A stretch of 64,000 nucleotides of DNA from Kiritimatiellia bacterium (GTDB lineage Bacteria; Verrucomicrobiota; Kiritimatiellia; JAAZAB01), in assembly GCA_050944835.1 (NCBI GenBank), contig JBMNRV010000011.1, positions 6,657-70,656 of the forward strand, written 5' to 3'. Under the pieces are notes generated by a model. The model was not told where the DNA came from. It did no database searches and worked only from the letters and a program-made list of their open reading frames with translations. Positions 1-64,000 of the stretch are shown one piece after another. How positions within the stretch are numbered: the first letter of the stretch is position 1; every line of letters starts with the position of its first letter. The position numbers and the translations under genes are program-made.

Positions 1-1749
1 CAGCCTTTGCATGCTTTTGACCGGTCATTATTGCGCGGCGGGCAAATCCGGGTGCGGCGTGCCCGTGATGGGGAAATAATGGTCACGCTTGACGGTCTGA
101 CCCGCAAGCTCAATTCATCCATGTTAGTGATTGCCGATGCTGAGCGGCCAGTGGCGCTGGCGGGTATCATGGGTGGAGAAGACAGTGGCATCCATGACGC
201 TACCCGCACGGTGGTTTTGGAAAGCGCTTGCTTCCAACGCAGTCTTGTCCGCCGTACCGGGCAAGCCCTGGGGTTGACTTCCGAAGCTACTGCCAGATTT
301 GAGCGCGGTGTGGACGCTATGCAGACAGACTGGGCTGCTCAACGCGCGGTGTCGTTGATGATCCAGTTGACCGGTGCGCGGCTGGCGGCGGCGCCGATTG
401 ATGTTTTCCTGTTGCCGCCGTCTCCACACAAAATCAAGTGCCGTTTCGACCGCTTGCGGCAAGGTCTGGGGCTGGATATATCCGACGAAACAATAATTGC
501 TATTTTCACTTCATTGGAATTACAGGTGTCGGAGCGTAGCCAAGAAAGCTGTGTCGTTTGCGCGCCGACCTTCCGTCCTGATTTGGAAGGCGAAGCCGAT
601 TTACTGGAAGAGGTTGCCCGGATGCATGGGTTGGATAAGCTGCCGACGCCGTCGGAGTTCCGGCAAGCCGCTACGCATGAGTCGCATGCCAGGGCTATGG
701 CCGTTATGCGCTTAAGGGCGGATTTGACGGGCATGGGGCTTACGGAAATCATGAATTACAGCTTTACCGGAGCGCGCTTGCTGGATTTGTGCGATGATAG
801 TTATCCGGAAAGGCGTGTGCCGATCCCGAATCCGGTCAGCGCTGAACACGGCCTGTTACGCAATTCGTTACTGCCGCAAATGCTGGAAACATTAGGACTG
901 AATCGCGCTCGCCAAATTCAAAATGCCGCCTTTTTTGAAATCGGCCGTGTGTTCTTTATGCCGGATGCCGCCGCTGACGCCGGACATGTCGCCGATCGTC
1001 CACCGTCTGGCGCCGCAGCGTCAGATGCGCTGTTGGCCGTCGAGATGGAGGTTTTATCCCTGGGGTTAATGGGCGCTGTTGGGCGGCCACCCTTGGATCA
1101 GCAGCGGCCTGTGACTGATGAAGAGGCTTGGTTGTGGCTGAAAGGCATATTGACCAACTTATGCCACGTGTTGAAAATCAATTTACCTGACAGTGGACGC
1201 GGCCCGTTTCGCCATGCGGCCCTGCAATTTGTTCCGGCGGAGAATGCTCCGCCCGGTTTCGTTTGGCCGAATCGCGCTATGTTTGCGTCTGGCAGTGGTT
1301 TTGTGGTGATGCTGGCTGGGCGTCCGGTCGGCCGGGCCGGATTGATTAAGCCGGAATTGCGTCGGGAATGGCGGATACATGAGCCGTTGCCTGTGGCGGA
1401 GCTGGCTATGACGCCGTTGCTTGCCGGTGTGGATGCGGTGTGCTCACCTGAAGCGCTGCCGATATACCCATCTGTGCAGCGCGACTTGGCTATGCTTGTG
1501 CCGCCGTCTTTGACGCATGCCCGCGTTTTAGAGGTTATTGAAAAATTAGCAACACCGGAATTGACGGACATAAAACTTTTTGATATATTCAAAGGCAAGC
1601 AGATAGGAGCGGGTTATAAAAGCCTGGCTTATACGCTGACTTACCGTTCCGACGGTAAGACCTTGACGGATGAGGAAGTCAATGAAATGCATGCCATCAT
1701 CTTGAAAGGGTTACAGAAGGAATTGCAGGTGGAAATAAGGGTTGGATAG
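1..1749 (+). CDS. pheT: Phenylalanine--tRNA ligase beta subunit (5'-truncated by window)
   Basis: B3/B4 (ALAGIMGG, ARFERGVD), B5 (PTFRPDL..EADLLEEVARMHG) and C-terminal FDX-ACB domain (YPSVQRDLA, KSLAYTLTYR, TLTDEEVN). Confidence 0.97.
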   Translation, partial: QPLHAFDRSLLRGGQIRVRRARDGEIMVTLDGLTRKLNSSMLVIADAERPVALAGIMGGEDSGIHDATRTVVLESACFQRSLVRRTGQALGLTSEATARFERGVDAMQTDWAAQRAVSLMIQLTGARLAAAPIDVFLLPPSPHKIKCRFDRLRQGLGLDISDETIIAIFTSLELQVSERSQESCVVCAPTFRPDLEGEADLLEEVARMHGLDKLPTPSEFRQAATHESHARAMAVMRLRADLTGMGLTEIMNYSFTGARLLDLCDDSYPERRVPIPNPVSAEHGLLRNSLLPQMLETLGLNRARQIQNAAFFEIGRVFFMPDAAADAGHVADRPPSGAAASDALLAVEMEVLSLGLMGAVGRPPLDQQRPVTDEEAWLWLKGILTNLCHVLKINLPDSGRGPFRHAALQFVPAENAPPGFVWPNRAMFASGSGFVVMLAGRPVGRAGLIKPELRREWRIHEPLPVAELAMTPLLAGVDAVCSPEALPIYPSVQRDLAMLVPPSLTHARVLEVIEKLATPELTDIKLFDIFKGKQIGAGYKSLAYTLTYRSDGKTLTDEEVNEMHAIILKGLQKELQVEIRVG

Positions 1750-2074
1750 CGGTGTTTAGCCGAGAAAATCGGTCGTGCAGGGTTTGGGAAAGATTTTCAG
1801 CATGGCGAAATTGATAATATGTTTCTTCTCAGTTGCGCAGACTGTGATATGCGTTGCTGTTGCCGGCGTCAGGTGTTTGTGTTGGACGTCGGTTTTGCGG
1901 TCATATTCCGGGGGAATGGGTTTGGCGTGTGTCAAACCCGCAGTGTCACGTTGGCTCCCCGGGTTTATCATGCGGGATGGCGCCCGATATGCGCGGGGCT
2001 GTCCGCCATGTCTGTTCTTTCATAGTCAATCGGTTTTTGCCGTGCATCCGTAAGGATGATGCATTAAAAAGATC

Positions 2075-2253
2075 GAATACCCTGCCTGGTGCGTGGTTGG
2101 GCCTGTTTCTCTGACCCATTAACGATCAAACAGGGAGTCGGATGCAGATGGAAGCTGCATGCCCTTCACGGGGAAGCGGATTCTGGCTGCTATGGCGCCC
2201 ACTTGGTTTTATCGGAACAGATAAAGGTTCGTAACGGCCAAGGTGGGGTATTC
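2075..2253 (+). ncRNA. ssrS: 6S RNA
   Basis: 179-nt segment whose ends pair (GAATACCCTGCCTGG / CCAAGGTGGGGTATTC). It has 6S-like internal motifs (ATCAAACAGGGAG, GCCCAC, GGTTC), is followed by a T-run and lies upstream of a 5-FTHF cyclo-ligase/rny locus, a known ssrS context. Not confirmed by a covariance model. Confidence 0.8.
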
Positions 2254-2274
2254 CTTTTTTTATGGGCAAATGCG

Positions 2275-3651
2275 ATGGACTTTTTTGAAACAATCCCCGA
2301 GAACTTGCCGGCTAAAGCCCCCCTCGCCGCAAGAATGCGTCCGCGCACGCTGGATGAAATTATTGGACAGGATCATCTGCTTGCCCCGGGCATGCTCCTG
2401 CGTCGCGCTGTGGAATCCGACCGCCTCGGCAGTATCATTCTTTACGGGCCGCCAGGCTGCGGCAAGACATCGCTGGCCGAAGTGATAGCTGGGATTACCC
2501 GCCGCCGGTTTGAGCGGATCAGCGGCGTGATCGCTAATATCGCCACTTTGCGGGATATTTTGCAGACCGCTTCCCAGCGCCGTCAGCGCGATGGCACGGA
2601 AACTATCCTGTTCATTGACGAAATTCACCACTTTAACAAGTCGCAGCAGGATATTCTGCTGCCATATGTGGAAGAAGGCGCGGTCACGTTGATCGGCGCT
2701 ACGACGCATAACCCATTTTTCTTCATTAACAGCCCGTTGGTTTCACGCTCCCAGATTTTTGAATTACATGCGCTTAGCGAAGACTCCGTCAAACTGATTT
2801 TGCAGCGCGCTTTACAGGATGCCGAAAATGGCTTGGGATCGCGCAATATCCGCGCGGATGACGACGCTTTGGCGCATCTGAGCTCAGTCTGTGAAGGCGA
2901 TGTCCGCCGTGCATTGAATGCCTTGGAAATTGCCGCGCTGACAACGCCACCAGGCACGGATGGTGTTGTGCATATTACCCGGCGCGTCGCCGAAGAGTCC
3001 ATTCAGAAAAAGGCGATACTGTACGATCGTGACGAAGATGGACATTATGACACCATTTCCGCTTTTATCAAAAGTGTGCGCGGTTCCGATCCGCATGCCG
3101 CTATATACTGGCTGGCTAAAATGCTGGAGGCCGGCGAGGACCCGCGATTCATTGCCCGCCGTCTGATAATCCTGGCCTCTGAGGACATCGGCAATGCCGA
3201 TCCGCGGGGATTATTGATGGCCAATGCAGCCAAGGAAGCTGTGCTCTTTATCGGCATGCCCGAAGCGCGGATTGTTTTGGCTCAGGTAGTGACTTATCTG
3301 GCGTGTGCGCCGAAAAGCAATGCGTCATATATAGCGCTGGAGAAAGCCATGCAGGATGTCAAGAAGGGGCGGGTGCTGCCTGTGCCCAAGCACCTGCGCG
3401 GCGCCAATTATCGCGGCGCGGAAAAACTCGGCCATACCGGCTATCGCTATGCTCATGATTTTGAAGGCCACGTAGTGGATCAGGAGTATATCCCGACTTC
3501 CGCCGTGTATTACACGCCGGGAGATCAGGGATATGAAGTATATATCCGGCAGCAAATGGAACGCTGCGCGGAAATACGCCGCAAGCAAAGACAGGCGGCA
3601 CGCCAGGGCGCGAAGTCGGCCGGGAAGGAAAATGCGCCGCCGGATCGGTGA
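2275..3651 (+). CDS. rarA: Replication-associated recombination protein A (MgsA/RarA AAA+ ATPase)
   Basis: PLAARMRP, Walker A GPPGCGKT, FIDEIH, GATTHNP, HYDTISAFIKSVRGSD; start set at ATG 2275, downstream of the 6S RNA. Confidence 0.95.
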   Translation: MDFFETIPENLPAKAPLAARMRPRTLDEIIGQDHLLAPGMLLRRAVESDRLGSIILYGPPGCGKTSLAEVIAGITRRRFERISGVIANIATLRDILQTASQRRQRDGTETILFIDEIHHFNKSQQDILLPYVEEGAVTLIGATTHNPFFFINSPLVSRSQIFELHALSEDSVKLILQRALQDAENGLGSRNIRADDDALAHLSSVCEGDVRRALNALEIAALTTPPGTDGVVHITRRVAEESIQKKAILYDRDEDGHYDTISAFIKSVRGSDPHAAIYWLAKMLEAGEDPRFIARRLIILASEDIGNADPRGLLMANAAKEAVLFIGMPEARIVLAQVVTYLACAPKSNASYIALEKAMQDVKKGRVLPVPKHLRGANYRGAEKLGHTGYRYAHDFEGHVVDQEYIPTSAVYYTPGDQGYEVYIRQQMERCAEIRRKQRQAARQGAKSAGKENAPPDR

Positions 3652-3706
3652 GGTTTTGGTAATAAATTTTGAGAAAATAGATGTGCATGCACCTGGTGAC
3701 AGGTTG

Positions 3707-4285
3707 GTGACTGATGATAAAAGCGGGTTGCGCGCGAAAATGCGCCGCTGCCGCGTGGCGCTTTTGCCGACGCGCATCCGTGAGGACAGTATGGCCGCCC
3801 AAATGCGTCTGATGCAGCTGCCGGAATGGGTCGCCGCGCGCGCTGTATGTTGTTACTTGGCGGCGCCGCAGGAAACTCAAACCGATCTGTTAGTGGCCGA
3901 CTGTCACCAGCAGAGACGCCGGATATGCGTTCCGGCGTTTTGCCGCCGCCGCCGGCAGTATTTCCCGGCTTGGCTGTTGCCGGATACCGCATTGACGCCC
4001 GGCTACGGTGGAATTAATGAGCCGCGTGATCCGCAATGGGTGGCGGACGATGAAAAATTGGACTTGGCTGTGGCGCCCGGGCTGGCATTCGATCATGCCG
4101 GGATGCGTTTAGGTTATGGCGGTGGACATTATGACAGGCTGTTGGCGCTGCCGCCTTTGCGCCAAGCTTGGAAAATCGGATTGGCTTTTGAAATGCAGGT
4201 GGTGAAAAAATTGCCGGGCGAACCCTGGGACATTGCAATGGACACAGTGGTGACAGAGCTTGGCATGTATTGTAAACAAAAATGA
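3707..4285 (+). CDS. 5-formyltetrahydrofolate cyclo-ligase (YgfA family)
   Basis: K..LR N-terminus, GINEP, PGLAFD..GMRLGYGGGHYDR, EPWDIAMD; start codon uncertain (GTG 3707 chosen). Confidence 0.9.
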   Translation: MTDDKSGLRAKMRRCRVALLPTRIREDSMAAQMRLMQLPEWVAARAVCCYLAAPQETQTDLLVADCHQQRRRICVPAFCRRRRQYFPAWLLPDTALTPGYGGINEPRDPQWVADDEKLDLAVAPGLAFDHAGMRLGYGGGHYDRLLALPPLRQAWKIGLAFEMQVVKKLPGEPWDIAMDTVVTELGMYCKQK

Positions 4286-4305
4286 AAGAATGACGGAGGT
4301 TTATA

Positions 4306-5859
4306 ATGGCACAATGGTGGACCGGAGCGTTAGTGGTAATGCTGGCGGGCGCCTTGGGGTATTACATAAGATTGATCATTGGGCGCTACGCCGCTAAATC
4401 CTGCGAGCGTGAAGTACAGCGCATGCAGTCTGAAGCCAGCCGGGAGGCGGATAACATACGCAAGGAAGCGGCTTTACATGCCAAGAGTGAGGTGTTGAAG
4501 GCGCGAGAAGCCTTAGAAGAGGAAATCAAGCGCCGCCGCGGGGAAATGACAGCTCAGGAAGAGCGCATGAACCAACGGGAAGTCAATCTTGACCGTAAAG
4601 TCGCAATGATAGACAAGAAAAACTTGGCTATCGAACAGAAATTGGCCGAGGCGGAGAAAAAAGAAAAAGAATTGCAGCAGCAGCGTGATGAATGCGCAAA
4701 TCTGATTAAACAGGAAAAGGAAAAACTGCAACGCATTGCCGGGATGACGCCGGAAGAAGCCCGGCGGACGCTTATGGCGCGTGTGGAAGAGGAAATCCGC
4801 GGTGAAACTGGAATGCTGATCCGCCGCCGACAGGAGGAAGCCCGGCAGACTGCTGAACGCGAAGCCCGGCGCATTGTCGCTACCGCCATCCAGCGGTATG
4901 CGCTCAGTCATTCCGCGGAATTAATGACCAGCACCGTTACTCTGCCCAGTGATGACATGAAGGGGCGGATCATCGGACGCGAAGGGCGCAACATCCGCGC
5001 CTTGGAAGCCGCCACCGGTGTGGATTTGCTGGTGGACGATACGCCGGAAGCCGTGGTGATTTCGGCTTTCGATCCCATGCGCCGGGAAATCGCCCGGCAA
5101 ATCCTGGAACGTCTGATTGCCGATGGCCGCATCCATCCGGCGCGCATTGAGGAAATCACGGCTAAGGTTAATGAGGAAATTGAAGAAACCATTCGGACGA
5201 CCGGCGAGGAAGCGGTTTTTGCTGTCGGTATCCAGAGCGTGAATCCGGAGCTGATCCGCAACTTGGGCCGTTTGAAATTCCGCAGCAGCTACAGCCAGAA
5301 CGTATTAAACCATTCCTTGGAAGTGGCGCATTTGATGGGGATCATGGCCGGTGAAATGGGGTTGGATGCCATGTTGGCCAAACGGATTGGTGTGTTCCAT
5401 GACATCGGCAAGTCGCTGGACAGCGAAGTGGAAGGCAACCATGCCCTGATCGGAGCCGATTTGCTGCGCCGACACGGAGAAAACCAAGTGGTGGTCAACG
5501 CTGTGGCCGCACATCATGAGGATGTGCCGGCAGAAAGCATCTATGCCATTCTGGCGGCGGCGGCGGACGCCATTTCCGCCGCGCGCCCGGGCGCACGCGC
5601 GGAAACCAGCGCGATCTATGTCAAGCGCCTGGAACAGCTGGAAGCCATCGCAAACGGTGTGACTGGTGTGGAAAAATCATATGCCATCCAAGCCGGCCGC
5701 GAAGTACGAGTGATAGTGCAATCCGATAAGGTGGACGACGCCGGCGCCATGCATCGCGCGCGGGAAATCAGCAAAAAAATCGAACAGGAGCTGCAATATC
5801 CCGGACAAATCCGCGTGACGGTGATTCGGGAAACCCGCTTCGTTGAGTATGCCCGATAA
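4306..5859 (+). CDS. rny: Ribonuclease Y
   Basis: N-terminal TM helix, coiled coil, KH (KGRIIGREGRNIR), HD (HDIGK), C-terminal YAIQAGREVRV; RBS GGAGG. Confidence 0.97.
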   Translation: MAQWWTGALVVMLAGALGYYIRLIIGRYAAKSCEREVQRMQSEASREADNIRKEAALHAKSEVLKAREALEEEIKRRRGEMTAQEERMNQREVNLDRKVAMIDKKNLAIEQKLAEAEKKEKELQQQRDECANLIKQEKEKLQRIAGMTPEEARRTLMARVEEEIRGETGMLIRRRQEEARQTAEREARRIVATAIQRYALSHSAELMTSTVTLPSDDMKGRIIGREGRNIRALEAATGVDLLVDDTPEAVVISAFDPMRREIARQILERLIADGRIHPARIEEITAKVNEEIEETIRTTGEEAVFAVGIQSVNPELIRNLGRLKFRSSYSQNVLNHSLEVAHLMGIMAGEMGLDAMLAKRIGVFHDIGKSLDSEVEGNHALIGADLLRRHGENQVVVNAVAAHHEDVPAESIYAILAAAADAISAARPGARAETSAIYVKRLEQLEAIANGVTGVEKSYAIQAGREVRVIVQSDKVDDAGAMHRAREISKKIEQELQYPGQIRVTVIRETRFVEYAR

Positions 5860-5869
5860 CAGCGCGCGG

Positions 5870-6337
5870 TCAATTTGTGCTGGTTGGGGTCAAGGGAATG
5901 TGCGTAATGTAAGCTTCGGCGGTGGTTTCAACATTGGTCGGCGTTTGATTGGTGCCGCGGTTGCCGGTCGCCCCCTCGCTGGTGTTGTCTGAAAAAAATG
6001 ACGATACCTTTACTACTTGCAATTGCGGCAGGGCGACCGGTTGCACCAAGCTGGTGTACTGCACTTGGTTGCCGCGATAGGTGTTCAACATGCCGATCTC
6101 GCGGTTGGACAGCGACCACCGGTAATTATAGCCACCGTAGGCAGTGAGCGTTATGGTTTGCCCGACATGATTGACGTGTGCGGAAGACGGATCAATATTG
6201 ACGGAAGAATCAGCCGAGTCAACTTCACAGCCGACGCCGGCCAGCAGCAGCGCCACTGCGCCCGCCGACAATAATAGACCCCTGCGTCCAACAGCCCGGG
6301 ATGAAATCGTTTTACAAGCTCTGAAAAATCTGTTCAT
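5870..6337 (-). CDS. Hypothetical lipoprotein, beta-rich (possibly Ig-like)
   Basis: Basic N-region, hydrophobic stretch and lipobox-like LLAGVGC; convergent with rny. Confidence 0.6.
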   Translation of the reverse strand: MNRFFRACKTISSRAVGRRGLLLSAGAVALLLAGVGCEVDSADSSVNIDPSSAHVNHVGQTITLTAYGGYNYRWSLSNREIGMLNTYRGNQVQYTSLVQPVALPQLQVVKVSSFFSDNTSEGATGNRGTNQTPTNVETTAEAYITHIPLTPTSTN

Positions 6338-6413
6338 GGTGTAGTAACTCCGCAGTATTAACCTGTCTGATAGCCGCAAGGTAGTATAAATTGCGCGTTA
6401 GCCAAGTCAAACT

Positions 6414-7475
6414 TTATCCAGGGATAAAACTTTCGCGTCCAGTGAGCGCCAGGATGGTTTCCGCCAGCAGTTTGACCGCGTTATCCAGATCGCGTAACGA
6501 GATGACTTCCACCGGCGAGTGCATGTAACGGTTAGGAATGCTGACCAGAGCGGCGGCGCAGCCGCCGCGCGCGAGTTGCATGACATTGGCGTCGGTGCCA
6601 GTGCCGCGCGGTTCAGATTGCATTTGGTATTTGATGCGGCATCGGCGCGCAGTGTCGCAAAGCATCTGACCCAACACGGGGTTGATGTTCGGGCCGCGAT
6701 GCAGAATTGGTCCGAGGCCCAGGCTGATGTCGCCGGTTTTCTTAGGGTTGCCACCGGGAAAATCAGAGGTGAAGCCGACATCAACGGCAATGCCGATATG
6801 CGGCTGTATGTTATAGGCGCTTGTAACCGCGCCGCGCAAGCCGATCTCTTCCTGCACGGTGGAGACGGCATGCACCGCCACGTTCAACTTTTTGCCACGC
6901 AATGCGCCCAGTGTTTCCGTAATCACCCAAGCGCCGCAGCGGTCGTCAAAAGCCCGGCCGGCTGCCAGGTTGTTGCGCATTTCGACAAAATCGCCTACTA
7001 CCACCACGGAGTCGCCAATTTCCACCGCCTTTAACGCGTCCTTACGATCCTTGGCGCCGATGTCAATCCAGAGCTCATCAAGTTTGATGGCTTTATTGCG
7101 GTCTTCCGGTTGAAGCAGATGTATCGGTTTCCGTCCGATGACGCCACGCACATCGCCGTGGCGGGTGCGGATGCTGACGTGCTGCCCCACGGCGATCGGG
7201 GCATCCCAACCGCCGATGGCGGCAAAATAGATAAAGCCTTTTTCGTCAACATGGGTAATCATCAATCCGATTTCATCCACATGCCCGGCCAGCATGACGC
7301 GGACTGCGGCCTTGGGGTTCAGGACGCCGGACACATTGCCATGCACATCCGTGTGTACGTTGTCGGTGAATTTTTTCATCCGGGCGCGGATGATTTTCTG
7401 GGCCGGCGCCTCAAATCCGGAAGGCGATGGTTGTTGCATTAATTCACGCAGAAATTTCAGGCGGTCAGATTGCAT
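6414..7475 (-). CDS. M42 family metallo-aminopeptidase
   Basis: AGHVDEIG, FDDRCG, QEEIGLRGA, GTDA, YMHSPVE. Confidence 0.93.
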   Translation of the reverse strand: MQSDRLKFLRELMQQPSPSGFEAPAQKIIRARMKKFTDNVHTDVHGNVSGVLNPKAAVRVMLAGHVDEIGLMITHVDEKGFIYFAAIGGWDAPIAVGQHVSIRTRHGDVRGVIGRKPIHLLQPEDRNKAIKLDELWIDIGAKDRKDALKAVEIGDSVVVVGDFVEMRNNLAAGRAFDDRCGAWVITETLGALRGKKLNVAVHAVSTVQEEIGLRGAVTSAYNIQPHIGIAVDVGFTSDFPGGNPKKTGDISLGLGPILHRGPNINPVLGQMLCDTARRCRIKYQMQSEPRGTGTDANVMQLARGGCAAALVSIPNRYMHSPVEVISLRDLDNAVKLLAETILALTGRESFIPG

Positions 7476-7591
7476 GCTTATTCTCCTATGTATAAAACAG
7501 CCGCGCCGGCGTGGTGATGATTGCCAGCCTCAATAAGGCAGACTATTGCAAACACGGTTGCATATGTCAAGCTTGCCAGCGCAGTCTTGAT

Positions 7592-8049
7592 GGGGGGAGA
7601 ACCACGGATGGACACGGATGAACACTGATGGAGGAGGAGCAAGATAAACCGCCAAGACGCCAAGAAAATGAGAGAATGAAACCGCAGATCCCGGATAATT
7701 GGCCACAAAGATGCAGGCACAAAGGGATAGGACTTAACCGCCAAGAAGACGCCAAGGATGCCAAGGTGGTAGAAAAGGATTTGCCACGAACCCATGCTGC
7801 GCTGACCGGCATCTGCCGGTCTGGCGGATCGGCTGACACCCTGATACGCGAATTCATTCGTGTATCCGGGTGTCCACCGATCCATGTCCGCATAGCGGAC
7901 AGCGCGGCATTTGTGGCTAATCCTTTCCCTATCCGTGTCCATCCGTGTGCATCCGTGGTTCTTTCCCTCCGATTTTCCTTTCCTCATCTGCGTCCATCTG
8001 CGGTCTCAATACTTTATCTCGTTTCCTGAATTTCAAATGCCGTTTTTAG
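7592..8049. repeat. Composite modular intergenic repeat, copy L1 (contains 117-bp hairpin core 7794-7910)
   Basis: Near-identical to 8962-9365 over most of its length; left modules AACCACGGAT, AACCGCAGAT and GCCACAAA have inverted partners on the right. Confidence 0.9.
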
Positions 8050-8847
8050 GCGCAGGGTGAGGCCATCTCTTGCGGCGCATGCGCCGGGAAAGGCTTTGCG
8101 CACGGCACGAGCGATGGCATCAATTTGACGGTCGGAGCGGGTAGGATCGTGGTGGGTCAGGATTAATTTCCGGACACCGGCGGCGCGCGCCAGATGCACT
8201 CCATGTTTCCATGTGCCGTGCCCCCAACCACGCCGGTGCGGATATTCACGTGGTGTGAATTGAGCGTCAAAAATCAAGCAATCGGCATTCCGGCAAAATT
8301 GGATGAATTGCGCATCAATCGGGCCGGCATCCGGTTCGTAATCCGTGGCGATTACAATCGTGTGGCTCGGAGTGTCCAGACGGTAAGCCAGGCATGGCTG
8401 CGGATGCGGTACTGGCATCCAGGTGACGCGGATACCGAACAAGGTCAGGCGCCCGGACGTTGGCAATTCGCGCCAACTGATTCGCGCGCCAAGCCGGTCA
8501 AGTTGCAAGGGCCAATAGGGTGGGGCGGTCAGCCGCCGTAAAGCCGCTCGCTGGGGGCCATCCACCAGAAAAGTAACGCGCGCTTGTGGTTGATACAACG
8601 GCGCAAATGTCGGCAGCCCCACGATGTGATCAAGGTGCAGATGCGTAAAAAAAACAGCGATTGGCAGGTTGGCTGGTGTGTCCCGTCCGGCTTGGATTGC
8701 GCCGGTGCCGGCGTCGAACATCAGCAGCCCGCCGGGCGCGCGCATGGTAAAGCAGGTGGTATGCCCGCCATAGCGGCGGAATTTTGCGCCGCACACCGGG
8801 TGAGTGCCACGTGTGCCGTAAATCGTAAAACTGTATTCATCCGCCAT
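8014..8847 (-). CDS. MBL-fold metallo-hydrolase (RNase Z/BN-like)
   Basis: YGTRGT, YGGHTTC, FDAGTG, THLHLDH, GWGHG, LTHHDP. Confidence 0.9.
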   Translation of the reverse strand: MADEYSFTIYGTRGTHPVCGAKFRRYGGHTTCFTMRAPGGLLMFDAGTGAIQAGRDTPANLPIAVFFTHLHLDHIVGLPTFAPLYQPQARVTFLVDGPQRAALRRLTAPPYWPLQLDRLGARISWRELPTSGRLTLFGIRVTWMPVPHPQPCLAYRLDTPSHTIVIATDYEPDAGPIDAQFIQFCRNADCLIFDAQFTPREYPHRRGWGHGTWKHGVHLARAAGVRKLILTHHDPTRSDRQIDAIARAVRKAFPGACAARDGLTLRLKTAFEIQETR

Positions 8848-8888
8848 AGGGGCATCCTGTCCAAGGAGGTGGTTTTCTAATCCTGGAA

Positions 8889-8917
8889 AGCCTAAGCCAT
8901 GATCGCGAGAATGTCAA
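8889..8917 (-). promoter_or_regulatory. Putative sigma70 promoter for the MBL gene
   Basis: TTGACA-17 bp-TAGGCT on the minus strand, ~40 bp upstream of the start. Confidence 0.45.
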
Positions 8918-8939
8918 AAAAATATCGGCATACTTGAAT

Positions 8940-9365
8940 CTAAAAACCTAATGTTGGCAACGGGGGAGAACCACGGATGGACACGGATGAACACTGATGG
9001 AGGAGGAGCGAGATAACCGCCAAGAAAATGAGAGAATGAAACCGCAGATCCCGGATAATTGGCCACAAAGAGGCACAAGATTCACAAGATTTTTCAGAAC
9101 ACGCTGCGCTGACCGGCATCTGCCGGTCTGGCGGATCGGCTGACACCCTGATACGCGAATTCATTCGTGTATCTGGGTGTCCACCGATCCATGTCCGCAT
9201 AGCGGACAGCGCGGCATTTGTGGCTAATCCTTTCCCTATCCGTGTCCATCCGTGTGCATCCGTGGTTCTTTTCCTCCGGTTCTCCTCTCCTCATCTGCGC
9301 CAATCTGCGTCCATCTGCGGTTTCAACTTTTTATCTAGTTTCCTGAATTTCAAATGTCGTTTTAG
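8940..9365. mobile_element. Composite modular repeat L2, putative MITE with imperfect terminal inverted repeats (core 9101-9217)
   Basis: Direct copy of L1; ends CTAAAAAC..GTTGGCAA and TTTCAAATGTCGTTTTAG. The repeat is directly seen; mobility is inferred. Confidence 0.6.
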
Positions 9366-9627
9366 CGGAAAAGGGTTGCAAATCTTCTTCAACATAGTGT
9401 ATTTTACCGTTGAATATTTCTTCTGGAAAACTGATCGAGTTTCGTATAGCGTCGGATTGCTTTTTCTGGTGTAGCGGCCAGACTACATAACCACATATAA
9501 AGGCGGACTGAACGGGAAATTTTGATAGTTATTCGAATCGGCATCACTTTCAGGCAGCCAATGCCAGAAAGTATTGGATATTATTCAATCATTTTTCGGG
9601 AACACATCAACCCTGGTAAGGCTAAAA

Positions 9628-10143
9628 ATGAATACTGCCGCCATCATTCTTCGTTCACCGGATCAGTGCATTACACGCATCCGTGGGCGCGCGGTAATTA
9701 TAGATTCGGATCTCGCCGCACTCTATGGCGTGCCCGTAAAACGCCTAAATGAGCAAGTCCGCCGCAACAGGGAACGCTTCCCTGAACCATTCATGTTCCG
9801 CCTGACCGATGTGGAGTGGAATTCTTTAAGGTCGCAATTTGCGACCTTAAAGCGTGGGCAACATCGCAAATATATGCCTTATGCCTTTACCGAACACGGC
9901 GCCATTATGGCCGCAACTGTTTTAAATAGTCCTCAAGCTATAAAAATGAGCGTGGCAGTTGTTACAGCTTTTGTGAACCTCCGCCGCATGGCGCTCTCGG
10001 TTGAAGCGCTTGCCCGCAAGGTCAATGAACTTGAAAGCAAATACGACAAACGATTCAAGGTTGTCTTTGATGCCGTCCGCCAGTTGATGATGCACCCCCC
10101 GTCATCCAACAGGATCAACGGCTTCCGAGAAAAGAAAGACTGA
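9628..10143 (+). CDS. ORF6N domain DNA-binding protein
   Basis: IRGRAVIIDSDLAALYGV..KRLNEQVRRNRERFPE.FMFRL, RSQFATLK, PYAFTEHGAIMAATVLNS; start 9574 or 9628. Confidence 0.9.
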   Translation: MNTAAIILRSPDQCITRIRGRAVIIDSDLAALYGVPVKRLNEQVRRNRERFPEPFMFRLTDVEWNSLRSQFATLKRGQHRKYMPYAFTEHGAIMAATVLNSPQAIKMSVAVVTAFVNLRRMALSVEALARKVNELESKYDKRFKVVFDAVRQLMMHPPSSNRINGFREKKD

Positions 10144-10197
10144 TTCACACCGTTTTGCGTCTCATCCGATATCTATCTAAATAAAAGGAACATCACC

Positions 10198-13100
10198 ATG
10201 AACACAAGAAACATTCTGGCGCTCGTTGTCGCGGGTCTGTTTGTAGTCACCGCCACCACCGCCCCTGCCGGAGAGAAGGCGAATCCGAACACGAACTCCT
10301 ACATCAACTTCTCAAGCCCTTTAGTATTCAGAGTCAAACCGCAAGTGCAATCGTGGAACGGGACGGTTCAGTGGTCCATCGACGCGAAGCACTGGTTTAA
10401 CTACACCTCCGGCGACATGGAAGCGGGGCCGGACGGCCTAGGCTCATACTTGTTGTACGTCCGTGGAACGGGCAACTCCCGGATTACAGGCTTCGATCAA
10501 CCGGGCTGGATCATTAACGGCAAGGGGCCGATCGTCTGCTCCGGCAACTTGGAAACCATGCTTGACTACACGACGGTGGCTAATGGTGGGCATCCCCTAA
10601 TGGATACCTACTGCTTCGCAAACCTCTTCCAGAACTGTACGAATCTCAGTAGCGCGCCGTTGCTCCTGGCGGCGAATCTGACGAATAGTTGTTGTAGTTC
10701 CATGTTCTCCGGCTGCACGAGGCTGACGAATGCGCCCGTGTTACCCTCCACGAATCTGGCTAACCAATGTTACTACAACATGTTCTCCGACTGCTCGAGC
10801 CTGACGATCGCACCCGAGCTGCCCGCCACGACGCTGGCGCTCGGCTGCTACGCCTTCATGTTCAACCACTGCTCGAGCCTGAAAAAGGCGCCAACGCTGC
10901 CGGCCACGACGCTGGCGCCCGCCTGCTACCGCCAAATGTTCAGTTTCTGCGACAGCCTGACGAATGTGCCAACGCTGCCGGCCACTACGCTTGCATCCCT
11001 CTGCTACCAGCACATGTTCCACTTCTGTTCAGGACTGACGGAGTTACCGGCGCTCCCGGCGACGAATCTGGCCGAGAATTGCTACTACGAAATGTTCAAG
11101 GCTTGCACGGGCATCAAAGTGTACACCGCAGGACCTGGAACACCGTGGAGCATCCCGAGCGGTGCGACTCCCGCAACGAACTGGAACTATAGGATGTTCA
11201 ATGGCACAAGCGGCGACTTCCGAGACGACCCGGAGATCGGTACCACGTACTACTACGTGTCGTCAGAGCTATTCCCAGCCCCGAGTGCGTACCTCACCTT
11301 CTCCAGCACGAACACCTTCACGGTCACGCCGCCGACCAATTCATGGGACGGGACGCTTTACTGCTCCACTGACGCGACAAATTGGTCAAGCTTCACCACC
11401 AACGGCGCGACCGCGACGAACAACGGCGCCGGGGAATACAAGCTCTACCTCTGCGGGGCGAGCAACACCTACATTACCGGCTTCGACAGCCTGTTCAACT
11501 CCGGTTTGACGATTACCGGCGCCGGGTCGGTCGCCTGCTCCGGCAACATCGAGACCTTGCTGGATTATGCGACGGTGGCCGACGGCGGGCATCCGGTGAT
11601 GACCGAATACTGTTTCTTGAACCTATTCAAAAATTGTAAGGCGCTCGTCAGCGCACCGGCGTTACCGGCCATGACTCTGACCAATTCCTGCTACCTGTCA
11701 ATGTTCTCCGGCTGCACGAGTCTGACGAGCGCGCCGGCGCTGCCGGCCACAAATCTGGCCGTTTCCTGTTACCGCCATATGTTCGCCGACTGCACGAGTC
11801 TGACGAGCGCGCCAGCGCTACCGGCCTCGAATCTGACCAGTTTCTGCTACAACTACATGTTCATCAGTTGCTCAGGGTTGAAGCAGGCGCCGACGCTGCC
11901 GGCGACGACGCTGGCCACCTCCTGCTACGACGGCATGTTCAATAGCTGCACAAGCCTGACCAATGCTCCGGAGCTGCCAGCTGTGAATCTGGCCGAGAAG
12001 TGCTACCAAGGCATGTTCAACGCCTGCACAGGGCTGAAGCAGGCGCCGGTACTGCCGGCCACAGCGCTGGCTACCAGCTGCTACGGCCACATGTTCTACA
12101 GCTGTACTGGGTTGACCGAGGCGCCGGCGCTGCCGGCCACGACGCTAACCAATTCCTGCTACAACTACATGTTCGCCGGCTGCACGGGCCTGACACGCTT
12201 GCCGGTTCTGCCCGCCACGAATCTGGCAGCCAACTGCTACAACAGCATGTTCTACGGCTGTACTGGTATTAAGCTGAACACCGAAGGTCCCGGACCGGAA
12301 TGGGGCATTCCGGCAGGTGCGGTGGAAGCAGATAACTGGAACGCCGACATGCTTCTCGACACGGGCGGCACGTTCACCAACGACCCGGTGATTGGTACCA
12401 CGTACTACTACGTGCCGTCGGCCCCGGCAGCGCCTTCCGGTGTATCCGCCAGTGATGGAACTTTTACCAATAAAATCAGGATCACTTGGAATGCAGTTAA
12501 TTTTGCCACTGGTTATCAGCTCTGGCGGCATACGGCTGACAATTCCGCGGCGGCAACGGAGATCGGATCCACTACCGGAACCACCTATGACGATACTACC
12601 ACGGTGGCCAAAACCACGTATTATTATTGGGTCAAGGCCACGAATGCCGCCGGTGTGAGCGGCTTCAGCGCCTCGGATTCCGGCTGGCGGGATGAGCCGA
12701 AACCACCGAAACCGCCGAAACCAGCAGCGCCAACCGGTGTTGGGGCCAGTGACGGCGTCTATACCGACAAGGTCCGTGTCACATGGAAAGCTTCGGCGGG
12801 AGCTACCAGTTACGTGATTTATCGTCACACAATCAACAAGCCCAGCGCGGCAGCTCGGCTTGGAACGTCTGCCACCACAAGCTATGACGACAAAACTGCC
12901 AAGACCGAACTCACCTATTATTATTGGGTGAAGGCGCTCAATGAGTCCGGCGCCAGCGGTTTCAGCGCCTTTGACACCGGTTATCCTGGCGTGGTCGGTC
13001 CATTGATTATGGTAAATGGCATGGTGGGGAATAATATCCGTGTCTCCGCCAATAAGCCCATTACTGTAGCCGCGACGATGATGAATCTGCCGCGTGCCTA

Positions 13101-13389
13101 CTTCGGGGTTCCAGTGGATTGGTGGGTGGCGGCTTATGTCCATCAGGGTGGATTGTGGTTCTACTTTGACACTAACTTTAACCTGGTACAGTTTGACGGC
13201 AATCTGGCTAATGTCCGCCCGGCCTATCAAGGGGCGCTGTATAACGTCCCGCCACTGACACTGGTTGAAAATATGTTGTTGCCGCGCGGGACGTACAACA
13301 TCTGGTTTGCCGTGGATTATCCCATGGATGGCAGGATTGACCTGAATGGGACGGTATTGCTTTCGACGACCACAATTGTGGTTGAATGA
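10198..13389 (+). CDS. Large secreted protein: two modules of 26-aa Cys-containing LRR-like (BspA-like) repeats, two FN3-like domains and a C-terminal domain
   Basis: Signal peptide; APxLPATxLAxxCYxxMFxxCTxL repeats with 78-bp period; YYYWVKA FN3 motifs; RBS AAGGA. Confidence 0.85.
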   Translation: MNTRNILALVVAGLFVVTATTAPAGEKANPNTNSYINFSSPLVFRVKPQVQSWNGTVQWSIDAKHWFNYTSGDMEAGPDGLGSYLLYVRGTGNSRITGFDQPGWIINGKGPIVCSGNLETMLDYTTVANGGHPLMDTYCFANLFQNCTNLSSAPLLLAANLTNSCCSSMFSGCTRLTNAPVLPSTNLANQCYYNMFSDCSSLTIAPELPATTLALGCYAFMFNHCSSLKKAPTLPATTLAPACYRQMFSFCDSLTNVPTLPATTLASLCYQHMFHFCSGLTELPALPATNLAENCYYEMFKACTGIKVYTAGPGTPWSIPSGATPATNWNYRMFNGTSGDFRDDPEIGTTYYYVSSELFPAPSAYLTFSSTNTFTVTPPTNSWDGTLYCSTDATNWSSFTTNGATATNNGAGEYKLYLCGASNTYITGFDSLFNSGLTITGAGSVACSGNIETLLDYATVADGGHPVMTEYCFLNLFKNCKALVSAPALPAMTLTNSCYLSMFSGCTSLTSAPALPATNLAVSCYRHMFADCTSLTSAPALPASNLTSFCYNYMFISCSGLKQAPTLPATTLATSCYDGMFNSCTSLTNAPELPAVNLAEKCYQGMFNACTGLKQAPVLPATALATSCYGHMFYSCTGLTEAPALPATTLTNSCYNYMFAGCTGLTRLPVLPATNLAANCYNSMFYGCTGIKLNTEGPGPEWGIPAGAVEADNWNADMLLDTGGTFTNDPVIGTTYYYVPSAPAAPSGVSASDGTFTNKIRITWNAVNFATGYQLWRHTADNSAAATEIGSTTGTTYDDTTTVAKTTYYYWVKATNAAGVSGFSASDSGWRDEPKPPKPPKPAAPTGVGASDGVYTDKVRVTWKASAGATSYVIYRHTINKPSAAARLGTSATTSYDDKTAKTELTYYYWVKALNESGASGFSAFDTGYPGVVGPLIMVNGMVGNNIRVSANKPITVAATMMNLPRAYFGVPVDWWVAAYVHQGGLWFYFDTNFNLVQFDGNLANVRPAYQGALYNVPPLTLVENMLLPRGTYNIWFAVDYPMDGRIDLNGTVLLSTTTIVVE

Positions 13390-13410
13390 GCGGAAGAACA
13401 CGGAGCAGAG

Positions 13411-13600
13411 GAACCGCAGATTTAAGCAGATGGAGGAACCACGGATTCACACGGATGGACACGGATAGGATTGAACTGCCAGTGCGGCTTCGTACCGCCA
13501 GTGCGGCCTCGTACCGCCAAGAAGGACGCCAAGGGGATAGGTCTGGTCCCTGGATCAGTCTGATCGGACTGATCGGTCTGATCCCCCAAGACACCAAGGA
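13411..13600. repeat. Modular repeat cluster L3
   Basis: AACCGCAGAT, AACCACGGAT x3, 19-bp unit x2, CCGCCAAG..CGCCAAG, GATCAGTCTGATCGG modules. Confidence 0.85.
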
Positions 13601-13624
13601 GGCAGAAAATAATTCAGGTGTGGG

Positions 13625-14455
13625 ATGGATGTTTTGGGAAAAATCACTGACCGGGAATTGTCCGGCAAGGTTGCGGACTTGTTGGAGCGGCTGCGGGCCT
13701 TGCCGTCGGTTTTGGTTGCCTTCAGTGGCGGTGTTGACAGCTCCCTGCTGGCGGTGATGGCGCAGTTGGCGCTGGGCGACCGCGCTTTGGCGGTCACTAT
13801 CGTTTCCCCTTTGCTGCCACAGCTTGACTTCGAAACCTCCCGGCAGATTGCCGAGCAGTATGGCTTACGCCACACACGGATCGAATTTGACCCGTTGCAG
13901 TGTCCGGAACTGTTATCCAATCCTCCCAACCGTTGTTATCATTGCAAAACCGCGATATTTCAGGCGTTGTGGCGGAAGGCGGCGGATTGCGGGGTGAAGT
14001 ATGTGCTGGATGGCGAAAACGCTGATGATGCCATGGATTACCGACCCGGACGGCAGGCGGCTATCGAACAGAAAATCATCAGCCCGCTGGCGGAAGCCGG
14101 TTTCAGCAAACAGGATATCCGCGCTGTTTCCAATCTGTTGGCAATCCCGATTGCCGGGCGTCCCGCCTCTGCGTGTCTGGCTTCACGTGTGCCTTATGGC
14201 ACGCCGCTGGCGATTGATATGTTGAGCCGGATTGACCGGGCGGAGACTTTACTGCGTGCCATGGGCTTTGCACAAGTGCGGGTGCGCGCCCACGGGGAGG
14301 CGGCGCGCATTGAATTACCGGCGGCGGACATTCAACAAGCGGCGCGCCCGGAAGTGCGCGACGCGATAGTCCGGGCAATCCAAGACACTGGATTCCGCTA
14401 TGCCGCCTTGGATTTGCTGGGGTACCGTATGGGCAGTTTGAATGAGGAGTTGTGA
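13625..14455 (+). CDS. larE: ATP-dependent sulfur transferase LarE family
   Basis: PP-loop SGGVDSS, RCYHCK, DYRPG, ACLASRVPYG, QVRVRAHG, GYRMGSLN. Confidence 0.88.
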   Translation: MDVLGKITDRELSGKVADLLERLRALPSVLVAFSGGVDSSLLAVMAQLALGDRALAVTIVSPLLPQLDFETSRQIAEQYGLRHTRIEFDPLQCPELLSNPPNRCYHCKTAIFQALWRKAADCGVKYVLDGENADDAMDYRPGRQAAIEQKIISPLAEAGFSKQDIRAVSNLLAIPIAGRPASACLASRVPYGTPLAIDMLSRIDRAETLLRAMGFAQVRVRAHGEAARIELPAADIQQAARPEVRDAIVRAIQDTGFRYAALDLLGYRMGSLNEEL

Positions 14456-14494
14456 GGAGGGGAGAATCACTGAAATTATACTGGAACGGACACT

Positions 14495-15019
14495 ATGCAA
14501 GTTGATAAAATCCTGATTTCCGAACGCCGTCTGCAAGCGCGGGTGCGGCGCTTGGCGGAAATGATAGCTGCGGATTTCGTCGGCGACGAGCTGGTAGTGG
14601 TCGGGTTGATGTGCGGCAGTTTTATGTTTATTGCCGATCTGATTCGCAGATTGCATGCCTGCCATCTGCCTTTAATTGTAGATTTCATGGTGGCTTCAAG
14701 TTATGGCGCGCGTCAGCGCTCTTCCGGGCGGGTGAGTCTGCGGCAGGATTTGAGCGTCGCTGTCCGTGCCCGACGTGTGTTGTTGGTGGATGATATTATG
14801 GATACCGGACGGACCTTGCATTGTGTGGAAACCATTTTGCGCCGCCGCCGCCCGGCTATCCTCAAAACCTGTGTGTTGCTGGATAAGCCATGCCGGCGGG
14901 TGGTGGGACGCACTCCGGACTATGTCGGCTTTACCATCCCTGATCAGTTTGTGGCCGGATATGGCTTGGATGCCGCCGGGCGCCATCGCGAGCAGCCGTT
15001 CTTGTCCGCGCCGGAGTAG
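14495..15019 (+). CDS. hpt: Hypoxanthine phosphoribosyltransferase
   Basis: GSFMFIADL, VLLVDDIMDTGRTL, LLDKP, FVAGYGLD. Confidence 0.9.
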   Translation: MQVDKILISERRLQARVRRLAEMIAADFVGDELVVVGLMCGSFMFIADLIRRLHACHLPLIVDFMVASSYGARQRSSGRVSLRQDLSVAVRARRVLLVDDIMDTGRTLHCVETILRRRRPAILKTCVLLDKPCRRVVGRTPDYVGFTIPDQFVAGYGLDAAGRHREQPFLSAPE

Positions 15020-15072
15020 CGCGGATACAGCTCGCCCCAAATAGGCATGACATAGCAGCTCGCGCGGTCTCG

Positions 15073-15193
15073 GACTGCCAGTGCGGCTCGCACCGCCCGT
15101 GGCTCTGTGTTCCGTGTTAACCTCTGCCACTTCGCCGTCCCTCACTTTGGCGTCTTCGGCGGTTTCTCCCCCGTCCATCCGCGTTCATCAGTG
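15073..15193. repeat. Modular repeat cluster L4
   Basis: CCAGTGCGGCTCGCACCG unit, then reverse-oriented TTGGCGTCTTCGGCGGTT and CATCCGCGTTCATCAGTG modules. Confidence 0.7.
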
Positions 15194-15283
15194 AAAAAAA
15201 TATTGACATATATACGCGGACTTAGTAAATATCGCGCAAGGTTATGTGATTAATGAGAGAAGTTGCCGTCCAGCACATAAGAT

Positions 15284-16390
15284 GTGAAAAAATTAATTTT
15301 AAACGAAGACACATTTATCCCCAAATATCGTCAAATCAAAGAGCATTTTAAGGCTCGGATCATCAGTGGGGAATTAAAGGTTGGCGATCTCTTGCCGTCT
15401 GACACAGAGTTATGTTCGGCCTTGAACCTGAGCAGCAATACAGTCCGGTTGGCTTTCAAAGAATTGCTGGAAGAGGGCCTGATTATACGTGAACAAGGGC
15501 GCGGTACCTATGTGGCCGATAAAATCCGCCTCAAAAAGCAAATTGTTGTGGTTCTGCCGGTGCGTGGCATTGGGCCTTTTTACGGCCGGATTTTGGAGGG
15601 TATTGAATACGAGGCCCGGTCTCAAGGTTACAATGTTTTTGTTAAAATGGTCATAAAATTGGGTGTGCCCGAAGGAGTTGTCATAGACGAATTAATAAAG
15701 GGCAGGGAAAGTGGCATTCTCTGGTGTGTCAGCGATATCAAAGCATTGCGGGAGATGACGCCCAGCATTCAAGCCTCCGGCGTGCCATTGGCACTGGTCG
15801 CGAATTATCTGGATACACCTGGGCATGACTCGATAGAAATTGATATGTACGATCATGCATATCGCTTAGCCGATAAGATGATCTGCGCCGGATGCCGTGA
15901 CATTGCCTTGTTGCTCCTGCCCCATCGGGATACATCAGATGCCACGGCGCGTCAGATTGAGGGCGTCCATGATGCGCATAAATTACATAGCATTCCCTGG
16001 GAAGACAAAGTTATCAGGGTCGAGCGGTCTGCACATCAATCCCTCGACGATCTTTTTGAAACAGTTTATATGCATTTAATTCGCTACAAAGGGCGTTTTG
16101 ATGGGATGATTGTGCCGTCATTGACCGTGGACGCAAAAACGTGTCTGGCGCATCTATGGAAAAAAGATCAGGTATTGTTTAGCGGGCTGCGTGCCGGCAT
16201 TGTCATATCCGATGCCGATTATCAAGGTGGAATCCTTCCCATGCCTGTGATTACGATCAAACGGCAAGATTTTGAGTTGGGCAAGGCGGCTGCAGCGCGC
16301 ATCATTGCGCGTATAGAAAGGAGGGCGCAAGGGGGGCCTACGACCATAATGATTAAGGCGTTGGCGGAAAACAAATGCAGGACAGGATAA
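15284..16390 (+). CDS. GntR wHTH / LacI-type sugar-binding domain regulator (AraR-like)
   Basis: PKYRQIK..GDLLPS..VRLAF..EGLIIREQGRGTYV followed by a periplasmic-binding-protein-like domain. Confidence 0.85.
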   Translation: MKKLILNEDTFIPKYRQIKEHFKARIISGELKVGDLLPSDTELCSALNLSSNTVRLAFKELLEEGLIIREQGRGTYVADKIRLKKQIVVVLPVRGIGPFYGRILEGIEYEARSQGYNVFVKMVIKLGVPEGVVIDELIKGRESGILWCVSDIKALREMTPSIQASGVPLALVANYLDTPGHDSIEIDMYDHAYRLADKMICAGCRDIALLLLPHRDTSDATARQIEGVHDAHKLHSIPWEDKVIRVERSAHQSLDDLFETVYMHLIRYKGRFDGMIVPSLTVDAKTCLAHLWKKDQVLFSGLRAGIVISDADYQGGILPMPVITIKRQDFELGKAAAARIIARIERRAQGGPTTIMIKALAENKCRTG

Positions 16391-16503
16391 ATCGTTGTCT
16401 CCATCATTTCCAATAAGCGTGAGATGGAGCGGCCAATTCCCGTTTGGGCGGCATTGCGATTGACAATAACTTCACATCAAAACCAAATGAAGGATGGTGG
16501 ATT

Positions 16504-17934
16504 ATGAAAACAAACCTGACGTTGGCAATTTTATTGTCTGGAATTACATTGGCTTGCGCCGCCACCTATTATGTGGCGCCGGATGGCGACGACTCGCGCA
16601 CTGGGCTGGGTGGTTGGAACAATGCCCTGGCCACGATCAGTAACGGGATTTTCTTGGCGGCGAATGGTGACTGCGTGCTGGTGTCCAATGGTGAATATAA
16701 AATCACCGCCGTCCTCTCAATCACTAAGGGTATCGTCCTGACCAATCTGAGCGGCAATCCGCAGGATACCATTATTAACGCGCAGGGACTGAGCAGGGTT
16801 ATATATCTCAGCCATGATAATGCTGTAGTAAGCAGTTTTTCAGTGATAAACGGGAGGCATAACGACGGCGCGGGCATTTGCATCTATCGAGGCACAGTTA
16901 ATAACTGCCATATTTACAATAACCGTACATCAGGAGGCGATGGTGGCGGAGTGGAACTTCATGCCAACGGGTCAATTTATGATTGTACTATCTATAGTAA
17001 CACGGCGCGACACGGTGGGGGAGTACATTGCAATGTGGGCGGAGTTGTTGAACGATGCCATATAACGCAGAACGTATCAACCAACAACGACTACGGCGGT
17101 GGCGGTCTTTACTTATATGCGGGCGGTTCCGCGCGAGGTTGCGATATTATTAGCAATACGGCGCAATACGGCGGTGGTGGAGTTTACTTGAATACCGCCG
17201 TCGGAAAGTGTGGGGCCATAGCAGACTGTCTTATAAAAGATAATGTGGCAACCAATCATGGCGGTGGAGTATATGTTACGGATGGCGAGGTTTCAAATTG
17301 TAAGATAATATCGAATAAAGCCATTAATCAATATGGCGGTGGGATAAGGATACAAGCAGGGAGAGCAAGTCGCTGTGAGATTGTTGGCAATAAAGCTAAA
17401 GGCTATGGCGGTGGAGTTTATATGACTGGCGGCAACATAGATAACGCGCTGATTTACGGCAACGAATCCACTAATTCCTATGGCGGTGGCATCTATCTAT
17501 ATGGTGGTGGCACATCGGAAAATTGCACGGTTATCGGTAATATTTGCAAGTTATCGTCTGGGGGTGGGATATATTGCAATCAGGCGGGCGCTATTTTTAA
17601 CGCTATCAGTCAATCGAATTTGGCCGCCGGTGTATTGAACAATGTGGGCAATCAAGGTGTGCTTAACATGTTTTATTCGCATTGCTGCGCGGACACAACC
17701 AATGCAATGCCGGGCGTCGGCAATATCGCCGGTGATGCCGACTTTGTAGATTATGCCGCAGGCAACTTCCGGTTGGCACGCGGTTCAATATGCATCAACT
17801 CTGGAACCAATCAGGCGTGGATGGGAACGGCGGTGGATTTAGATGGACACAGGCGTTTAGATCGAATGTCGCGCATAGTGGATATGGGCGCCTATGAGTA
17901 TATTCACCAAGGGACCATGTTCTTGCTGCAGTGA
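16504..17934 (+). CDS. Secreted right-handed beta-helix repeat protein with choice-of-anchor-Q-like C-terminus
   Basis: Signal peptide, YYVAPDG, many GGGVY/N.A repeats, FRLARGS.CINSG..DLDG..R...VDMGAYE. Confidence 0.85.
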   Translation: MKTNLTLAILLSGITLACAATYYVAPDGDDSRTGLGGWNNALATISNGIFLAANGDCVLVSNGEYKITAVLSITKGIVLTNLSGNPQDTIINAQGLSRVIYLSHDNAVVSSFSVINGRHNDGAGICIYRGTVNNCHIYNNRTSGGDGGGVELHANGSIYDCTIYSNTARHGGGVHCNVGGVVERCHITQNVSTNNDYGGGGLYLYAGGSARGCDIISNTAQYGGGGVYLNTAVGKCGAIADCLIKDNVATNHGGGVYVTDGEVSNCKIISNKAINQYGGGIRIQAGRASRCEIVGNKAKGYGGGVYMTGGNIDNALIYGNESTNSYGGGIYLYGGGTSENCTVIGNICKLSSGGGIYCNQAGAIFNAISQSNLAAGVLNNVGNQGVLNMFYSHCCADTTNAMPGVGNIAGDADFVDYAAGNFRLARGSICINSGTNQAWMGTAVDLDGHRRLDRMSRIVDMGAYEYIHQGTMFLLQ

Positions 17935-17996
17935 CGACTAGATCTATGGGTCAAAAGCAATCATGGGCGGACGTAAATAAACACAGGAGGTTCTGA

Positions 17997-20900
17997 ATGA
18001 CAAACCAAAGTATACGTAAAGCAACAGCCCGCGTCAAAATGTGCACGGTGATGGTGTTTGCTCTGGCTTTAAGCGCCGCTTGTCTAAACGGTGATGAAAC
18101 CGATATGAAGTATTTTCTTGGCTCAGGGAACTCCATGACTTTGGGTGAAATGGCGTCGGCCGGCATCAATACCATTAGCCATGTGCCGTTCTATCCGGAT
18201 TTTGCCAAGGAAGCAGCGGGGAAATACGGAATTCGCGTATGTCCATACGTTGATATGTGGAAAGTTGTGACCTCTTCCGGTGACGCCTTACTGTTGAATA
18301 ACCCCTATTGGCGGGAAGTGGACGCCGATACCACACATCATCCGGAGTGGTTGATGATAGATGAAAACGGCAAAGTCAAGCGCCCTTACAGTGAAAATTA
18401 TCATCCTGGCTTTCAGCGGTCGTGCACCAGGCATCAGTCACTGACGGAAGCGCAGATACGCGGAGTGCTCAACCATCTTTCCAACGGGTGTGGCGGCGTT
18501 TTTATTGACAATGCACACCTTGCAGAGCACTTTTGCTGGGGCGAGAAATATAAACTACATGACCATCTCTGGCCGGAACCGGGTGGCGCTGGATCGAATC
18601 GCCGCGCCAAGGAAATGGTTTTCCAGGCCATTAAGCAATTCGGTCCCGACAAGGTGTGTATCATCAATGCTAGTTTTTCCGGTGACCGTACGGTATGTGA
18701 TGCGAGTATGCTGGAGTCGCATATATATTCAGGCGAGCGGCGGCAGGGCACAGGCAATTTGATGGATCGGCGCGCTTGGTTAAACCGAAATCGTGATTGG
18801 AAACATTTTCTGAAGGAATATGAAGAGTTTGCCCGGGTTTTCGAGAGCGGTCGGCCGGTATGCCAAAATTATTTTCAGGATCCCTGCACGGGTGACGAAG
18901 CGGCCTTCCATTCTTTTGTCTGGAGCAAGCTGTGGCATCCCAGCATGATCTGGTGTGTATCGGCGCCTTATTGGTATACAGGTTTTGCCGACTGTTTGGC
19001 ACGCATGGATGCGGTACGCGTGTTGTATCGCATTCATAATAGTTTGGGCGCCCCGCACGGTGAACCGGTGGTGACTGAAGAATGGGGATACTGCTGGTTT
19101 GATAATGCTTGTCTGGTCATTAACGGTGTAAATACGGCGCAGACGCTGAAAGTGCCGACTGATTCATCCGCCACGGCTCTGGGAGAGTTGTTCACCGGCG
19201 AAGAATTGACTATCCAGGATGGGAGTGTGGTCCTTGATATGCCGCCGCAGAGTGGGCGGATCATTATGCCTGTTTCCAGTATTTTGAGCAATTATCTGTG
19301 CGAAATCCGCACGGAGGCAGAGACCATCAGACGCTATCTGGAAGCCGAACAAGCGGTCGGCAATCAGGCGCTGCTGGAGTCGCCGGCAACGCTGGAGTGT
19401 TTGCGTGGCATAGAACAATCTGCGGATATGATGCTTGCCGCCGGTTCACAGGCGCCTGATATGCTTGATGACGCAATCAACATGGCGACGGCGGCGCAGA
19501 GTCTGGATGCGAGCAGCATGTTGCAAGAGCCTGTCCATCACCTGTTGAATGAAGCGCGGAATTTGACCACGGAAAACATCAAGGCGTTTTTGCGCCTGAC
19601 CAATTGCGCCCCGGCCAGCATCGAAATCTTTCGTGGTGGAACGAACGGTGAAGCTATTAAGATGTTTATGCGGTCAGCCGCGGCATGTTTTACGCCATTT
19701 ACATATCGGCCGACGTCATTTTTGCCTTTCGGCGAAAGTGTCGCATACAACTTGCATGTCGGCGATGTAGTTGGTTTTGGGTCTTCCGGTGAGACGGGGA
19801 TTAACTGGAACAAGAAGAAGGAAGGCCGCCTCTTGATCCGGGCGTGGCCGGGAATTGATGTCAAGGATAGTTATTTGCGCCCGGACAGCTTTTTAACGGT
19901 TCGCAAAACTGTAGATACTCCCGCGCGCCAGGAAATTGAGGCGGAAATTGTGCTTGTGGGGCTTGATTCCAAGAATCGTATAGACAATTGCCGCCTTTTG
20001 ATGAAGGCGGGCTTGGAAACGGGCTTGCCATTTTTGAACCTTGAATTTTGTGTGGTGGATGATAAAGGGCAAATCCGCGAAACGGAGCTGCTTTTCGATG
20101 CCGGACGCTATCCGATGCAGGTTGATTCCGTGCATGGGGCAGCGCCCGTGCAGGAGCGAAGCGATCAAGCCTTGGAATGGGTGTACTTCATGTCCAATCT
20201 CCAGGATCGCTGGGGAGTATTGTTTTTCGGGGATAAACTGGATTTCAGGCAAAGCACATTGATTGGCAAAGGACAATTGAAGTTTGCGGTTGCGCCTTTG
20301 GTCGCACGCGCAGGGCCTTTTCTTGAGGAACGCATCCGCAATATCCGGGACTATAGCAGCCGCGTTCAGTCTTTGACTTCCGGTATGTATTTCAAGCTTA
20401 TGGCGCCTGATCAGTTTTGGTTGAATGAGCCCAATAGTTTCCAGTCGGTTTTTATTGGCCCTTCGGGTCATAAGATAACAGCGCTGGAGTTCGCGCCGGA
20501 GGTGGGAGCGCTGAGTGTGCGCAAGGATATGGCAAGGCCGATAGGCAATGTTACAATCACTCGCGACCGGGATAACGCGGCTGATTTTGTTTTTGAAACA
20601 CCGGAAGGGTATGAGGAAAATGACTTTATATCCGTTCGTTGCCGCGCCACGGCGACATTGGATTCCGGCAAGCGATTGGTTTTTGAGCGCTACCTTTCCC
20701 GTCGGATCAGGAATTCGTTTAATGCCGAAGCCCCAGTTGCGATAGAACCGTTGCCGGAAGGCGGCGTAAAATTCGCAATGAAAATAAAAACAGGCATCCC
20801 ATTGACGGGCGCAGTCCATTTTGCGGTCTCCGATGCCGCGTATCAGCTCCGACCCGATCAGATGGATTTTTCGCTCGACGCCAACACCGAGAGGTTTTTG

Positions 20901-21590
20901 GAATTCGATGTTGCGGCGCCAAGTGTCAAGCCGAATCAAGCGCCGGTCCACGGTACGGCTAAATTGGATTTACCCAAGCAAACCTTGACGATCCCTTTTA
21001 AAGTTAAATGTTCACCGATTGTCAATGTTCGCGCATTAGACGCCAAAATTACCGTGGATGGTGAATTTAAGGAACCGGCTTGGGGAGATGCGGCATGCGC
21101 GGGCGATTTCGTCAATGCCACGGATGGCGCGCCGGCGTTAAAGCGCACGGAAGTGCGCGTCTTTTATACGTCCAATTCATTATATATTGGATTTAAGTGT
21201 TACGACGAGGAAATGAAACTCCAAGTGGACTGCGCCAGATCGAATAGTGAATTCAACGATGCGGCGCTGAAAGATGACAGCATCGAGATTTACGTGCGCG
21301 CCGCTCCACGAGATGAACCAAGTGAACAATATGTGCGTTTTGCATGTAATAGTGACTGTGTGAAGCGCGAAAGAGGGCCGAGGTGGAATGTGGCGGCAGC
21401 CAGAAAGACAGATCACTGGACGGTGGAAGTGGAAATCCCGTTCAAGTCGCTTGGCGCCGTGCCGCGCCAAGGTGATTTCTGGGGCATTAATTTTTGTCGT
21501 AATAATCCAGGATTGCCACCCAATTCATGGTCATATACGCCTGGCGCTTTTGCCAGCCCAAATTTTTTCGGCTGGGCTAGGTTTGAGTGA
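17997..21590 (+). CDS. Large secreted putative glycoside hydrolase with C-terminal CBM9-like domain
   Basis: Hydrophobic leader; HPEWL..DENG and GCGGVFIDN suggest a GH TIM barrel; C-terminal VDG..EPAW, TEVRVFY, DDSIEIY, VEVEIPF, WGINFCR. Confidence 0.65.
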   Translation: MTNQSIRKATARVKMCTVMVFALALSAACLNGDETDMKYFLGSGNSMTLGEMASAGINTISHVPFYPDFAKEAAGKYGIRVCPYVDMWKVVTSSGDALLLNNPYWREVDADTTHHPEWLMIDENGKVKRPYSENYHPGFQRSCTRHQSLTEAQIRGVLNHLSNGCGGVFIDNAHLAEHFCWGEKYKLHDHLWPEPGGAGSNRRAKEMVFQAIKQFGPDKVCIINASFSGDRTVCDASMLESHIYSGERRQGTGNLMDRRAWLNRNRDWKHFLKEYEEFARVFESGRPVCQNYFQDPCTGDEAAFHSFVWSKLWHPSMIWCVSAPYWYTGFADCLARMDAVRVLYRIHNSLGAPHGEPVVTEEWGYCWFDNACLVINGVNTAQTLKVPTDSSATALGELFTGEELTIQDGSVVLDMPPQSGRIIMPVSSILSNYLCEIRTEAETIRRYLEAEQAVGNQALLESPATLECLRGIEQSADMMLAAGSQAPDMLDDAINMATAAQSLDASSMLQEPVHHLLNEARNLTTENIKAFLRLTNCAPASIEIFRGGTNGEAIKMFMRSAAACFTPFTYRPTSFLPFGESVAYNLHVGDVVGFGSSGETGINWNKKKEGRLLIRAWPGIDVKDSYLRPDSFLTVRKTVDTPARQEIEAEIVLVGLDSKNRIDNCRLLMKAGLETGLPFLNLEFCVVDDKGQIRETELLFDAGRYPMQVDSVHGAAPVQERSDQALEWVYFMSNLQDRWGVLFFGDKLDFRQSTLIGKGQLKFAVAPLVARAGPFLEERIRNIRDYSSRVQSLTSGMYFKLMAPDQFWLNEPNSFQSVFIGPSGHKITALEFAPEVGALSVRKDMARPIGNVTITRDRDNAADFVFETPEGYEENDFISVRCRATATLDSGKRLVFERYLSRRIRNSFNAEAPVAIEPLPEGGVKFAMKIKTGIPLTGAVHFAVSDAAYQLRPDQMDFSLDANTERFLEFDVAAPSVKPNQAPVHGTAKLDLPKQTLTIPFKVKCSPIVNVRALDAKITVDGEFKEPAWGDAACAGDFVNATDGAPALKRTEVRVFYTSNSLYIGFKCYDEEMKLQVDCARSNSEFNDAALKDDSIEIYVRAAPRDEPSEQYVRFACNSDCVKRERGPRWNVAAARKTDHWTVEVEIPFKSLGAVPRQGDFWGINFCRNNPGLPPNSWSYTPGAFASPNFFGWARFE

Positions 21591-21722
21591 TGTGATTTAG
21601 ACATAACACCGGAGTTCATACTGCGGGATGACACTGGAAAATCGTTGTTTTGAAACTTATTCACAGCATCCCATAGAAGACAAAAAGTTGGAATAATCTT
21701 CGGTGGAATTGCGTAATTGGAT

Positions 21723-22037
21723 AAACCACCAAGGTAAGACGCCAAGGATGCCAAGGTGATAGAAAAGGATTTGCCACGAACGCATGCTGCGCTGACCGGC
21801 ATCTGCCGGTCAGCGCAGCATGCGTTCGTGGTCTGAAAAATCTTGTGAATCTTGTGCATCTTTATGGCCAATTATCCGGGATCTGCGCCAATCGGCGGTT
21901 TCATTCTTCGTCTGTTTATTTTTTGCATTCTTGGCGGTTCAATCCAATCCGGACTCTTCTCTATCTGATTCTCATCCGTGTCCATCCGTGTGCATCCGTG
22001 GTTCCTCTGGTTCTCACCGTTTTATCTCGTTTCCTGA
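21723..22037. repeat. Composite repeat L5 with perfect 58-bp hairpin (21774-21831)
   Basis: Perfect 28-bp arms with a 2-nt loop; left flank matches L1 and right flank is the reverse complement of the L2 left arm. Confidence 0.9.
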
Positions 22038-22055
22038 TTTTTATGATTGATAGAT

Positions 22056-22083
22056 TTGACATCATGCCGGTGCGGCTTATACT
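22056..22083 (+). promoter_or_regulatory. Putative sigma70 promoter
   Basis: TTGACA-16 bp-TATACT, ~55 bp upstream of the oxidoreductase start. Confidence 0.55.
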
Positions 22084-22139
22084 GTGTTTTTTAGTTGTCC
22101 AACGGGATAATAATCGTCGGAATAAAGGAGTACAGGCAA

Positions 22140-23324
22140 ATGGCAAAGCGGCGCACAAAGAATTCACAGATCAGGATTGGCGTCATTGGCGTGTCAGGGC
22201 GTGGCAAACTGGCGCGTAACCTGCATCAGCCGCAAGGCGATTCCGTGGTGGTTGCCGGCGCGGATATTTACGCCAAGTTTGCCGAAGAGTTTTATACCAA
22301 TTACGGCGCGGACGCTTTTTTTACCACTGATTATCGCCGCTTGCTGGAGCGTAAAGACATAGACGCCGTCGTGGTGACCTCTCCCGATCATTGCCATGCC
22401 GAACATACCATCGCCGCATTGCAGGCTGGTAAGCATGTTTATTGCGAAAAACCCCTAGCCATTACGGTGGCGGATTGCGACCGGATATTGAAAACTTACA
22501 AAGCCTCCGGCCGCAAGCTGATGATGGGCTTCAACATGCGTTACATGAACATTTTCCGTTGCATGAAGGATATTGTTGATTCTGGAACAATCGGCGAGAT
22601 CAAGGCGGTTTGGGTGCGCCATTTTGTAGGCCATGGTGGGCGTTGGTATTACCACGACTGGCATGCCGATCGCCGCAAGAGTACCAGCTTGCTGTTGCAG
22701 AAGGCTTCACATGACTTTGATATGATCCACTGGATTGCCGGTGATTACACCGCCAAGGTATCCGCGTTCGGCAGCCTGGATTTCTATGGCGGCAAAAAAC
22801 CCAATAAGCGCGAATGTCCGACCTGTCCGGATCGGCACGACTGTCCGGAATATCAGGAATGGCCGCACCACCAGTTCTGTTGTTTCCGGAAGGAAGTCAA
22901 TGTGGAAGACAACAATGTGGTGATCATGCAACTCTCACACGGCATAAAGGCCTGTTATACCCAATGTCATTTCACCCCCGACTACTGGCGGAATTATGTT
23001 TTCATCGGCACGGAAGGACGGATGGAAAATCTGGATGACTCCACCGAAGTCATTGTGAAAATGCGTAAAGGCCGCCGATGGAGTAACCTCTCCGATCGCC
23101 GCTATACCGTGAAAAAAGCCGAAGGCGGTCACGGCGGAGCCGATCCGGTCATTTGCCGGGATTTTCTTGACCTGCTGTTGACGGGGAAACAGCCTCTTTC
23201 ATCCCCGCTGGACGGACGTATGAGCGTGGCGGTTGGTTGCGCGGCGACGGAATCGTTGCGCACCGGCGGTAAAGTGGTGTCCATCCCGCCATTGCCACCG
23301 AGTTTGCGCGGAATGAAAGGGTGA
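22140..23324 (+). CDS. Gfo/Idh/MocA family oxidoreductase
   Basis: IGVIG..GRG, GKHVYCEKP, GFNMRY, KASHDFD; RBS AAGGAG. Confidence 0.92.
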   Translation: MAKRRTKNSQIRIGVIGVSGRGKLARNLHQPQGDSVVVAGADIYAKFAEEFYTNYGADAFFTTDYRRLLERKDIDAVVVTSPDHCHAEHTIAALQAGKHVYCEKPLAITVADCDRILKTYKASGRKLMMGFNMRYMNIFRCMKDIVDSGTIGEIKAVWVRHFVGHGGRWYYHDWHADRRKSTSLLLQKASHDFDMIHWIAGDYTAKVSAFGSLDFYGGKKPNKRECPTCPDRHDCPEYQEWPHHQFCCFRKEVNVEDNNVVIMQLSHGIKACYTQCHFTPDYWRNYVFIGTEGRMENLDDSTEVIVKMRKGRRWSNLSDRRYTVKKAEGGHGGADPVICRDFLDLLLTGKQPLSSPLDGRMSVAVGCAATESLRTGGKVVSIPPLPPSLRGMKG

Positions 23325-23348
23325 GGCGCCGGAACGCTTCCGGGCGTT

Positions 23349-23502
23349 CTGAAACGGCATTTGAAATTCAGGAAACGAGATAAATGTTGAAACCGCAGAT
23401 TACGCAGATGGGCGCAGATGATCTATCAGATCGGACCGATCAGTCCGATCCGTCTGATCTGCCGCGCATCTGCGACAAACTTGCCAACTGCCGCAGTTTT
23501 AG
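23349..23502. mobile_element. Short putative MITE L6 (same termini as L2, opposite orientation)
   Basis: CTGAAACGGCATTTGAAATTCAGGAAACGAGATAAA ... TTGCCAACTGCCGCAGTTTTAG enclosing CGCAGAT and GATCGG modules. Confidence 0.55.
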
Positions 23503-23540
23503 GGGCGCTCTGCCGCTTTGAAATTATTGGGAGTAGGATA

Positions 23541-25142
23541 GTGAAGACGCAAGTTCATGACTTTGATTTTCTGATTATAGGTAGCGGTGTCGCAGGGTTG
23601 ATGTCGGCCATCCATCTTGGGCAGCATGGCCGGGTAGGGGTGTTGACCAAGAAAGACCGCGCGGAGAGTAATACCAACTACGCTCAGGGCGGGATTGCCT
23701 GTGTGGTGGCTTCGGATGACAGCCTGCAGGAACATGTCAACGACACCTTGACGGCCGGCGCCGGATTGTGCGACAAACAGGTGGTGGAACGCATCCTCGG
23801 CGCCGGCCCGGCGCGCATTGCGGAGTTGGAGCGTTTGGGGTTGAAGTTTGCCGAATTGCCGCCTGCGGAATCCAAGCGATATGACTTGGGCCGTGAAGGC
23901 GGGCATTCCCGGCGGAGGGTGTTGCATTGTGGGGATATTACCGGGCGCGAAGTTGAACGTTTGTTGTTGGACCGGGTGCGGACGATGCCGAACGTGTCCG
24001 TGCTGGAACATTGTATGTGCATTGACTTGGTGACCACCGGTCATCTGGGATTGTCTGGCGAAAACCGCTGTGTGGGCGTCTATTTTCTCAATCAACAGAC
24101 TGGTGAAATTTCCGCCGCACGCGCGCCTTATACTGTTCTGGCGACTGGCGGAGGCGGCAAGGTATATCTTTACACCAGCAATCCGGACATTGCTACCGGT
24201 GATGGCCTGGCTATGGCTTGGCGCGCCGGTTTGCCGATTAAAAATCTGGAGTTCATTCAGTTTCACCCTACGTGTTTGTATCATCCGGAAGCGAAATCTT
24301 TTTTAATCAGCGAAGCCGTGCGGGGAGAGGGCGCTGTGCTGGTTGATGCCTCCGGCGCTCCTTTTATGGAGCGCTATGATCTACGGGGGTCACTGGCGCC
24401 GCGCGACATTGTGGCTCGTGCCATAGACCATGTTATGAAAACCGACGGTTCCCGCTGTGTCTATCTTGATATCCGTTCCAAATCCGAGAAGTTCCTGCGG
24501 AAACGCTTCCCGAATATTTTTGCCACTTGTTTGAAATTCGGCGTTAATATGGCGCGCGACTTGATTCCCGTGGTGCCGGCGGCGCATTATTTCTGCGGCG
24601 GTATTGCCGCCGGCGTGGATGGTATGACAGAGATGCCGGGATTGCTGGCTTGTGGGGAAGTTGCCTGCACTGGCTTGCATGGCGCCAACCGTTTGGCCAG
24701 TAATTCGCTCCTGGAGGCATTAGTTTGTGCGCATGCCATGGCAGAAAAACTAGCTGTGCAACCGCGTGAACGTCCAAATGTTGCTATTCCTGATTGGCGT
24801 GCCGGCTCGGCAGTGCCCAGCCATGAAGAGGTGATGATTGTGCATAATTGGAACGAGGTACGGACTTGCATGTGGGATTATGTCGGTATCGTGCGCGGCA
24901 ACCGTCGGCTTGAGCGCGCTTTGCGCCGCATTGCTAATTTGCAGGCGGAAATCCGTGAGTATTATGTTGACTATATCGTCACCGGCGATATCCTGGAATT
25001 GCGCAATATCGCCGCCGTGGCGGAAATCATTGTCCGTTCCGCCATGCAGCGCCGTGAGAGTCGCGGTTTGCATTATACGCTTGATTACCCGGAAACCGAT
25101 CAGACTCAGCCGCCGCATGATACCATCATGCGCCGCTGGTGA
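23541..25142 (+). CDS. nadB: L-aspartate oxidase
   Basis: GSGVAG, YAQGGIA, REGGHSRRR, QFHPT, PAAHY, HGANRLASNSLLE. Confidence 0.96.
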   Translation: MKTQVHDFDFLIIGSGVAGLMSAIHLGQHGRVGVLTKKDRAESNTNYAQGGIACVVASDDSLQEHVNDTLTAGAGLCDKQVVERILGAGPARIAELERLGLKFAELPPAESKRYDLGREGGHSRRRVLHCGDITGREVERLLLDRVRTMPNVSVLEHCMCIDLVTTGHLGLSGENRCVGVYFLNQQTGEISAARAPYTVLATGGGGKVYLYTSNPDIATGDGLAMAWRAGLPIKNLEFIQFHPTCLYHPEAKSFLISEAVRGEGAVLVDASGAPFMERYDLRGSLAPRDIVARAIDHVMKTDGSRCVYLDIRSKSEKFLRKRFPNIFATCLKFGVNMARDLIPVVPAAHYFCGGIAAGVDGMTEMPGLLACGEVACTGLHGANRLASNSLLEALVCAHAMAEKLAVQPRERPNVAIPDWRAGSAVPSHEEVMIVHNWNEVRTCMWDYVGIVRGNRRLERALRRIANLQAEIREYYVDYIVTGDILELRNIAAVAEIIVRSAMQRRESRGLHYTLDYPETDQTQPPHDTIMRRW

Positions 25143-25169
25143 TGCGTGCCAGGAAAGAGGCAGGAGCAG

Positions 25170-26099
25170 ATGAAACACATACACAAGCAGATGATTACCC
25201 GCCGCCGTTTCCTGACGGCGGTTACGGCTGCCACCGCCGGCGCCGCCTGCCGTCCTGTCTGGAGCGCGGCTGCGGAAACACTCGCCGTGCCATCGAAGCC
25301 TGTGGCCGAGTTGTTTGTCGTTCACGGAAAGGATCCGGCGGCTATGCTGCAAGCCGGTATTCAGCGTATGGGTGGTTGGTCGGCATTTGTCAAAGCAGGA
25401 CGCACTGCGGTAGTGAAACCCAACGCAGCTTGGGCGAGTCTGCCGGAACAGGGCGGTAACACGGACCCATTTTTAGTGGAACACTGTGTGCGCGCATGTC
25501 TGGCGGCGGGCGCATCAGACGTGATTGTTCCGGAAAAGCCATGCTCGCCCGCCAAGGATTCCTTCAGCATGAGCGGTATTGAAGAGGCGGTAAAGCGCGC
25601 CGGCGGCAGAATGTACACACCGCAAGCGAAGCATTTCCAGACGGTGGAGTTGCCGCGTGCTGTCAACTTGAAACAGGCGGACGTGATCAAGGATGTGTTG
25701 GAAGCCGGCTGCTTGATAAATATGCCGGTGGCGAAGACGCATGGCGGCGCCGGCCTGACGCTTTCCATGAAAAACTGGATGGGCGTAGTGGAGGATCGCG
25801 GTTTCTGGCACCGCAATCAATTGCATCAATGTATCGCCGACTTCAGCACGCGGATATGTCCAAATCTGATCATTATTGACGCCACGCGCATTATGTTGAC
25901 CGGCGGCCCGCGCGGGCCGGGCAAGCTGGCATATCCCAATCAAGTCATATTCGGAACTGATCCAGTGGCAGCGGATGCCTATGCGGCGACGCTGTTCGAC
26001 AAGCAACCGTTTGACATTCAGCATATACGCCTGGCACATGAGATGGGCGTGGGGTGTGGCGATCTGGCGTTGATCAAGGTTGAGCATATCAACCTGTAA
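25170..26099 (+). CDS. DUF362 domain protein with Tat signal
   Basis: ITRRRFL Tat motif, VVKPN, INMPVAKTH, LSMKNWMG, DPVAAD. Confidence 0.88.
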   Translation: MKHIHKQMITRRRFLTAVTAATAGAACRPVWSAAAETLAVPSKPVAELFVVHGKDPAAMLQAGIQRMGGWSAFVKAGRTAVVKPNAAWASLPEQGGNTDPFLVEHCVRACLAAGASDVIVPEKPCSPAKDSFSMSGIEEAVKRAGGRMYTPQAKHFQTVELPRAVNLKQADVIKDVLEAGCLINMPVAKTHGGAGLTLSMKNWMGVVEDRGFWHRNQLHQCIADFSTRICPNLIIIDATRIMLTGGPRGPGKLAYPNQVIFGTDPVAADAYAATLFDKQPFDIQHIRLAHEMGVGCGDLALIKVEHINL

Positions 26100-26250
26100 T
26101 TAACCGCCAAGACGTCAAAATCGCCAAGGTTACGAAAAGAGATCAGCCGCAAAAATGCAGGCCAAGGGGCGAGCTTTTTTTGATCAGTCTGATCGGTCCG
26201 ATCTGTCTGATACCCTGACGCCCCTTACGTCCCTGATGTCCCTTTTTAAG
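26100..26250. repeat. Modular repeat cluster L7
   Basis: TTAACCGCCAAG module directly after the stop codon; GATCAGTCTGATCGG and GTCCCT repeats. Confidence 0.7.
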
Positions 26251-26288
26251 GATTAAGGCGGTTTAACCAGCGAAATAGAAAGCGGCAG

Positions 26289-27554
26289 ATGCGTTTCATT
26301 TTAAAAAAATGGGCCGGACGGATGCTGCAGCCGGCAGTGGCGTTGCTCGCGGCAGCGGCGGCACTGTGTGTTTTCCCCTGGGAGACGGCGCCGGCGTTGC
26401 CGGCGGCGACCAGTCCTTGGCTCACCCTGTGCGCGGTATTGGCGACGCGCCGGTTAAGCATTTTGGCGCTGGCGGCTTTGCCATTACTGATAGTGTCCAT
26501 TTTGCGCGGACGCTGGTTTTGCCGTGTCCTTTGTCCAATGGGCTGGTTGCAGCGGCTGGCGGAGTGGCGCCGGCCGATACGCGGAAAATTGCTGAAGAAG
26601 TGCCCGCCGGCAGGACAGTGGATTATGGCGGCTGGACTTGGTGGCGCGTTGTTTGGGATGCCATTATTTCTGGGATGGGACCCGCTGGTGTTATGGACGG
26701 CTTTTTTTTCGGCATGGCGGCCGTCGGCGCCGTATTTTCATGAATGGCGATTAGCGGCAGGGTTGCCATTATTGCTGTTATTGGCTTGGCTTTTTCCGCG
26801 CTTATGGTGTGTGCGTTTATGTCCTCTGGGCGCCTGGATGGACGTTTGCCACCGCGTTGCCGTTTTTGCTGGCAAGCAGAGGGATGGCTTGCGCTGTCGC
26901 ACTGTTACTGCAAGCTCGTCGAAGTCAAATGTTGGCGCCGGCGCCAGCGAGGTGTTACCCCAAATGAGCGGCATCAGCCGGCGCGGATTTGTCGGTTTAG
27001 CAGGTGGTTTTCTGGCCGCCGGAGCGCTACGGGGCTGGAGCGCGCAGCGCGGCGCAAAATGCTTGCGCCCGCCGGGCGCGGTTGCGGAAGACCGTTTCAA
27101 TGGCATGTGTGCGCGCTGCGGAAATTGTATGCGCGCCTGTCCATCGGGCATTATCCGTCCGGGGTTATTGGAAGGTGGATTGGCTGGCGCTTTGACACCC
27201 GTGATAGAATTTCAGGATGATTATTGCCATGAAACCTGTGCCGCCTGCGCCCAGGTGTGTCCCACGGGGGCGATCCGGCGCTTTCCACTGGCGCGCAAGC
27301 CGGATTACAAAATCGGCACGGCCCGGGTGATTCACGATAAATGTCTGGCTTGGAAACATGGCGAATATTGCATGGTATGCGATGAGTTTTGCCCTTACAA
27401 AGCTGTGCGCGTGGTCAAGCACGGCGGTGTGAATTGTCCGGAGGTGGACGAGGCCCTTTGTCGTGGCTGCGGCGCCTGTCAGTGTCAATGCCCGGCTGAT
27501 CCGGGGCCGGCTATTGTGGTTGAACGCGACGGAGCAGCAACGGAAAGAAATTAG
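26289..27554 (+). CDS. Membrane 4Fe-4S polyferredoxin (NapH/MauN fused to NapG/MauM-like)
   Basis: TM helices with CxxxCPxG twice, LRPPGA and several CxxCxxCxxxCP motifs. Confidence 0.88.
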   Translation: MRFILKKWAGRMLQPAVALLAAAAALCVFPWETAPALPAATSPWLTLCAVLATRRLSILALAALPLLIVSILRGRWFCRVLCPMGWLQRLAEWRRPIRGKLLKKCPPAGQWIMAAGLGGALFGMPLFLGWDPLVLWTAFFSAWRPSAPYFHEWRLAAGLPLLLLLAWLFPRLWCVRLCPLGAWMDVCHRVAVFAGKQRDGLRCRTVTASSSKSNVGAGASEVLPQMSGISRRGFVGLAGGFLAAGALRGWSAQRGAKCLRPPGAVAEDRFNGMCARCGNCMRACPSGIIRPGLLEGGLAGALTPVIEFQDDYCHETCAACAQVCPTGAIRRFPLARKPDYKIGTARVIHDKCLAWKHGEYCMVCDEFCPYKAVRVVKHGGVNCPEVDEALCRGCGACQCQCPADPGPAIVVERDGAATERN

Positions 27555-27869
27555 CCACAAAGATGCACAAGATGCACAAAGGGGAATGAAAGATTGAACC
27601 GCCAAGCCGCCAAGGTGTCAGAAGAGGATTCGCCACGGACGCATGCCGCGCTGTCCGCTATGCGGACATGGATCGGTGGACACCCGGATACACGAATGAA
27701 TTCGCGTATAAGGGTGTCAGCCGATCCGCCAGACCAGCAGATGCCGGTCAGCGCGGCAGGCCATTCTAGTCCGCCGGTATCTCTGGTAAAATCTGCGTTC
27801 ATCTGCGCCAATCGGCGGTTTCATTTTTCGTCTGTTTCCTTTTTGCGTTCTTGGCGACTTGGCGGTTAA
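27551..27869. repeat. Composite repeat L8 with inverted 117-bp core (27643-27759)
   Basis: Left flank resembles L1 and L5 but the core is the reverse complement of 7794-7910. Confidence 0.9.
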
Positions 27870-27885
27870 AATCTCCTTCTGATTA

Positions 27886-27907
27886 AATATTCATCTTATG
27901 GGATGAC
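27886..27907. promoter_or_regulatory. Candidate operator AAATATTCATCTTATGGGATG
   Basis: Near-palindromic; recurs at 34081 and 35816. Confidence 0.5.
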
Positions 27908-27932
27908 ACAGAAAACAAATAAAGGTTACAAA

Positions 27933-29162
27933 ATGCAAAAGAAATTCCTCGGATTCGGGTTCGGAGCTATTCAAGGCGGCTTGTTTTTATATGAGGCCTT
28001 CCAGTCGGGTAATTTTGATGAATTGACAGTGGCGGAAGTTATGCCGGAGGTAGTGCGTGACTTGCGTGAGGCCGGTGGCGTTTACCGGGTGAATGTGGCG
28101 GGACGATCCGGCATTGTCCGGCATGAAGTGCGTGGCGTCGCCGTCTGGAATTCCCGCGTTGAAGCCGATCGCGCAAAACTAGTCGCCGCCGTTGCCGAAG
28201 CGGATGAAATCGCCACGGCGTTGCCGAGTGTGGATTTTTACGGTGAAGACGCGCCTGACTCAGTCGTGAGCATCCTGGCGGAAGGCTTGCGGCTGCGGAG
28301 TGGCGCGGCCAGCCGGCCGGATTGCGTGATTTATACGGCGGAAAACAACAATCATGCGGCGGAAATCCTGTGGGAACGCTTGGAGCGCCAATTGGGTGAT
28401 GCGGCGGCATGGGCTGCCGAGCATGTGCAATGCCTCAATACCGTGATCGGCAAGATGAGCGGGGTGGTGACGGATGCGGCGCAAATCCGCGATCAGGAGT
28501 TGGCGCCATTGACGCCGAATTCGGGGCGTTGCCTGCTGGTGGAGGAGTTTAACCGCATCCTGATTACCCGTATTACCTTGCCGGGCTTCCGGCGCGGCAT
28601 TGAGGTGTTTGAGGAAAAACCGGACCTGCTGCCGTTCGAAGAGGCAAAATTGTATGGACATAACGCTACGCATGCGATGTTGGGGTACCTGGCGCGCTTG
28701 CGCGGTTTGCCGTTCATGGCTGATGTGAGCGCTGAAACCGATTTGGTGGAGTTGGCGCGTGCGGCCTTTATTGAGGAGTCCGGTGGAGCGTTGTGCCGCC
28801 GCCATGCCGGTGTGGATGATTTGTTTACCCCTGCGGGTTATACCGCCTACGCGGAGGATTTGCTGGAACGCATGCTGAACCCGCACTTGCGCGATGCTGT
28901 CGCACGCGTTGTGCGTGATCCGCAACGCAAACTCGGTTGGGATGACCGTTTGGTGGGCGTCATGCGCGCGGCATTGGCGGAAAACATCAATCCTGCGCGC
29001 TATGCGCTCGGCGCGGCCGCCGCTTTGCGCATGTTGGCCGAAGAAGACCCCGGAGCGGCATCCGGGCTGCCGGAGCAATGGCGGAAAGCCGGCGCTGAGC
29101 AGGCGGAGATGGATCGGATCATGCGTCTGATTTATAAGGCGGATGCGTCACTGCCACGCTGA
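27933..29162 (+). CDS. Mannitol-1-phosphate/polyol long-chain dehydrogenase family protein
   Basis: GFGAIQGG, TAEN, EEAKLYGHNA.HA.LGY, LRD.VARV.RDP.RKL...DRL. Confidence 0.8.
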   Translation: MQKKFLGFGFGAIQGGLFLYEAFQSGNFDELTVAEVMPEVVRDLREAGGVYRVNVAGRSGIVRHEVRGVAVWNSRVEADRAKLVAAVAEADEIATALPSVDFYGEDAPDSVVSILAEGLRLRSGAASRPDCVIYTAENNNHAAEILWERLERQLGDAAAWAAEHVQCLNTVIGKMSGVVTDAAQIRDQELAPLTPNSGRCLLVEEFNRILITRITLPGFRRGIEVFEEKPDLLPFEEAKLYGHNATHAMLGYLARLRGLPFMADVSAETDLVELARAAFIEESGGALCRRHAGVDDLFTPAGYTAYAEDLLERMLNPHLRDAVARVVRDPQRKLGWDDRLVGVMRAALAENINPARYALGAAAALRMLAEEDPGAASGLPEQWRKAGAEQAEMDRIMRLIYKADASLPR

Positions 29163-29238
29163 CCGGTGCGGCCTCGCACCGCCAGTGCGGCCTCGCACCG
29201 CCAGTGCGGCCTCGCACCTTGCCAACTGCCGTTTAAGG
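29163..29238. repeat. 3 x 19-bp tandem mini-hairpin repeat plus terminal module (L9)
   Basis: CCAGTGCGGCCTCGCACCG x3 starting right after the stop codon, then TTGCCAACTGCCGTTTAAG. Confidence 0.9.
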
Positions 29239-29403
29239 TTGAACCTTAATTAAATGCCGATTATGTAATTTTTAATTTGTGGTGAGCCGTGAGTTCTGTT
29301 AGAATCCCGATAAATGATTTTGTGTGTAATTTGCGCTTAAACCGAGACTTCCCGTGGATAATGTGGGCCGGTGCGCAAAAACGATTTGCGGAAGGGTACC
29401 AAA

Positions 29404-31341
29404 ATGCATAGCTCATTCTGTCGTAATCCCATTAGTTTCGCCTTGACATTGCTGGCTGTATTAACGGCTTGGCTGTTGTCGGCCGCGCCAGCCCGGGGTG
29501 GACTGCTGGTGGAGCCGGTAAGTTTTTCACAGACTGTGATGGCTGGAATAAATCCGGACGCGGACAATTTATGCCTTGCGAACGCGAGCACAGTGGGGAC
29601 TGTGCATTACGGCGCCGCAGTAACGGCGGGTGGTGAATGGTTTACACTGGGTGAGTCAGCGCAAGGCGCACTATCGCCGGGAGAGACGGGCGTTCTGGCG
29701 GTGGTATATAACGCGGCTGACTTGGATCCGGGGCAATACAATGGCACAATTCTGTTGACGAACGCGGTGGTTGAGCCCGGAATGACGAATTTTGGGCCAC
29801 CGCGCGAGTTGCCGGTGCGGTTGCTTGTAAATCCGCGTCCGGAGTTATGCGTGAGCACGAACCTGATCAGTAATACTGTGAGCGAAGGCGAGGATGCGCC
29901 GCCGCGGATTTTCCAGGTGTGGAACGGAAGCGGTTATTATACTTTGACATACACTATTTCCGATAATGCGTTATGGGTGATACCGGACGTTACCAGCGGG
30001 ACTTGTACAACGGAACATGATGTGATTACGCTGGAATATAGCACGGCGGGACTGGCACAGGGAAGTTACACTGGGCTGTTGACGGTGACGGCATCGGAAC
30101 CCGTGGGCGAGGTGAAGTCACGGGATATCGTGCTGCGGCTGAATGTCACGGGGCTGGCGGGGCTTGGGTGTGATGGAAAGGAGCAGACATACAACCTGCG
30201 CCAAGGATCCGGCGCGGTGACGGGCAGTTTCAAAGTGTGGAACACAGTGAGCAGCGCGGGGACGTCGTTGCGATGGAACACGACCGTGCTTCCCGAGCAG
30301 ACGCCATGGTTGACTGTGAGTCCCAGCGCCGGGGAAGTTGCAGCGGGCAGTGCGCCACAGAAGGTGGTGGTACGTTGCAATCCAAAGGAAAAGAAGCCTG
30401 GTAGTTACAGGGCCTTGGTGCGGGTCTCCGGCGTGGATACACTGACGGGACGGGCGGCGCGTGGCTCACCGTATGACATTTACATCGGTATGGTGGTGCG
30501 TACTTCTGACCGGTTGTATTTCGGAGGCGATTATGGATCGGCTTTGATAGTTTATGGGCAAGAAACAGGCAACTGGGGGCTGGGGAATTTGAGCGGTGAG
30601 CAGTACTGGACATGGTTCGGTGGTGAAGGCTACGTGCCGGTTCCCGGAGACTACGATGGCGATGGAATCGCAGAATTGGGCGTTTATCGGGCGTCCAGTG
30701 GCGGCTGGTATTGGCGGAAGCTGGGAAGCGAAAATATATTCATGCTGGGAAATTGGGGCGGTCCGGGATATCGTCCGATACAAGGCGACTTTGACGGGGA
30801 CGGATTGCAGGATTTTGTGCTCTACCACGAGGGGATGGGGCAATGGTATGCATTGCTCTCAACGTATGGTTTTCAAGGTGGAGTGCAGATCAATTTCGGC
30901 GGCCCGGGATGCATAGCGATGCACGGTGATTTTGATGGCGACGGCAAAGCGGACCCGGCGGTATATCATCCTGCCAGTGGCACATGGCATGGCTTGGCAT
31001 CAAGTTTGAATTATAGATACCTGCATGGCCCATTCGGCGGCCCGGAATACACGGGATTGACCGGTGATTTTAACGGCGACGGACACACGGATTTGTGTCT
31101 CTACCATGTCAGTGGACGCTGGTATATCCTGTCGGTGGGCGGCAGATTGTTGCTGAACGGCGACTGGTGGGGTGGGCCAGGCTGGACGCCCGTGGTGGCG
31201 GACTATGATGGCGACGGTGCGGACGATTTGGCAATATATGACAAACCAAGCGGTCGTTGGCGTATTCGCCGTCGTGACGGTACGATCATTGCCTGGGATA
31301 TACGCCTCGGCGGTGGCGTCTATGATGCCGTCGGCAAATAA
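29404..31341 (+). CDS. Secreted BACON/Ig-like plus FG-GAP/VCBS repeat protein
   Basis: Signal peptide; three W-containing Ig-like units ending in G.Y.G; five GDxDGDG repeats. Confidence 0.85.
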   Translation: MHSSFCRNPISFALTLLAVLTAWLLSAAPARGGLLVEPVSFSQTVMAGINPDADNLCLANASTVGTVHYGAAVTAGGEWFTLGESAQGALSPGETGVLAVVYNAADLDPGQYNGTILLTNAVVEPGMTNFGPPRELPVRLLVNPRPELCVSTNLISNTVSEGEDAPPRIFQVWNGSGYYTLTYTISDNALWVIPDVTSGTCTTEHDVITLEYSTAGLAQGSYTGLLTVTASEPVGEVKSRDIVLRLNVTGLAGLGCDGKEQTYNLRQGSGAVTGSFKVWNTVSSAGTSLRWNTTVLPEQTPWLTVSPSAGEVAAGSAPQKVVVRCNPKEKKPGSYRALVRVSGVDTLTGRAARGSPYDIYIGMVVRTSDRLYFGGDYGSALIVYGQETGNWGLGNLSGEQYWTWFGGEGYVPVPGDYDGDGIAELGVYRASSGGWYWRKLGSENIFMLGNWGGPGYRPIQGDFDGDGLQDFVLYHEGMGQWYALLSTYGFQGGVQINFGGPGCIAMHGDFDGDGKADPAVYHPASGTWHGLASSLNYRYLHGPFGGPEYTGLTGDFNGDGHTDLCLYHVSGRWYILSVGGRLLLNGDWWGGPGWTPVVADYDGDGADDLAIYDKPSGRWRIRRRDGTIIAWDIRLGGGVYDAVGK

Positions 31342-31398
31342 CTCCACTGCTATGGCGCTGGAATTCTCTGATCCGCCGCTGGAAAGACCCAGTACACG

Positions 31399-32337
31399 AT
31401 GATATTGCACGATATTACGCAAGCTGTTGGCCATACACCGCTTGTGCGCATTCGGAAAGTGATTTCCGGCGGCGCTGTGGTGCTGGCCAAAATGGAAAGC
31501 CGCAATCCTTTGGCTTCGATCAAGGATCGTGTCGGCGTGGCTATGATTGACGCGGCCGAACGCGACGGCACACTTAATCCGGGTTCGCTGTTAGTGGAGC
31601 CTACCAGCGGAAATACCGGAATTGCCTTAGCCTTTGCGGCGGCGGCGCGCGGGTATCGCCTGATTCTCACCATGCCGGAATCCATGAGCATCGAACGGCG
31701 TAAAGTGCTGAAGGCCTTGGGCGCGGAAGTGGTTTTAACGCCAGCCGACGCCGGCATGCGCGGGTCCATTGATAAGGCTAATGAGATTGTGGCTGCGGAA
31801 AAAAACGCTTTTATGCCGCAGCAATTTGAAAATCCGGTCAACGCGGACATTCACCGACGCACTACCGCTGAAGAAATCTGGGCGGACACAGATGGCAAGG
31901 TGGATATTTTGATCAGCGCTGTGGGCACGGGTGGAACCATAACCGGGGTGGCCGAGGCGCTGAAAGCTCGCAAACCGGAATTCAAAGCGATTGCGGTTGA
32001 GCCGGCGCAAAGCCCGGTCATCAGCCAGGCTTTGGCGGGCAAACCGTTGCAGCCGGGGCCGCACCAGATACAGGGTATCGGCGCCGGTTTTATCCCAAAA
32101 GTTTTAAACTTGAAAATCGTGGATGAGGCGGTTCCGGTTGACCAGGCTGAAGCTATGGAATATGCGCGCCGCGCCGCGCGCGAGGAAGGTTTGTTCGTAG
32201 GCATTTCCAGCGGCGCGGCCCTGTGCGCTGCCGCCACCGTGGCACGGCGTCCGGAAAATCGCAATCGGATGATCGTGGCGATTATGCCCAGTTTCGGCGA
32301 GCGCTATCTGTCCTCGCCGCTGTTTGATGGGGTGTGA
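31399..32337 (+). CDS. cysK: Cysteine synthase A
   Basis: [37 protein letters not shown]. Confidence 0.96.
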
Positions 32338-32342
32338 GGGAT

Positions 32343-32469
32343 GAACCACGGATGGACACTGATGGACACGGATAGGGTTGAACTACCAAGCCAAACTTCC
32401 TCCTACATCCGCGTTCATTTTCTCCTCAACATTTTATTTTGTTTCCTGAATTTCAAATGCCGTTTTTAG
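32343..32469. repeat. Modular repeat cluster L10
   Basis: GAACCACGGATGGACACTGATGGACACGGAT and terminal GTTTCCTGAATTTCAAATGCCGTTTTTAG. Confidence 0.85.
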
Positions 32470-32580
32470 GAAACAGGACTTACTCCAAAAAATCGGAAGC
32501 AGTTATATATAATCTCTTGTAAACAAACGACATGTTCTTTTTACGGGTATGCTTGGAAGTGGAAAAGTGGTTTTCTGGAA

Positions 32581-32876
32581 TAGCCCCAACGGGGCATGAT
32601 ATACCCCCGCCATTGCGGGTAAGCATTCCAAGGCAACGCCTTGAATGGGATAGCCCCAACGGGGCGTTACATACCCCGCCATTGCGGGCAAGCATTCTAG
32701 GGCAACGCCCTCGGTTAGGGTCCCAACAATTCACATTAGCCCTTATAGGGCGTGACATATTTGTATTCAACTGGTCTGAAGGTTCTCTATGTCACGCCCT
32801 TTCAGGGCTGTTTTCATATTTTTCCGTTAATCCCAGGGCGTTGCCCTGGGCTGGTATGTCATGCCCTTTCAGGGCT
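32581..32876. repeat. REP/REPIN-like palindrome cluster
   Basis: 70-bp tandem duplication (32581, 32651); AGCCC..GGGC and AGGGCAACGCCCT palindromes arranged symmetrically. Confidence 0.8.
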
Positions 32877-32958
32877 GCGCGGATTGGTCTTTGAGTAATG
32901 ACCAGATTTTTTGGGAAAGTCCTCTTTTAGGAACTGTTTGACTATATGGTGCCAATCT

Positions 32959-33738
32959 ATGAAGCCGGATAAACGTCGTCAGCAAATTATAGATCGGTTG
33001 CGGGCGGTGCCGCAGGAGTGGAGTGTCGAAGAGTTGGCGCATGCCATGCAGGTGTCGCCTTTGACTATCCGGCGTGACTTAGACCTTTTAGCAAAAAAAG
33101 GGGCTGTCGTTCGTACTATCGGCGGCTGTCTGGCTGTCTGGCGGTTGCATCATGCGGATTATCGTGACCGGGTGGCGAATAATTTTGCGCTTAAACAAGC
33201 AATCGGACGCGCTGCAGCTCGGGAAGTCCATCCCGGCGATGTGCTGTTGATCAGCGATGGCTCGACTGCCTATCACTTGGCTTCCTGTCTCGGAACAAGC
33301 GGCCCTTTGTCTGTTTACACCAATTCCGTTGCGATGATCGGTGAATTGCGGCGGTTCGATAATGTGCGGCTCTATGTTCTGGGCGGCGAATATAACACCC
33401 GTTTTTCGTTTCTGGGCGGGGCGCTCTTGCAAAAATCATTGGAAAACCTGACAGCTGACAAGGTGTTTGTCGGTGCGGACGCCATTGACGACCAGGGGCG
33501 GTGTTTGACTACAGATCAGGAAACTGCGCACACAGCGGCGTTAATGTTGGGCCGCGGCCGCCGCAAAATTTTGCTGGCCGACCACACCAAAGTCCGGAAC
33601 GACGGCGGAGTGGCCTACGGTTCGTTGCGGGATTTCGATTTGTGGATCACTTCCGCCGGCCCTGAATCGAAAATCATGTCGTCGTTGAAAAAAATGACGC
33701 ACGTCCTGACAGCCACCGCTAACGACAAAGCGTTTTGA
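32959..33738 (+). CDS. DeoR/GlpR family transcriptional regulator
   Basis: VSPLTIRRDL HTH, KQAIG..AA, DGST, TNS, LADHTK. Confidence 0.92.
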   Translation: MKPDKRRQQIIDRLRAVPQEWSVEELAHAMQVSPLTIRRDLDLLAKKGAVVRTIGGCLAVWRLHHADYRDRVANNFALKQAIGRAAAREVHPGDVLLISDGSTAYHLASCLGTSGPLSVYTNSVAMIGELRRFDNVRLYVLGGEYNTRFSFLGGALLQKSLENLTADKVFVGADAIDDQGRCLTTDQETAHTAALMLGRGRRKILLADHTKVRNDGGVAYGSLRDFDLWITSAGPESKIMSSLKKMTHVLTATANDKAF

Positions 33739-33750
33739 TTGCTGCGGGAA

Positions 33751-34056
33751 GAACCACGGAAGTAACCGCCGATGGGCGCGGATTTACGCAGATGATGGGA
33801 TGAACCACGGATAAACACGGATGGACACAGATGGGGAAAGGGGAGGAGAAAGTTAACCGCAGATTAGCGTTGATAATTAGCCACAAAGATGCAGAAAACA
33901 CCCGTTGCCACGCCCTCCCTTTCCGTGTATTCAGAGTATTCCGTGGTTCCAACAAAAACCACAGACCACACGGACCACACGGAAAGCACAAGATTTTCAG
34001 ATTACTAATGCCTGCCGCACCCTCCCTTTTCGTGTATTCATTGTATTCCGTGGTTC
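33751..34056. repeat. Modular repeat cluster L12
   Basis: AACCACGG, AACCGCAGAT and AGCCACAAAG modules; TTCCGTGGTT inverted modules twice. Confidence 0.85.
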
Positions 34057-34080
34057 CTTCCCTTCGCGATTTTTTCGGTC

Positions 34081-34102
34081 AAATATTGATCTTGTGGGAT
34101 GA
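34081..34102. promoter_or_regulatory. Candidate operator AAATATTGATCTTGTGGGATG
   Basis: Copy of the 27886/35816 motif upstream of the aminotransferase. Confidence 0.45.
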
Positions 34103-34172
34103 TGCTGAAAAAAAGCTTGTTTTTTTGTTTATATTTGATTATTTTGTTCATAGTTTTTGAAATAAAAATACA

Positions 34173-35570
34173 ATGCGTTTTATGGAGGACAGAGTGAAAA
34201 GGCAGATTAAAATTGATTGGGCGAAGGTTGATTTAAACAAATATCCGCATCTGGTAACTAAGGAAATTCCAGGCCCGCGTTCGGTTGAAATGCACGGGCG
34301 CGCCGCGGAAATCATGAAGGGGTATTCCGGGCAGGTAAAGCTTTTCCCGGTGGCGTTTGAAAAGGGGCATGGCGTTACCCTGACCGACGTGGATGGAAAT
34401 ATTTATCTGGATTTTTCCTCCGGTATATATGTCACCACGCTTGGCCATTGCCATCCCAAAGTGACGGAAGCCGTGCAAAAATATGCCGGGCAATTAATGA
34501 ATTGCCATGATTTCACAACGCCTATTAAATTAAAACTGCTCGAAAAACTGGTCGCTATTCTGCCAGGTGACTTATCCGGCATACAATTATATGATAGCGG
34601 CACTACGGCAGTGGAAGCTGGGTTGCGGGTCTGCCGCATGGCCACCGGCAAGCATGAATTGCTTTCCTGCTACGGCGACTTCCACGGCAAAAGCGGGCAT
34701 GCCGTCAGCCTGGCGCGTATGACTCGCGCCAATGGTCCTACGCGCACACCGGGATTCTACATGATGCCGCGTCCGAATCCATACCGTCCGTTATTCAAAA
34801 AGCCGGATGGGACGATAGATACTGATGCTTATTTGGATTTTTATGATGAATTCATTAAAGAAGCCACTACCAATCAGATAGCGGCGATTGTATTGGAGCC
34901 GATACAGGGGTGGGCTGGATCAATCTTTCCGCCTGATGATTTCTTCCCTAAACTGCGCCGCTGGTGCGATGAGCGCAAGATTCTGTTGTTTGCCGATGAA
35001 GTTCTGACTTCCATGGGGCGTACCGGCACATACTTGGCGATGGAACACTGGGACACCTTGCCGGATATAGTGACCCTCGGTAAGGGATTTGGCAACGGGT
35101 TCCCGGTGACGGCTATGGTCGTCCGTAAGCCCTATGCCGAAGCGGTGAACTCCATCAGCGCTTCCACCAGCTATGGCGGCAATCCGATGGCTTGTGCCGC
35201 CGCCTTGGCATCCATTGAGGCGATTGAAGAGGAAGGCCTGCTGGAAAATGTCAAACGGCTTGAGGATTATTTTATCCCGCGCTTGGAAAAAATGAAACAA
35301 ACTCATCCTATTATTGGCGATGTCCGCTGCAAGGGCTGCCTGATGGGGATTGAACTGGTCAAGGACCGTGGCACCAAGGAGCCATTTGATGAAGCCGGGC
35401 GGGAAGTGTATCAACGCGCCTTCCGCAAAGGGCTGGCTTGGATTCCGGCTGGGCACATCCTGCGCATGAGCCCGCCGATTGTAATGGATCTGGAAACCGC
35501 CGCCAAATGCATGGATATGATTGATGAAGCCATCGGCGAGACGGAGCAGGCGTTGGGGTTTGGGAAATAG
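34173..35570 (+). CDS. Class III PLP aminotransferase
   Basis: DVDGN.YLDF, SGTTAVE, FHGKS, EPIQG, ADEV..SMGRTG, PDIVTLGKG; start may be 34182 or 34194. Confidence 0.93.
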   Translation: MRFMEDRVKRQIKIDWAKVDLNKYPHLVTKEIPGPRSVEMHGRAAEIMKGYSGQVKLFPVAFEKGHGVTLTDVDGNIYLDFSSGIYVTTLGHCHPKVTEAVQKYAGQLMNCHDFTTPIKLKLLEKLVAILPGDLSGIQLYDSGTTAVEAGLRVCRMATGKHELLSCYGDFHGKSGHAVSLARMTRANGPTRTPGFYMMPRPNPYRPLFKKPDGTIDTDAYLDFYDEFIKEATTNQIAAIVLEPIQGWAGSIFPPDDFFPKLRRWCDERKILLFADEVLTSMGRTGTYLAMEHWDTLPDIVTLGKGFGNGFPVTAMVVRKPYAEAVNSISASTSYGGNPMACAAALASIEAIEEEGLLENVKRLEDYFIPRLEKMKQTHPIIGDVRCKGCLMGIELVKDRGTKEPFDEAGREVYQRAFRKGLAWIPAGHILRMSPPIVMDLETAAKCMDMIDEAIGETEQALGFGK

Positions 35571-35795
35571 CCACAAGGGGGAGGAGAAAGTAAACCGCAG
35601 ATTTACGCAGATTGGCGCAGATAATCAGCCACAAAGATGCAAAAAAAGCACAAAGGGGGAGTGTGTCACGCAGATGTGTGAGCCACACTGGCGGTGTGAG
35701 CCACACTGGCGGTGTGAGCCACACTGGCGGTGCGAGCCACACTGGCGGTGCGAGCCACACTCCCTGCCGTCCCTTCCGCCCCTGCTGTCCCTTCC
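35568..35795. repeat. Modular cluster L13 with 5 x 18-bp tandem repeat (35676-35761)
   Basis: GTGYGAGCCACACTGGCG x5 (last copy partial) after AGCCACAA and AACCGCAGAT modules. Confidence 0.9.
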
Positions 35796-35815
35796 ACGTG
35801 TGTAAAATTTATGAT

Positions 35816-35836
35816 AAATATTCATCCTATGGGATG
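35816..35836. promoter_or_regulatory. Candidate operator AAATATTCATCCTATGGGATG
   Basis: CATCC-TATG-GGATG inverted repeat, ~22 bp before the TTG start. Confidence 0.5.
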
Positions 35837-35858
35837 CTAGTTATTTGAGGAGATTATA

Positions 35859-37001
35859 TTGCAAACAGTAAAATTTGGTATTATCGGAGCGGGCTTGATG
35901 GGACGTGAGTTCGCCAGCGCGGCGGCGCGGTGGGCGCATTTAATGGGCGATTTGCCACGTCCAGAAATTGTGGCTGTCTGCAATCGCAGCGCTGCAAAAT
36001 TCGATTGGTATCGCGCAAATTTTCCGCATATCAATCTTTATACCCATGATTACCGCGAATTGCTGGCGCGGTCGGATATTGACGCGGTTTATGTCGCGGT
36101 GCCCCATGACCTGCATGAGGAAATCTATTGCGCCACCGTCGCGGCCGGCAAACATCTCATGGGGGAGAAACCGTTTGGTATAGATCTGGCCGCCAATCAA
36201 GCCATTATGAAATGCTTGGGCGATCATCCTGATGTGACGGCGCGGTGCGCTTCGGAATTTCCGTTCTTCCCGGCCATGCAACGTATCTGTGGCATGATCG
36301 AGTCCGGGGCATTTGGGCGCATAATCGAAGTCAATGCCGCGTTTATGCATTCCAGCGACCTTGATCCGGAAAAACCTATCAACTGGAAACGCATGGTGGA
36401 GATCAATGGCGAATATGGTGTGATGGGCGATTTGGGGATGCATGTCTGTCATGTGCCGTTTCGCGCCGGCTGGCGGCCGCGGAATGTACGGGCTATATTG
36501 TCGGATATAGTTTCCGAGCGCCCGGATGGCAAAGGCGGGCGCGTGCCATGCCGGACTTGGGATAATGCTGTTATGCTGTGCGAGACGGCTGATCAGGGCG
36601 GCAGAGTTTTCCCTATGACGCTGAAGACGCACCGGATTGCTCCCGGCGAGAAAAACACTTGGAGTTTTGAAGTTCTGGGGGTCAAGGCCTGTGCCCGGTT
36701 TTCCACCAAGAACCCAAAACGCCTGGAGCTGATGGAATACAAGGGCGGGGAGCAGGTCTGGCAGCAAATTGATACAGGGTATGAGGCTGCTTATCCAACG
36801 GTTACCGGCGGCATCTTCGAGTTTGGATTTACCGATGCCATTCTGCAGATGTGGGCGGCGTTTTTGTATGAATTGCATTATAAGAAACCGCTGAAAAAAT
36901 TTGCCGGATGCGTTACCCCGGCGGAAGCGGCCTTGAGCCATAAGCTTTTTACGGCGGCATTGCAATCGCAGGCGGAAAACGCTACGGTGGCGATTGATTA
37001 A
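35859..37001 (+). CDS. Gfo/Idh/MocA family oxidoreductase
   Basis: GIIGAGLMG, GKHLMGEKP, GDLGMH; TTG start with RBS GAGGAG. Confidence 0.9.
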   Translation: MQTVKFGIIGAGLMGREFASAAARWAHLMGDLPRPEIVAVCNRSAAKFDWYRANFPHINLYTHDYRELLARSDIDAVYVAVPHDLHEEIYCATVAAGKHLMGEKPFGIDLAANQAIMKCLGDHPDVTARCASEFPFFPAMQRICGMIESGAFGRIIEVNAAFMHSSDLDPEKPINWKRMVEINGEYGVMGDLGMHVCHVPFRAGWRPRNVRAILSDIVSERPDGKGGRVPCRTWDNAVMLCETADQGGRVFPMTLKTHRIAPGEKNTWSFEVLGVKACARFSTKNPKRLELMEYKGGEQVWQQIDTGYEAAYPTVTGGIFEFGFTDAILQMWAAFLYELHYKKPLKKFAGCVTPAEAALSHKLFTAALQSQAENATVAID

Positions 37002-37079
37002 GAAAGAAAAGATTGGCAGGGGGATAGGTTAACCGCCAAGAGCGCTAAGGTGGCGTTGATCAATAATAAAAGGAGAGAC

Positions 37080-37889
37080 ATGCAGAACATTAAATTCGAA
37101 CGTTTGTTCAACCGGGGTGAGCGGGCGGTGATTGTAGCTATGGACCATTGCGAGTTTGACGGTCCAATACCAGGGATGATCAATCTGGCGGAGACGGCGG
37201 CGAAGGTTGACCCGATAGTGGATGGCATTCTGATGTCGCCGGCCATGGTGCCGCATTGCCGGAATGCTTTTAATTACAAAGGCGCGCCTTTGGCTGTAGT
37301 GCGGCTGAATTGGAGCACGGTATATTGCTATCAGTGGGAATATAAGGATTCGGTCACTGTCCCGGCTTTCAGCCCGGCGGAAGCGTTGCGATTGGGCGCG
37401 GATGTGGCGCTGATTTCACTCACGCTGGAAACCGGCAGTGAGGCGAATGATGCCCGCAATGTCGAAGTGTTCCGCAATCTTTGCGCGGCTGCAAAAGACT
37501 TGGGTATGCCGGTGATAGGCGAGTATTATCCAGCCGATCCGGACAGCCTTACAGCGGAAGAGCTGCACGCCAAAGTATATACCTGCGCCCGGATCATTGC
37601 GGAGTTAGGCGCTGATTTAATCAAAACTTTTTATACCTGTAAATTTAAAGAAGTTACGCGGAGCTGTCCTGTGCCGGTGCTGGGGTTGGGGGCGGCTCGC
37701 TGCCCGACACAATTGGAGGCCTTGCAGCTGGCGGCCGACGAAGTGCGCGACGGCGCCGGTGGTGTTGTGTTCGGACGTAATGCCGTGCAGGTGCGTGATC
37801 CGGCGGCTTTCCAACGCGCGTTGTGCGATGTTGTCAAACGCAATGTCAAACCGGCTGCTGCTGTGCGGAAATACAAGTTGAAAGATTAA
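37080..37889 (+). CDS. Class I (DhnA/LsrF-type) aldolase
   Basis: VAMDH, AELGADLIKT Schiff-base Lys, VFGRN; RBS AGGAG. Confidence 0.88.
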   Translation: MQNIKFERLFNRGERAVIVAMDHCEFDGPIPGMINLAETAAKVDPIVDGILMSPAMVPHCRNAFNYKGAPLAVVRLNWSTVYCYQWEYKDSVTVPAFSPAEALRLGADVALISLTLETGSEANDARNVEVFRNLCAAAKDLGMPVIGEYYPADPDSLTAEELHAKVYTCARIIAELGADLIKTFYTCKFKEVTRSCPVPVLGLGAARCPTQLEALQLAADEVRDGAGGVVFGRNAVQVRDPAAFQRALCDVVKRNVKPAAAVRKYKLKD

Positions 37890-37911
37890 CATGTGCCGCG
37901 GCGGTGTGCCC

Positions 37912-38036
37912 CTGCCAAGATGCCAAGAACGCCAAGGAGGCGGAAGGGGGTTAGCCACAAAGAGGCACAAGATGCACAAGGTGATAGGAGAATTAAACCG
38001 CAGATTGACGCAGATGGAGAGGGGATTAGCTACAAG
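37912..38036. repeat. Modular repeat cluster L15
   Basis: GCCAAG x3, TTAGCCACAAAGAGGCACAAGATGCACAAG, AAACCGCAGATTGACGCAGAT. Confidence 0.85.
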
Positions 38037-38041
38037 TATTT

Positions 38042-39118
38042 ATGAAAAAAAAGCCTTTGTTTGTGGTAAATGATGGCGATCGCCGGTTTTACGATAAAAA
38101 CATTGCCGGCTGGTTGCCGGACGAATTTATTGATGTCCATACACATGTAGGGCTGAAAAAATTTCAAAAACAGCATGCGGCGGGTAGGAGCCAGCGCACA
38201 GTTGCCTGGCCTTCCATGGTGGCGGCGGAAAATCCGGTGGAACATCTGATTGAAACGTATAAATTGATGTTTCCGGGTAAATCTGTGACGCCGATGATGT
38301 TTGCGTCGCTTACTAAGGAACACATGGATGCCGCTAATGACTATGTGGCGGATGCCGCCCGCCGATATGGTTTTCCGGCCTTGTTTTTCTCCGACCCGCG
38401 CCTTTCGGCCGCCGAATTGGAATCACGTGTGCGTAGCGGTGGGTTTCTGGGTATTAAATGCTATCTAACCATGGCGCCTGATTATTTGCCAACCGCCGAA
38501 ATACGTATTTTCGATTTTTTCCCGCATCATCATTTGGAAGTTATGAACCGGCATGGATGGATCGTCATGTTGCATATTCCGCGCAATGGCCGTCTGCGCG
38601 ATCCGGTGAATCTGGCGCAAATGCTGGACATTGAAGCGCGCTATCCGAAATTGCAGTTGATTGTCGCCCATGTTGGCCGTGCCTATTGTCCAGAGGATGT
38701 CGGCGATGCTTTTAAAATACTTGCCAAAACCCGTCGGATGAATTTTGATTTTTCGGCTAGCTCCAATGCCGCAGTCTTCCGGCAATTATTGGAGACGGTC
38801 GGGCCGAAACGCGTGCTGTTCGGCAGTGATCTGCCGATTCTGCGGATGCGCGCCCGGCGTGTCTGCGAAAAAGGGTTTTATGTCAATATCGTTCCCAAAG
38901 GACTATATGGCAATGTAGCGGTTGACCCGCATATGCGTGAAGTTGCCGGGGCGGAAGCGGAAAAGATAACTTTTTTCATGTATGAAGAACTGGCGGCATT
39001 CGGACGCGCCGCGCACGCCGTCGGCCTGCGTCCGGCTGATATCCGTGATGTCTTCCTCAACAATCCCCGGCGCATGCTGAAAAGAGCCGGATTCGTCAAT
39101 CGGGAGCGGGAGAAATAA
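38042..39118 (+). CDS. Amidohydrolase_2 family protein
   Basis: IDVHTH, GIK, MLH, AHVG, LFGSDLP. Confidence 0.88.
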   Translation: MKKKPLFVVNDGDRRFYDKNIAGWLPDEFIDVHTHVGLKKFQKQHAAGRSQRTVAWPSMVAAENPVEHLIETYKLMFPGKSVTPMMFASLTKEHMDAANDYVADAARRYGFPALFFSDPRLSAAELESRVRSGGFLGIKCYLTMAPDYLPTAEIRIFDFFPHHHLEVMNRHGWIVMLHIPRNGRLRDPVNLAQMLDIEARYPKLQLIVAHVGRAYCPEDVGDAFKILAKTRRMNFDFSASSNAAVFRQLLETVGPKRVLFGSDLPILRMRARRVCEKGFYVNIVPKGLYGNVAVDPHMREVAGAEAEKITFFMYEELAAFGRAAHAVGLRPADIRDVFLNNPRRMLKRAGFVNREREK

Positions 39119-39173
39119 ACCGCCAAGATTGCTAAGGGAAAATCGCCACAAATAGGCGTAAGAGGTTTTTATT

Positions 39174-40631
39174 TTGAAATCCGAGACATATCTGGGACTT
39201 GATTTGGGCGGCACCGGCGCCAAGGCGGCGGTTTTTGATCGTGCCGGGAAAATGCTGGGATTCGGCCGTGCCGCTTATACCCCTGATGTTCCCTCTGCCG
39301 GTTGGGCTGAGACACCGCTTGGTGCGATTCATGCTGCCGCACGGGAAGCGGTGCGCACAGCGGTGTGCACAGCCCCTGGCACGGTGCGTGCCATGGCGAT
39401 TTCGTCTCAGGGGCAGACGTTTGTGGCGTTGGATGAATCCGATCGCCCGTTGTATCCGGTAATTATGTGGTATGACAGTCGTGGCGTGGCGCAGGCGGAG
39501 CAGTTGTCCGCAAAGTTCGCTGCGCGAAATGTCGGCCCGGTAGGTATGTCAACGATTGCCACTGCATCCAAGATCGTTTGGCTTAAGGAAAGCCACCCAG
39601 AGCGGATGCGCCGCGCCCGCCGCTACTTGTTATTGCCGGATTATTTTGCATACCATCTTACTGGCCGGGCGGTCATGGACGAGAATACTGCCTGTTCTAC
39701 CGGGCTGTATCTCGAAAAGTTGGCAGATTTCAGCCTCCCGGCTTTGGAAATCTGCGGTATTGTCAGGGGACAATTGGCGGAAATTGCGTCGCCCGGCAGT
39801 GTCATTGGCCATCTTTTACCGGATCGCGCTGCGGATTGGGGTTTGACGCCAGAGACTTTGTTGGTCGTTGGCACCAACGACCAATATGCCGGCGCGCTTG
39901 GCGCCGGTAATTGCCGTCCCGGCATTGTTACAGTGTCTTTCGGCACCTGTCTGGCCTTGCTGACTTTGACGCACGATCAGAACGGGCGGCTGTCGTCGGG
40001 ATTGTTCGACGGCAAATTTCCCATACCAGGCTTGCGTTATCGGTTGGCTTTTGCCAAAACCGCTGGCGTGTTGTTGGATTGGTTCCGCCGTGAATTAGGC
40101 GGCAATTTGTCGTTTGACGAATTGAACGCTGCCGCGCAGGGAGTGCCGCCCGGCAGCCGCGGGCTGACGGTTTGCCCGCATTTTGACGGGCGGATTTCGC
40201 CGTCGCCGGATGCCGCTATGCACGGCGCTTTACTGCATCTGACGCTGCAACATACCAGGAGCGACATTTATCGGGCGTTGCTGGAATCTTTGGCTTTTTG
40301 CTTGCGTGAAAATTTGGAAATGTTGGAACGCTGCGATCTACCGGTGGAAATTGTGCGGGTGATCGGCGGTGGCGCCGGCAATGACTTTTGGATGCAAATG
40401 CAGGCTGACATCACAGGGCGCGATATCGAGAGGCCGGCATCGTCCGAAGCCGCCACGCTTGGCGCTGCTATGCTGGCTATGGCTGGCGCTGCCGGGGCGG
40501 GTGCCGATCTGGCGGAAATCAGCGCTGGTTGCTTCAGTATCGGCCGCATCTTCCACCCTATATCTGCCATAGCGCCTGCCTATGACGCAGCCTACAAGCG
40601 TTATCAGGCGGCCATGCGATATGAAGGATGA
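39174..40631 (+). CDS. FGGY family carbohydrate kinase (xylulokinase-like)
   Basis: GLDLGGT, WYDSR, GTNDQ, FGT, IGGGA. Confidence 0.92.
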   Translation: MKSETYLGLDLGGTGAKAAVFDRAGKMLGFGRAAYTPDVPSAGWAETPLGAIHAAAREAVRTAVCTAPGTVRAMAISSQGQTFVALDESDRPLYPVIMWYDSRGVAQAEQLSAKFAARNVGPVGMSTIATASKIVWLKESHPERMRRARRYLLLPDYFAYHLTGRAVMDENTACSTGLYLEKLADFSLPALEICGIVRGQLAEIASPGSVIGHLLPDRAADWGLTPETLLVVGTNDQYAGALGAGNCRPGIVTVSFGTCLALLTLTHDQNGRLSSGLFDGKFPIPGLRYRLAFAKTAGVLLDWFRRELGGNLSFDELNAAAQGVPPGSRGLTVCPHFDGRISPSPDAAMHGALLHLTLQHTRSDIYRALLESLAFCLRENLEMLERCDLPVEIVRVIGGGAGNDFWMQMQADITGRDIERPASSEAATLGAAMLAMAGAAGAGADLAEISAGCFSIGRIFHPISAIAPAYDAAYKRYQAAMRYEG

Positions 40632-40679
40632 TTGTGGTATTTAACACAATTACGCGAGATTAACAGCGCGCATGAAACC

Positions 40680-40791
40680 AGCCTGAAAGGGCGTGGTGAC
40701 ATATGAACATAACTATGTCACGCCCCGTTAGGGCTAATCCACCCAGAGGGCCAGTGGGATCACAATCCCCATTCTACGCCCTGTTGGGGCT
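40680..40791. repeat. REP/REPIN-like palindromes (same family as 32581-32876)
   Basis: AGCCTGAAAGGGCGTGGTGACATA..TATGTCACGCCCCGTTAGGGCT and GCCCTGTTGGGGCT. Confidence 0.7.
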
Positions 40792-40831
40792 AATATTAGG
40801 GGTAGTCATGGCGGCCGCCTGAGTGAACTAT

Positions 40832-41692
40832 TCAGCCGAACAGAAGTTTGAGCGAATCGTTGGCTGAAACCATCTTCCCGCTGGCGCCGTTTTCAAGGCG
40901 TCCATGCGCCCATTTGGATAGCCGATACAGTGTGGCGAAGATGAAAGGCGGCGGTTCGCCGCCTTGACCGCCTACCAGTTCTCCGCCACGCCGGACATTG
41001 TCTATCATCCATGCCGGCAAGCGCAGATGGTAGGGATTGCGTTTGACTTCGCCAGCGTGCTGTGCCAGCGCCGCCACCAAGTCGGCCGTATCGGCTACGC
41101 TGGTTTCGATCATCAAATTCGGATGTGGCATCGGCGCCCAGAATTCGGATTCGCATACCCAGCAACAGAAGTTTTTGCCGGTTTTGGCCAAGGCGTCGGT
41201 CATCAGGGCGTTGACGCCGATATGAGTGCTGTTGGCATCTCCGGCGTGCGGAAAGAAAACGATGTGTGGTTGTTGTCGGCGCAGTATATCGGTCATGATC
41301 AGCACGGCTTTATGCCAAGCGTCAGGGTTTTGCTGCCGCTGGTCCAGATTGATCTTTTCCAGTCCGCCGGGCGCAGGCAGCAGTGTTTCAAATCCGATGA
41401 AATCGCAAGCCTGCTGTAATTCCTGCCAACGCTCCTGGCGGCGGTCCTTGCGGCTTCCGAGCGTTACGGCAACATTCACCACACGCATTTTTAATTCCCG
41501 TAAAAGCCGTAGCGGAAGCGCGCCGGTAATGCATTCATCGTCAGGATGTGGAGCAAAGACCAATACCGTCGGCGCGCCGTCCGGCGGCGATTGGCGTCCG
41601 GCTGATGGTGTCGGGCGCGGAGCGCGGGGTGACACTCCTGCGTTCAACAGCCGAGCCTGTTCGGCCACAAATTTATGATAAGCATGCTGCAT
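40832..41692 (-). CDS. PIG-L/LmbE family deacetylase
   Basis: APHPDDE, RRQE, HAGDANSTH. Confidence 0.88.
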   Translation of the reverse strand: MQHAYHKFVAEQARLLNAGVSPRAPRPTPSAGRQSPPDGAPTVLVFAPHPDDECITGALPLRLLRELKMRVVNVAVTLGSRKDRRQERWQELQQACDFIGFETLLPAPGGLEKINLDQRQQNPDAWHKAVLIMTDILRRQQPHIVFFPHAGDANSTHIGVNALMTDALAKTGKNFCCWVCESEFWAPMPHPNLMIETSVADTADLVAALAQHAGEVKRNPYHLRLPAWMIDNVRRGGELVGGQGGEPPPFIFATLYRLSKWAHGRLENGASGKMVSANDSLKLLFG

Positions 41693-41888
41693 ATTGACAT
41701 CCTCCACGCAAAAATGAAATGCAAAAAATCAGTTCCATTAAATCAATTTAAAGCTACTGTTGCAAATAAAAATGCAAACTGTATCATAGGCGCTGGCTTT
41801 GGTCAGGTTCTGCGGACCGTCTGTTGGCCCGGAGGCAGATCGTTTTGCGGAATAGCAAGCAATTTTGAAAGAGATTCGGGAGTGAACC

Positions 41889-43643
41889 ATGCATGACGGG
41901 TTAAAGCAATTTCTGGCGACGCGCGATTTTTTGCTGCACGCCGAATCGTACGAGGAAATGCGTCGCGACTTCCGCTGGCCTGATCCAGTTCAATTCAACT
42001 GGGCCTTGGATTATTTTGACTGGCACGCCCTCGACAATCAGGCGCCGGCCTTGTTGATTGAGGACGAATCCGGCGCGGAAAATGTCTATAGCTTTGATGA
42101 GTTGCGGCGGCGATCAAACGCCATGGCGAATTTTCTCAAGGAGCGTGGCGTCGCCAAGAATGATTGTTTGCTGCTGATGATGAATAATTCGTTGGAATTG
42201 TTTGTCATATTGTTGGCGGCTATGAAAGTCGGGGCGGTGGTTTCCCCAGCTTCTGTGCAATTGACGGCGTCTGACATTCGCGACCGCATGTCGCGCTCTA
42301 AAGTCCGGGCCGTGGTGGCGGATGCCGCCTTGCTGAATGAAACTGGAGAATTGGCCGATGTTTTACGGGGCGCTCCAGTTCGGTTTATTAACGGCGATGA
42401 CCGGTCGGGTTGGATATCGCTGCGGCAAGCTGAAAGCCGTTCCGACCGGTTTGTAAATCCTTTGCCGACTTTTTCCACAGACCCCTGCCTTTTATATTTC
42501 ACTTCCGGCGCGACGGCGCACCCCAAGATGGTGCTGCATTCGCATGTCAGCTATCCGGTCGGGCATCTGATCACTATGGCTTGGATCGGTGTGCGTCCCG
42601 GTGATATGCATTACAATATCAGCGCGCCGGGCTGGGGTAAACATGCTTGGAGCTCGTTTTTTGCCCCGTGGAATGCCGGCGCTACGGTTTGCCTATGGCA
42701 ATATAACCGGTTTGACGCCCGGCGGACGCTGGAATTCATTGAGCGCCGTAAAATTACTACGCTTTGCGCGCCGCCGTCAGTCTGGCGGCGTTTCCTGCAG
42801 GAAGATATGTCCGCACACCATTTCAGCCTGCGGGAAATTGTCAGCGCCGGAGAGCCGCTCAACCCGGCCATCACCAAGCGCGTACGTCAATACACTGGTG
42901 TTACAATACGCGAGGGATACGGCCAGACGGAAACCGTTCTGCAGATCGGCGCTTTTCCAAACATGCCGCCGCGCATCGGCACGATGGGACTGGCGGCGCC
43001 GGGATTCGATGTCGCTGTGGTCGGTCAGGACTTGCTGCCCGCTCCACCGGGAATCGAGGGGCAGATCGCTCTGCGAGTTTCCGCCACGCGCCCGCTGGGA
43101 TTGATGAAGGGATACCGATGTGCGCGTGAGCGCGAAGATGAAGTTTTTGTCGGCGGGTGGTATTTGACGGGTGATATGGCCGTGCGTGATGCGGATGGCT
43201 ATTTCAGTTTTGTTGGGCGCAATGACGATATTTTCAAGTGTTCGGACTATCGCATAAGTCCGTTTGAAGTAGAAAGCGTTCTGTTGGAACACCCAGCCGT
43301 AATTGAAGCGGCGGTGGTGGCCAGCCGCGACGATGTGCGCAACGGATTTGTGCCTAAGGCTTTTCTGGCGCTGCGTCCCGGCTGTGACTCCACGGCGGAG
43401 ATGGCGCTGGATATTTTCCGGTTTTGTCGTCGGCGTATGGCGCTTTATAAGCGCCCGCGCCGCTTGCAATTCATGCCGGAGTTAGTGAAAACCACGAGCG
43501 GTAAATTGCGCCGAGTGGAATTGAGGGAACAAGACGACCGCTTGCGACAGCACAATCAGCGCGGCTACCTTGAATTCATGGAGAGCGATTTTGCCGGTGA
43601 TTTGCGTGCCAACCCTCCACAGGGGGGAGATTCCTCCTTGTGA
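41889..43643 (+). CDS. Acyl-CoA synthetase (AMP-binding)
   Basis: YFTSGATAHPK, GYGQTE, TGD, GR.DD.FK, KTTSGK. Confidence 0.92.
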   Translation: MHDGLKQFLATRDFLLHAESYEEMRRDFRWPDPVQFNWALDYFDWHALDNQAPALLIEDESGAENVYSFDELRRRSNAMANFLKERGVAKNDCLLLMMNNSLELFVILLAAMKVGAVVSPASVQLTASDIRDRMSRSKVRAVVADAALLNETGELADVLRGAPVRFINGDDRSGWISLRQAESRSDRFVNPLPTFSTDPCLLYFTSGATAHPKMVLHSHVSYPVGHLITMAWIGVRPGDMHYNISAPGWGKHAWSSFFAPWNAGATVCLWQYNRFDARRTLEFIERRKITTLCAPPSVWRRFLQEDMSAHHFSLREIVSAGEPLNPAITKRVRQYTGVTIREGYGQTETVLQIGAFPNMPPRIGTMGLAAPGFDVAVVGQDLLPAPPGIEGQIALRVSATRPLGLMKGYRCAREREDEVFVGGWYLTGDMAVRDADGYFSFVGRNDDIFKCSDYRISPFEVESVLLEHPAVIEAAVVASRDDVRNGFVPKAFLALRPGCDSTAEMALDIFRFCRRRMALYKRPRRLQFMPELVKTTSGKLRRVELREQDDRLRQHNQRGYLEFMESDFAGDLRANPPQGGDSSL

Positions 43644-44617
43644 ATTTATCTTGTCAACTGTATCCGCTGCGATTGCAGCCGGCCTACCAACGTTATATTT
43701 GGGGTGGCGATCGTATCCCCAAATTATTTCGCCGGAATCTGCCGCCGGGAATTTACGCCGAGTCTTGGGAGGTATCAGACCGGGCTGAAGCGCCGAGCGT
43801 TGTGGCGGACGGACCGCTGCGAGGATGCTCACTGACGGATCTGATGCGTGCCCGCGGGGCGGAAGTGCTCGGGGCCGCTCAGACATCCGGGCGTTGTCCC
43901 TGGCTGATTAAATTGATAGACGCCTGCCGGCGTTTAAGTGTTCAGGTTCACCCGGATAGTCAAGCCGCCGCGATACATGGCGGTGAACCCAAAACCGAAG
44001 CGTGGTATGTATTGGAGGTTGATGAGAAGGCCGCGATATACGCCGGATTCAAGCCGGGAGTCAATGCCGCGGTTTTGCAGCGGGCTCTGGCGGATAACGC
44101 AGTGGAAAAATTACTGGAAAAAACAACTTTGGCCGCCGGAGATTTGATTTATGTGCCGGGCGGTTTAGTCCATGCCATCGGCGCCGGTTGTCTGTTGCTG
44201 GAGGTGCAGCAAAATTCCAATACCACTTATCGGGTGTATGATTGGGGGCGGGTAGGGGCGGATGGCCAGCCCAGGGAGTTGCATGTTGAACAAGCATTGC
44301 ACTCCATAAAATGGGAGGCGCGTCCGGAAATTATCCGCACGACAGCGGGATCGGAGGGAGTTTGGCAAATTCTGCTGCGTGCGCCGTTTTTTGAGATTGA
44401 TCGGCTGAGCCTGTCAGCGCCCGGCGCGTCAGCCGACTTGCCGGCATCGGAGCGCTGCCAAGCATTGTTTGTCGTATCCGGCGCGGTGCGATTAACGGCC
44501 CCGAGTGGCTGGAAATCTGTTTTGTCGGTTGGCAGTTCGGTTCTTATTCCTGCCGTCATTTGCGGCTGCCGTTTGGAGACGGCCGGTGGATCGGCTGTAG
44601 TCGTCAGGGTAGGATAG
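43640..44617 (+). CDS. manA: Type I mannose-6-phosphate isomerase
   Basis: IWGG, ESWE, LSVQVHPD, KTEAW, VHAIG, EVQQNSNTTYRVYDW. Confidence 0.9.
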   Translation: MNLSCQLYPLRLQPAYQRYIWGGDRIPKLFRRNLPPGIYAESWEVSDRAEAPSVVADGPLRGCSLTDLMRARGAEVLGAAQTSGRCPWLIKLIDACRRLSVQVHPDSQAAAIHGGEPKTEAWYVLEVDEKAAIYAGFKPGVNAAVLQRALADNAVEKLLEKTTLAAGDLIYVPGGLVHAIGAGCLLLEVQQNSNTTYRVYDWGRVGADGQPRELHVEQALHSIKWEARPEIIRTTAGSEGVWQILLRAPFFEIDRLSLSAPGASADLPASERCQALFVVSGAVRLTAPSGWKSVLSVGSSVLIPAVICGCRLETAGGSAVVVRVG

Positions 44618-44769
44618 CTACCGCTGCTGAGAATGTATGGCACGGCATGATAACCCTGCGCCCGCCTGCATTACCGCGCAGAGCGCTCCCTTTCATAACT
44701 GCCAAGCTATGAACTATGTTATGCCCCTTTGGGGCTAATGTCCGCAACAGATGAGATATAGTAACGTTT

Positions 44770-46149
44770 ATGAGTCGGCAGCCACAAGAAGAATCCGCAC
44801 TCGTCAAGTTTAGCGTCAAGCAGACCTTGTTTCGCATGGCGTTCCCGATGTTGGCGGGAACGTTTGCCATGAATGCTTACCACTTTACTGACACGTGGTT
44901 TGTCTCGCGTCTGGGCACAAATCCGCTGGCTGCGATGGGATTTAGTTTCCCGGTGATCATGCTCCTTCGTTGCGTTGCCGGTGGGATTGGGAATGGGGTG
45001 TCAACACTGGCTGCACACGCCCTCGGACGGCAGGCACATGCCGATGCCGCGCGTATTGTCACTCATGGCATAGCCTTGATGTTGATGGTTGCGGGAATGA
45101 TAGCCATTGGGGGATACTGCAGTATTGATGCTATTTTCAGCCGTCTGGGAGCGGATGAGCAAATCATGCCGTTGGTGACTGGATACATGCGCACCTGGTA
45201 TCTGGGCGCCGCCTTTATGGCTTTGCCGATGCTGGGCAACGGGTTGCTGATCGCCTCCGGCGATTCTCGCCGGGCAGCCCGGCTGATGTTGCTAGGGCCT
45301 ATTTTAAACACCATCTTTGACCCGATTTTGATTTTCGGTTTTTGGGTGGTGCCGGCTATGGGGATACGGGGCGCAGCCTTGGCGACGGTGTTGGCGCAGG
45401 CCGTAACGACGGTGTGTCTTTGCCACCTGCTATTGGTGAAATATCGGTTGCTTACGTGGAAACGTTGGCCGGTACGCGATTGGCTGAATTCATTACGCAG
45501 AATTATGGCCTTTAGTATTCCCAATATACTGAGCATGATGCTAATGCCGATTGCCGCCACCGTAATCACAAGACTGCTGGGCGGTTTCGGCAATGAAGCC
45601 GTGGCTGGCAGCAGCGCGGCCGGCCGTCTGGAATCGTTTGCGTTTATTATTCCCATGGCGCTTGGAATTTCATTGACGCCGTTTGTCAGCCAGAATTACG
45701 GCGCCGGACGCTTAGATCGTATCCATGAGGCGCTGCGTCTCAGTCTGGGGTTTGCGCTGATCTATGGCGCAGCAGTGACGGTGTTGTTTTTTATATTCGC
45801 TCCTTGGCTGGCGCTGATTTTCAGCCGTGATCCCCGTGTGGTTGAGGTGATGGTGTCGTATATTCGTATTGTGGGCTTCGGATATGGGATGATGGAGTCT
45901 CATCGTTATTGCAGCTTTTTCCTGACTGGAGTGCATCGTCCCGGTGTGGCGGCATTGCTTAATGCCGTGCGAGTGTTGATTCTGCTGATTCCCATGGTGT
46001 GTCTTGGCGCACGATTAGGCGGTGTGTCGGGCGTTTTCTGGGGGCGCCTGACGTCTGATTTGACTGCGGGCTTTATCGGCATTTGTTGGGTACGGTGGAT
46101 CTTAAGCCGCCTGAAGATGTCCACAACGGATGCCGAGCGGGTGTCGTAA
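44770..46149 (+). CDS. MATE family efflux transporter
   Basis: About 12 TM; DTWFVSRLG..LAAMG, DPILIFG, GIRGAALAT, QNYGAG. Confidence 0.92.
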   Translation: MSRQPQEESALVKFSVKQTLFRMAFPMLAGTFAMNAYHFTDTWFVSRLGTNPLAAMGFSFPVIMLLRCVAGGIGNGVSTLAAHALGRQAHADAARIVTHGIALMLMVAGMIAIGGYCSIDAIFSRLGADEQIMPLVTGYMRTWYLGAAFMALPMLGNGLLIASGDSRRAARLMLLGPILNTIFDPILIFGFWVVPAMGIRGAALATVLAQAVTTVCLCHLLLVKYRLLTWKRWPVRDWLNSLRRIMAFSIPNILSMMLMPIAATVITRLLGGFGNEAVAGSSAAGRLESFAFIIPMALGISLTPFVSQNYGAGRLDRIHEALRLSLGFALIYGAAVTVLFFIFAPWLALIFSRDPRVVEVMVSYIRIVGFGYGMMESHRYCSFFLTGVHRPGVAALLNAVRVLILLIPMVCLGARLGGVSGVFWGRLTSDLTAGFIGICWVRWILSRLKMSTTDAERVS

Positions 46150-46242
46150 TGCCGTCGTGGGAGGCGTATGTATCGCGATTTGCCGCCCGCCGGAGCGGGT
46201 AAAATTCTGGAGCTTTTCCAACGCTGTGATATAATCCACGGC

Positions 46243-47679
46243 ATGTCAAAATTGTTTATATATGTGCGCCGGCTGGCAGGGTTATGTCTGTTGGTTGCCA
46301 CTTCCGCTGTCGCCGCGCCGGAACTGGATTGGGGGCCATTGTTGGCGCGGGATACGGCCTTAGACGGTGAAATCCGGTGGCGTGCATTGGGGCCGCTGTT
46401 CGAATACCGGGCTGGGACAAACGGTTGCCACTTGATGGCATTCAGGCCATTGTATAGCCGCGAACATGATTTTGCCGAGCGTAAGCTAGTCCAGGATGTG
46501 CTCTGGCCGGTTTGGTTTGGGAAAACATGGGATGATTCGGCTAACCAATGGCGTTTTCTAGTGGCGGTTTCGTGGCGGGATGATGACGTCAATGATCCAC
46601 GTGCGCGCTATTCGTTTCAGGTAGTCCCTTTTTATTTCCAAGGGAGGAATGACGCGGGTCAACCTTACTGGGCGCTCTTTCCTCTGGGTGGCACAATCCG
46701 CGATTTCCTGTTTTACGACGAAGTAAGTTTCTGGCTGTTCCCATTGTTCGGCCGTACACATGTGGGCGATTTGCCGGGATGGTTTTGCCTCTGGCCGGTG
46801 ATTGTTCGTAATCATAATGCGAAAGTTGATCGGTTCCGGGTCTTCCCTTTTTATGGGTATTCCCGGCGCGGTGATGATTTCGAAAAGTATTTTGTTCTTT
46901 GGCCGATTTGGAATTACGCCCGCTATGGCTATACTGGGGCATCCGGCACGGGATACATACTGTTCCCGTTTTTTGGACATGTTGCGCTGGAGGATCAGAC
47001 GTCCTGGATGTTTCTGCCGCCGTTTTTCCGGTTTTCACGCGGAGCGAAGCTGAATCAAACATATGCGCCTTGGCCCTTTATTCAAGTCAGCCACGGGATG
47101 GCGGAGCAAGCATATTTCTGGCCGCTATGGGGGCGCAAAACATCTCCGGGCTATGCGCGTGAATTCCTGGTTTGGCCGGTCTGTATGCGGACCAGACAGT
47201 TTTCACAATATAACGATCGGGAGCGGAGATGGGTGTTGCCATTCGTTTATTTTACCGATGAAGATCAAAAAATGCCGGCGCCTGGCATTAAGTGCCGAGG
47301 TCGTAAAATCTGGCCGTTGTTCACGTGGCAAGAAGAAGACAGCCACAGCCTGCTGCGGGCGCCGACGTTGTTTCCGTTCAGGGATCGAGCGCACATAGAC
47401 CGTAACTACGCGCCGTTCTGGACACTCTATCAACGTGAAGCCACTCCGGAAGCTATGGAGCAGGAAGCGCTCTGGGGTGTATTCCGCTATCGGCGGGATG
47501 CGGATGGCCGACGCCGCTGCGGATTGTTTCCGCTGGCGCGATATGACGTGCATCCGTCGGAAAATGCGTTGGAATGGTCGTTGTTGTGGGGCGCTGTTGG
47601 ATATCGCAGTGCTGCCGGGCGACGGGAATTGCGTTTGTTGTATTTTTTTAAGCTACCGTTGGCAGCCGCCGCGCAATGA
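46243..47679 (+). CDS. Hypothetical exported aromatic-rich protein with [WF]P[LF][FW] repeats, upstream of mlaEFD
   Basis: Signal peptide; many short W/F/P repeats; no recognised catalytic motif. Confidence 0.7.
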   Translation: MSKLFIYVRRLAGLCLLVATSAVAAPELDWGPLLARDTALDGEIRWRALGPLFEYRAGTNGCHLMAFRPLYSREHDFAERKLVQDVLWPVWFGKTWDDSANQWRFLVAVSWRDDDVNDPRARYSFQVVPFYFQGRNDAGQPYWALFPLGGTIRDFLFYDEVSFWLFPLFGRTHVGDLPGWFCLWPVIVRNHNAKVDRFRVFPFYGYSRRGDDFEKYFVLWPIWNYARYGYTGASGTGYILFPFFGHVALEDQTSWMFLPPFFRFSRGAKLNQTYAPWPFIQVSHGMAEQAYFWPLWGRKTSPGYAREFLVWPVCMRTRQFSQYNDRERRWVLPFVYFTDEDQKMPAPGIKCRGRKIWPLFTWQEEDSHSLLRAPTLFPFRDRAHIDRNYAPFWTLYQREATPEAMEQEALWGVFRYRRDADGRRRCGLFPLARYDVHPSENALEWSLLWGAVGYRSAAGRRELRLLYFFKLPLAAAAQ

Positions 47680-47746
47680 CGTCTGCCGGTGTGTCGCCGA
47701 CGTAATTTTGTTTGCGGTGAGTTCAGAAAGCTGGTTTAATCTTGTC

Positions 47747-48559
47747 ATGATAACACGTGAACCGGAATTTTATCCGCCTCCTATCAATTGGTTCGGCCGC
47801 TTTGGACGTCAGATTTGGATTTCCTGCCGAAACGCCGGCCGGGCGCTGCTGATGTTATGGGAGGCGTTGTTAGATTTGCGTTTCATGTTTGGCGCGCGCG
47901 CCTGGCCGGAAGTGGTGTATCAGCTCTACGTCACCGGCATTAAAAGTATCGGTGTAATTTCGATTGTGGCGATGTTCACCGGCATGATCCTGGCGTTGCA
48001 GACGGGATTGGAGTTGCGCAGGTTCGGACAGGAAGTTAATATCGGCACCGCGGTAATGGTGTCGCTGTTGCGTGAAATGGGTCCGTTTATGACCGCTTTG
48101 ATCCTGGCCGCCAGTGTGGGCTCGGCTATGGCGGCGGAGTTGGGGACGATGGTGGTTTCTGAGGAAATCGCCGCTCTGGAAGTCATGTCCATCCCGCCTG
48201 TGCGCTTCTTGGTGATGCCGCGTCTGGCGGCGATGATGATTATGACGCCGCTGATGACTTTTTATGCCTGTATGCTGGGCGTTGTTGGCGGGGCGATTGT
48301 TGGGGTGACGCAATTGGGAGTGGCGTTGCCAGCCTACATGGATAATGCCACTCGTTTTGCGGAAAATAAGGATTTGTATGTCGGTTTGCTGAAGTCCTTT
48401 ATTTTCGGCATTATGATTACAACCATTTCCTGCCATCAAGGGTTTTCCACCACTCAAGGCGCGGTAGGGGTAGGGCGAGCCACCCGGCGCAGTGTAATTA
48501 TTTCCTTTTTGGCTATTTTGATTGTCGGTTACATCATTACCCGTTTGTTTTACTTATGA
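47747..48559 (+). CDS. mlaE: MlaE family ABC permease
   Basis: REMGP, GSAMAAELGTM..SEEI.ALE, P.RFLV.PR, GAVGVG.AT. Confidence 0.9.
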   Translation: MITREPEFYPPPINWFGRFGRQIWISCRNAGRALLMLWEALLDLRFMFGARAWPEVVYQLYVTGIKSIGVISIVAMFTGMILALQTGLELRRFGQEVNIGTAVMVSLLREMGPFMTALILAASVGSAMAAELGTMVVSEEIAALEVMSIPPVRFLVMPRLAAMMIMTPLMTFYACMLGVVGGAIVGVTQLGVALPAYMDNATRFAENKDLYVGLLKSFIFGIMITTISCHQGFSTTQGAVGVGRATRRSVIISFLAILIVGYIITRLFYL

Positions 48560-49314
48560 TACGTTTTGATCATGTAACCAAATATTTCGGGCAGCGGAAA
48601 GTGCTGGATGACCTGGATTTCGAGGTGCAGCGCGGCGAGACGTTCGTCATCGTCGGGTTTTCCGGCGCTGGCAAAAGTGTTTCGCTTAAGCACATGATTC
48701 GCTTGCTGACACCTGACAGTGGCGCGGTGTTAATAGACGGCGCCGATATCAGCCATGCCGGCGCTCGCGAACTTGTCCGCTTGCGTGAGCGGTTCGGTTT
48801 TCTCTTTCAAGGCGCGGCCCTGTTGCAGTGGTTAAGCGTCGGCGAAAATGTGGCGCTGCCGCTGCGTGAAAAAACCCGGATGCCTGACGCGGAAATCCGC
48901 GAGCGTGTACAAGAAACACTGCGTTTGGTCAATTTGGAAGACGTGTATGACGCCAGGCCGGCAGACTTATCCGGCGGCATGCGTAAACGTGTCGGGCTGG
49001 CGCGCGCAATTGTCGCCAGACCGGAAATTGTTTTATATGATGAACCGACTTCCGGGTTGGACCCGGTGACTTCCCGCGCCATAGATCGCTTGATTGATCG
49101 TTTACGCCTGGAATTGAAGGTGACGGGGGTAGTTGTCACGCATGACTTGTTCAGTGCGTTGGCGATTGGGACACGGATTGCTATGATACATCAGGGGCGC
49201 TTTGTGGAAGTCGCGCCGCCAGAGGAGTTTGTTAAGTCGCGCAATCCCGCAGTGCGGGATTTTCTAGACGCGCAATATATTACTAAAAAAGGTCCTTGGG
49301 AGAAACCGGCATGA
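48556..49314 (+). CDS. mlaF: MlaF family ABC ATPase
   Basis: GFSGAGKS, FQGAAL, LSGGMRKRVGLARA, YDEPTSGLDP. Confidence 0.92.
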   Translation: MIRFDHVTKYFGQRKVLDDLDFEVQRGETFVIVGFSGAGKSVSLKHMIRLLTPDSGAVLIDGADISHAGARELVRLRERFGFLFQGAALLQWLSVGENVALPLREKTRMPDAEIRERVQETLRLVNLEDVYDARPADLSGGMRKRVGLARAIVARPEIVLYDEPTSGLDPVTSRAIDRLIDRLRLELKVTGVVVTHDLFSALAIGTRIAMIHQGRFVEVAPPEEFVKSRNPAVRDFLDAQYITKKGPWEKPA

Positions 49315-50261
49315 AACGTATGGGGAGTCGCGCGCAAGAGCTTTTGCTGGAGATGTTGGTAGGCGCCTTTATGTTCGCGGTACTAATAGGCTTGGCGGTT
49401 TTCACGATTGTTCTTACCCGGGAAAATTATCTGGCGAAAACATATCCGATGGAAGTGGTGTTTGAAGATGTAATGGGCTTGCGTGACGGCGACAATGTGG
49501 TCATTCGCGGCATGACGGTCGGCAAGGTTAAGACATTGACCTTGGCTGATGATGGAGTGCACGTTATTGCTGCTTTGGAGCGACCGCTGCAACTGAAAGA
49601 GGATTATGCAATTCGAGTGATCTCTACTTCCGTGTTAGGCGGACGTTATTTGCAAGTGGATGAAGGCCGCACAGGCGCTGCTTTGCCTGATGATGCCCCG
49701 CTGCGCGGCGAAACACCGCTGGATATGATGATGTTGGCCGCGGATGTCGTGGCAGATTTTCGCGACATTACCGCTAAAATCCGGGCTGGGGAAGGCTCTC
49801 TGGGCAAACTGGTTACAGATGATACACTGTATAATGATGCGCGTGGGTTAGTGGCACAATTGAAACAGGCCAGCGGTGATGGCGGTTTTTTAGCCAAGTT
49901 GGATGGCGTTGCGGATGAACTGGCAGGTATTACCGCCAAGATCAACCGTGGCGACGGCACCCTGGGTAAACTGGTTACGGATGACGCGTTGTATAATGAT
50001 GCGCGCAGTTTTGTGGCACAATTAAAGCAGGCCGGTGGTGATGACGGTTTTTTGGCCAAGTTGGATAATGTTGCGGGTGAACTGGCAGACATTGCCGCCA
50101 AGATCAACCGTGGCGACGGCACCCTGGGTAAACTGGTGAACGAAGATGGCTTGTACGACGAAACCATGGCAACCTTGGGTGAAGCGCGTAAGACGCTGGA
50201 TGACGTCCGTGAAACTTCGCCGCTGGTAACTTTTACCAGCATCCTTTTCGGCGTGCTTTAA
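49311..50261 (+). CDS. mlaD: MlaD/MCE family protein with 54-aa tandem repeats
   Basis: TM anchor, GL..GD.V..RG..VG.V MCE motif, GTLGKLV repeats with 162-bp period. Confidence 0.88.
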   Translation: MKRMGSRAQELLLEMLVGAFMFAVLIGLAVFTIVLTRENYLAKTYPMEVVFEDVMGLRDGDNVVIRGMTVGKVKTLTLADDGVHVIAALERPLQLKEDYAIRVISTSVLGGRYLQVDEGRTGAALPDDAPLRGETPLDMMMLAADVVADFRDITAKIRAGEGSLGKLVTDDTLYNDARGLVAQLKQASGDGGFLAKLDGVADELAGITAKINRGDGTLGKLVTDDALYNDARSFVAQLKQAGGDDGFLAKLDNVAGELADIAAKINRGDGTLGKLVNEDGLYDETMATLGEARKTLDDVRETSPLVTFTSILFGVL

Positions 50262-50312
50262 CCACAAAGCAGCAGAAGAACCACTGATTAACACGGATGA
50301 ACGCGGATGAAG
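50259..50312. repeat. Short modular cluster between convergent genes
   Basis: TAACCACAAAG overlapping the mlaD stop; AACCACTGATTAACACGGATGAACGCGGATG. Confidence 0.7.
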
Positions 50313-50328
50313 GAAGAGGTTTGGAAAT

Positions 50329-51738
50329 TTAGTGAAGCTCGAAAGTGTCCAGATATTCCGGGATGGCAACATCCCATCCCCGCGCTTTCTTGAGCGTGGC
50401 TGCAAATGACTTGGCGGCGTCTTCTTCACCGTGATTTATAAACACACGGCGTGGCGCCTGTTGTACTCCCCCCAGCCATTCTTGCAGTTCATCGCGGTCG
50501 GCATGCGCGGAAAATCCCTCAATGCGGGCTATCTGTGCCTTAACGTCCAATTGTTCTCCGAATAAGCGTATCCGCTTTGTGCCATCCAGAATAATGCGTC
50601 CCAACGTGCCGTGTGCTTGATAGCCGACAAACAGGATCGTGCTTTCCTCGCGTGGCAGATTGGTTTTGAGATGATGTTTGATGCGGCCGCCGGTGCACAT
50701 GCCAGAGCCGGCAATGATGATTGCTGACCCGCGAATATTGTTGATAGACTTGGATTCATCCGTTGTCCGTGTCAGATGCAAGTTGGGAAAATGTCCAATC
50801 AGCTTTTTGCCATTCAGCAATGCCTTCGCCTCACTGTCAAACAAATCCGGATGACGCATAAACACCTCAGTGACGCTGATAGCCATCGGGCTATCAACGA
50901 AAACTTGCAGTGGTGGAATGCGGTCTTCCCGGCGCAATACGCCCAGAAAATACAAAAGTTCCTGAGTCCGTTCGACCGCGAAACTGGGAATCACTATGTT
51001 GCCGCCGCGGCTGACAGCGCTGTTGATGACCTCTGCCAAATTCGAGGGAATGTCCATTGGATCGCCATGCAACCGGTCGCCGTAAGTGGATTCCACTTGA
51101 ACGTAGTCTGCATCAACTGCCAAGTCAGGATCGCGCTGAATCGGCAGATTTTTTCGTCCCATGTCACCCGATAACAACACACTACGCGTTGTGCCATCAG
51201 TATCGCGTAATTCAATGCGCAGGAAAGCGGAACCGAAAATATGGCCGGCTTCGTAAAATGTGGCTGTGATGCCCGGCGCTACTTCCAGCGGTTGACGGTA
51301 AGGCGCTTCGCGCAAAAAACCAATGGCTTTTTCCGCGTCGTTGACATCGTACAACGGTTCATAGGGATAGGGACTGACCCGTCCTTCGCGTTCATGGCGT
51401 TTCTTTTTGAACTTGATGTCTTCCACCTGTAACCGAGCGGAATCCAGCATAATGATTTCTGCAATTTCTCTGGTCGCCGGGGTGCAGAACACCGGGCAGG
51501 CAACCCCCTCTTTCACAAAGCGTGGCAACCGCCCGCAATGGTCGAGGTGGGCATGCGTCAGCACTACCGCGTTTATATTCTTCAGCTCATCCGGTAGCGG
51601 CTCCCAATTGCGGCCTTTCAGTTCGCGTTCCTGATACATTCCGCAGTCCACGATAATTTGGGCCTGACCGGTGCTGAGCAATGTGCAGGACCCGGTCACA
51701 TTCTTAGCTGCTCCGTAATATTTTATGCTGATGGACAT
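50329..51738 (-). CDS. MBL-fold beta-CASP ribonuclease
   Basis: VTGSC, DCGMYQ, THAHLDHCG, AGHIFGS, ESTYG, SGMCTGGR, FSAHAD. Confidence 0.93.
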   Translation of the reverse strand: MSISIKYYGAAKNVTGSCTLLSTGQAQIIVDCGMYQERELKGRNWEPLPDELKNINAVVLTHAHLDHCGRLPRFVKEGVACPVFCTPATREIAEIIMLDSARLQVEDIKFKKKRHEREGRVSPYPYEPLYDVNDAEKAIGFLREAPYRQPLEVAPGITATFYEAGHIFGSAFLRIELRDTDGTTRSVLLSGDMGRKNLPIQRDPDLAVDADYVQVESTYGDRLHGDPMDIPSNLAEVINSAVSRGGNIVIPSFAVERTQELLYFLGVLRREDRIPPLQVFVDSPMAISVTEVFMRHPDLFDSEAKALLNGKKLIGHFPNLHLTRTTDESKSINNIRGSAIIIAGSGMCTGGRIKHHLKTNLPREESTILFVGYQAHGTLGRIILDGTKRIRLFGEQLDVKAQIARIEGFSAHADRDELQEWLGGVQQAPRRVFINHGEEDAAKSFAATLKKARGWDVAIPEYLDTFELH

Positions 51739-51826
51739 TTTGTAATATCTCCCATGTTCCCGGCGTTGTGATCGGCAATCCGTTTGCCGGATGCTTGACG
51801 ATTACGCCGAAAATGACGCGTATCCG

Positions 51827-51903
51827 TGGCGCGCCCGGCAGGACTCGAACCTGCAACCCTCTGATCCGAAGTCAGATGCTCTGTCCAATTGAGCTACGGG
51901 CGC
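51827..51903 (-). tRNA. tRNA-Arg, anticodon TCG
   Basis: GCGCCCGTAGCTCAATTGGACAGAGCATCTGAC-TTCGGA-TCAGAGG..GGTTCGAGTCC..GCGCGCCA; 77 nt with encoded CCA. Confidence 0.95.
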
Positions 51904-51909
51904 ATGCAA

Positions 51910-52332
51910 TCAATCTGTATTCGGCAGCGGGACGGCCCGGCGCGCGGCTTTCTTGGCGCTATGCCGCCGCTTCTGTTCCTCTAAAATCAGGCGCTGCCGC
52001 CGCGACCGCCGCCGTTTCTGGCGCCGGATTTTTTCCGCCGCCTGCTGCCGGGCAGACCGGGCGCCTTCAATCCGCTCCGCCAAACGTTCACACAATTCAC
52101 GCCGGGCCAGGAACCGGTTCATCTCCCGTGAACGGCTTGCCTGGCACTTGATTTCTATGCCGCCGGCTGGATAGCGCAGATAAACACAGGTGGAAGATTT
52201 GTTGAGTTTCTGTCCGCCGCTGCCGGAACCCAGAATGAATTTTTCCGTCAACGCGCTTTCAGTCACACCCAACTCACGCATACGTTGCTCCAAGGCGCGT
52301 TTCTTTTCCGGGCTGACTGGGGCGATACTCAT
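51910..52332 (-). CDS. Peptide chain release factor-like protein (ArfB/YaeJ-type GGQ domain)
   Basis: SGSGGQKLNK, KCQASRSRE.NR, basic C-terminal tail. Confidence 0.85.
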   Translation of the reverse strand: MSIAPVSPEKKRALEQRMRELGVTESALTEKFILGSGSGGQKLNKSSTCVYLRYPAGGIEIKCQASRSREMNRFLARRELCERLAERIEGARSARQQAAEKIRRQKRRRSRRQRLILEEQKRRHSAKKAARRAVPLPNTD

Positions 52333-52372
52333 GGACGTTACTATAGGGATCTAGGTGCAGCAAAATGCAGGA

Positions 52373-52458
52373 TGGTGCCGGAGGAGGGAGTTGAACCCTC
52401 ATGGTGTTGCCACCGCTGGATTTTGAGTCCAGTGCGTATGCCATTTCGCCACTCCGGC
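52373..52458 (-). tRNA. tRNA-Leu, anticodon CAA
   Basis: GCCGGAGTGGCGAAATGGCATACGCACTGGACTCAAAATCCAG, long variable arm, GGTTCAACTCCC..CACCA. Confidence 0.95.
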
Positions 52459-52551
52459 GGATTTAGTCAAAAAGTGTGACTTACGGTACACCAAACCAAA
52501 TATGTTGACAAGCAGAAATTTGGTTAAAAAGGGGCGTCCCGCGCCGGATGA

Positions 52552-53865
52552 TTACCACGAAACCACATACAGTTCATTCTGGGAAACGGCTTGAGCCTCT
52601 TCAATGGTGTGCCACTTTTCGGCATGGCGCAGTCCCCAGGAATCTGATATGGCGATTTCGCCGGTCTGGGCATTATAACCGATGATCATGGTAGTGTGCC
52701 CCTTGGAGGTATCCACTTTAATGCTTTTTGCAGCCCGCCGCGCCTCTTTCAAAGACGCGCTCCAAGCCTCCGGTGATTGTTCCGCCATACGTTCGGCCGG
52801 ATAGCCGTAGCCTGTAAATGGGCCGACGACATACATGCCCCACATCAACGGCAAACCCTTGTTGATGTAGCGCGCCACTTGATCCACAGTAATTCTTCCG
52901 GTAAGCGTTTTAATGCTCCGCCGGTTCTGTTTCACCAATTGATTGACAGCTACAAGCATTTGCGATAGATGTGTGCCGCCACCCTTGGTTGTGCCGGCGG
53001 CATTAGCCAGCATGTATTCATCAGCCGGAATGCCCATGTAGCGCAGGTAACGCGCCCAAGTGGAGGGCACACAATAACCTTTGTCTCCTTGATCTATCAT
53101 AGGTATGCCGGTAATCACCACATCGCCATTTTCGCGGCGCAGGATACGCGTTTGCAATTCAGTTTGCAAATCCGCATCGGTCACTAAAGGCGCCTTGCCG
53201 CGGTTTTCAGCCACAACTGCCGGTACAATCCGCAATGAAAGTGAGGCGTCTTTCTGCTCGGAGAGCAGGAAAACATGATCGCTCCATTGCCAAGCTTTGA
53301 CCAGTTCAGTGGTTTTGTGTCCTTCACCGAAACGCATTTTACGATAAGGGCCTAAAAGCGTGGTTAAGGTTTGTTCCAGACTGTCACTTTGCTGACGGAT
53401 GACTCTGGCAAGCTGCAACTCCTTTTTACGAAATTCCGCCAAAGCTTGGCGATATTCCCGCGGGTTGGCAGCGTAGCGTTGGTCAGGCGCCATCCCCAGT
53501 GTATCGCCCTTGTTGGCAAACATGATCAGCACATCTGCCACTGTTCCGTTCTTGCCGGTGATTTTTATGTTCTCGGGCGGTACCCCGAATACTTTGTCAG
53601 CCGACACAAGGTGTACCGACTCCACGCCGGTGTCCGACTCCAAGCGGGAGGGCAGGCGGGCAGCGGTATCAGCCGCGGACTGTGTCCACAAATCTTCGCT
53701 TGACCAAAGCGGCAGGCCTATGGCGTCATTCATTTGTTCCGGTGTCATGTCTTCGGGAGCGGCAGTCGCCGTGATCGGCACGCCCAGACAGCCGAATACA
53801 GCCAGACAAAATATCAGGCGGATCCGTAAGCCTATTGGCAGTCCAGAAATCTTCATCCCTATCAT
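52552..53865 (-). CDS. Secreted protein with C-terminal papain-like (C39-like) peptidase domain
   Basis: Signal peptide; PMIDQGDKGYC, GHTTMIIGYN, SDSWG. Confidence 0.75.
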   Translation of the reverse strand: MIGMKISGLPIGLRIRLIFCLAVFGCLGVPITATAAPEDMTPEQMNDAIGLPLWSSEDLWTQSAADTAARLPSRLESDTGVESVHLVSADKVFGVPPENIKITGKNGTVADVLIMFANKGDTLGMAPDQRYAANPREYRQALAEFRKKELQLARVIRQQSDSLEQTLTTLLGPYRKMRFGEGHKTTELVKAWQWSDHVFLLSEQKDASLSLRIVPAVVAENRGKAPLVTDADLQTELQTRILRRENGDVVITGIPMIDQGDKGYCVPSTWARYLRYMGIPADEYMLANAAGTTKGGGTHLSQMLVAVNQLVKQNRRSIKTLTGRITVDQVARYINKGLPLMWGMYVVGPFTGYGYPAERMAEQSPEAWSASLKEARRAAKSIKVDTSKGHTTMIIGYNAQTGEIAISDSWGLRHAEKWHTIEEAQAVSQNELYVVSW

Positions 53866-54004
53866 AATCTCATTATCCTCCTATGTTTTGGGCATGATCG
53901 GTGATATATGCTGGATTTGTCAAGATTTTTACAGCTTGACCTGAGTCTCGGTTCCCGGTTAGTATAAACGAGTTTATTCAGTATCGGCTGGTTGGTCCGT
54001 CGGT

Positions 54005-55258
54005 GTGGAGGCGTTGGATGTTCAACAACAACTTGGTTTTATTGGCGATCCCAGTGGCGTTGGGAATCGCCCTGTGGGCGGCATATCAGTTGCTGGAACG
54101 GAAATAACCGTGTCCACCACTCCCTACGAACTGATCAGTACTCCGTCGCAGTTACGCTTGGCTTTGCCCGTGCTGGAAGCCGCGCCATCCTTGGCGCTGG
54201 ATATGGAGATGGAGAACCATTGTCATCTTTACGGTCTGTACATTGCTTTGATACAACTCTCCACACCGGATAACCGGCACTATATCATAGACCCGCTTGC
54301 CGATATAGATTTGCAGCCGCTTGGTAAAATTTTCAGTGACCCTGCGCGCCAGACGATTCTGCATGACGCCGATTTCGATCGCCGGGCGGCGGCTCAAGTG
54401 TATGGCTGGAAACTGCATGGAATATTCGACACCAAAATCGCCGCTCAACTGTGTGGTCATCGCAAATTTGGGTTGGGGAATTTATTGGCGGAATATTTTA
54501 ATGTTACCGCCAATAAACGCTTTCAGACCATGAATTGGATGAAAAGGCCTATTCCTGAGGAAGCGCTGAGTTATGCTGTCGGTGATACGGCCTATCTGCA
54601 TGCCTTGCGTGATCGCTTGTCAGCGCGTCTGTCCGAACTCGGGCGCACTGCTTGGGCGGAGGAGGAATTCGACTGTGCGGAACGCCGGGAAATGCGAGCG
54701 CCGGAATCACCTTTGCATCACCGCATAAAACGCAGTTCGCTGCTGACACCCCGGCAGTTGGCGGTCTTGGGCGCTCTTTCAGATTTCCGCGATCAACAGG
54801 CGCGCCGCATCAACCGTCCGCTGCACTTCATCATGCGTAATGAAATCATGCTGGATTTGGCAAAGCGCAGTAGTTTGACGTTGAAAGATTTACGCGAATT
54901 GCGGGGTGTCCATCCCGTTCTGCGGCAACCCCGCAATCTGGATCGCCTGTTGGCGGCTTGGCATGCCGGTCGGCAAGCTCCGGAGGAACAGCACATGGCG
55001 CGGGTACGGCGGCCGCGGTCGGCCCCGAATTATAAACTCCGGTTAAAAGCTATGCAGCAATGGCGTGCGGAATTGGCGCTGGAATTCGATCTGGAGCCAT
55101 ATCTATTGTTGGACAACGATGTGCTCACATGGTGTGCCAATCATCCCGGGCAGGCGCCGGGTCTGGAAGTTGCCGGATTGGTGCGGCGCTGGCAGCGTCA
55201 GGTTGTCTGGCAGCGGTTTGCTGAAAAGTTTGAAATTACCGCTCCGCTGCCGGACTAA
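54005..55258 (+). CDS. rnd: Ribonuclease D-like 3'-5' exonuclease with HRDC domain
   Basis: ALDMEME, LIQL, LH...FD, FDT.IAA, W..RP, YA..D, HRDC region; start uncertain. Confidence 0.85.
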   Translation: MEALDVQQQLGFIGDPSGVGNRPVGGISVAGTEITVSTTPYELISTPSQLRLALPVLEAAPSLALDMEMENHCHLYGLYIALIQLSTPDNRHYIIDPLADIDLQPLGKIFSDPARQTILHDADFDRRAAAQVYGWKLHGIFDTKIAAQLCGHRKFGLGNLLAEYFNVTANKRFQTMNWMKRPIPEEALSYAVGDTAYLHALRDRLSARLSELGRTAWAEEEFDCAERREMRAPESPLHHRIKRSSLLTPRQLAVLGALSDFRDQQARRINRPLHFIMRNEIMLDLAKRSSLTLKDLRELRGVHPVLRQPRNLDRLLAAWHAGRQAPEEQHMARVRRPRSAPNYKLRLKAMQQWRAELALEFDLEPYLLLDNDVLTWCANHPGQAPGLEVAGLVRRWQRQVVWQRFAEKFEITAPLPD

Positions 55259-56268
55259 GCCAGCGGGCGCAGCAGGTTGTACTTAAACAATACCCTCATC
55301 ATCTCGACATCCAGGCTATGGCCGGACTTGTATGAGATGACCCGGGCGGCCAGGCGGCCGTCTTCAATCAGCGCCAAGGCGGCCAACAAATCGAGCATGG
55401 AACGATGCCAGACTGCTTCCAGTGATTTTCCCTCATGTAAAAGTTTTGGCTCATTCAAATATCGGCGTTTGCCGGCGATCAAGATGTTGCTATTTGTATA
55501 ACCCAAGTTTCGGATGTCTGCAAACAGCTTGCCGATAGTGAGGCAATACAGCCTCATAGCGGCGGTGGTGTTGGTGCGCGCCAGCGCGCCCTGTCGAAAT
55601 ACCTGTCGGTTCAAGGTGAAGCGCAGGCGTTGTTTACCGATAGCGTTTGGGAAATCCGTTGCGCAATCCACGTGCAGCGCAGGAACGTCCGTTGGCAACA
55701 AGGTCAGAAAACTACCGTTTGGGCCGCCGACAGTGACTGGCTCCGCCGGCGTCAGCCAAACTGCCGGTGTGGTGGACACAACCTTGCCGGCCGTCTCAAG
55801 TGCTTCTACCAGGTCCATGCTGCCGCGGTCGAACAGCGGCGGATCGCCCGAGTCCACGCGGATTACCAGATTGTCAATCTGCATTCCTACCCGCAGCGCA
55901 ATGATATGTTCCACCATGCGCATATAGTTGTGTGGCGAGCCGCTGCGCAAAACGATGTTGCGGGCAGTGGTCCAGACGTTGTGGACTGATACCCTGATCG
56001 GTAGCGAGCCCGGCAGATCGCGCCGATCAAACCACCAGCCAGGTCTGGCAGACGGCGCGAACACGAGTGTCCGCTGTTCCTTGCCGAAAAATGTGCCCGG
56101 TCCGCTGACCGATTGTTCCTGAGCAATGGTGGTTTGGCAAGGCTCAGGTGAGTCCGGTACTGCATCGGTGAGATCCATATCCACCGGTTGACTTTCCCAT
56201 TTTTTGTAAGAGGCTCGAATTTCGTCGGTCGTTCCGTGTAAAACCAAGCCAAAAGGTTCATCGCCCAT
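55255..56268 (-). CDS. lpxC: Divergent UDP-3-O-acyl-GlcNAc deacetylase (LpxC-like)
   Basis: QTTI, MVEHIIAL, DPPLFDRGS, ART, EAVWHRSMLDL, KSGH. Confidence 0.75.
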   Translation of the reverse strand: MGDEPFGLVLHGTTDEIRASYKKWESQPVDMDLTDAVPDSPEPCQTTIAQEQSVSGPGTFFGKEQRTLVFAPSARPGWWFDRRDLPGSLPIRVSVHNVWTTARNIVLRSGSPHNYMRMVEHIIALRVGMQIDNLVIRVDSGDPPLFDRGSMDLVEALETAGKVVSTTPAVWLTPAEPVTVGGPNGSFLTLLPTDVPALHVDCATDFPNAIGKQRLRFTLNRQVFRQGALARTNTTAAMRLYCLTIGKLFADIRNLGYTNSNILIAGKRRYLNEPKLLHEGKSLEAVWHRSMLDLLAALALIEDGRLAARVISYKSGHSLDVEMMRVLFKYNLLRPLA

Positions 56269-56363
56269 TGGAAAATTCCTTTACTGAATCAAGATATTGG
56301 CCATTCATTATTCCTGATGGGATTCCATGTGTGTATCCTATATTCCCTGCAAAACTGTATTGC

Positions 56364-58013
56364 TTATCGGCAGACTAACGAAGGATCGTAATCCGCTGGT
56401 GGAACAAAACCCAGCAATGTCAGACAAGTTGCGGCCAGACTACTGATGCCCGGCTCACGGTGTTCGGCTAACCGCCAGGAACTGTTTGGGTTTGAGTCAA
56501 AAATGTACAACGGCACAGGATTGAGCGAATGGCTGGTTTTGGATATGGGGTGGCCTGTCTCCGGATTGATGGATACTGCGCCGTCTTTTTTATGTTCATA
56601 CATATCGTCGGCATTGCCGTGGTCGGCTGAGACTATCAAGATGCCGTCGGCCGCGCGCACGGCTGGGATCAAGCGGGATAAACACAAATCTACAGTTTCC
56701 ACCGCAATCTGTGCGGCTTGATACACACCGGTATGACCAACCATATCGCCGTTGGGATAATTCAGCCTGATAAATTGATATTTTCCGGCGGCGATCTCCG
56801 CTGTCACGCGATCGGTGATTTCCGCCGCTTTCATCCATGGGCGTTGCTCGAAAGGAAAGCGGTCGGAGGGAATTTCCACGTATTCCTCCAGGTTTTCGTC
56901 AAACTTTCCGGAGCGGTTGCCATTAAAGAAATAGGTCACATGCCCGAACTTTTGAGTTTCGCTGATCGCCAGTTGATGGATACCGGCGCGGCAAAGCAAC
57001 TCGCCCATCGTGCGGTTGATCGCCGGAGGGCTGACCAAGTAGTTTTTTGGGATATGCAGGTCGCCGTCATATTGCATCATTCCGGCGTAACGCACCTGCG
57101 GACGGCGTCCACGGTCAAATTCTGAAAAAACGTCTTCTTCAAAGGCGCGGCTGATTTCGATGCTGCGATCGCCACGGAAATTGAAGAAGATCACACTGTC
57201 ATGATCTTCAATCGGGCCTATCGGTCGGTTATTTTCAGCGATAACAAATGGCGGCAAATCTTGGTCAATTACTCCCGGTTGCGCTTGGCGGTGGGCTATG
57301 ATTGCCGCACGCGCGGAGGGAAAGCTTGGGGCGCGGGCATGGACATGGGTCTCCCACCCCCGTCTCACCATATCCCAATCTGCATTGTAACGGTCCATGG
57401 TAATCCGCATGCGTCCGCCGCCGGAGGCGATGCGATAGTCCACAGTCCGGTCGGCGTTGAGTTCCGTTAGAAATTTTTCGAACGGATCAACATAATCCAA
57501 AGCGGAGGTCTCGCCGACATCGCGTCCGTCCAGCAGAATGTGTATGCGCGCGCGGCGGATGCCTTCCTGACGGGCTTGGCGCAACATGGCCCGCAAATGA
57601 TCAATGTGGCTGTGAACGTTGCCGTCTGAAAATAAACCGATGAAATGCAGTGTGGACTGCTGTGCTCGACAGTTTTCAACCAAACTGCGCCAAGTTGCGC
57701 CGCGGAATAGATCGCCCGATGCAATGGCGGCATTAACCAGCATTGCGCCCTGATCGAATACCCGTCCGCATCCGATGGCATTATGGCCGACTTCACTGTT
57801 GCCCATATCGGCATCGGAGGGCAAACCGACTGCCCGGCCATGCGCTTTTAACCGGCTGCTGAGAGCGTGCTGCGCCAGCCAATCCATTTGCGGAGTCAGG
57901 GCGGTGCGCACGGCGTCGCCCTCGCTATACTTGCCAATGCCTATGCCGTCCATAATTGCCAGTACGACCGGCCCTTTCGGTCCGGGATCGCCCGACTTTT
58001 TCAACGATTCCAT
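56364..58013 (-). CDS. gpmI: 2,3-BPG-independent phosphoglycerate mutase
   Basis: MGNSEVGH, DGRD, FNFRGDR, ETQKFGHVT, NGDMVGHTG, ADHGNA. Confidence 0.96.
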   Translation of the reverse strand: MESLKKSGDPGPKGPVVLAIMDGIGIGKYSEGDAVRTALTPQMDWLAQHALSSRLKAHGRAVGLPSDADMGNSEVGHNAIGCGRVFDQGAMLVNAAIASGDLFRGATWRSLVENCRAQQSTLHFIGLFSDGNVHSHIDHLRAMLRQARQEGIRRARIHILLDGRDVGETSALDYVDPFEKFLTELNADRTVDYRIASGGGRMRITMDRYNADWDMVRRGWETHVHARAPSFPSARAAIIAHRQAQPGVIDQDLPPFVIAENNRPIGPIEDHDSVIFFNFRGDRSIEISRAFEEDVFSEFDRGRRPQVRYAGMMQYDGDLHIPKNYLVSPPAINRTMGELLCRAGIHQLAISETQKFGHVTYFFNGNRSGKFDENLEEYVEIPSDRFPFEQRPWMKAAEITDRVTAEIAAGKYQFIRLNYPNGDMVGHTGVYQAAQIAVETVDLCLSRLIPAVRAADGILIVSADHGNADDMYEHKKDGAVSINPETGHPISKTSHSLNPVPLYIFDSNPNSSWRLAEHREPGISSLAATCLTLLGFVPPADYDPSLVCR

Positions 58014-58203
58014 ATTGCCGTCTCCTGGCATGCCACGTGATAAAGTGGTATAGAATACACTGCCCGCCGTCAAATGGAAGCCTTTTTTATCATAGTCGGC
58101 GGCGTCCGTAGGGCGTTATTTGTGCGGGAGTCTGATTTATATTGTCTGGTTGCGAGCAGATGTTATAATCCATAAGGTAAAAACAACTCAACAAGGAGTA
58201 TTC

Positions 58204-58386
58204 ATGACTAAGAAAATGATGGCTGCGTTGGCTATATTGCTGTTGACTGCCCTGCTGCTGGTTTTTAACACTAAAGGAAGTGCAATTTCGGTAAATTTAA
58301 TATTCACTGCTGTTGAGGCAACCAAGTCTATTGTTTTTCTTGGCTTTATTGCAGTCGGTGTAATCATCGGTCTGCTGTTGAAATAA
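58204..58386 (+). CDS. Small 2-TM membrane protein (LapA-like)
   Basis: 60 aa, two hydrophobic helices, RBS AAGGAG. Confidence 0.7.
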   Translation: MTKKMMAALAILLLTALLLVFNTKGSAISVNLIFTAVEATKSIVFLGFIAVGVIIGLLLK

Positions 58387-58422
58387 TAGCGATATAGGAT
58401 ATGTCTGTCGAAGGGAGTGCAA

Positions 58423-58842
58423 ATGCGTAATGTAAGTGGATTGCCGGTGGAATTCACGGTTGCCACCAGGCAACACACATGTTTTGTGGATATTACCCGC
58501 CGAGTGCAGCGGTGTCTGGATGCCTTGGATGACGTGCGCACGGCAACGTCTGCCGTCATTTTTGTGCCGCATACTACTGCCGGGATCACTATCAACGAAA
58601 ATGCCGATCCGGACGTTATGGCTGATATTGAAGCTACACTGGAACGCTTAGTGCCGTGGCGGAACAACTACCGTCACAGTGAAGGCAATAGCGCCGCCCA
58701 TATCAAGTCGCTGCTGACAGGCACATCCGTTACCATTCCCTTACGTCAAGGCCGTCTGGTGTTGGGAACATGGCAGGGGATTTATTTCTGCGAATTTGAC
58801 GGGCCGCGCCGACGTTCTGTGTTTGTGACGCTGGGGACATAA
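58423..58842 (+). CDS. yjbQ: YjbQ (UPF0047) family protein
   Basis: PHTTAGITINENADPDV, HSEGNSAAHIK, LGTWQGIYFCEFDGPR. Confidence 0.92.
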   Translation: MRNVSGLPVEFTVATRQHTCFVDITRRVQRCLDALDDVRTATSAVIFVPHTTAGITINENADPDVMADIEATLERLVPWRNNYRHSEGNSAAHIKSLLTGTSVTIPLRQGRLVLGTWQGIYFCEFDGPRRRSVFVTLGT

Positions 58843-58865
58843 GGTGTGCCGCCGCCGGTATGGTT

Positions 58866-59723
58866 TCAGCGCTCAGCCTTTGCCGGCGCTCCCCGCTCCC
58901 GTATTTTCACATCCTCGATTTGCAGCAAGGAACGGTGGGATAGACCGATTGCGCGTATCTCCAAATCTTTGACCATCCATTGGTCGTTGATTTTTTTGAA
59001 GCTGCGCGTAATCATCCGCCGTGCTGGCTGCCCCGCCAATCGCACTTCCATCTGCAGAAAAACAAATAGTTTTTCATCTACCCATAACCGGCGCGTTTCC
59101 GGCAAGACGCCGTCGGTTGCATTCGTTGCCGGCGCTTCCGGCGGTATCAGTTCCACCACCAGGCAATCACGTCCCCGGAAGGTGTCGCGTCCGATCAGAC
59201 GGGCTGTTGGCCACCATAAAAACGACAGTGTTAAATCGCTCCAGGCGACATCTGTGGCTTGGATGTTTTCATTTGCCGGTGGCAATTCTCCGGATACTGG
59301 CTGTGTGCCTGAGGCATAACGCACATCCACATCCGTTGGGCCGTGCCGCAACACATATAATTGTTCCAAAATGCCGCCGAACTGATCGCGCAGGATATAA
59401 TCTGCCGTCATGGGCCGTCGCCCGAAATCCCAAGCTATTTCCACATAATACTTATGTTTAAATCCGCCTTGCAGGGGACCGCTCCGCAATTGGCCGCTCA
59501 TTGCCACCGGCACATCGGGGAGATTGGTGCGCACCAAGTCCATAACCTCCGCAGCGGAGAGCGCCGGTGTCTCCTCCTCCGCGCACAGCGGCGCCGCGGC
59601 CGACATCAGCGCCATGAGCATTACGCAAGCATTGATTAGTCGCCGACTGCTTACGGCATGTGCATAGCCGCGCTGTCCTCGCGTACCGCAGGGTATTTGT
59701 CTTTTACGATCATTTACAGTCAT
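58866..59723 (-). CDS. Outer-membrane lipoprotein-sorting (LolA-like) protein
   Basis: Signal peptide; IQATDVAWSDL, GRDC.VVEL.P, RLWVD, FKKINDQW; start uncertain. Confidence 0.65.
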   Translation of the reverse strand: MTVNDRKRQIPCGTRGQRGYAHAVSSRRLINACVMLMALMSAAAPLCAEEETPALSAAEVMDLVRTNLPDVPVAMSGQLRSGPLQGGFKHKYYVEIAWDFGRRPMTADYILRDQFGGILEQLYVLRHGPTDVDVRYASGTQPVSGELPPANENIQATDVAWSDLTLSFLWWPTARLIGRDTFRGRDCLVVELIPPEAPATNATDGVLPETRRLWVDEKLFVFLQMEVRLAGQPARRMITRSFKKINDQWMVKDLEIRAIGLSHRSLLQIEDVKIRERGAPAKAER

Positions 59724-59842
59724 AGTGCGAATTTGGTTTTTTCTCTGAATGACGGCGATTTTTCAGGAAACGATGTAACTAGATTTTTTGCTGCGCATTC
59801 TTGTCCGATCATATCTGGGCGCGGCATAGTGAAATTCAAGGA

Positions 59843-60799
59843 TTAAGTCATATCCACTATCGCAAAGCTTAGCCCGGCATCCGCCATTGGCACTCCGTTC
59901 ACATGGATGGCGCCATGTGCGCGTCCGGTACGGCTGCGTAATGATAGGAGTTGTATCGTGATCAACAATTGGCAACCCGGTTGCACGGGATGCCGGAACC
60001 GTGCTCGATCCACGCTCATGAAGTAAATCAATTTGTTACGGTGTTCCGGTTGCCGCAGGATATGCGCCGCGCCGGCTTGGGCCATCGTTTCCAGAAGCAG
60101 CGATCCGGGCATGACCGGCGCATTCGGGAAATGCCCTTGGAAAAACGGCTCATTGCCGGACACATTTTTAATGGCTGTCAGGGTGTTGTTTTCCATTTTA
60201 AGCACGGCGTCAACCATGAGCATGGGGTAGCGGTGGGGGATGGCCGCCAGGATTTTATCGGAGGACAAAATGGGTTCGCAAGCGGTTTCCGGTAATGGCG
60301 TCGGCGGCGCTTGCGGCGGCAGAGCATGGCAGCGGGTGATGGTGATTTCCGCTTGGCAGGCGATTTGGTCATGAACCGTAGCGGCAACTTCGAAAATCAC
60401 CGCACGTCGGCGCAAAGTGCGCACTTGGGCGCGCAATTGCAACAGGTCCCCCGGAAGCACCGGGCGCCGGAATTTGACTTTGCGCGCGGCGGTAACCATC
60501 ATTTCGCAGTCGCTGAATGTCGCCATGTGGTGCAGAGCAATTCCGGCGTTTTGAAGCATGGCTTCAAGGATCAACACTCCGGGCATGACCGGCCGCGCCG
60601 GGAAATGTCCTTGGAAAAATGGTTCGCCGGCCGCAACACATTTCCAGGCTATGCTGCATTGCTCTGTCGGCAGCCATTGTGCATAATCCAGCATGAGCAT
60701 TGGATAACGATGCGTGAGGATATGCTTGATAGAGGTTAAATCCAATGATACGACCTGTCCGGCCGATCCGGCGGTTTGATTAAATGGTTTTGTGTTCAT
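59843..60799 (-). CDS. fabZ: Tandem double-domain 3-hydroxyacyl-ACP dehydratase (FabZ-FabZ)
   Basis: HRYPML and EPFFQGHFP..PVMPG.L.LE.M.Q each occur twice. Confidence 0.88.
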   Translation of the reverse strand: MNTKPFNQTAGSAGQVVSLDLTSIKHILTHRYPMLMLDYAQWLPTEQCSIAWKCVAAGEPFFQGHFPARPVMPGVLILEAMLQNAGIALHHMATFSDCEMMVTAARKVKFRRPVLPGDLLQLRAQVRTLRRRAVIFEVAATVHDQIACQAEITITRCHALPPQAPPTPLPETACEPILSSDKILAAIPHRYPMLMVDAVLKMENNTLTAIKNVSGNEPFFQGHFPNAPVMPGSLLLETMAQAGAAHILRQPEHRNKLIYFMSVDRARFRHPVQPGCQLLITIQLLSLRSRTGRAHGAIHVNGVPMADAGLSFAIVDMT

Positions 60800-62484
60800 T
60801 GTTCGATACTGCTATTTTTTAATTCCTGCAGGCGCTTGACGGCGGCGGCCCGCACTTCACGGATTGGATCATGATCGCGGATGCGCGCCAGAAGGGCCTG
60901 ATCCGTTACCCGGCACAAGGCTGCTTCGCGCACCATGGTGTCTGTGTCCGACGTTGCCGCTTCAGCCAGGATTTTTGGGTTATGCACTCGCGTTACAGCC
61001 GCACGGCGCACATCCGCCAGCGGATCGTTGCGGGCGATGTCCTCCAGCGCCGCCTGATCGTTCAGGCGGGAGACGGCCGATAGCCGGACATGTTGATTGT
61101 CGGAGCGCGCCAACGCCTTCAAAATGTTCTGGTCGGTAATGCGTTCCGTTGCCAGTATGCGCACATCCCGATGCACATCTTGTGTGGCCACGGTTTGCAG
61201 CGCTTTTTGGTCAAGCAGGCGTTTTACGGCGGCGGCGCGCACTGTGGGGTCCTGATCGCGAAGTGCAGCGGTTTCTACCGCCGCTTGGTCAGCAATCCGC
61301 TGTAGGGCTGCTTGACGCACGGCAGGCTCTGCATCCGAGCTCAGCGCTTTTGCCAGTACAGTTTGATCTTTTAGTAGCGCGACCGCAGCTTGTCGCACTG
61401 CGGGGTCGGGGTCCCGGATTGCGGCTTGTCCCAATGTGCCGGCGCTCGCCAGCGGATCGAGCTGTTTGACGGCCATCTGACGTATTGTCGGATCGGCATC
61501 CTCCAAGGCTACGCGTTCCAGTGTGCTTCCTTGAAGTCGAATAACTGCGGCTCGTCGAACACGCGGATCGGTGTCCTGCAGCGCCACTTGCGCCAAAGCC
61601 GCTTGGTCGTGCAAGCGTTCTGTCGCTGCTTCGCGTACCATTGGTGCGCGATCCGAGCGTGCCAAGCGCAACAACATGCCTTGGTCGGTCAGCTTACGCG
61701 TTGCCAGGCAGCGGATGACATCATCCGGCTCACGTGATGCGATGTCGGCCAGCGCCGCTTGGTCAGAAACTAAATCCACCGCCATTTTGCGCACATCCCT
61801 ATCCCCGGGACTTGCCGCTATTTTTGCCGACAACTGCTGGTCCTTCATCCCGCGCAAAGCTGTCCGCCGTATCAACGGGTCATCGCTTTCACGGAACACC
61901 TGTAAGAGGTAGTCCTGGCGAGTCAGGCGTGCTGCGGCTGCCGCACGGATGAAGGCGTCATCATTATGCAAAGCGATATCGCGCAACACTTCCTCGCTGG
62001 ATATGCGCTCAATGGCGGCGCGCCGGATCATACGGTCAGAGTTGACGGATGCGATTTCCGCCAGAATTGCCTGATCATCTATTTTATCCAGCGCCGCCAG
62101 CCGGGCCATAGGGTCTGAGTTATCCGCTATTATTGTCCGTAACGCGCGCAAATCCGTCAATTTTTCAACGGCGGCCACGCGCACCTCGGTGGCCGGATCG
62201 GAGCGCGCAATTGAAAAAAGCGTTGCCTGATCGGAAATTTTTTGCACGGCGGCCCGGCGCACATCCCATTCCGGGTCTTTACGGGCGATTTCCGCAATTC
62301 TGGCCGGGTCGCGCGTGGTAATTACCACTTTGCGGCTATCCGAACCGGGCGCATAATCGCCCAGTACGTGCAGCCCATGGTCCTTGCGCAACACCGGAGC
62401 GCATCCGCTCAGCCATAGCGATCCGCACAATATTCCGGCGATAGCATATCCGATAAATGAATTTTTAAATGTAGTGTTTCTCAT
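60796..62484 (-). CDS. HEAT-like repeat lipoprotein
   Basis: Lipobox WLSGC; about 19 repeats of ~26 aa (D.D..VR.AA...L.DQ..L..IA). Confidence 0.85.
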   Translation of the reverse strand: MRNTTFKNSFIGYAIAGILCGSLWLSGCAPVLRKDHGLHVLGDYAPGSDSRKVVITTRDPARIAEIARKDPEWDVRRAAVQKISDQATLFSIARSDPATEVRVAAVEKLTDLRALRTIIADNSDPMARLAALDKIDDQAILAEIASVNSDRMIRRAAIERISSEEVLRDIALHNDDAFIRAAAAARLTRQDYLLQVFRESDDPLIRRTALRGMKDQQLSAKIAASPGDRDVRKMAVDLVSDQAALADIASREPDDVIRCLATRKLTDQGMLLRLARSDRAPMVREAATERLHDQAALAQVALQDTDPRVRRAAVIRLQGSTLERVALEDADPTIRQMAVKQLDPLASAGTLGQAAIRDPDPAVRQAAVALLKDQTVLAKALSSDAEPAVRQAALQRIADQAAVETAALRDQDPTVRAAAVKRLLDQKALQTVATQDVHRDVRILATERITDQNILKALARSDNQHVRLSAVSRLNDQAALEDIARNDPLADVRRAAVTRVHNPKILAEAATSDTDTMVREAALCRVTDQALLARIRDHDPIREVRAAAVKRLQELKNSSIEQ

Positions 62485-62508
62485 CTGAAACTCGTGGGCT
62501 GCCGCGTC

Positions 62509-63396
62509 TCAATCCGGGCGGAGCTTACGTCCCTCATGCTTGTGATATGTCATCAATTTAGCAGCTAAACGGGCAGCGGTGTATTCGGATACTTGGCTCC
62601 CCGGTATAGGCGCAGTTTCTACAATATCGGCCGCTATGACGGTGTGGCGCCGGCACACTTGGCGCAGCAGGTGTGTCAGTTCCAGCCACGTTAGGCCGCC
62701 CGGCTCAGGCGTGCCGGTTCCTGGCATCAGTCCCGGCTCCAGCACATCTATGTCCAACGAAATGTAAATCCGGTCTGACAGGCGATCCATCACTGCTTTT
62801 ATCCAAGCATCGCCGTCAGCCGTTGCCAAATCGCGCCACCAGAATACCGGCAAACGCCTTTGATTGACAAGTTTATATTCTTCTTCACAAAGGCTGCGGA
62901 TGCCGACGTGCACGATCGGCACGGACAAATCCATAACACGGCGCATGGCACAGGCATGTGAGAGCGGGTCGCCTTGGTATTGATTGCGCAAATCCAGGTG
63001 GGCATCAAGATGCAGGACGGACATGTCCGGATGCATCTTGGCCGCCGCCGTCACCAGGGGGGCAGTGATAGAATGCTCGCCGCCGATTGCTAAAAGGAAC
63101 CGGCCGGCGGCCAACACCGGCGCCGCGGCGGCCTCAATACGCGCCATGATTTGTGTGGTGTCGCCGGAGCGGCAATCCGGCGCCGGCAGAGTGCGCACGG
63201 TCAGATTCGGCGCAAGCAATAATTCTTCGTCAAACAACTCCAATTGCGTGCTTGCAGCGAGGATGGCCGCCGGCGCCGCGCCCGTGCCGCGGCCGAAACT
63301 GACTGACCGTTCGTAAGGCACGGGCAAAACGACGTATGGCGCATCTTCTGCTTGTGAGTAGTATGCGCCGTTTTCAAGAAAATGACCTAAAAACAT
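62509..63396 (-). CDS. speB: Agmatinase
   Basis: GGEHS, DAHLD, SLDID, GTGTPEPGG, DIVE. Confidence 0.93.
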   Translation of the reverse strand: MFLGHFLENGAYYSQAEDAPYVVLPVPYERSVSFGRGTGAAPAAILAASTQLELFDEELLLAPNLTVRTLPAPDCRSGDTTQIMARIEAAAAPVLAAGRFLLAIGGEHSITAPLVTAAAKMHPDMSVLHLDAHLDLRNQYQGDPLSHACAMRRVMDLSVPIVHVGIRSLCEEEYKLVNQRRLPVFWWRDLATADGDAWIKAVMDRLSDRIYISLDIDVLEPGLMPGTGTPEPGGLTWLELTHLLRQVCRRHTVIAADIVETAPIPGSQVSEYTAARLAAKLMTYHKHEGRKLRPD

Positions 63397-63424
63397 GGAT
63401 GTCCAGCGCTTTTGAGCGTCGGCG

Positions 63425-64000
63425 TTATTTTTCAAAATAGGTATAGCCGCGCATACCAGCTTCGTAAGCCAGCATGATTTCGTGCCGTTCTTCCGCGGTA
63501 ATTCGGCCCTGCCGAACTGCCTGCTCCGCCTGCCGACGCACACGGTTTACCATTTCGCGCGGATCGTATTCCACAAATGAGAGCACATCGGCCACCGTAT
63601 CGCCTGCAATTTCATTGGTGTATTCGATTGTGCCATCCGGCCCGGCGCGGACATGCAGCACATTCGTATCGCCGAGCAGATTATGCAAATCGCCCAGCGT
63701 TTCCTGGTATGCGCCGACGAGAAACGCGCCAAGGTAATACTCCTCATCAGGCCGCAATTCATGGAGCGGCAAGGTGGATTTGACGTCGTGCAGGTCAATG
63801 AAGCGGTCAATTTTGCCATCGGAATCACAGGTGATGTCGGTGATGGTGCCGTGGCGAGTTGGCATTTCGTTCAACCGGTGAATGGGCATGATCGGGAAAA
63901 GTTGATCTACAGCCCAAGCGTCTGGCATTGATTGAAAAACACTGAAGTTGCAATAATACGCATCGGCAATCGCCGTTTCCAACCCCCGTAATTCCTCCGG
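63425..64000 (-). CDS. speA: Biosynthetic arginine decarboxylase (3' part; runs off window)
   Basis: YCNFSVFQSMPDAW, DITCDSDG, GAYQETLGDLHNL, GYTYFE. Confidence 0.95.
   Translation of the reverse strand, partial: PEELRGLETAIADAYYCNFSVFQSMPDAWAVDQLFPIMPIHRLNEMPTRHGTITDITCDSDGKIDRFIDLHDVKSTLPLHELRPDEEYYLGAFLVGAYQETLGDLHNLLGDTNVLHVRAGPDGTIEYTNEIAGDTVADVLSFVEYDPREMVNRVRRQAEQAVRQGRITAEERHEIMLAYEAGMRGYTYFEK

Follow-up and report, generated by a model that had tools for sequence, protein, structure and literature searches.

The insertion sequences of the IS4 family encode a DDE transposase and duplicate 9 bp of their target, as in IS10 and IS50, and the interiors of MITEs are normally free to drift. 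Hairpin-forming, MITE-like repeats include Correia/NEMIS of Neisseria and ERIC/IRU of the enterobacteria, which can be co-transcribed and can shift the ends of genes. The BOX elements of Streptococcus pneumoniae and the BIMEs of E. coli are mosaic repeats assembled from a few modules, while REP/RAYT systems are defined by repeats which flank the RAYT gene. To our knowledge, HUH/Y1 elements make neither terminal inverted repeats nor target duplications. In the available text of a preprint (bioRxiv 10.1101/2021.07.10.451892), REPINs are said to be long-lived within a lineage. Searches of titles and abstract openings found no literature on intergenic repetitive DNA in Kiritimatiell*, and those on bacterial foldback or nested hairpin MITEs revealed nothing on the element described here.

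The window analysed is a stretch of 64,000 nucleotides from an uncultured Kiritimatiellia bacterium and contains several copies of a 117-nt core, which is probably the conserved, self-folding central module of MITEs found in the intergenic DNA of one Kiritimatiellia genus. Rather than a new enzyme substrate, the elements represent a new family of a known kind, made up of an IS4-derived MITE together with mosaic derivatives and a second family of MITEs; their distinctive feature is a branched, strongly conserved interior module common to two carriers. Like IS4-derived MITEs, they are short, non-coding, multicopy and intergenic and vary in presence between orthologous sites; their terminal inverted repeats are the same as in a 1.45-kb element of the IS4 family, and they make a 9-bp duplication. 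Unlike these, it is the interior and not the ends that is best conserved across species, and the window genome has a second element family, with unrelated ends, that contains the same interior.

Comparison with Correia/NEMIS and ERIC/IRU, by their descriptions, shows that all are self-complementary intergenic repeats of about 100-150 nt that occur in both orientations. The described repeats, however, are single long hairpins and are themselves the transposed unit, whereas the core is branched, with three hairpins on a closing stem, and lies in the middle of a 0.33-0.63-kb carrier. As in BOX and the BIMEs, the arrays of the window genome are mosaics in which a few modules alternate in orientation, with variable numbers of short tandem units, but the modules are different, some arrays have transposon ends and target duplications, and no RAYT association of the core was found. 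On the available part of the account by Bertels and Rainey, the resemblance to REPIN/RAYT systems consists of hairpin repeats kept within a lineage in tens to hundreds of copies, together with a RAYT-like gene in the genome; the differences are that this gene is without flanking repeats, that its distribution does not follow that of the core and that the carriers make duplications.

The initial annotation of the window had described a core closing three hairpins, two near-identical copies of it, an inverted copy and a copy reduced to a palindrome, and these four statements were all correct, positions included. The first two copies (7794-7910 and 9101-9217) lie in a direct repeat of 210 nt (7793-8002 and 9100-9309), and the reverse complement of 7795-7910 is found at 27643-27758 (116 nt, 97% complementary), where it is preceded by a similar left flank. 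The palindrome at 21774-21831 has the loop TC between its perfect 28-nt arms and is without the 79 nt of 7822-7900. Between 7746-7821, at core copy 1, and 21736-21811, at this collapsed apex, identity is 97%. The coordinates of the features are given in Table 1.

Table 1 Composite repeats and core copies in the window.
Feature	Position	Strand	Description
Composite repeat 1	7585..8049	+	465 bp; carries core copy 1; right end T2
Composite repeat 2	8962..9365	+	surrounds core copy 2; right end T2
Composite repeat 3	21662..22041	+	carries collapsed apex; right limit approximate
Composite repeat 4	27547..27911	+	surrounds core copy 3; left limit approximate
Core copy 1	7794..7910	+	100% identical to copy on contig C88; closing stem 10 bp; hairpin 1, 8 bp; hairpin 2 long, interrupted, 7+7+10 bp; hairpin 3, 6-7 bp
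Core copy 2	9101..9217	+	96% identity over 210 nt
Core copy 3	27643..27759	-	inverted relative to arms A (left) and D (right)
Collapsed apex	21774..21831	.	only closing stem and hairpin 1; 28-nt-arm perfect palindrome

The minimum-energy fold predicted for the 117-nt core consists of exactly the closing stem and three hairpins that had been drawn in the initial annotation. Its energy is -45.9 kcal/mol as DNA (z -8.46) and -80.7 kcal/mol as RNA (z -10.18), and in neither case did any of 200 shuffled sequences fold as well. No Rfam family was detected on the core at the gathering thresholds. With E values of up to 10 allowed, the only matches were to RsmY (14.6 bits, 57 needed) and mir-59 (13.9 bits, 80 needed), with E values of 0.3 and 8.4, which is at the level of chance; the claim that the core is covered by no Rfam family is borne out by this search.

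Across the copies the stems are conserved and the loops are variable. In 47 copies from five species, 92.5% of cells pair, compared with 29-39% when the partners are slid. Changes on both sides were detected at nine base pairs versus 4.9 expected, a number reached in 2 of 500 shuffles. Compensatory changes were from C-G to U-A in three copies and from C-G to G-C in four, with two single cases in hairpin 1. Because double changes in DNA palindromes can arise in one step by self-templated repair, they are no proof of selection on an RNA, and the data fit both selection for pairing and hairpin correction at the DNA level. Among stem mismatches, the numbers of G-T/T-G (119) and A-C/C-A (97) are similar, which indicates that neither strand is favoured.

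The genome from which the window derives is a bin of 2.62 Mb in 94 contigs that is 93% complete. A BLAST search of the bin with the core identified 75 copies aligned over at least 95 nt, divided 41 to 34 between the strands, and 17 partial copies; the count is a lower bound since several of the partial copies are located at contig ends. The frequency of the repeat is far beyond chance, and its 75 copies have a mean pairwise identity of 0.88. When long ORFs were mapped crudely, every copy proved to be intergenic; the 34 apparent overlaps are with ORFs of 110-180 amino acids that traverse the repeat or with three larger ORFs extended at the 5′ end. The orientation of the core relative to the neighbouring genes is random: of 67 copies with two neighbours, 22 have the same direction as the genes and 21 the opposite, 16 lie in divergent gaps and 8 in convergent gaps. 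No promoter-like or terminator-like site was found in the core or adjoining it. About 3.4% of the genome lies in 13-mers present in at least 12 copies.

The core is present in all four of the other species of the genus that were searched. A partial core (positions 27-117), cut by a contig end, was found in one further genus of the family, such that the core occurs in 5 of 24 genomes of the family and, overall, in 6 of 41 genomes from two genera. No copy was found in the 16 genomes searched that belong to other families in the class. A 28-nt core pattern searched for in 185,579 species genomes was found in only 14 stretches, all in four bins of the genus, and there was no match to the core in the plasmids and phages searched. 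Position 10 is T in 70 of the 75 copies of the window genome and C in all 24 sister-species copies. Such lineage-specific marks suggest that each lineage has amplified its own version of the core and argue against frequent recent exchange.

When the window genome is compared with the sister species, the core has a mean identity of 0.82-0.94, the left arm 0.50-0.58 and the right arm 0.33-0.42, with values below 0.25 further out. The consensus cores of the two differ at about five positions. By comparison, orthologous genes are 72-84% identical as DNA and one protein is 64-71% identical. That the core is the part kept best, despite its interior position, points to a function beyond that which the MITE reading alone would provide, and the conservation of its primary sequence suggests constraint, either for the element or for the host.

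The sister species carry the core within an element of 330-555 bp, at a distance of about 173 nt from one of its ends; each side of the element ends in a fixed 17-nt terminus, the two being in inverted orientation. In 14 copies with both ends, which are 331-555 bp long, the flanking 9-mers match at 9/9 positions in seven, 8/9 in one, 7/9 in one and at most five in the other five; when the flanks were shifted by 20 nt as a control, matches were at four positions or fewer. A trace of the parent element is found in the window genome, where contig C70 encodes the C-terminal 151 residues of a DDE transposase, which score 31 bits with Pfam DDE_Tnp_1 (cut-off 23), and has an IS4-type terminus about 130 nt downstream. 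The best NCBIfam match of this remnant is to the IS4 family with 76.9 bits, which is under the cut-off of 115 because only the last 70 positions of the profile remain.

Metagenome contigs were scanned with the C70 fragment, which revealed 80 loci encoding relatives, mostly of 55-81% identity. At least one IS4-type terminus is present at 54 of these loci. Both termini are present at 27 of them, 1.43-1.55 kb apart, around a single frame of 320-480 amino acids, and perfect 9-bp duplications were found in 8 of 26 scored pairs. These elements are IS4-family insertion sequences of about 1.45 kb with the same ends as the element of the sister species. The shared ends and the 9-bp duplication indicate that the latter is a MITE of an IS4-family insertion sequence. 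No intact parent was detected in the five genomes of the genus with the C70 fragment as query; multicopy elements are often missing from metagenome bins. The window genome has single IS4-type termini and no pair of them 150-900 bp apart. Two of the four composites of the window end in such a single terminus, composite 3 on the left (21662-21677) and composite 4 on the right (27894-27911).

A second carrier, specific to the species and with termini T1 and T2, is found in the window genome. There are 42 T1..T2 pairs, which enclose 155-633 bp and most often 234 bp; the 17 that hold a core are all at least 430 bp, so that 17 of the 75 cores lie within T1/T2 elements. The flanking 7-mers match at six or more of seven positions in 11 of the 42 pairs (in shifted controls 1, 0, 0 and 0 of 42), and the length of the duplication is 7-8 bp. 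T1 and T2 are only loosely inverted with respect to each other, with the first 6-8 nt and scattered positions in common. Inside these elements, short tandem repeats with a period of 9-10 nt form inverted modules arranged as a ladder, which is topped by the core, by a single hairpin or by nothing. Three loci have the entire left half (T1 to the core) in common at 90-94% identity, which suggests that the core-bearing composite itself has been copied. At three loci the 234-bp element is inserted in the loop of hairpin 1, with a 5-nt duplication.

T1 was not found in five relatives with up to three mismatches allowed, and the parent of the T1/T2 element was not found in the window genome. The only inter-terminus intervals of 2.8-4.8 kb hold ordinary genes and no transposase (phosphoglucose isomerase, a helicase, a methyltransferase-like protein, a restriction-modification pair and a secreted protein of 1067 amino acids), and the search gave no match to Pfam Transposase_mut. 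One rve ORF and one IS701-like ORF were rejected as parents as they have no such termini nearby. Multicopy proteins were also considered as hidden transposases, and those scanned proved to be ordinary enzymes or to have no Pfam match. Recognisable termini are present on both sides in 17-18 of the 75 cores (against 15 of 2000 random sites), on one side in 22-24 and on neither in 33-36. The small number with both suggests that most copies in this genome reside in rearranged mosaics without definable limits.

Composite 1 provides an example of an insertion that can be compared with its empty site. A 6-bp direct repeat, GCGCAG, flanks it at 7579-7584 and 8050-8055, and there is no T1 on its left. 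It is located in the gap of 538 nt (7476-8013) between an M42 peptidase gene (6414-7475) and an MBL-fold gene (8014-8847, - strand), where four sister species lack it. At the sister loci L013, L014 and L016 the orthologous gap measures about 125 nt; the alignment of the fourth, L015, leaves about 197 nt. In terms of the relatives' genes the insert (7585-8049) lies within the 3′ end of the MBL-fold gene, and the last 11 codons and the stop of the ORF at 8014-8847 are supplied by the composite. The converse is seen at a sister locus (L003) that is filled where the corresponding gap of the window genome, on contig C21, is 50-77 nt.

The modules of composite 2 are those of composite 1 except for the arm to the left of the core, which is of type B instead of A. 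Composite 3 ends on the right in a truncated T2-like module, and the stop codon of the ORF at 26289-27554 is within the first module of composite 4. As expected of MITEs, the elements are short, non-coding and present in many copies, with terminal inverted repeats and a duplication of fixed length, and they are present or absent at orthologous sites, both at 7476-8013 compared with the four sister loci and at L003 compared with C21. An autonomous element with the same ends was found for the IS4-type ends and not for T1/T2.

To either side of the core, homology between the copies extends for a further 100-300 nt, but the copies matched on the left differ from those matched on the right. The flanking modules are few: arms A, B and C on the left of the core and, on the right, either reverse complements of these or the non-palindromic arms D and E. 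The surrounding arms contain tandem motifs of 9-10 nt, about one helical turn. In 44 of 45 copies with D or E these are on the right of the core; D is on the left in one and E in none, and the remaining 30 copies, with right arms that are palindromic or unclassified, are uninformative on polarity. The sole exception is the window copy at 27643, where the inversion affects just the 97 nt between the halves of the closing stem, which are themselves in the usual position, indicating that the breakpoints lie within the 10-bp inverted repeat. This copy, which has substitutions of its own, is a single inversion bounded by that repeat and not a regular switch. The combination expected of an invertible switch, with both orientations common and a recombinase nearby, was not found, and the earlier proposal of an inversion site does not agree with a polarity of 44 to 1.

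At least eight different reduced or locally inverted derivatives of the core are present in the window genome. Forms with hairpin 1 only comprise two perfect or near-perfect palindromes and three with other junctions; further derivatives retain hairpin 3 only, hairpins 1 and 3, hairpins 2 and 3, hairpin 1 with an inverted hairpin 2, or shorter stumps. In the cleanest of them the breakpoints are exactly at the junction of the hairpins and the closing stem. The sister species have reduced forms of their own, one of which (L052) retains four nt of the left closing stem in a carrier surrounded by a perfect 9-bp duplication. The full core is the common form across all five species of the genus, and for this reason the palindrome at 21774, which had been interpreted as a vacant insertion site, is best read as a collapse product, one of at least eight derivatives with varied breakpoints. 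Its left flank is still 97% identical to the one beside copy 1, which shows the collapse to be recent. On a smaller scale, hairpin 1 has the loop TC in 54 copies, GA, which is precisely the reverse complement, in 17 and another sequence in four, and these flips are the same sort of hairpin-templated change. What stands of the initial interpretation is that the structured DNA is tied to insertion, deletion and inversion; the vacant site, the inversion switch and the HUH enzyme are not supported.

The last of these had been proposed on the idea that the core is a structured substrate, in which case it would be a hairpin resembling REPINs or IS200/IS605 that an HUH (Y1) transposase copies in single-stranded form, using the simple palindrome as target. 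One RAYT-like protein is encoded in the window genome (contig C22, 34114-35232), which scores 22-24 bits with Pfam Y1_Tnp (cut-off 23) and 52.4 bits with the NCBIfam REP-associated tyrosine transposase (cut-off 80). Some RAYT-like match is present in all six core-bearing genomes, and the core is long-lived within its lineage, as are REPINs in the available text of the preprint mentioned above. However, no 13-mer of at least ten copies is present in the 900 nt that follow the RAYT-like gene or the 600 nt that precede it, and its homologues are found in 22 of 41 relatives (17 of 30 genera), compared with 6 of 41 (two genera) for the core. Sixteen genomes have the gene without the core, while G004, with 12 core matches, has only a RAYT match of E 2.5e-4. 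The carriers have inverted ends and duplications of 9 bp or 7-8 bp, contrary to HUH elements, and the reduced forms have many breakpoints instead of a single empty-site junction. A gene without flanking repeats, the mismatch in distribution and the ends and duplications of the carriers leave little room for an HUH mechanism for the carriers, and we consider this explanation very unlikely. An artefactual origin of the inverted and palindrome-only copies, from the assembly of a repeat-rich metagenome bin, is barely credible. The bin is in 94 contigs, many of which break inside repeats, and run X1 likewise has contigs that end at the borders of composite 1; yet both sites are inside one 74-kb contig with unique flanks, the inverted copy has its own substitutions, and collapsed forms recur elsewhere, including in a sister genome of 30 contigs and, at L052, with a perfect 9-bp duplication. 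Two separate observations concern the Y1-type genes: the RAYT-like protein of the window genome contains an H-V-H stretch, and a terminus-like motif 600 nt upstream of the Y1 gene of another genome (G002) proved to be the end of an unrelated MITE fragment.

Two explanations attribute the core to the host. A structured RNA, serving for example as a stabiliser of mRNA ends in either orientation, an RNase III target or a small RNA with the transposon as its vehicle, would be in keeping with the very stable RNA fold, with stems that are conserved where loops vary and show some compensatory changes, and with conservation above the level of coding DNA. In metatranscriptome run X3, contigs with core copies and flanks have depths of 17-25 and gene contigs of the same organism 7-9, but these RNA-library contigs overrun both ends of the core, may derive from DNA and have depths summed over many copies. 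Eight runs matched part of 6400-8900, and the four examined all consist of contigs, which show neither strand nor ends nor a discrete 117-nt species; error-free contigs of the peptidase gene are found in three metatranscriptome libraries. Against an RNA function are the equal frequency of G-U and A-C intermediates, the excess of divergent gaps (16) over convergent ones (8), the absence of strand bias relative to genes (22 versus 21), the lack of an Rfam family and the lack of a promoter-like or terminator-like site in or beside the core; on the last three a small RNA gene was rejected. The RNA explanation is, in our view, unlikely. If the core were instead a cruciform or four-way-junction site used by a host protein of chromosome organisation, replication or recombination, the repeats having been domesticated, then a DNA fold as significant as the RNA fold, the lack of strand preference, arms of tandem 9-10-nt motifs of about one helical turn and the strong conservation of primary sequence would all be expected. 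This is quite improbable given that no candidate DNA-binding protein was found, that copies land in the ends of genes and replace a C-terminus, that relatives have the same gaps without copies and that many copies are collapsed or truncated in the manner of selfish DNA.

The explanation we favour is that of a self-folding module at the centre of MITEs. The carriers would be moved by a DDE transposase supplied in trans, and their arms would be shuffled by recombination between copies. Hairpins may be extruded in single-stranded DNA at replication and lead to template switching, which in turn could flip the loops, reduce the apex to one hairpin and give rise to the single inversion across the 10-bp closing stem; in the collapse, the polymerase would skip across the folded junction from side to side. 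With regard to the conservation of the core, we would guess first at a role in cis that benefits the element, with use by the host second. A stronger proposal, which we make tentatively and regard as doubtful, is that the core is a functional branched DNA or RNA module under purifying selection that is kept through action in cis and has outlived its carriers, passing from an IS4-derived MITE to an unrelated MITE family. On this proposal the core might recruit a host or transposase factor to a fold resembling a four-way junction or, alternatively, shield long foldback elements from nucleases that cut hairpins.

These repeats break assemblies, give rise to spurious ORFs of 110-180 amino acids and supply stop codons and C-termini to real genes, and recognising them should improve gene calls in digester-derived Kiritimatiellia bins. 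The loop flips, the collapses that skip the junction and the inversion bounded by the stem would together form a natural record of hairpin-driven template switching. The interior of an IS4-derived MITE that is conserved above the level of coding DNA and recurs in a second carrier offers a testable case of selection on a payload. If true, this would mean that bacterial MITEs, the interiors of which are usually taken to be free to drift, can contain a conserved 'payload'.

The arms of the composites, the repeats that carry the 117-bp three-hairpin core, are formed by short tandem repeats with a period of 9-10 nt, which occur in four or five spellings with a common start and are arranged as inverted pairs. 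Across the genome, 13-mers of at least 12 copies cover about 3.4% of the sequence. The 18-19-nt unit, which forms tandem arrays of its own, has 13-mers reaching up to 113 copies in the genome and is joined to the core in two copies, where it replaces the first hairpin. The REP-like GC-rich hairpins have 13-mers at 40-64 copies in the genome, and none of these hairpins was seen adjoining the RAYT-like gene.

Features of the window and of other loci in G000, the 2.62-Mb bin containing it (C9, C22 and C91, contigs of G000; L029, fetched locus)
Feature	Location	Strand	Details
6S RNA	window 2076-2253	+	Rfam RF00013, 70.9 bits vs gathering score 46.4
Two tRNAs	window 51830-51903, 52376-52458	-	
Composite-arm short tandem repeats	window 7593-7647, 7931-7961, 9293-9323, 13553-13595, many more		
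REP-like short GC-rich hairpins	window 32735-32769, 40704-40738; genome-wide		fixed tail; separate families
18-19-nt tandem arrays	window 13479-13538, 29163-29222, 35676-35765		unit has own small hairpin
MBL-fold ORF	window 8014-8847	-	
ORF ending in composite 4	window 26289-27554	+	
Repeat protein ORF, 1063 aa	window 10198-13389	+	78-nt (26-aa) repeat, 11 copies, two blocks
RAYT-like protein, 372 aa	C22:34114-35232 (L029 970-2088)	-	
Inverted T2 pair	C9:60065-62861		two termini 2.8 kb apart, around two ORFs
IS701-like transposase ORF, 479 aa	C91:190-1626	-	NCBIfam 145 bits, under the 170 cut-off; contig 3 kb

Two real genes in the window have their 3' ends inside repeat modules. The insert supplies the final 11 codons and the stop of the MBL-fold ORF, and the first module of composite 4 (window 27547-27911) holds the stop of the other. 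The 1063-aa ORF is taken by us to resemble a leucine-rich-repeat surface protein.

The RAYT-like protein, the only one of its kind in the genome, has a RAYT-like Y1 domain at its N-terminus, followed by a C-terminal extension of approximately 150 aa with an internal duplicated peptide. Homologues were found in 22 of the 41 relatives. At the inverted pair of T2 termini (T2 being a terminus of the second MITE family), no target duplication was seen. One of the enclosed ORFs is, judging by its motifs, presumably a cytosine-5 DNA methyltransferase and the other is without a Pfam match; the locus may represent a restriction-modification pair lying between MITE ends. The IS701-like ORF has no studied terminus nearby.

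Comparison of window 6400-8900, which includes composite 1 (window 7585-8049), with the contigs of sequencing run X1 gave a summed contig depth of 900-3400 over the repeat vs 15-17 on the unique flanks, a depth that does not equal copy number, and the contigs end at the repeat edges. This pattern is consistent with a community that holds the repeat in large numbers, perhaps spread over more than one species.
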